Below are positions 1-35,372 of a DNA stretch of 35,372 nt, one piece after another; the stretch's first letter is position 1, and the number at the start of each line of letters is the position of its first letter. Location of the stretch: the NCBI GenBank assembly GCA_046563655.1, contig CM102284.1, positions 9,300,001-9,335,372 on the forward strand. The letters run 5' to 3'. Source of the stretch: Yuukianura sp. NJ FZ-2021 (Eukaryota). Made by a program: the position numbers and the translations under genes. The notes beneath the pieces are model-generated. The model searched no databases. It saw nothing but the letters and a program-made list of their open reading frames with translations, and had not been told where the DNA came from.

Positions 1-649
1 CGCTGTTCAGATTTTTTAAGCGGGGAATAAATTTATTTGCTCAGATACAAATGTAAAGGATGATGTTTCAAAACGATTTATACTTTAGTACAATTTAGTA
101 ACTGTTCACCGATTGTTTCTAATAAATCAGCAATATAATTATAAGTAATTAAATTATGTGATTAACTTTGAGGTGTAGTAATTATAATTAATTGAACAAG
201 TAACTTTGAAGTTAATTGCTTCCCGTGTGCTGCCACCTGCTGAAACAAATTCAAATTTTTTGAATTGAGAAATTTAAATTTTTTCCCGCCACTACCTCCC
301 CACCCAGAGGAAAAGGAGTGAGGGGGAAAAAGGGGTAACCTTTCTGTTTCGCATAATCTCCGCATAGGATTCGGCCAAAATCGAGGGTCCACTTTTAAGA
401 GAACAGTCTGCACGACACGCAAAAATACACGCTAATCACACTGTGACATTACACGAACCGGCACTTACTGTCACCCTACGCTAACTTATATTCTTGTTTA
501 CATGGCGTATTCTGACTGTCGTCTCCTCAATTGTAATTGTTAATTAATTAAATAATTAAAACTAATTTAGTCAGAGTCAGAGACATAATAGACGTGGACG
601 AGACGACACCCAAGCCAGCGGACCAGGACCAGGACGGTAGACTTTGACC

Positions 650-2260
650 ATGGATGGAGACAGGGAATGGCTCAACGTAAGTTGTCAATTTCGTGACGAT
701 TCTAGTAAAATGTGACATAAAATTGACTCTTAACTTAATTCATCATTTTTAATCTGTGCAGGAAGACTTCAAGACTTGCAAGGCCGCAGTGACTCTGTGC
801 TTGAAAGAACTGAATCGAGATGAAGACTTGCCAGCTGGCAGTATCCTCCAAGTCCAAAGTGTGACCAATGTCTCCATTCCGCTCAAGTCGCAGTCCGAGG
901 TACGACAGGACTACGATCCAAAACAACACATTCTCAAGATTGCGTTGACCGATGGGAAGGAATCTGCATGCGCCATTTTATACGAACCACACAGTAAACT
1001 AAGGTAGACGATCTCAAGACGTCACAAGAACGTCAACTACAAAACGAATATTCGATTTTCATTCGTCTTTTTGGTTTTTCCAGTGTCGATACCCCTCCTG
1101 GAACCAAAATCCAAGTAGTCAAGGGTATCCCGTTCGGTCCCACCCGCATTCTCAAGTTTACTCGATCGAATGTTGAAGTGCTTGGTGGATTGGTTGAGAA
1201 GTTAGTTGAACATTGGAAGGTTCAGAAGGAACATGACCGCAAAAGTGCCTGGGGTAAACTCATCACTAATCCGGGTGACGATGGACCACCGAAATTCAGA
1301 CCATTCAATCCCCGCGGAAGAATTCCCACGATTGGCAATGTGGATTTGAGAAAAGCCAAAGTGAGTAACTTTTGTTTAAATTGGAGTTAATCTAAGAAGT
1401 AATTGATTGATTTGTGTTAGGCAATGGATTTACTGGAAGAAGTGAAGGCCAAATCAGAACAAGCCCAGGGAAAAAGTGAATCCAAAACTGAATTTGACTT
1501 GCAACGACAAGAAGCCATTTCGGATTTGGCCAAACATGCCAACAAGAAAACGTTTTCGGTTTCAAAACAGTTTCCGCAGGTGACTGAACATTGCATGTCC
1601 GATTTACCATGGTTAACTAAAAATCTAGACATCATAAGTTGACCAAATCATTTCATTTTTCAGAACGAGCCGCAAGTTCAGCCACCAGCTCCAACCGTAA
1701 AACGGGAACGAACGACCAGTTATCAAAAATGTACCGACGATCCCGGTCAAGAACCGAAACCACGGTTTCAAAGTCGGAAGTCCAAGATGGAAGAGGATCA
1801 ACTGCTGGCCCAGTATACTTACCGTGGTGGTCAACATTCTCTTATGGAACATCTCTCAGATTTTCTAGGAAACAACAGTTCAGCCTCTGATAATCGAAAC
1901 ACATCAACAGATATTGATTCCCTTTCGAATCAATTTGGAAGACTGGATACCCGGAACAACGATTACTCTCAAGGATCTTCACACACTTTCTACCGTGGTG
2001 GAAATCGTGCAAGAGGCGGTGACTTTCGGAACTTTTCATCGCGTCAAGATTCTCGACAGGATGATTACCGCGATGACCTCAGAAGTCACGGATTTCGCGG
2101 ACATCGAGGAAGAGGTGGACGCGGAAGAGGGCGTGGACGTGGATCTTACCAAGATTACCGACAAGACTCAGCTCCAAAAACTACTGCCAGTACTTATGTC
2201 CCTGACTTGTCTTCCTTTCCTACACTGGGTGTGGATGCGCACTATACGCAGCGACACTGA
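650..2260 (+). CDS. TDRD3: TDRD3-like protein (RMI1-type OB fold plus RGG tail; no Tudor/UBA seen). Exons approx. 650-676, 762-1003, 1084-1360, 1421-1579, 1664-2260
   Basis: GT-AG exons join in frame. Motifs ILQVQSVTNVSIP, LKIALTDG, SVDTPPGTK, VLGGLVEKLVEHW, GPPKFRPF and EFDLQRQEAI match the TDRD3 N-terminal region. Confidence 0.8.
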
Positions 2261-2741
2261 AACATCGATGCGCACTATACGCCAAAACACTGCAAAAAGT
2301 GTGACTTTTAGCTTTAGTTTTTAATGTAAGACTAATCTAAAACTTAACTTAGGTTAGTTAACTACGCTAAAATTAACTTTTAATGATAATTAAAAGTTGA
2401 TTGACTGCCTTAAGTGGGAGCGTGTGCCTTGGACCTGTTGCCCAATTTGCACAAAGTGTCCACTGCCCTCGTGCCACAAACTTTTATGAGTTATGGACTT
2501 ATCGAGTGGCCGACACCCTTTTCCTTTTGTTTTCCATTGCAAACTGCTTCTTTTTTGGCCAAACATCAAAACATGTTTGGATTGTTACAGTTTAAAAGTG
2601 TAAAATGAGGCAACAATGATCCACTAATTAGTAATTGATATGTAAGTATTCCATTAACATTCAACTTCTCAAGGATCAATTTACTAACAATTCCAAAATC
2701 AATCCAAATCTAATTTAGGCAGTTGACTCGACCTGATTTAG

Positions 2742-2748
2742 TATAAAA
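2742..2748 (+). promoter_or_regulatory. TATA box of cuticle protein gene
   Basis: TATAAAA about 25-30 nt upstream of Inr-like TCAGCA/TCACTC and 78 nt upstream of ATG 2820. Confidence 0.65.
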
Positions 2749-2819
2749 GGACTTAACAAAGTATCTACTCAGCATCACTCACTTCAAACAATTATTTACA
2801 AACTACAGAAAAAAGTACA

Positions 2820-3611
2820 ATGCAGCGGGTAAGCTAAAGTTTTTACAATTTTATTATAACTTCAACAGTTTTTATGGGTTTTCAAAATTTTGATTTGTTT
2901 TTTGAAAATTTCAGATCATCTTGACTTTGTGTTTGTTGGGTGTCAGCAGCGCCCAAATTTTGCAGCGTGGAGCTTATCCAGCACTTGGGCTCGGAGGAAT
3001 CCAGTACGCTTCGGCTCCAGCGATCCAGTATTCTTCTGCTCCAGCGATCCAGTACGCTGCAAGACCCGCAGCGATTCAGTATGCTGCTGCTCCAGCGATC
3101 CAGTATGCTGCCAGACCAGCTGCAATCCAGTACGCTGCAGCTCCAGCCCCAGTTGCTTACACCGCTGCTCCAGTAGCCGTCCGAAGTAAGAACTGAAATT
3201 CAAAACACTTTTTAGAAATCTTTGAAAATTTTTCGTTTTTTGAACATTTTTCGTTTTTTGAAAAGGTGAACCAGTATCATACCCTGCTTACTCTTTCGGA
3301 TACTCCGTCCAGGACGGTTTGACTGGCGACAGCAAAACTCACTCCGAAACACGCGACGGTGACTCCGTTTCTGGACAATATTCGCTCGTCGAACCAGACG
3401 GAGCTGTCCGAACTGTTACATACACTGCTGATTCAGTCAACGTAAATTTTCAAAAAAATACTTTTTTGAAAAAAAAATTGAATTTTGAATTTTTCAGGGA
3501 TTCAACGCAGTTGTTGACCGTAACGCTCCAGCCGCTGCTGCAGTCGTGGCTGCCCCCGTCGCTGCAGCTCCAGTCGCCTACTCAACTCCGTTCAGAAGCC
3601 GATTCTTCTAA
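2820..3611 (+). CDS. Cuticular protein, RR-2 (Chitin_bind_4). Exons 2820-2828, 2915-3185, 3266-3441, 3498-3611
   Basis: Signal peptide, AAP(A/V)/AIQYAA repeats, and extended R&R consensus [57 protein letters not shown]. Confidence 0.95.
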
Positions 3612-3929
3612 ATTTTCAACAAATGTTGCCAAATTCCTAAGATTTTACAATTTTATGGAAATTGAAGCTATAAATTAACTCATTCCAAAAACTTCTTTTT
3701 TTAAATCTTTCGTTTTTTTTTATTCGTTTTTTTTTTTGGAAATCTGAATCTGTTCAAACAGTGAGATCCGCATTATTGATCTTTTACCGACTTTCTCACG
3801 CTCTTACACCTTGTCTCCTCTTGGCTCTTTTTCAAAATCTATTTCAAAAGTTAAAAAAACATAGAAAGAAGTGGATTTCAGAATTTTGGAAACTCAATTT
3901 CGAAAATTTCAAAATTTTGAGATCCATCC

Positions 3930-5821
3930 ATGGTGCTTGTCAAATTCCTTTTCGTCCAAATTCTTTTCATTGCCAATTCCGTCCACTTTGGATCGAGTGT
4001 CAACAGTGTTTCAGATTCAGCACATTCAGGATCTTGTTCAAAAAACATCAGTCCTGATTTCAATTGCAGAAAACCGAAAAAGTAATTTTCAAAAGTTTAA
4101 AAAATTTTGAATTTCAAAATTTGCAAGGAGTTGACAAATATAATACAACCTAATTTTGGAAATTTTTCACTTGGGAAATCTTTAGATATTTTTTGTACGA
4201 CGTTAATCCAGGTGAAGGCTTTAATTTAAGACGAGACATTTACATCCGAGTGGCTCCACTCATTGCATCCCTCAACCAAATTGACCAAGCACATCAATGG
4301 ATACTGGCAAGTATTTTCAAAATTTCAAAAACGAAATTTTAGAAAAACTAAAATTTTGAAATTTTTTTAGGTCTTACCTCCCTGGGGAAGAATTCCGCAC
4401 TGGAAAGACTATGACTCGTTTTTCCCTTGGTCAGATTTCTTCGATTTAACGGAAATTCGGAAGTATATCCCAGCACTCGAACTGACAGAGTTCATTGATG
4501 GTAAGCTCAAAGGTCAAAGGTCAAAAAAGGTCAAAGGTCAATTACTAATTACAGTTTTAAATTACTTAATTTGCTAATTCCAGAGTTCGGACATGATTTG
4601 AAACCTAAGATTTCAGCAGTATTTCAGCTCCAACATTTTCCATTTGACCCGGCAGACAAAACTTGGTCAGAGAAAATCGAGCTGAACGTTACATGTGAAG
4701 ATCACTTTCCATACAAATGGTGAGTTACTAAAACCCAAAATTTTGAAATTTTGAGAATTTGAATGTATTGAAATTTTGAATTTTAGGAACGAAGAAACGA
4801 GAGACTTCAAGGGTCCGTTGTGGAAGTCCGGACTTAGAGCGGATGCTGCCAGTTGCATGTCGCTGCGAGGTCAAGCGTCCACTCTGACCAAGTTTCTGCT
4901 CAACACAAACTACTCGTAAAACTTAGTTTTTAATTAACAGAAGACTAATTAACTAAGTGTAATTAATTAAACTTAAGGTTAACTTAGATCCGTGATGTTT
5001 GATCGTGCCGAAGTGATTCTGTGGGATGACTACGGTGGAGTGAGTTGGTGGGCAGCTCGACGCAGTCTCAGATTTGCGCAGCATCTTAACCAAATCGCTG
5101 AAATGTACTTGGACGCTGTTGGTCAAGGAAACGCTGAAACGCTGGAACGACGCAAGGTCAAGTACGTCGCTGTTCATCTGCGCAGACGCGATTTCGTGTT
5201 CGGTCGCAGACGTTCCTTACTTCCTTCCGTGCAAGGAGCTGCCAAACAAGTTTTCCAAATTGCAAAAAGACTGAAACTGGACGCCGTCTTTTTGGCTACT
5301 GACGCACCTCACGATGGTAAATTTTTACTTTTAACTAAATTTTAGTTAAATTTCAACTAAATTTTAACTTTCAACTAAATTTTAGTTAAATTTTAACTAA
5401 AAATTACGTTCAGATGAGAGGAACACCTGAAATATTTTTATGATTCACTGTGACAGAATTCGAAGATTTTTCACTGGCCTTCAAGATTCTGCAAGAAGAT
5501 CACGACAGTCCAATTTTTCTGTTTAGTTTACACGAGAGTTCATCTTTAGCTGCCCTTGACCCCTTTTTGACCTCCGGAATTAAAAAGCTGAGTGAAGGTC
5601 AAAGGTCAATTGTGGATCAAATCATTTGCTCCACTGCTGAACATTTCACTGGAACTCCAGATTCTACTTTCACTTTAAGAATTTTCGAGGAACGCGAAAT
5701 CCTAGGATTTGATTCTGACTCTACTTTTAACTACTTGTGTCCAGACATGCCGGAAGAGGAAGACGTCTTCACTGAAATCATCGAATGCAAACAACCCACG
5801 AAATGGACAATCAAGGGCTAA
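3930..5821 (+). CDS. POFUT2: GDP-fucose protein O-fucosyltransferase 2 (multi-exon, includes one GC-AG intron)
   Basis: [86 protein letters not shown]-terminal hydrophobic signal. Confidence 0.93.
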
Positions 5822-6149
5822 TTAATCGATTAATGCATGGTTAATTGATTAATTCACGATTAATTCAACTCATACGTTGGTTGTTATTCACACAATCCAG
5901 AGTTTGTGGTAAAGTAAAGTTCCTAGGAAAAAGTGAACTTCTGTTGAAACAGTCTGTTTTAGATGGTTATACCAATAAACGTCCACTAAATACGTAACTA
6001 CTCAAGCAATTAAGTAATTACTGAAGTAATTATGCAATTATTGAAGTAATTAAGTAATTACTAATTAATCTACAACTAATTACTAGGATGGATTCAGTTG
6101 CCTGGAAGCTTGTGATATCGCGTGACCTTTGACCTCTCACTGAAGTTGC

Positions 6150-7103
<954 letters not shown>

Positions 7104-9028
7104 TTAGCTTTTTAGCACAAGTCTTATGACTTTTTAGCACTGATCTTATGACTTTTTTTTGAAAAATCACAAGCTTTCTGTTCCAAAATTTTCGAAATTT
7201 TGTAGATTGAAATCCCGGGTTTTGCTTTCACTCACTCCGAGTCGGAATTCGTGACTCTGACTTTTAAGTGAAGAGCAGCAGCTTTTTGCTGGTTTCGAAT
7301 TCTGAAGTTAGTAATTTTATGGTTTCTTTCGAAAAGGAGTTAAAAAGTGATGGAAAATGTGCTAGGTTTGCAATTTGAGTGAATTGGTAAGCACTAATTT
7401 TTAAATTGCTTTGTTTCTAAAATTGTGATATCATTTTATTAGTTAGCATTTCGTGATAGTTTCTAGTAATAAAACCACGACGGAAGATTTTGAAAAGCAT
7501 AGTTTTATGAAGTCGCATGTCGATATGGTTGATGAATGTTAGTTTTATGAATAGCTAGTTGATGATTTGAGTTTTAGGATGGAAATAAAGCAAAGGTCAC
7601 GAAGAGGTCACGGACATCCAAAGTAAAAGAAAAAGTTATGCAACCCCACCCTCCACGCGGCTTTTCAATCAACAAAAGTTTTTAATGCCGAATTCCTAAA
7701 TAACTGCGTCTCCAGAACATGAAACAGAAGTGGAGCAAAGGCTAATACTAATTTTGATTAAAAATTAACTACGCATACCCATCTTAAGTCTCAGTAATTA
7801 ACAAAGTGAATTAAAAGTCTCCGTAATTAACATAGGTATTAATTAAAAGTTTTATTAATTTGAAATTTAATTCAGCTCAACTTATACACAAAACGGCGTC
7901 AAAGTACAGCAACAAAAAATCCAACTTTTTAGAGGAACATTTTAGTAAAAGTTTTTTCAAATGGCAGTTTACTGAAACATGCTAAATTGAAAAGGAACAA
8001 ATTCAATTTAGCCAGTGACTAATTGACTTATTGTTTATTTTGAACTATTGAAGTGTTGTTTAAGCGTGACTAATTGATTTTGTAATCAATTGAATGATTA
8101 ACACAGTGGTCATTTGAAGGACTAAACAGAAGGATTTATCTCCTCAACGTTCCAACTGCATTGACTTTGAAACAGATCCTTATTGGTCTTGTGCTGGAAG
8201 CAGGTCAAGGTCACTCTAGAAGGTTCATGGTTAAAAGTTAATTGAATTGTCGTTGAACCATCGATTAATTCCTAGTTCATGGACAATTGACTTGAGGTTG
8301 GTCAGATCGTAGATCGTAGTGCTGTGGACATTGGGTTTGAGTGTATACAAGTTCCTTGTGTTTTCTTGTGGGATGAATCCAGTTAGGAATTAAATCATAT
8401 GACTTGAATGTCATCTTCTGCCTTGCTCCTCTAGAAGTGTCCATCTCATCTTGGATATCAACAAACTCCAAGTGTGTTCGTCATCAACGGACGACTCTCC
8501 CACAAGAGGAATCTTAAGTTCAAGTAAGTTAACACTCCGAGTACTACAAGGATTAGTCATATCTTGTTGTTCAGTCATTCAACTTTGTGTGTTTTCTCTA
8601 TGATTAAAAAGTAGGTCCTCCGAAATCCTGTTTAGCAACAATCCACTCAAACTTATACTTAAAACTTAAGTACCTACGCGGTAGCTACTGAAGGTCAACA
8701 ACAACGCACGCATAACATTTGCTAGTTGAGGTCATCGTCACCAGTCTCCAAAGTCACAAGAGGTATCATCTAATTCATTGATTGATTTATTAATTATGAG
8801 AATTAACATAACATTCTTAATTTGCACAGAATCGGGGAGATTTCGTGTTTACGTGGAGTCGTAGTTCATCAGCTGTTCGATTGGGCGACGTTAGAATATA
8901 ACGTGGGAACGTCGAAATCCAGAAGATATGTAAGTTGTGCTATGAGTCGATTGATTTGTTTATGTTCTAGTTTTGACTTATGATTTTTTCGGTTCATACA
9001 TAGATTAATTCTTAATTGAGACGTAACG

Positions 9029-10211
9029 ATGGCTTATTCGGAGCATGAAGACGAGGAAGGAGGAGAAAATCAGCCTTTGATCAAACCAGAATCCAGAGGA
9101 CCCGGGGCTGGAAGAGGTAAAGTTGCTAAACTTATTGAAGTAATTAGAAAAGTAATTGAAGGACTAACAATGACTTGTTAATTTAGATACTAATATCCCG
9201 GTTTCAGTTCCAGTCGAGGGAGGAGGTGGGATTGATCGTCAGCTGGAGTGGGTTTCTTATCCGTCGGGATCAGTCGTCAATTGTCGTGTGTGCCAAGCCA
9301 CGGTTGATATTAGTGATAAACAGGATCAACATGTCGTCAAATGCTCACAGTGCAATGAAGCTACAGTAAGAAACACTTTCTTTTCTTAAATCAATTAGCT
9401 TCAGTTGCTTAATTTTCAATTAAATTTTAGCCCATCAGAAATCCCCCTCCAGGGAAGAAGTACGTTCGTTGTCCTTGTAATTGCTTACTGATTTGCCGAT
9501 CCTCCAGTCAGCGCATCGCTTGCCCCAGACCAGCATGCAAACGAATCATAAATCTGGGTAAGTTGACAAATAACATTAATCATCGCTGCTCGTTGATTAG
9601 TTAATCGATTAATTCATGTTCAGTTGTCACTCTTTTCCGTTTTGCAGCTCCTTCGCCATCACTTCCAGCTGTACCATTGGGAATGGCACGCGTTACATGT
9701 GCTCATTGCAGCGATACATTCCTTTTCAATACACTCAACAACTCACTGGCTCGCTGTCCGCATTGCAGGAAACTGTAAGTAAACAGAGATGCAGAAATTA
9801 CATGCATGTCACTAAATCATTTGCAATCCAAAGGCAATGAATTACTCACAAGTTAATTAAGGTGCAAATACTAAATTCATCGCCTGACTGTTTTTGATTA
9901 GGTCCTCCGTAGGCGGAGACTTCAGCAGAAGCCGTGGAATAATTTACTTGGTTTTGGCTTTCCTATTTCTGGCAGTCGGAATCGGAGTAACACTCGGAAC
10001 TTATGCAGTAAACCACTCAATTACTCAATCTTTAGCTAATTAACTAAAAACGTAACTTTAATTAACTTTGAAATGTGTGTTGTAGGTGGTGGAGAAGAAG
10101 GGCGGACTGTTCGTTGTGTATGTTGGGGCCTTTGCAATTTGTATCTTCTTTTTCGTTCGATCCATTTACTATTTTACTATGAAGATCAGTCGAGTGGAAG
10201 GGCCCATGTAG
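9029..10211 (+). CDS. PIP4P1: Phosphatidylinositol-4,5-bisphosphate 4-phosphatase (TMEM55 family), multi-exon; not captured by the ORF track
   Basis: Spliced translation gives [61 protein letters not shown] (CX5R = CRSSSQR), LARCPHCRK and two C-terminal TM segments. Confidence 0.92.
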
Positions 10212-10933
10212 GCCCTTCAAACTTTCGTTCAGAAGTGAGGGTACTTGGGAAGAAGCTCTCTCTGTTCCCTTAGGTAAACAACTTGAGTTAAATATTTAGT
10301 TAATTATTAATCACCAAATATTTCCCTCCTCACAAACAAGCATGGAACTAATGCTGCTCCAAAGTTTACAACGGAAGGAACTTAGAAATAATAATTGTTC
10401 AGGGGCAAAATGAGGGAAACAATTGAGACTTTGGTGTAATTTCCTGCTAACTTTGTCTTTTGAGTTGGTTCGTAAATTAATTGAGAATAAATTGAACTAT
10501 TGAATGTGAAATGATGCTAAGAAAAGTAGAAAAGTATTTACTAAGTATTTTTTCAGTATTCTATCGATTGTGAATTTTAAGCACAAATATCGTTTTTTCC
10601 GCAGGAGGTTCTGCAGGAGTTCAGTCTAAAACATTTACAATATAAACGCTTTATGTCGCTGCCACGTTCGGAAATTCTCGGAAACTTCCGCAACAATTCT
10701 CGTATTCTACCATTTTCTAACTAATTTGTATAAGGAATCTCTGGAAAGAGGAAGGTTAACGCAGTTGAGCTCCAAAAAATAGATGAAGTGAAAAATATTT
10801 ACAACTTTAGGTTGTAAGAGGAAGAGGAGCATTAATTGAAACTAATTAAGATTAATCTAATTAATCTTTTTAACTTACGAATAATATTGAAGGGAAAGCG
10901 ATGATCCAGAAAAGAGTTGGAGCGAACTGGGAT

Positions 10934-13254
10934 TTAGTCAGTTGGTTCCTGTCCTGTTCCAGACAGAGTTGAAAGTTTGAGAATACTTTTCAATCCATCA
11001 AGTGTCACGACCGCTACAGAATTCAATTTACCATTTCCACTTCCACAAGTTCCGGGTGGAAGGATAATCGCCGCAGAATCGCTGATTGCGTCTGGAGTGC
11101 TGGAACCGGACGCTGCAACAGGCAAAGTTAGAGCAAGAGTACTGGAACTGCTGGATGCTGCAACTGGTCTAGTTAGAGCAAGAGTACTGGAACGGCTGGA
11201 TGCTGCTACTGGCCAAGGTAGAGCAAGAGTACTGGAACTGCTGGACGCTGCTACTGGCAAAGTTAGAGCAAGAGTACTGGAACTGCTGGATGCTGCTACT
11301 GGGCAAGGTAGAGCAAGAGTACTGGAACTGCTGGACGCTGCTACTGGCAAAGTTAGAGCAAGAGTACTGGAACTGCTGGATGGTGCAACTGGGAAAGTTT
11401 CCACAAAGTTATCCAGAGTGGCTTGAGTGAGAGTGGCAGTTGATGAGCGGCTTCGTTTTGGATTTTGAGAAGTAGCGGGTGAATCGTCACGCTGACGTTT
11501 GTTGTTCGTTTGAGCTCCGTTTGGCTGAGCAGCTTTTGCCTTTGACCGCGTCGTTACTCGGCAATTTTTGAACATTTCTTGCTTGAAGAGCTGTCGCCGT
11601 CGCTTATAGTCCGCTTCCTCCTCTGCTTGTAGTTGTAGAGCATACAGAAAGTCTGGATCTGGAGCAGTATCCTTGGCTTCAGCTCCTGTCGGCTCGGTTT
11701 CATCTTCCATTTCTTGGGGTTCCTAAAATTCAGCAGTTTCTATTAATCAAAGTTAAAATTTTGAAGAACTATAAAATTATCCTCAAATCCAAAGTAACTT
11801 AGGAAATACCCCGAAGGAAGTTGCAGCATTTGGGATGGTTTCCGTGGAAAAAGTCACAGTTGAAGTCACGTTCGGCAATTTGGTAACAATTTTGGCAGCA
11901 TTTCCATTTGGTTGAGCAGCATTTCTATTACTTCCAGTAGTAGCATTTCCTGTTGCAGAGCCAGTAGAAGTTGAAAGAGGTGGTGGATCTTCACCAGTTG
12001 AGCCACCAGTCTGCGTTATTCAGAAAACAGAAATCAAGTTTTGATTATCAAAAGTGACTTTTTGAGTTAGTTCTTTTTTTTAATTTTTGATGTTACCTGA
12101 TTGTCGTCGAGAACAATCCTTTCAGCGGAAGTTGATGTAGCAGTGGCTGATGGAAAGCTGAGTTTCCTTTGCTTAGGCTTTGGCTTTGAAAGTCTCATGA
12201 CTCCTGATCCCGAAAAACGCGGTCTGTTGTACGTCGGTGTGGCATCTTCTTCAGCTTGAAGGCGTCTGGCAAATTCCTCATCTTCTTCCAGCGATGAGGC
12301 ACTCTGAACGGGTGGAAGTGGCCCTTCTTGTTCCTGAAAGAGGAAAAGAGTGTCATGATATCCACAATCCACATTTAACAATTACCAATCCAACTTACTT
12401 CCATCTTCCTGATCAACTCCATGGATTCGCGTTCTTCTATTTGACGCTCGCGTTCCAGCTCTTCGTTAAGTCTCTGTTGTTCTCGTTCCAAATCAGCCAA
12501 AATTTCTCCTGGACGAACCAACACACCATCCAGAACTACTGGCTTCACAGGACTCAGGCAAAGTTGAGTGTCTTCCCCATTTTGACGAGCAGCAACCCGT
12601 GCTGGAAACTTTTGACAAAATTCATTATTCAAAAGACAATCAAAACGTATTATTTTCGTTCCTTACCACTTCCTGGATTTTGGTCCAAAATGGGACGTTG
12701 ATGAAAGTTTTGTCCTTGGAAGCATTTCGATTCCAAACTGACAGCCGAGTTCGGCAACTATGACACTGCATAGAGGCTTTGGCAATGCTCTCCTTGTGAC
12801 ATGCCAAACAGGAGGAATGACCACAAGGATAAGTGACTGGCTCAATGAACAGGTCCATGCAAATGGGACACTTGACGTCTTCCCAGGTCAGATTCTAAAA
12901 CAAAAGTAACTAACTCAGCATTGATTAACAATTGTAAAGCAATTGAGTACTTACGTCCAGCGGAATGTTGATCTCCTTCTTCTTCCTTTTGGATTCTTTG
13001 GAATGCTTTGGTTGTGGTCCCGATTTTTTGCTCGGTCTCCCTCGACGTCTTGTCCCATCTCCGCGGCCCTCTTCTTTAGCATGAATGGACGAACTAGAAT
13101 CGTCATGGGACGTCCCATTGTCATGATGCACAGCTGAATCTTGGTGGCCATTTGTCAATGTTTCCTGTGGACTGGGTGGGCCCTTAACTGCTGCTATAAC
13201 GTCCACGTCAACTAGAATGGCCTCATTATCTGTTTCTGGAGTGGCGATCTCCAT
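10934..13254 (-). CDS. RNF168: RNF168-like E3 ubiquitin ligase (RING, UMI/MIU motifs), multi-exon
   Basis: RING CPICMDLFIEPVTYPCGHSSCLAC..CHSCRTRLSVW; PGEILADLERE..EERESMELIRKM; MIU-like DEEFARRLQAEE and DFLYALQLQAEEE followed by an LR-motif-like RVTTRSK. Start and last exon are less certain. Confidence 0.8.
11100..11399 (-). repeat. Coding minisatellite, 45-bp unit (15 aa, PVAASSSSSTLALTL), about 6.5 copies with 90-bp alternation
   Basis: GAGCAAGAGTACTGGAAC recurs at 11131, 11176, 11221, 11266, 11311, 11356. Confidence 0.95.
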
Positions 13255-13774
13255 TGTTCTTTCGACTGATCTTAAGATTCTTAACCGATCATTAGCCTTC
13301 CTCCTTGGGCTTGTCCCTGGAAAATTCACATGTAATCATCAAGTTATGCACTTAACAAAGCTCAACATCTGCAAGTTTAACTACACTTACCAACGTTGGA
13401 ACAGTATGACGTTTGACCTTCCTTTCACTATGTTCAGGGCCAAGGTCAAAGGTCAACGAAGTTAACAAACCAATAAACCACCAATTGTCACACAAAGTTC
13501 AACAGAACCGGCGAAAAAATAACGAATCTTCTGTTGTTGTTTAACATGTGATTTCAATGAGAAAAAAAAGTACATTCGCTTGGCTTTTTTTTCTATACCG
13601 GGCTTTTATAATCCGTGATGTGGCATTCAAGCATTGCAATTTGCAATGTGAAAATCAGTGTCCAGTAATTCATAAAATTAATTGATTTATTAGAATCTGT
13701 TAATTAATGAGCTAAACATTCTCAGTTAACTTTGATTTCATAAACATTTCCCGTACAAAGACATAGACCCAATA

Positions 13775-15427
13775 CTATTTGATCTTGATACTCTTCGTCA
13801 AATGTGTCTTGATACCCGTCATCTCTCCATCGTATTTCCTCACTTCTGTTCTCGCTGTTCGAACCTAAAGTCATTTTTAACAACACATTTAATTAATTCG
13901 AAATGAAAAATCGGTGTTTGGTAAGTCCTTACTTGTCCCTTGCGACGAATCGTTGCTTTCCTGTACTTCATTCTGTGCTTCACACGCGGATTGCGTTGGG
14001 CCTTGGACCGAGCAGGGGTTAAACCCTTGTTTTTGGCCATTTCGTAAGTAATTCCTCGTTTTTCTGCTTCAGTAGCCTCTTCCTGTGTCCCCAGATCTTC
14101 ATTGACCCCGATTTCATCGCTGATGGTTTGCGCTTGATGACCGACGGTAGATTTGGTTCCCTTGGTCTTTCGTTTCTGTGGAACAATAAGGTTCCCGTGT
14201 TTCCGGACTTGCGTAACTGCAAGGGTGACCTTGTCAGGATCAAACTGATTCAACTCGTCCAGCAGACGGCGAAACTGCAGAATTCGCTTGATTACTGGAT
14301 GGCCCTTGCAACTTGAAGGATTTGTCGAACGGAGGTACAAGTAGAAGGATATGTTGATGCAGTAGCTGCGGAAATAATCAAAAGAGGTGAAGTTAAACTA
14401 ATTAACATAACGATTAACGAGAGGAAATAATTCATTACTTCAAAATGGTGTGATACTTCGTATGGTAGAATTCCTTGATGAGTTCTTCCGAAGTTGAATC
14501 CAGCAGTTTCTTAATTCCTTTTGCAGCGCTTAGTATTGCTATCCAAATGGAAAATGAAAGTAAGAAATCGAAACTCTATAATATTGGAACAATTACCTTT
14601 GTATTCATCCAGCATGTGAATTACTTCCGGACACTCGCGTTGAACCAATTTCCGCTTCTCAGCAATGGTCATCGACTCAAAATCCAACTTGAGTACTTCA
14701 GTTTTCCCGGATTGAGCATCTTTCTTCCGAGGTTTAGCTTCTTTTGAAGGAATGAACTCACTGAAAGCATCTTCGTCCAACTCAGCTGTCAATCGTTTCT
14801 GGATCTCCTTGGCCTCAAGTTCCTCTTGCTCTGCCAATTCGGCATCACTTCCTTCGAACCCACCAAAGTCTTGGTCAACATAGTCAGTGTTATGGTAAAG
14901 ACGAGCCTTCTTTCCCCAAGCATGACTGTCCGGTACTTGCTCCAAATCATCCCCACCACCCAGAATATCTTCGTCGTCATCTTCTTGTTCATCTTCGTCT
15001 TCCTCTGAGTCTAAATGGACTCCTTCTTCTTCATCCGATGAAACGTCAAGACCAAATACTTCCTATAAAAATCAAAAGTTAGATCTGCGCAGTTGAAGAT
15101 TTCCAAATCAAAAATGAAAATGACCTTCTCTTCGTCTGACTCTTGATCCCGGTGTCGCTTGTTGGATTTAGCTTTCGGTTTGAGCGACTCTTCCTTGTAA
15201 GCATTGTAACTGTCAATCTCATCGTCAAGCAGCGCTTCCAGATTGGATTCCAACTGCTCATCATCTGAAGATACCACGTCCTTCCAAATGTCAATTCCCT
15301 TCTTTGGCTTCCTGAATCCACCCTTCCTAAAGACAAAGTAAATCAATTAACTCCAATTTCCAATTAGGAATCTAAGAATACAGGTAACAAATCATTAATC
15401 AATTGAAACAGCTTACTTTTTCCCCAT
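13775..15427 (-). CDS. UTP3: Something about silencing protein 10 (U3 snoRNP/SSU processome), multi-exon
   Basis: [13 protein letters not shown], YCINIx[55 protein letters not shown]-terminal [15 protein letters not shown]. Confidence 0.95.
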
Positions 15428-16249
15428 TTTCAATTCGAAGGATCACAACCTAAGGGTTTCGATTAATAATTACACTAGTAATTAATTAGTAAACTTGAAT
15501 TTGTTAACGTTTTTCACAAATTTAACATTTAGAACCACGTTTTGTGTGTTGAGTTGAGTCGTTGAGTGCAAAACTTATTGAAAAAACATAAAATTGTCAA
15601 AGCCCGCCTTAAAATTTTTGAATTTGAATTCAGTGTCTCATTGGATATTTTGGGCGCAACATATTTGAAACAGTAAGAAAAATTCACTAATAGAAGCTTG
15701 TTGTTCAGTTATAAAATTTAATTAATTGATAATTTTAATTACAATTTTTTTAATTACGTTTGTTAACATACATGTCTCATTAACTAACTTCATTCACATG
15801 TACTAAAATCCGATTCATTTATACATTTTCACAAGAATATCCGATTTCTCCGAGGATTAGTGGCACCCTCCAACTGTTTCTCTCATGACAACAAATTTTG
15901 GTGCGGATTTAGTAGGAGATTACGTGGTTATTGCCCGTAGGCCATAAATTAACTGTCGATTACTCCAAACATTGTTCTTTTGAAGCCGCTTCCAGTCACT
16001 ATCTCTGGAACAACTCCATTGACATGCTGTGACACTCTGTCACTGTCACGATTTCCACGTCACTTCCTCATTCGCCACTCCGTCGGTAAGCTCATTTCCA
16101 TTAACCGCAGAACAGATGGACCGGTATATTTGACAGTTGGCATTGACACTAATCTTAAGTTTGAATTTGTAGGTCGGAGTTCTCTGAATCCCGTACTGCC
16201 AAGCATTCGGCGTTAATTGGTGTCCGATTTGAGCTTATCGCTAGGCAGG

Positions 16250-18631
16250 ATGAACCCTGTGGCCTGGAAGAGGTCTCGCCTCTTCAAACTCTCTCTCGTT
16301 GCATCCATTGTAATCTTAACAGTATACCTTTTCTTCCGAACATCACCTCAACTGGACAGATCCCCATATGCAGAGCACAGGAGAGGCGAAGATACTGCTC
16401 AAGCTCAGCACTTAATAGTAAGTATTCATCATCTTCTTATACTGTCTGTGTAAGGGTACTTCCTGTTTATTGTTCTTGTAGGACTAAAACGTAAATGAAT
16501 CGATTGGTTACAGGCTAAGAGAGAAGTTCCTTTTCTGACCCCTGGAAAACTGGGTAACTTTGAGCCACCGGAAGAAATAGTAGGCGATGGACCGGGTGAA
16601 GGAGGGAAAGCATACGAACTGCCACCTCACAAGAAGAATGAAGGTGAAGAGTCCATGGGCAACTACGGCATGAACATGGCCGTGTCAGATGCCATTTCAC
16701 TGGAAAGAGCAATTCCTGACACGAGAGTAGAAGAGTGCAAGTACTGGAACTACCCAGAGCACATGAACCTCAAAGCCAGTGTTGTCATTGTCTTTCACAA
16801 CGAAGGGTGGTCCACTCTACTCCGAAATGTCCACACTATCCTCAAGAGAACTCCTCCCGAACTACTCGCCGAGATTCTACTCGTTGACGATTTCAGTGAT
16901 AAAGGTAAGACCAAAGTACTTATACTGCGACAGTACTTTTTCAACTCTTTTTTTTTAACCAGAGAACTTGAAGACTGATCTGGACGACTACATTCGTCGT
17001 TTCAATGGGAAAGTTCGCCTTATTCGAAATGCGGAGAGAGAAGGACTAATTCGGACTCGGACGAGGGGAGCCGAAGAGGCGCGAGGAGACGTCGTCGTTT
17101 TTCTGGATGCTCATTGCGAAGTAAATCGTAACTGGCTCCCTCCACTTCTCGCCCCAATCTACAAAGACAGAAGAACCATGACTGTCCCTGTTATTGACGG
17201 AGTAGACCACAACAACTTCCAGTATCGACCAGTTTACTCTCCTGGAACCAACTTCCGAGGAATCTTCGAGTGGGGAATGTATTACAAGGAAACTGAAATC
17301 CCCGCTGACATGGAGGCTCAACGACCACACAAATCAGCACCATACAAGTAACAATCCTCTATTTTGATCAGCTGATGGAACTTTCCATTCACCAGCTGAT
17401 GGAAATTTCCATTCATCAGCTGAAGGAAATTTCTGATCGGCTGATGGAAATTTCTAACCATTGGTCATCTGATGGAAATCACAGTTTATCTCTTTATGCA
17501 GATCCCCGACGCATGCTGGTGGGCTATTTGCAATTGATCGCCAGTATTTTCTGGAGTTGGGTGCTTATGATCCAGGGTTGTTGGTTTGGTAAGGAATTTG
17601 AGTTACGATTTTGAAATTGAAAATGAAATTACAATTGTTTACCTTTATTTTTTTACGTTTTGCAGGGGTGGTGAGAACTTTGAGTTGAGTTTCAAGATTT
17701 GGCAATGTGGTGGATCGATTGAGTGGGTCCCTTGCAGTCGAGTGGGACACGTCTATCGGGGATTTATGCCTTACAACTTTGGAAAACTAGCTGAAAAAAG
17801 CAAAGGGCCCCTCATCACTATCGTAAGTTGACAATTTGAGTATCGTCTCCAACTCGTTCAATATTGTAAGTGTAGTCTTGTTGTGCAGAACTACAAACGT
17901 GTGATTGAGGTTTGGTTCGATCCGAAGTACAAAGAATACTTCTACACACGAGAGCCCATGGCTCGATTCCTGGACCACGGCGACATTTCCAAGCAGTTGG
18001 CAATCAAGGAGCGACTGCACTGCAAGTCCTTCCAGTGGTTCATGGACAATGTGGCTCCAGACATGCTGCTCAAGTATCCAGAACTCCCACCCAATACGCA
18101 CTGGGTAAACGAAGCAGGAATTTCACTTTGGAATTCAGTTGACGACGTTTGTTGTATTTCAGGGCGAGTTGCGTAACAAGGGGAGTGGGACTTGTCTGGA
18201 CACGATGGGCAAAGCAGCTCCTACGAAAATGGGGCTGTCCGGTTGCCATGGTTTTGGAAACAATCAGGTCCGAATCAACTACAGAAAGAGTCAGGCATGC
18301 GAGCCACCCTCACATGAACACTTTGTAAAAAGGAGTGGACTCTTACTTTTGATTTTGTTTTTAGCTTGTGCGACTCAATTCGGAGGGCCAAATTGGGATT
18401 GGCGAGAGATGTGTTGAGGCTGACACGAGTTCTGTGAAGTTGATCTTCTGTCCAATGGGCAAAGTGGATGGTCCATGGGAATACGACGAGGACACAGGGA
18501 GACTGAAGCACAGTGGGCTGGACAAGTGCTTGGCTGTTCATCCCAACTCCAACTCTCTCATTCTGCGTGACTGCGAAGGGGGCAACACTTACTACCAGTG
18601 GGTCTGGAAGCAACTGGAGTCTCGCTACTGA
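16250..18631 (+). CDS. GALNT7: Polypeptide N-acetylgalactosaminyltransferase, GALNT7/Pgant7-like, multi-exon
   Basis: Type II TM anchor, [21 protein letters not shown] (DxH), [36 protein letters not shown]-terminal ricin lectin repeats. Confidence 0.93.
17369..17480. repeat. Intronic tandem repeat of about 24 bp (CAGCTGATGGAAATTTCCATTCAT), about 5 degenerate copies
   Basis: Recurrent GCTGATGGAA motif within a GALNT intron. Confidence 0.8.
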
Positions 18632-19030
18632 ACTTCCATCCTCTGACCATGACCATGTCATCTCATTCCTCCCTCCTTTGCTTAAGGTTTACTTTGGATT
18701 TTAGTAACTTTTAAAAGAATGATTCTAACGCTAATTAAGTAAGGAAACCTTAAATTCAACATTTTCGTAGACTTAACTTTGTGTGAAGTGAAAAATATTT
18801 AACAATTTCCCCAGAGCCAATCATGAAACATTCCAATTTAAGACCAACTTCTGAACACAATGTACCTAAAAATAAATAATAAACCGTTGTAAACGCCGTA
18901 ACTGCGAAATAAAAAACATGCCGACTTAATTAATTGCCCGGAAACCGGGAAACCGCAGTAAATTATACATAGTTGTAAAAAAAAACTGTCAATACTTTAG
19001 AAACACTAGGAAGTGGCACCTCACCTGACC

Positions 19031-19910
19031 TGACTCTCACCGACTCTCACTGACTCTCACTGACTCTCACTGACTCTCACTGACTCTCACCGCCTCTCAC
19101 TGGTTCTATCCGACTCTCACTGGTTCTATCCGACTCTCACTGGTTCTATCCGACTCTCACTGGTTCTATCCGACTCTCACTGGTTCTATCCGACACTCAC
19201 TGGTTCTAACCGACTCTCACTGACTCTCACCGACTCTCACCGACCCTCACTGACTCTCACCGACTCTCACTGACTCTCACCGCCTCTCACTGGTTCTATC
19301 CGACTCTCACTGGTTCTATCCGACTCTCACTGGTTCTATCCGACTCTCACTGGTTCTATCCGACACTCACTGGTTCTAACCGACTCTCACTGGTTCTAAC
19401 CGTATCTCACTGACTCTCACCGACTCTCCCTGACTCTCACTGGTTCCAACCGACTCTCACTGACTCTCACTGACTCTCACTGGTTCTAACCGACTCTCAC
19501 TGACTCTCACCGACTCTCACTGACTCTCACCGACTCTCACTGACTCTCACCGACTCTCACTGACTCTCACTGACTCTCACTAACTCTCACTGACTCTCAC
19601 CGACTCTCACTGACTCTCACCGACTCTCACTGACTCTCACCGACTCTCACTGACTCTCACCGACTCTCACTGACTCTCACTGACTCTCACTGACTCTCAC
19701 TGGTTCTAACCGACTCTCACTGACTCTCACTGACTCTCACTGGCTCTCACTGGTTCTAACCGACTCTCACTGACTCTCACCGACTCTCACTGACTCTCAC
19801 CGACTCTCACTGACTCTCACCGACTCTCACTGGTTCTAACCGACTCTCACCGACTCTCACTGACTCTCACCGACTCTCACTGACTCTCACTGGTTCTAAT
19901 CGACTCTCAC
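19031..19910. repeat. 10-bp tandem array (YGACTCTCAC with TGGTTCTAWC variants; 20-bp higher-order units), about 88 units
   Basis: Exact 10-nt periodicity throughout. Confidence 0.98.
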
Positions 19911-21473
19911 TTTGGGATTGAACTTTGGGATTGAGCTTTGAGATTGATCTTTTGGATTGAGCTTTGGGATTGTGCTTTGGGATTGAGCTTATGGATTGAG
20001 CTTTGGGATTGAGCTTTGGGATTGATCTTTGGGATTGAGTTTATGGATTGAGCTTTGGGATTGAGCTTAGGGATTGAGCTTAGGGAGTGAGCTTTGGGAT
20101 TGAGCTTTGGGATTGAGCTTAGGGATTGAGCTTAGGGATTGAGCTTTGGGATTGAGCTTTGGGATTGAGCTTTGGGATTGAGCTTAGGGATTGAGCTTAG
20201 GGATTGAGTTTTGGGATTGATCTTTGGGATTGAGCTTATGGATTGAGCTTTGGGATTGAGCTTTGGGATTGAGCTTTGGGATTGAGCTTTGGGATTGATC
20301 TTTGGGATTGAGCTTATGGATTGAGCTTTGGGATTGAGCTTTGGGATTGAGCTTTGGGATTGATCTTTGGGATTGAGCTTATGGATTGAGCTTTGGGATT
20401 GAGCTTTGGGATTGATCTTTGGGATTGATCTTTGGGATTGATCTTTGGGATTGATCTTTGGGATTGATCTTTGGGATTGAGCTTTGGGATTGAGCTTTGG
20501 GATTGAGCTTTGGGATTGATCTTTTGGATTGAGCTTTGGGATTGAGCTTTGGGATTGAGCTTAGGGATTGAGCTTAGGGAGTGAGCTTTGGGATTGAGCT
20601 TAGGGATTGAGCTTTGGGATTGAGCTTAGGGATTGAGTTTTGGGATTGATCTTTGGGTTTGAGCTTATGGATTGAGCTTTGGGATTGAGCTTTGGGATTG
20701 ATCTTTGGGATTGAGCTTATGGATTAAGCTTTGGGATTGAGCTTTGGGATTGATCTTTGGGATTGATCTTTGGGATTGAGCTTTTGGATTGAGCTTTGGG
20801 ATTGAGCTTTGGGATTGAGCTTTGGGATTGAGCTTTGGGATTGAGCTTTGGGATTGATCTTTGGGATTGAGCGTATGGATTGAGCTTTGGGATTGAGCTT
20901 AGGGATTGAGCTTAGGGAGTGAGCTTTGGGATTGAGCTTTGGGATTGAGCTTTGGGATTGAGCTTTGGGATTGAGCTTTGGGATTGAGCTTTGGGATTGA
21001 GCTTTGGGATTGATCTTTGGGATTGATCTTTGGGATTGAGCTTTGGGATTGAGCTTTGGGATTGAGCTTTGGGATTGAGCTTTGGGATTGATCTTTGGGA
21101 TTGAGCGTATGGATTGAGCTTTGGGATTGAGCTTAGGGATTGAGCTTAGGGAGTGAGCCTTGGGATTGAGCTTTGGGATTGAGCTTAGGGATTGAGCTTA
21201 GGGAGTGAGCTTTGGGATTGAGCTTAGGGATTGAGCTTTGGGATTGAGCTTAGGGATTGAGCTTAGGGATTGAGTTTTGGGATTGATCTTTGGGATTGAG
21301 CTTATGGATTGAGCTTTGGGATTGAGCTTTGGGATTGAGCTTTGGGATTGATCTTTTGGATTGAGCTTTGGGATTGAGCTTTGGGATTGAGCTTTGGGAT
21401 TGGGCTTTGGGATTGAGCTTAGGGATTGAGCTTATGGATTGAGCTTTGGGATTGAGCTTAGGGATTGAGCTTA

Positions 21474-22049
21474 CCCAACCAGAAACGAAATTTAAATTCA
21501 CGTTTATTTAACATTGGCAATGTGAAAAATGTGTGATGTAAATTGTTAGGGAACTTTGTATTTACAACATTTTTTTAACCTTGGATTAGTAAGTGAAAAT
21601 CACGTTGATACTATCCGTGTTTATAACGAGTTTATAACGCAGCAGTTTACAACTGTTAGCGATAATAAGAAAATAACAGATATATAACGTGATTTTAACG
21701 TTTCGGAGTCGCAACGTTAATTTCACTCCTTTTTCACGTCGCTCCCACAATTCAGTTGCAGCGGCATGAGCATGACTATGAGAAACAGATTAGGAGAATC
21801 CAAGAATATGAGTTTGGAGAGGTGGTGCAGGGCATAGGAGGAAGAGAAAGAGGAGGGAGATAAGGAGAGGGTACGAACCTCCAGTTGGGTGTTCTTTTTT
21901 TTTCACTTTCGCTACCAAAATGCAACGTTATGTTTTCTCACACTCTCAACACTAATTTCACGTGGAAAGCGCGGCCACAAATCACATTAGCGCAACGTTA
22001 CTTGGTAACACAAATAATACGTTGTTTTAACTTCCGATTTCTGGCTGGG
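21474..22049. mobile_element. 576-bp non-autonomous TIR DNA element (MITE-like), copy 1, TA target duplication
   Basis: Ends CCCAACCAGAAA... and ...TTTCTGGCTGGG are imperfect inverted repeats; flanked by TA (21472-73, 22050-51) splitting a satellite unit; many subterminal AACGTT/CACGT motifs; no ORF. Confidence 0.85.
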
Positions 22050-22082
22050 TAGGGATTGAGCTTAGGGATTGAGCTTAGGGAT

Positions 22083-22531
22083 TGTGGGATAACATAAGCT
22101 GTAGAGCCTTCATTTGGTACAGGAGGCACCATGGTCTAGTGGTAACACTAGCTACCTTATTTTTTCCTAACAGAGTGGTGGACCGACCGTTCGCGAACCA
22201 GCGAGGTGGATTTTTCTCGGAGGTCATTCCCACCTTCAATGAGAACTCCACCTTTGCTGACGAGGGCTTCCCTGCGAGCTGAATTGCATATCTGAGTTGA
22301 TTAGGTTAATTGGTGTTTGTTTGTCCCTTTGCCGCATGGTTCGGTTCCCTGTTCCCCTAGGTTAGTGTCAACTCAGTGTGTATTTCTGTCTTGTTGGTTG
22401 AGGCTTTAGCTTCGGGGGCCGAAGCTTAGGCGGCGGGGTCGTGTGGGATAACATAAGCTGTAGAGCCTTCATTTGGTACAGGAGGCACCATGGTCTAGTG
22501 GTAACACTAGCTACCTTATTTTTTCCTAACA
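22083..22531 (+). mobile_element. TRIM (miniature non-autonomous LTR retrotransposon), copy 1; LTRs 22083-22172 and 22442-22531
   Basis: Two apparently identical 90-bp direct repeats with TG...CA ends; 4-bp TSD GGAT (22079-82, 22532-35); PBS-like TGGTGGACC 3 nt after the 5' LTR; G-rich tract before the 3' LTR. Confidence 0.92.
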
Positions 22532-25416
22532 GGATTGATCTTTGGGATTGAGCTTATGGATTGAGCTTTGGGATTGATCTTTGGGATTGATCTTTGGGAT
22601 TGAGCTTATGGATTGAGCTTTGGGATTGAGCTTTGGGATTGAGCTTTGGGATTGATCTTTGGGATTGAGTGTATGGATTGAGCTTTGGGATTGAGCTTAG
22701 GGATTGAGCTTATGGATTGAGCTTTGGGATTGAGCTTTGGGATTGAGCTTTGGGATTGAGCTTAGGGATTGAGCTTATGGATTGAGCTTTGGGATTGAGC
22801 TTTGGGATTGAGCTTTGGGATTGAGCTTTGGGATTGATCTTTGGGATTGAGTGTATGGATTGAGCTTTGGGATTGAGCTTAGGGATTGAGCTTAGGGAGT
22901 GAGCTTTGGGATTGAGCTTTGGGATTGAGCTTAGGGATTGAGCTTAGGGAGTGAGCTTTGGGATTGAGCTTTGGGATTGAGCTTTGGGATTGAGCTTTGG
23001 GATTGATCTTTTGGATTGAGCTTTGGGATTGAGCTTTGGGATTGAGCTTAGGGATTGAGCTTTGGGATTGAGCTTAGGGATTGAGCTTAGGGAGTGAGCT
23101 TTGGGATTGAGCTTAGGGATTGAGCTTTGGGATTGAGCTTAGGGATTGAGCTTAGGGATTGAGTTTTGGGATTGATCTTTGGGTTTGAGCTTATGGATTG
23201 AGCTTTGGGATTGAGCTTTGGGATTGGTCTTTGGGATTGAGCTTATGGATTGAGCTTCGGGATTGAGCTTTGGGATTGATCTTTGGGATTGAGCTTTGGG
23301 ATTGAGCTTAGGGATTGAGCTTAGGGAGTGAGCTTTGGGTTTGAGCTTTGGGATTGAGCTTAGGGATTGAGCTTAGGGATTGAGCTTTGGGATTGAGCTT
23401 AGGGATTGAGCTTTGGGATTGAGCTTTGGGATTGAGCTTTGGGATTGAGCTTAGGGATTGAGCTTAGGGATTGAGCTTAGGGATTGAGTTTTGGGATTGA
23501 TCTTTGGGATTGAGCTTATGGATTGAGCTTTGGGATTGAGCTTTGGGATTGAGCTTTGGGATTGAGCTTTGGGATTGAGCTTTGGGATTAAGCTTAGGGA
23601 TTGAGCTTAGGGAGTGAGCTTTGGGATTGAGCTTTGGGATTGAGCTTAGGGATTGAGGTTTGGGATTGAGCTTATGGATTGAGCTTTGGGATTGAGCTTA
23701 GGGATTGAGCTTTGGGATTGAGCTTAGGGATTGAGCTTAGGGAGTGAGCTTTGGGTTTGAGCTTTGGGATTGAGCTTAGGGATTGAGCTTAGGGATTGAG
23801 CTTAGGGATTGAGTTTTGGGATTGATCTTTGGGTTTGAGCTTATGGATTGAGCTTTGGGATTGAGCTCTGGGATTGATCTTTGGGATTGAGCTTATGGAT
23901 TGAGCTTTGGGATTGAGCTTAGGGATTGAGCTTTGGGATTGAGCTTTGGGATTGAGCTTAGGGATTGAGCTTATGGATTGAGCTTTGGGATTGAGCTTAG
24001 GGATTGAGCTTAGGGAGTGAGCTTTGGGATTGAGCTTTGGGATTGAGCTTAGGGATTGAGCTTAGGGATTGAGCTTTGGGATTGAGCTTTGGGATTGAGC
24101 TTTGGGATTGAGCTTAGGGATTGAGCTTAGGGATTGAGTTTTGGGATTGATCTTTGGGATTGAGCTTATGGATTGAGCTTTGGGATTGAGCTTTGGGATT
24201 GAGCTTTGGGATTGAGCTTTGGGATTGATCTTTGGGATTGAGCTTATGGATTGAGCTTTGGGATTGAGCTTTGGGATTGAGCTTTGGGATTGATCTTTGG
24301 GATTGAGCTTATGGATTGAGCTTTGGGATTGAGCTTTGGGATTGATCTTTGGGATTGATCTTTGGGATTGATCTTTGGGATTGATCTTTGGGATTGATCT
24401 TTGGGATTGAGCTTTGGGATTGAGCTTTGGGATTGAGCTTTGGGATTGATCTTTTGGATTGAGCTTTGGGATTGAGCTTTGGGATTGAGCTTAGGGATTG
24501 AGCTTAGGGAGTGAGCTTTGGGATTGAGCTTAGGGATTGAGCTTTGGGATTGAGCTTAGGGATTGAGTTTTGGGATTGATCTTTGGGTTTGAGCTTATGG
24601 ATTGAGCTTTGGGATTGAGCTTTGGGATTGATCTTTGGGATTGAGCTTATGGATTAAGCTTTGGGATTGAGCTTTGGGATTGATCTTTGGGATTGATCTT
24701 TGGGATTGAGCTTTTGGATTGAGCTTTGGGATTGAGCTTTGGGATTGAGCTTTGGGATTGAGCTTTGGGATTGAGCTTTGGGATTGAGCTTTGGGATTGA
24801 TCTTTGGGATTGAGCGTATGGATTGAGCTTTGGGATTGAGCTTAGGGATTGAGCTTAGGGAGTGAGCTTTGGGATTGAGCTTTGGGATTGAGCTTTGGGA
24901 TTGAGCTTTGGGATTGAGCTTTGGGATTGAGCTTTGGGATTGAGCTTTGGGATTGATCTTTGGGATTGATCTTTGGGATTGAGCTTTGGGATTGAGCTTT
25001 GGGATTGAGCTTTGGGATTGAGCTTTGGGATTGATCTTTGGGATTGAGCGTATGGATTGAGCTTTGGGATTGAGCTTAGGGATTGAGCTTAGGGAGTGAG
25101 CCTTGGGATTGAGCTTTGGGATTGAGCTTAGGGATTGAGCTTAGGGAGTGAGCTTTGGGATTGAGCTTAGGGATTGAGCTTTGGGATTGAGCTTAGGGAT
25201 TGAGCTTAGGGATTGAGTTTTGGGATTGATCTTTGGGATTGAGCTTATGGATTGAGCTTTGGGATTGAGCTTTGGGATTGAGCTTTGGGATTGATCTTTT
25301 GGATTGAGCTTTGGGATTGAGCTTTGGGATTGAGCTTTGGGATTGGGCTTTGGGATTGAGCTTAGGGATTGAGCTTATGGATTGAGCTTTGGGATTGAGC
25401 TTAGGGATTGAGCTTA

Positions 25417-25992
25417 CCCAACCAGAAACGAAATTTAAATTCACGTTTATTTAACATTGGCAATGTGAAAAATGTGTGATGTAAATTGTTAGGGAACTTT
25501 GTATTTACAACATTTTTTTAACCTTGGATTAGTAAGTGAAAATCACGTTGATACTATCCGTGTTTATAACGAGTTTATAACGCAGCAGTTTACAACTGTT
25601 AGCGATAATAAGAAAATAACAGATATATAACGTGATTTTAACGTTTCGGAGTCGCAACGTTAATTTCACTCCTTTTTCACGTCGCTCCCACAATTCAGTT
25701 GCAGCGGCATGAGCATGACTATGAGAAACAGATTAGGAGAATCCAAGAATATGAGTTTGGAGAGGTGGTGCAGGGCATAGGAGGAAGAGAAAGAGGAGGG
25801 AGATAAGGAGAGGGTACGAACCTCCAGTTGGGTGTTCTTTTTTTTTCACTTTCGCTACCAAAATGCAACGTTATGTTTTCTCACACTCTCAACACTAATT
25901 TCACGTGGAAAGCGCGGCCACAAATCACATTAGCGCAACGTTACTTGGTAACACAAATAATACGTTGTTTTAACTTCCGATTTCTGGCTGGG
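25417..25992. mobile_element. 576-bp TIR element, copy 2
   Basis: Same sequence and flanks as 21474-22049, offset 3943. Confidence 0.85.
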
Positions 25993-26025
25993 TAGGGATT
26001 GAGCTTAGGGATTGAGCTTAGGGAT

Positions 26026-26475
26026 TGTGGGATAACATAAGCTGTAGAGCCTTCATTTGGTACAGGAGGCACCATGGTCTAGTGGTAACACTAGCTACCT
26101 TATTTTTTCCTAACAGAGTGGTGGACCGACCGTTCGCGAACCAGCGAGGTGGATTTTTTCTCGGAGGTCATTCCCACCTTCAATGAGAACTCCACCTTTG
26201 CTGACGAGGGCTTCCCTGCGAGCTGAATTGCATATCTGAGTTGATTAGGTTAATTGGTGTTTGTTTGTCCCTTTGCCGCATGGTTCGGTTCCCTGTTCCC
26301 CTAGGTTAGTGTCAACTCAGTGTGTATTTCTGTCTTGTTGGTTGAGGCTTTAGCTTCGGGGGCCGAAGCTTAGGCGGCGGGGTCGTGTGGGATAACATAA
26401 GCTGTAGAGCCTTCATTTGGTACAGGAGGCACCATGGTCTAGTGGTAACACTAGCTACCTTATTTTTTCCTAACA
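26026..26475 (+). mobile_element. TRIM copy 2; LTRs 26026-26115 and 26386-26475
   Basis: Same as copy 1 with the same GGAT TSD; 1 nt longer, apparently in an internal T run. Confidence 0.92.
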
Positions 26476-29400
26476 GGATTGATCTTTGGGATTGAGCTTA
26501 TGGATTGAGCTTTGGGATTGATCTTTGGGATTGATCTTTGGGATTGAGCTTATGGATTGAGCTTTGGGATTGAGCTTTGGGATTGAGCTTTGGGATTGAT
26601 CTTTGGGATTGAGTGTATGGATTGAGCTTTGGGATTGAGCTTAGGGATTGAGCTTATGGATTGAGCTTTGGGATTGAGCTTTGGGATTGAGCTTTGGGAT
26701 TGAGCTTAGGGATTGAGCTTATGGATTGAGCTTTGGGATTGAGCTTTGGGATTGAGCTTTGGGATTGAGCTTTGGGATTGATCTTTGGGATTGAGTGTAT
26801 GGATTGAGCTTTGGGATTGAGCTTAGGGATTGAGCTTAGGGAGTGAGCTTTGGGATTGAGCTTTGGGATTGAGCTTAGGGATTGAGCTTAGGGAGTGAGC
26901 TTTGGGATTGAGCTTTGGGATTGAGCTTTGGGATTGAGCTTTGGGATTGAGCTTTGGGATTGAGCTTAGGGATTGAGCTTTGGGATTGAGCTATGGGATT
27001 GAGCTTTGGGATTGAGCTTTGGGATTGAGCTTAGGGATTGAGCTTTGGGATTGAGCTTAGGGATTGAGCTTAGGGAGTGAGCTTTGGGATTGAGCTTAGG
27101 GATTGAGCTTTGGGATTGAGCTTAGGGATTGAGCTTAGGGAGTGAGCTTTGGGATTGAGCTTTGGGATTGAGCTTAGGGATTGAGCTTAGGGAGTGAGCT
27201 TTGGGATTGAGCTTTGGGATTGAGCTTAGGGATTGAGCTTAGGGAGTGAGCTTTGGGATTGAGCTTTGGGATTGAGCTTTGGGATTGAGCTTAGGGATTG
27301 AGCTTTGGGATTGAGCTTAGGGATTGAGCTTAGGGATTGAGCTTAGGGATTGAGCTTTGGGATTGAGCTTAGGGATTGAGCTTAGGGATTGAGCTTTGGG
27401 ATTGAGCTTAGGGATTGAGCTTTGGGATTGAGCTTAGGGATTGAGCTTAGGGATTGAGCTTAGGGAGTGAGCTTTGGGATTGAGCTTTGGGATTGAGCTT
27501 TGGGATTGAGCTTTGGGATTGAGCTTAGGGATTGAGCTTAGGGATTGAGCTTAGGGAGTGAGCTTTGGGATTGAGCTTAGGGATTGAGCTTTGGGATTGA
27601 GCTTAGGGATTGAGCTTAGGGATTGAGCTTAGGGAGTGAGCTTTGGGATTGAGCTTTGGGATTGAGCTTTGGGATTGAGCTTTGGGATTGAGCTTAGGGA
27701 TTGAGCTTTGGGATTGAGCTTTGGGATTGAGCTTTGGGATTGAGCTTAGGGAGTGAGCTTTGGGATTGAGCTTTGGGATTGAGCTTAGGGATTGAGCTTA
27801 GGGAGTGAGCTTTGGGATTGAGCTTTGGGATTGAGCTTTGGGATTGAGCTTTGGGATTGAGCTTAGGGATTGAGCTTTGGGATTGAGCTTAGGGATTGAG
27901 CTTAGGGAGTGAGCTTTGGGATTGAGCTTAGGGATTGAGCTTTGGGATTGAGCTTAGGGATTGAGCTTAGGGATTGAGTTTTGGGATTGATCTTTGGGTT
28001 TGAGCTTATGGATTGAGCTTTGGGATTGAGCTTTGGGATTGGTCTTTGGGATTGAGCTTATGGATTGAGCTTTGGGATTGAGCTTTGGGATTGATCTTTG
28101 GGATTGAGCTTTGGGATTGAGCTTAGGGATTGAGCTTAGGGAGTGAGCTTTGGGTTTGAGCTTTGGGATTGAGCTTAGGGATTGAGCTTAGGGATTGAGC
28201 TTTGGGATTGAGCTTAGGGATTGAGCTTTGGGATTGAGCTTTGGGATTGAGCTTTGGGATTGAGCTTTGGGATTGAGCTTTGGGATTGAGCTTTGGGATT
28301 GAGCTTAGGGATTGAGCTTTGGGATTGAGCTTAGGGATTGAGCTTAGGGAGTGAGCTTTGGGATTGAGCTTAGGGATTGAGCTTTGGGATTGAGCTTAGG
28401 GATTGAGCTTAGGGATTGAGCTTAGGGATTGAGCTTTGGGATTGAGCTTTGGGATTGAGCTTATGGATTGAGCTTTGGGATTGAGCTTTGGGATTGAGCT
28501 TTGGGATTGAGCTTTGGGATTGAGCTTAGGGATTGAGCTTAGGGAGTGAGCTTTGGGATTGAGCTTTGGGATTGAGCTTTGGGATTGAGCTTTGGGATTG
28601 ATCTTTTGGATTGAGCTTTGGGATTGAGCTTTGGGATTGAGCTTAGGGATTGAGCTTTGGGATTGAGCTTAGGGATTGAGCTTAGGGAGTGAGCTTTGGG
28701 ATTGAGCTTAGGGATTGAGCTTTGGGATTGAGCTTAGGGATTGAGCTTAGGGATTGAGTTTTGGGATTGATCTTTGGGTTTGAGCTTATGGATTGAGCTT
28801 TGGGATTGATTGAGCTTTGGGATTGAGCTTAGGGATTGAGCTTTGGGATTGAGCTTTGGGATTGAGCTTTGGGATTGAGCTTAGGGATTGAGCTTAGGGA
28901 TTGAGCTTAGGGATTGAGTTTTGGGATTGATCTTTGGGATTGAGCTTATGGATTGAGCTTTGGGATTGAGCTTTGGGATTGAGCTTTGGGATTGAGCTTT
29001 GGGATTGAGCTTAGGGATTGAGCTTAGGGAGTGAGCTTTGGGATTGAGCTTTGGGATTGAGCTTAGGGATTGAGCTTAGGGATTGAGCTTTGGGATTGAG
29101 CTTAGGGATTGAGCTTAGGGAGTGAGCTTTGGGTTTGAGCTTTGGGATTGAGCTTAGGGATTGAGCTTAGGGATTGAGCTTAGGGATTGAGTTTTGGGAT
29201 TGATCTTTGGGTTTGAGCTTATGGATTGAGCTTTGGGATTGATCTTTGGGATTGAGCTTATGGATTGAGCTTTGGGATTGAGCTTAGGGATTGAGCTTTG
29301 GGATTGAGCTTTGGGATTGAGCTTAGGGATTGAGCTTAGGGAGTGAGCTTTGGGTTTGAGCTTTGGGATTGAGCTTAGGGATTGAGCTTAGGGATTGAGC

Positions 29401-30772
29401 TTTGGGATTGAGCTTAGGGATTGAGCTTTGGGATTGAGCTTTGGGATTGAGCTTTGGGATTGAGCTTAGGGATTGAGCTTTGGGATTGAGCTTAGGGATT
29501 GAGCTTAGGGAGTGAGCTTTGGGATTGAGCTTTGGGATTGAGCTTAGGGATTGAGCTTAGGGAGTGAGCTTTGGGATTGAGCTTAGGGATTGAGTTTTGG
29601 GATTGATCTTTGGGTTTGAGCTTATGGATTGAGCTTTGGGATTGAGCTTTGGGATTGATCTTTGGGATTGAGCTTATGGATTGAGCTTTGGGATTGAGCT
29701 TAGGGATTGAGTTTTGGGATTGATCTTTGGGATTGAGCTTATGGATTGAGCTTTGGGATTGAGCTTTGGGATTGAGCTTTGGGATTGATCTTTGGGATTG
29801 AGCTTTGGGATTGAGCTTTGGGATTGAGCTTTGGGATTGAGCTTCGGGATTGAGCTTAGGGATTGATCTTTGGGATTGAGCGTATGGATTGAGCTTTGGG
29901 ATTGAGCTTAGGGATTGAGCTTAGGGAGTGAGCTTTGGGATTGAGCTTTGGGATTGAGCTTAGGGATTGAGCTTAGGGAGTGAGCTTTGGGTTTGAGCTT
30001 TGGGATTGAGCTTAGGGATTGAGCCTATGGATTGAGCTTTGGGATTGAGCTTTGGGATTGATCTTTGGGATCGATCTTTGGGATTGATCTTTGGGATTGA
30101 GCTTTGGGATTGAGCTTTGGGATTGATCTTTGGGATTGATCTTTGGGATTGATCTTTGGGATTGAGCTTTGGGATTGAGCTTAGGGATTGAGTTTTGGGA
30201 TTGAGCTTTGGGATTGAGCTTAGGGATTGAGCTTAGGGATTGAGCTTTGGGATTGAGCTTAGGGATTGAGCTTAGGGATTGAGCTTTGGGATTGAGCTTA
30301 CGGATTGAGCTTAGGGAGTGAGCTTTGGGATTGAGCTTTGGGATTGAGCTTAGGGATTGAGCTTTGGGATTGAGCTTAGGGATTGAGCTTAGGGATTGAG
30401 CTTAGGGATTGATCTTTGGGTTTGAGCTTTGGGATTGAGCTTAGGGATTGAGCTTAGGGATTGAGCTTAGGGATTGAGTTTTGGGATTGATCTTTGGGAT
30501 TGAGCTTATGGATTGAGCTTTGGGATTGAGCTTTGGGATTGAGCTTTGGGATTGAGCTTAGGGATTGAGCTTAGGGAGTGAGCTTTGGGATTGAGCTTTG
30601 GGATTGAGCTTAGGGATTGAGCTTTGGGATTGAGCTTAGGGATTGAGTTTTGGGATTGATCTTTGGGATTGAGCTTATGGATTGAGCTTTGGGATTGAGC
30701 TTTGGGATTGAGCTTGGGGATTGATCTTTGGGATTGAGCTTATGGATTGAGCTTTGGGATTGAGCTTTGGGA

Positions 30773-30792
30773 CCTAACCTAACCTAACCTAA
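30773..30792 (-). repeat. (CCTAA)4, the reverse complement of arthropod telomeric TTAGG
   Basis: CCTAACCTAACCTAACCTAA directly at the right end of the 13-bp array. Confidence 0.85.
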
Positions 30793-31043
30793 GGTTTGAC
30801 CTGTCACTTGAATCTCACGACTTTTCATCCCCCTCCAATGACTTGAACTAATCAAATTGTCATTACTAAATTGGGAATAACAGAAATGAGGAAAATGGAG
30901 ATCTGCATAATTGGTTTTTAGTTTATGACTTTTTTTTATTAGTCGATGAAAGTTAAAATTCCAAATTGAGTAAGTTTTGAGAGGTCAAAAGTAGAATTTG
31001 GAGGGCTAATTGTTTAAGCGTCTCTTTTGTGTTGTGCCTGCAG

Positions 31044-32032
31044 GTCCTGTTCTAAATGACCAGCCACTGCTGACGTTCTCGTTTGCTGGGCAAAATGCCG
31101 TTGGGGTCGGCGTTCGGGTGAAGAAAGCTCAGTTATGGGTGAAAGTAAACTATGAATCCAAACTAGGTCCGCAGTTTGGGCAAGTGCTGCACCCCAAGGG
31201 GGTCACGCTCTACGCCTTCCAGGTCAACTACACGCACTCACAGGTCAACCACCTTCGTCCTCAGGTCAGTCACACTGACTACACTCTTATTCTTCCACTA
31301 CTAAGCATTCTAACTTGATTTTGATCACAGGATGTGACCCTTGACCTCGTCGTCTCCAAAACAGTGCCCATCGACTCCTTGGGGTGGCAGAAACTAGATG
31401 TGACAGCCACGGTCCAAAGGTGGTACTCAAAACTGAGTCGCCACCGCATCCGACATTCCCACAACCACAACTACACTCATCCAGGCCACAAACTCACAAT
31501 CCTCATAGACTGCTCGGGATGCGGCACTTCTGTGAAGCCCCTTCTGTTTAGTGATCCCCCGCCCACTCAACTCAGTGAGCCCCACCACAACTCCAGTGAG
31601 CCCCACCACAACCTGGAAGTGCCGTTCTTAGTCCTGGAGACAGAGACAGGCCCTCAAGTGAAGAGGAAGAGAAGGAGGACGCTGGAGTGCAGTCCCCGGC
31701 TGAAGCAGTGCTGCAAACAGCGGTTCTTTGTGAGTTTCCAGGAGTTGGGATGGGAGGACTGGATCATTGCCCCCCGGGGGTACTACGCCAACTACTGCAA
31801 AGGGCACTGCGGCGGAGTCCACCGCACTCCTGACACTTTCCTCAACTACCACACACACGTCATGGAGGAGTATCGCAGAACTGCGCAGGGGCAGATGGAG
31901 CTCAGTGGCCTCACACCCTGCTGCGCCCCCACCAAGTTCTCCTCCATGTCACTCATCTACTTTGGCCCCGATCTCAACATCATCAAGAGAGATCTCCCCA
32001 AAATGATCGTCGAGGAGTGCGGCTGCCCTTGA
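31044..32032 (+). CDS. Actbeta: Activin-beta (inhibin beta chain), last two exons 31044-31264 and 31331-32032; 5' partial
   Basis: Propeptide motifs AQLWV and GWQKLDVT..VQRW; furin site KRKRRR; 9-Cys mature domain CCKQRFFVSFQELGWEDWIIAPRGYYANYC..RTPDTF..CCAPTKFSSMSLIYF..IIKRDLPKMIVEECGCP, typical of arthropod Act-beta. Confidence 0.93.
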
Positions 32033-32594
32033 CCTCAGTAACCTTGACCCCACCCACCGACGGAAAGTGGCGTAGCTAGGAGACAACAAGCTACTTGACC
32101 TCTGTGATTTGGCTGAAGGAAGAGACGGAAGTGTGGCCTTTTGTATTTTGGACTAAACTGAAGTTGTGATAACTCCCGAGATCTAGAAATATAGTTGGAA
32201 ATGGATTAGTTAGGTGCCGTATAGTCATTAGGAGATACCGTCAAGTAGGATACTTAAGTCCTTAGTTTTTGAAAATAATACTACTATTTTATTTGAAAAA
32301 AAAAACAGAGTCAAGTGATAAAATTCCTAAAATTGGACTAGCCTTTGAGACTTTGAATGACCTCACCCCAGGATCCACAAAGAACTGGGACACCAAAAGA
32401 TTTGGTCATCTTTTGTCGCCTTGTTAAAGTTAACACTTTTACAATTGGAATTCCCACTTCATGAGAGGGCTATGAAATTTCAATTCCAGTTCGTTTCCAG
32501 AGGAAGGTTGGGAATTCCTGTCTGTGTCCATGAATAGACTTATTAAAAGTCCTAATAAAGTGTCAAGTACCTTGAGACACAATTGAGGAGGTTC

Positions 32595-34301
32595 TTAGCC
32601 AGCCCAAGTGAGTCCAAAGAGCATGAAGCTGAGGAAACCTTGACCAAAATTGAGCCCTGCATCGAGGAACATGAGCTCCACATAGATTCCAGACAAAGTC
32701 TCCATCACGAGTGTCCACACACAGAGAGCGATTCCCTGGGAAGGAAAAAGTAACCGATTCAAAAGTAATGTTAAAAGTAGGAATAATTCCACACTTACGA
32801 CAAACATGGAGATGGAGAGGAGGAGGAGGAGCACAATGTGGCGCAGGAGCTGCAACTCGTCTGGATCTGCGTCACTTGCGACTTGAGGATTGGCTCCTCG
32901 ATATTGTTGGACCAAGGAGCGACATTGAGTTCTTTGTCTAGCGTCACAAGGATGCTTGGAGGGAGAGCAGAGTTGAGCAGAGTAGCTCAACAAACTCTCT
33001 TCATCCGACTCCACCAAATCCTCAATTTGAGACAAATTTGTGTTGGTGCAGGTCGAGGCTTGGGGACACCCTGCACACTGGAGGGAAGGGCCAGCGGCAA
33101 CTCCATTACTGTTTTCCTCGTTTCCAAGCAGTTCCTCTTCGTCTTCATCCAGCAGTTGAGGTGGAGGAAGTTGAGAGTCGGTCAGTTGCGTTCTGAACTG
33201 CGTCCACTTCCGCTCGTACCGTTGTTGCAACACCAAACAACCAACAGTCACTGTCAACAAATTCAACATTTCAATTCAACACACATTTGCATAGAACAAG
33301 ATGTAAAAATATACATATGGGTTGTAAATAACTATATACATAACGTAATACTTAGGCTGGGCAGCATACCTACAAAGCAGACGACGAGCACGAGGGCGGA
33401 GACACTGGCTTGTGACTTTCCGTACTGGAACAGCGGATTCTGTCTCCTCTCTTCCGTTTCATGTCCCACTGTGAGGAGTAGAACAGCAGTGATGACGGCT
33501 GGAATTCTACGAAACAGAAAGTACAGTACTATTTAGAAATTGGATATTGGAATTACGTTTTCCTTACCCCCATCCAATGAGAGTGAGCCAAGGTCTCATG
33601 CGCAGTAGAAAGCAGAGACTTCTGCATCGAACAAAGACAAGAGTTGTGGCCAAGAGTGCTGTCCAGACGCGGGTACTCAAAATCCCAAAGTAAAAAAGAG
33701 CAAACTGGAAGTAGAGGCCAATGCTGCTCTTCACATCCACTCCAAAAATGCACCACACAATTCCACCAAGGCAGGCCACAACCTTCAACAAACATTAAAA
33801 CAAAATGACACTTCTTCTTTTCATTTTACAACATCAGAGGAGTCCAAAGTAAGGTAGTACCTGTGACAATACTAGACAAAGCGTAATGCAATGAGGAACT
33901 CTTTTCCATTTCTCACTCAAAACGAACACCACAACCACCCACATCTAATAACAAAAAAGTTGAAACATTTAAGAATAACTCTTGGAAAAGTGATAGGAAT
34001 TTGTAGAGTTGTACTGACAGCAGTGACGATTCCAACAATGGAGATGTTGAGGAGGAACTGCTCAAAGTTTCCAATGTAGTCGCTCGGGTCTAAATCTTTG
34101 AGAGAAATCATGCTGGAGGCGAGGAACATGAGGGGAGCAGAAATAAAAGTGCAGGCAACCATGGCTCCAGCAATCTACAAATCCAAATTCATCTTCAAGT
34201 ATTTCCAACATTCTGACTCCGGAATTGTGCGCACAAGGGGAATTTCCTTACCATCTCAACATAAATTTCATAGTGACAGGCAAAGACGAAGACACCGGGA
34301 G
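32595..34301 (-). CDS. GPR155: Integral membrane protein GPR155 (LYCHOS/anchor), 3' part; 5' exons lie beyond the window
   Basis: APGVFVFACHY, MVACTFISAPLMF, FQYGKSQ, QLLRHIVLLLLLSISMFV, SGIYVELMFLDAGLNFGQGFLSFMLFGL. Confidence 0.88.
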
Positions 34302-34559
34302 CTACGGATGACAAAATAGAAATTAAGTGTGTGCTAATGTTGAAAGATTGATATTAGAATTGATAAAAAGATTGTGTGTATAATAATTGTGGGGCTTAGA
34401 CGTAAAAGGGCGTATATCGTTGCCAAGAAAATAATTTAATTCCATTTGTTGATTCTAAGTGAAAGTGCTAATGTGTGAAAAATGTTGTCGGTCTGTCCGT
34501 TCCTCGTTCGCTGGTTTTGAAAGGGTCCAATTTCCTTTTCTTCTGGTAGTTAGTCCGAT

Positions 34560-35342
34560 CGTAGGAAGTGAAATGCTCAAAACAATTTGGCCAAAAGTGA
34601 AAAGATCAGAATTGAAATGGCCAAAAAGTGAAAAGATCAGAATTGAAATGGCCAAAAGTGAAAAGATCAGAATTGAAATGGCCAAAAAGTGAAAAGATCA
34701 GAATTGAAATGGCCAAAAAGTGAAAAGGCCAAAATGTAAAAACGCCAGAATGAAATTGACCAAAAAGTAAAAAGGCCAAAAAGTGAACAGACCAAAAAGT
34801 GAAATGGCCAAAATAAGAAAAGATCAGAAAGAGAAAAGATCAGAATTTGGAAAAAAAATTATTTTCAGTGGGTAACTCGGATTTTCTTCATTTTTGTTTA
34901 CAAATACCTATGAACCCCTGACGTGAAAATATATTTGTTTTTGACCCGCTCTCAAAGGTATTTCGGATTTACAGAATATTTTGAAAATTACAATGTCCCC
35001 ATAAGGGCACATGAAATTTTTTTCTCAAAATAGGTGTTCGCTTATATTTGGTTAAGTTAGGTTACGTTTAATAAGTGCTTAGACAATGGCGTTATAGCCA
35101 TTAGGTTACGTTTGATTAAGTTTCGAAAAATGGGATTTAAAAAAAAGAGTGATATTTCCCATTTTCAAAATTTTCAAAACTTTTTGGTCATTTCACTTTT
35201 TGGTCATTTCACTTTTTGGCCATTTTCTTTCTGGCGTTTTTACACTTTGGCCTTTTCACTTTTTGGCCATTTCACTACTGCCCTTTTCACCTCTGACCAT
35301 TTCACTTTTGGCCAAATTGTTTTGGCCAATTCACATGGAATC
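34560..35342. mobile_element. Foldback/MULE-like non-autonomous element of about 780 bp in a GPR155 intron
   Basis: Left arm has tandem GGCCAAAA(A)GTGAAAAGATCAGAATTGAAAT units and the right arm has inverted TTTCACTTTTTGGCC units; CAAAACAATTTGGCCAAAAGTGAA is inverted at both ends; flanking 8-bp direct repeat AGTCCGAT (34552-59, 35343-50). Confidence 0.75.
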
Positions 35343-35372
35343 AGTCCGATTAACGTTAGCATCAGTCAGGAC

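Follow-up and report, generated by a model that had tools for sequence, protein, structure and literature searches.

The window, by which is meant the whole stretch of 35,372 nucleotides that was analysed, contains protein-coding frames, arrays of short tandem repeats and mobile elements. Open reading frames with Pfam assignments belong to the Chitin_bind_4, TGF_beta, GT2 glycosyltransferase, O-FucT and folate-receptor families. An activin/inhibin-beta-like TGF-beta gene has its last exon at 31325-32032 (Pfam TGF_beta, E = 3.7e-30), for which the best named relatives are from springtails (Orchesella and Folsomia, 58-81% identity); against named pterygote insects, identity is 46-56% at a coverage of at least 90%, and partial matches (about 58% of the query) reach up to 64%. 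The window is accordingly from an arthropod, in all likelihood a springtail, and belongs within or close to Collembola. A 45-bp tandem repeat (11108-11399, 6.5 copies, 89% matches) lies inside a minus-strand open frame at 10934-11722, where it is translated into a Ser/Ala/Leu-rich protein repeat. A 13-bp satellite array of about 10.9 kb (19910-30772; consensus CTTTGGGATTGAG; 78% matches in TRF) is interrupted by two transposons and is adjoined by an 880-bp array of a 20-bp repeat (19032-19911), with a strong switch in GC skew at the boundary between the two.

The first of the two transposons is a MITE-like element of 576 bp (21474-22049) in the same satellite, 29 nt upstream of the TSD of the second. 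It is bounded by imperfect TIRs of about 38 nt, beginning with CCCAACCAGAAA on one side and ending with TTTCTGGCTGGG on the other, and by a duplication of TA, with a satellite-phase identity of 1.0 solely when 2 nt are removed. These characteristics suggest a non-autonomous DNA transposon of the Tc1/mariner type.

The second transposon, at 22083-22531, is a 449-bp non-coding element of the LTR-retrotransposon type within the 13-bp satellite; its parts are described here on the plus strand. The 5' LTR (22083-22172) and the 3' LTR (22442-22531) are each 90 nt long with TG..CA ends, and are 100% identical to one another, which bears out the description in the first-pass annotation of TG..CA LTRs that look identical. 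In the direct-repeat search, the repeat family includes the next G and is thus 91 nt long, with a spacing of 359 nt from LTR to LTR; the 90-nt identity was confirmed separately with blastn-short. Between the LTRs lies an internal region of 269 nt (22173-22441) that is likewise non-coding. Stop-to-stop frames that overlap the element reach 76 aa at most, and no Pfam family was matched by any of the four frames tested from the element at E <= 1.

The satellite into which the element is inserted provides an independent measure of its TSD. A copy of GGAT is present on each side (22079-22082 and 22532-22535). The left and right flanks were joined after cutting 0-8 nt, and the 13-bp phase was scored across the junction. 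The phase was restored solely by cutting 4 nt, with an identity of 0.85 versus 0.08-0.38 at 0-3 or 5-8 nt. Therefore, GGAT is a true 4-bp TSD, as had been proposed, and the element arrived by integration.

The features expected at the two ends of the internal region are less uniform in quality. Three nucleotides past the 5' LTR, a tract initiated by TGG (TGGTGGACCGACC, 22176-22188), the start of which resembles a PBS for a tRNA 3' end, agrees with the PBS-like tract reported earlier. It shares TGGTGG alone (6 nt) with PBSs of the Leu-AAG and Ile-AAT types printed in Fig. S2 of PMC10886601, and a literature search with the PBS-like string returned no tRNA or retroelement title among the matches listed. 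At the other end, the 28 nt adjoining the 3' LTR (22414-22441) form a G-rich tract in which 68% of positions are purines, and the purine share over the last 10-28 nt before the LTR is 65-70%. The tract is PPT-like at best, and is the weakest feature of the element: the earlier claim of a PPT-like tract stands as regards its G-richness and position, and falls short as regards its purine content.

The 32-nt LTR motif occurs four times in the window, not twice, and all four LTRs are identical. The additional occurrences belong to a second full copy of the element, of 450 bp, at 26026-26475 on the plus strand, which has the same flanks as the first and an extra T in an internal T-run (T5 at 22206-22210, T6 at 26149-26154); this is the sole difference between the two copies, and the T6 form is present in public contigs of both organism labels described below. 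The identity extends well beyond the element. For instance, 21001-22600 and 24944-26544 are 99.94% identical over 1601 columns, and a scan at fixed offsets found about 20.0-23.0 kb to be approximately 100% identical to a block 3930-3944 nt downstream. The arrangement is a tandem segmental duplication of about 3.9 kb (approximately 19910-23000 and 23850-26950, with offsets of 3930, 3943 and 3944) that carries satellite, MITE-like element and LTR element together, and which could be real or an artefact of assembly. Since both copies share their flanks, they reflect one insertion followed by tandem segmental duplication (or assembly duplication), and the number of independent insertions visible in the window is one. 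The identity of the LTRs indicates that this insertion is recent.

Relatives were sought in Logan contigs from four coded runs (X1-X4); a single sample of organism A supplied three of these and organism B the fourth (X3), the runs belong to two studies, and none is recorded as RNA. Contigs were aligned to 22083-22462 at a likeness of at least 80%, and stretches without cover were 22174-22264 in X4 and 22434-22462 in X3. In X1 and X2, contigs match the internal region letter for letter, apart from having the T6 form of the second copy. A contig of organism B spans 22184-22429, from which it differs by 6 letters and 5 gaps, and exact LTR pieces are also present in that organism. Summed contig depth is several-fold higher over the LTR bins than over the internal ones, although depth is not a copy number. 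Exact and degenerate patterns of the LTR core gave no matches in metagenome, genome and viral contig collections.

Additional contigs contain parts of the element in other surroundings. The 49 nt of the 3' part of the LTR (22121-22169, plus strand) constitute a conserved core that occurs alone, with 6-9 differences, in contigs of all four runs; the flanks in these contigs are unlike those of the present element, yet similar among those contigs. Similarly, the PPT side together with the start of the LTR (from 22394, 22402 or 22411 to 22446 or 22453) recurs in contigs with 2-8 other letters, after which the contigs diverge. One contig (record 13) unites the two parts: a PPT-side segment is followed by the opening 5 nt of the LTR, by 34 letters unlike those here and finally by the 49-nt core, which makes it a related LTR of about equal length and layout. 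Another (record 28) matches 22272-22453 but for 21 differing letters and 12 gaps, as fits a relative in which the 3' untranslated end has been retained. We read these related LTR elements as a group with two regions in common, namely the stretch from the PPT into the LTR start and the LTR's 3' half, a pattern that is usual for cis-acting ends (att, R/U5 and PPT) in related families and in the non-autonomous elements derived from them.

Overall, the element is probably an ordinary TRIM of the LTR-retrotransposon type that was moved in trans, with a resemblance to tRNA at chance level. Of the features by which TRIMs are recognised, LTRs with TG..CA ends, a length below 1000 bp without a mobilisation protein and a TSD of 4-6 bp are found here. 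As to dispersal, the contigs of the two organism labels contain the same element and related LTR variants, with no second insertion site of the 449-bp form seen among them. The earlier designation as an intact TRIM is thus upheld by the terminal repeats, the TSD, the small size, the lack of coding capacity and the related LTR variants in public contigs. In the life cycle that is proposed, RNA would start in the 5' LTR and end in the 3' LTR, and its reverse transcription would rely on proteins supplied in trans by an autonomous LTR element. No autonomous partner element was found; the 4-bp TSD would point to one of the Ty3/Gypsy or BEL type. Mag-type Gypsy elements are known for very short LTRs, a point on which this reading does not draw. 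A host tRNA would prime at the TGG-initiated site just past the 5' LTR, the plus strand would be primed by the G-rich tract before the 3' LTR, and integrase would join the TG..CA ends with a 4-bp stagger. What the window itself shows is a single insertion into the 13-bp satellite and then tandem copying with about 3.9 kb of surrounding DNA.

The copy at this locus might instead be a one-off, internally deleted version of an autonomous LTR retrotransposon, rather than belonging to a TRIM family whose members spread in this short form. The window holds only one independent insertion, the contigs show one form of the internal region per run versus several forms of the LTR pieces, and record 28 shows that the last 170 nt of the internal region, on its 3' side, are shared by another element, all of which would be compatible with a single deletion event. 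However, the contigs of organism B contain the internal region as well as exact LTR pieces, and the short form is thus present in more than one organism label. Additionally, identical LTRs and an intact TSD would mean that the short form itself integrated, although this point is weak because a deletion after integration would leave identical LTRs and a TSD too. A one-off deletion is considered unlikely.

A different question is whether the LTR carries a promoter of tRNA origin. The first-pass annotation had described a tRNA-5'-half/Pol III A-box-like segment in the LTR, at 22125-22149, followed by a T6 run. Both sequences are present, the latter close to where the LTR ends on its 3' side (22160-22165, plus strand); the segment includes a box-A-type motif (TGGTCTAGTGG, 22132-22142, plus strand). 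The pattern that this motif matches, TRGYNNARTGG, is a box-A-type consensus. In the window it is matched by the four LTRs and one other site, with 1.63 matches per window expected by chance; because the four LTR matches amount to one independent occurrence, the pattern is about as frequent as chance would have it. Compared with the box A given as TRGCY ... YGG in PMC10886601, the LTR reads TGGTC...TGG and has T in place of C. A 12-mer that includes the motif (TGGTCTAGTGGT, 22132-22143) recurs letter for letter at positions 8-19 in the 5' half of human tRNA-Glu-CTC printed in PMC13604853. Beyond the 12-mer, 5 of 21 positions are identical to that printed sequence (ungapped register, counted by eye), and the likeness to tRNA thus ends with the 12-mer. 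In tRNA numbering, three of the four pairs of a D-stem could form, a weak observation that was also made by eye.

Searches with Rfam and ARAGORN gave no indication of such a module. None of 4227 Rfam families, including tRNA, 5S rRNA and self-cleaving ribozymes, matched the window at gathering thresholds, and at E <= 10 there was no match to 22000-22600 or to 22083-22215 alone (133 nt). ARAGORN found no tRNA in the window, nor any in the LTR when its thresholds were relaxed. With -ps80, its one call in the element was a 'tRNA-Thr' in the internal region (22277-22359), which was rejected as noise: the same setting gave 14 calls in 23.6 kb taken from elsewhere in the window, and 85 on 300 shuffled elements. 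Box B (GGTTC) is absent from the LTR. A box-B-like sequence in the internal region (GGTTCGGTTCC, 22338-22348) was set aside as a chance match, with 12 such sites observed versus 13.5 expected. The resemblance of the LTR to tRNA is at chance level, and the proposed module is not supported, in view of the Rfam and ARAGORN results, the lack of box B, the frequency of the box-A-type pattern and a similarity confined to 12 nt.

The comparison of most relevance to this question is with Helenus (Kojima 2024, PMC10886601), TRIMs with tRNA-derived sequence in their LTRs that are reported there from six animal phyla, from fungi and from a single plant. In that account, TRIMp3 comprises Helenus and the 5S-derived Cassandra and Ajax. 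Animal Helenus have 4-bp TSDs and are apparently mobilised by Gypsy elements; among arthropods, they are listed there solely from parasitoid and gall wasps (chalcidoid and cynipid). Animal TRIMs whose LTRs carry a tRNA-like promoter have thus been published before, and the concept is not new. The element under study has in common with Helenus that it is an animal TRIM with a 4-bp TSD, a total length within the range of 311-1263 bp given in PMC10886601, and a box-A-like motif in the LTR. In contrast to Helenus, it has no box B and no recognisable tRNA-like sequence past about 12-26 nt, and is accordingly filed as a TRIM and not as Helenus.

It could nevertheless be proposed that, in a Helenus-like member of TRIMp3, the LTR core derives by decay from a tRNA or from the head of a tRNA-derived SINE, and that box A, with the T6 run as terminator, lets Pol III transcribe the element or a small RNA of about 45 nt. 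Besides the 12-mer, the TSD and the size range, several observations would suit this proposal: TGGTCTAGTGG stands in a tRNA-like register (7 nt, then T8, then the GG of a D-loop), the T6 run begins 18 nt 3' of the end of the box-A-type motif, and the motif lies inside the best-conserved segment of the LTR among related variants. PMC10886601 also states that 'not a few' LTRs in Repbase hold partial similarity to tRNA, a remark that fits a chance or vestigial reading of the present motif equally. Against the proposal, in addition to the results of the tRNA searches and the box A count, one contig LTR variant has three changes inside the box-A-type motif, and a T6 run in the 5' LTR would halt Pol III before the PBS unless termination were leaky. 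Moreover, the Helenus LTRs listed in Table S1 of PMC10886601 are 104-323 bp long, and the 90 nt of the LTR here is shorter than all of those listed. A search of the text of the Helenus supplement found neither the 11-mer, nor the 16-mer, nor the PBS, although matches spanning line breaks would escape such a search. A Helenus-like element with a degenerate tRNA- or SINE-derived Pol III module is, on this evidence, quite improbable.

A more restricted version of the same idea would treat the 49-nt core as a 'half-tRNA' Pol III unit without box B, consisting of box A and the T6 run, that is common to a group of springtail LTR elements, perhaps with the autonomous partner among them. The motif-bearing core is common to the related LTR variants found here, whereas PMC10886601 expects that autonomous partners do not have long LTR sequence in common with TRIMp3. 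We regard such a unit as very doubtful. Most likely, the 49-nt core is the conserved R/U5-att part of the LTR with its cis signals, and not a tRNA-derived gene or promoter.

The first-pass annotation had also called the LTRs densely structured and had drawn a fold for them, from which a structured functional RNA encoded in the LTR, such as a retrozyme-like ribozyme or another cis-acting fold with a pseudoknot, might be proposed. The LTR can fold as described, in that the predicted MFE structure reproduces the three nested helices. Two of them are hairpins on the plus strand, predicted from the MFE alone: hairpin 1 (22106-22127) pairs GCCTTC with GGAGGC around a 10-nt loop, and hairpin 2 (22136-22151) pairs CTAGTG with CACTAG around a GTAA loop. 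The structure is no denser than chance, however: the MFE is -24.8 kcal/mol (z = -1.42), compared with -20.5 on average for 200 shuffles, 18 of which reach a fold as stable or better. For the opposite strand of the LTR, the fold has a z of -0.58.

Variation among the contigs bears on the two hairpins differently. A related LTR variant has GCCTCC for GCCTTC opposite GGAGGC, together with another loop; T-G is thereby replaced by C-G and the 6-bp stem is kept, a one-sided change that leaves the pairing of GGAGGC intact and thus favours structure. In contrast, the variant C22136A disrupts hairpin 2 at its closing pair, no compensating change being listed, and another contig variant has a 7-nt insertion in the region of the outer stem. 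The proposed pseudoknot would consist of just 4 bp. The comparison with Rfam that the first-pass annotation had suggested came back empty at E <= 10, self-cleaving ribozymes included. Pairing between the LTR and the PBS, as in self-priming, was likewise rejected: the duplex of -25.2 kcal/mol was reached by 283 of 500 PBS shuffles and by 206 of 500 LTR shuffles. A functional RNA in the LTR is thus highly improbable. The earlier reading of a mini-LTR element with a tRNA-derived or functional RNA module is accordingly retained in its first part, and is not supported in its second in view of Rfam, ARAGORN, box B and the fold.

Finally, the notion that the locus holds no transposon at all but 1.25 units of a 359-bp tandem repeat, prompted by two direct repeats 359 nt apart, has next to no probability, given the TG..CA ends, the precise 4-bp duplication of the satellite target, which the phase test sets against such a reading, and the lack of further units in the window, where blastn-short finds two full copies only.

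The ordinary TRIM that remains the preferred reading can be placed among known small elements. Outside plants, PMC10886601 mentions TRIMs from hymenopteran insects, taeniid cestodes and bivalves. The present element is like these in its length of less than 1000 bp, two LTRs, absence of coding capacity, PBS-like and PPT-like tracts at the internal ends and short TSD, and differs in its 90-nt LTR and its springtail-like hexapod host. In the literature collection searched, there was no dedicated report on TRIMs in springtails or Collembola, nor one on TRIMp3, 'trim' in the results being mostly the trimming of reads. Cassandra is a plant TRIM of 565-860 bp with a 5S rRNA-derived Pol III promoter in its LTRs (PMC10886601); a Pol III promoter of small-RNA type with a terminator inside a TRIM LTR would be alike in idea, but there is no 5S rRNA match here in Rfam, as Cassandra or Ajax would require, and Cassandra is from plants. 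Retrozymes, which are non-autonomous elements with hammerhead ribozymes (PMC4918200), are also small non-coding retroelements with terminal repeats, whereas no match to a hammerhead or other ribozyme was found here in Rfam at E <= 10. SMARTs, the smallest non-autonomous LTR retrotransposons reported in PMC10886601 (292 bp), resemble the element in how short both their LTRs and their total length are, a comparison made by description; unlike it, they are plant elements mobilised by Copia.

The significance of the locus depends on which of these readings is correct. If a Pol III module were present after all, then the Cassandra/Helenus/Ajax class (TRIMp3) would reach a basal hexapod, and would do so with a promoter lacking box B. 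Similarly, a half-tRNA Pol III unit, if true, would carry the TRIMp3/Helenus idea to a form without box B and to a new host group, and would run counter to what has been published, namely that the LTR with the Pol III promoter is not expected in autonomous partners. As the ordinary TRIM that it probably is, the element is not surprising. It is a tidy case of a TSD proven through satellite phase, and a clean and recent TRIM with unusually short LTRs of 90 nt, which is of use in repeat annotation.
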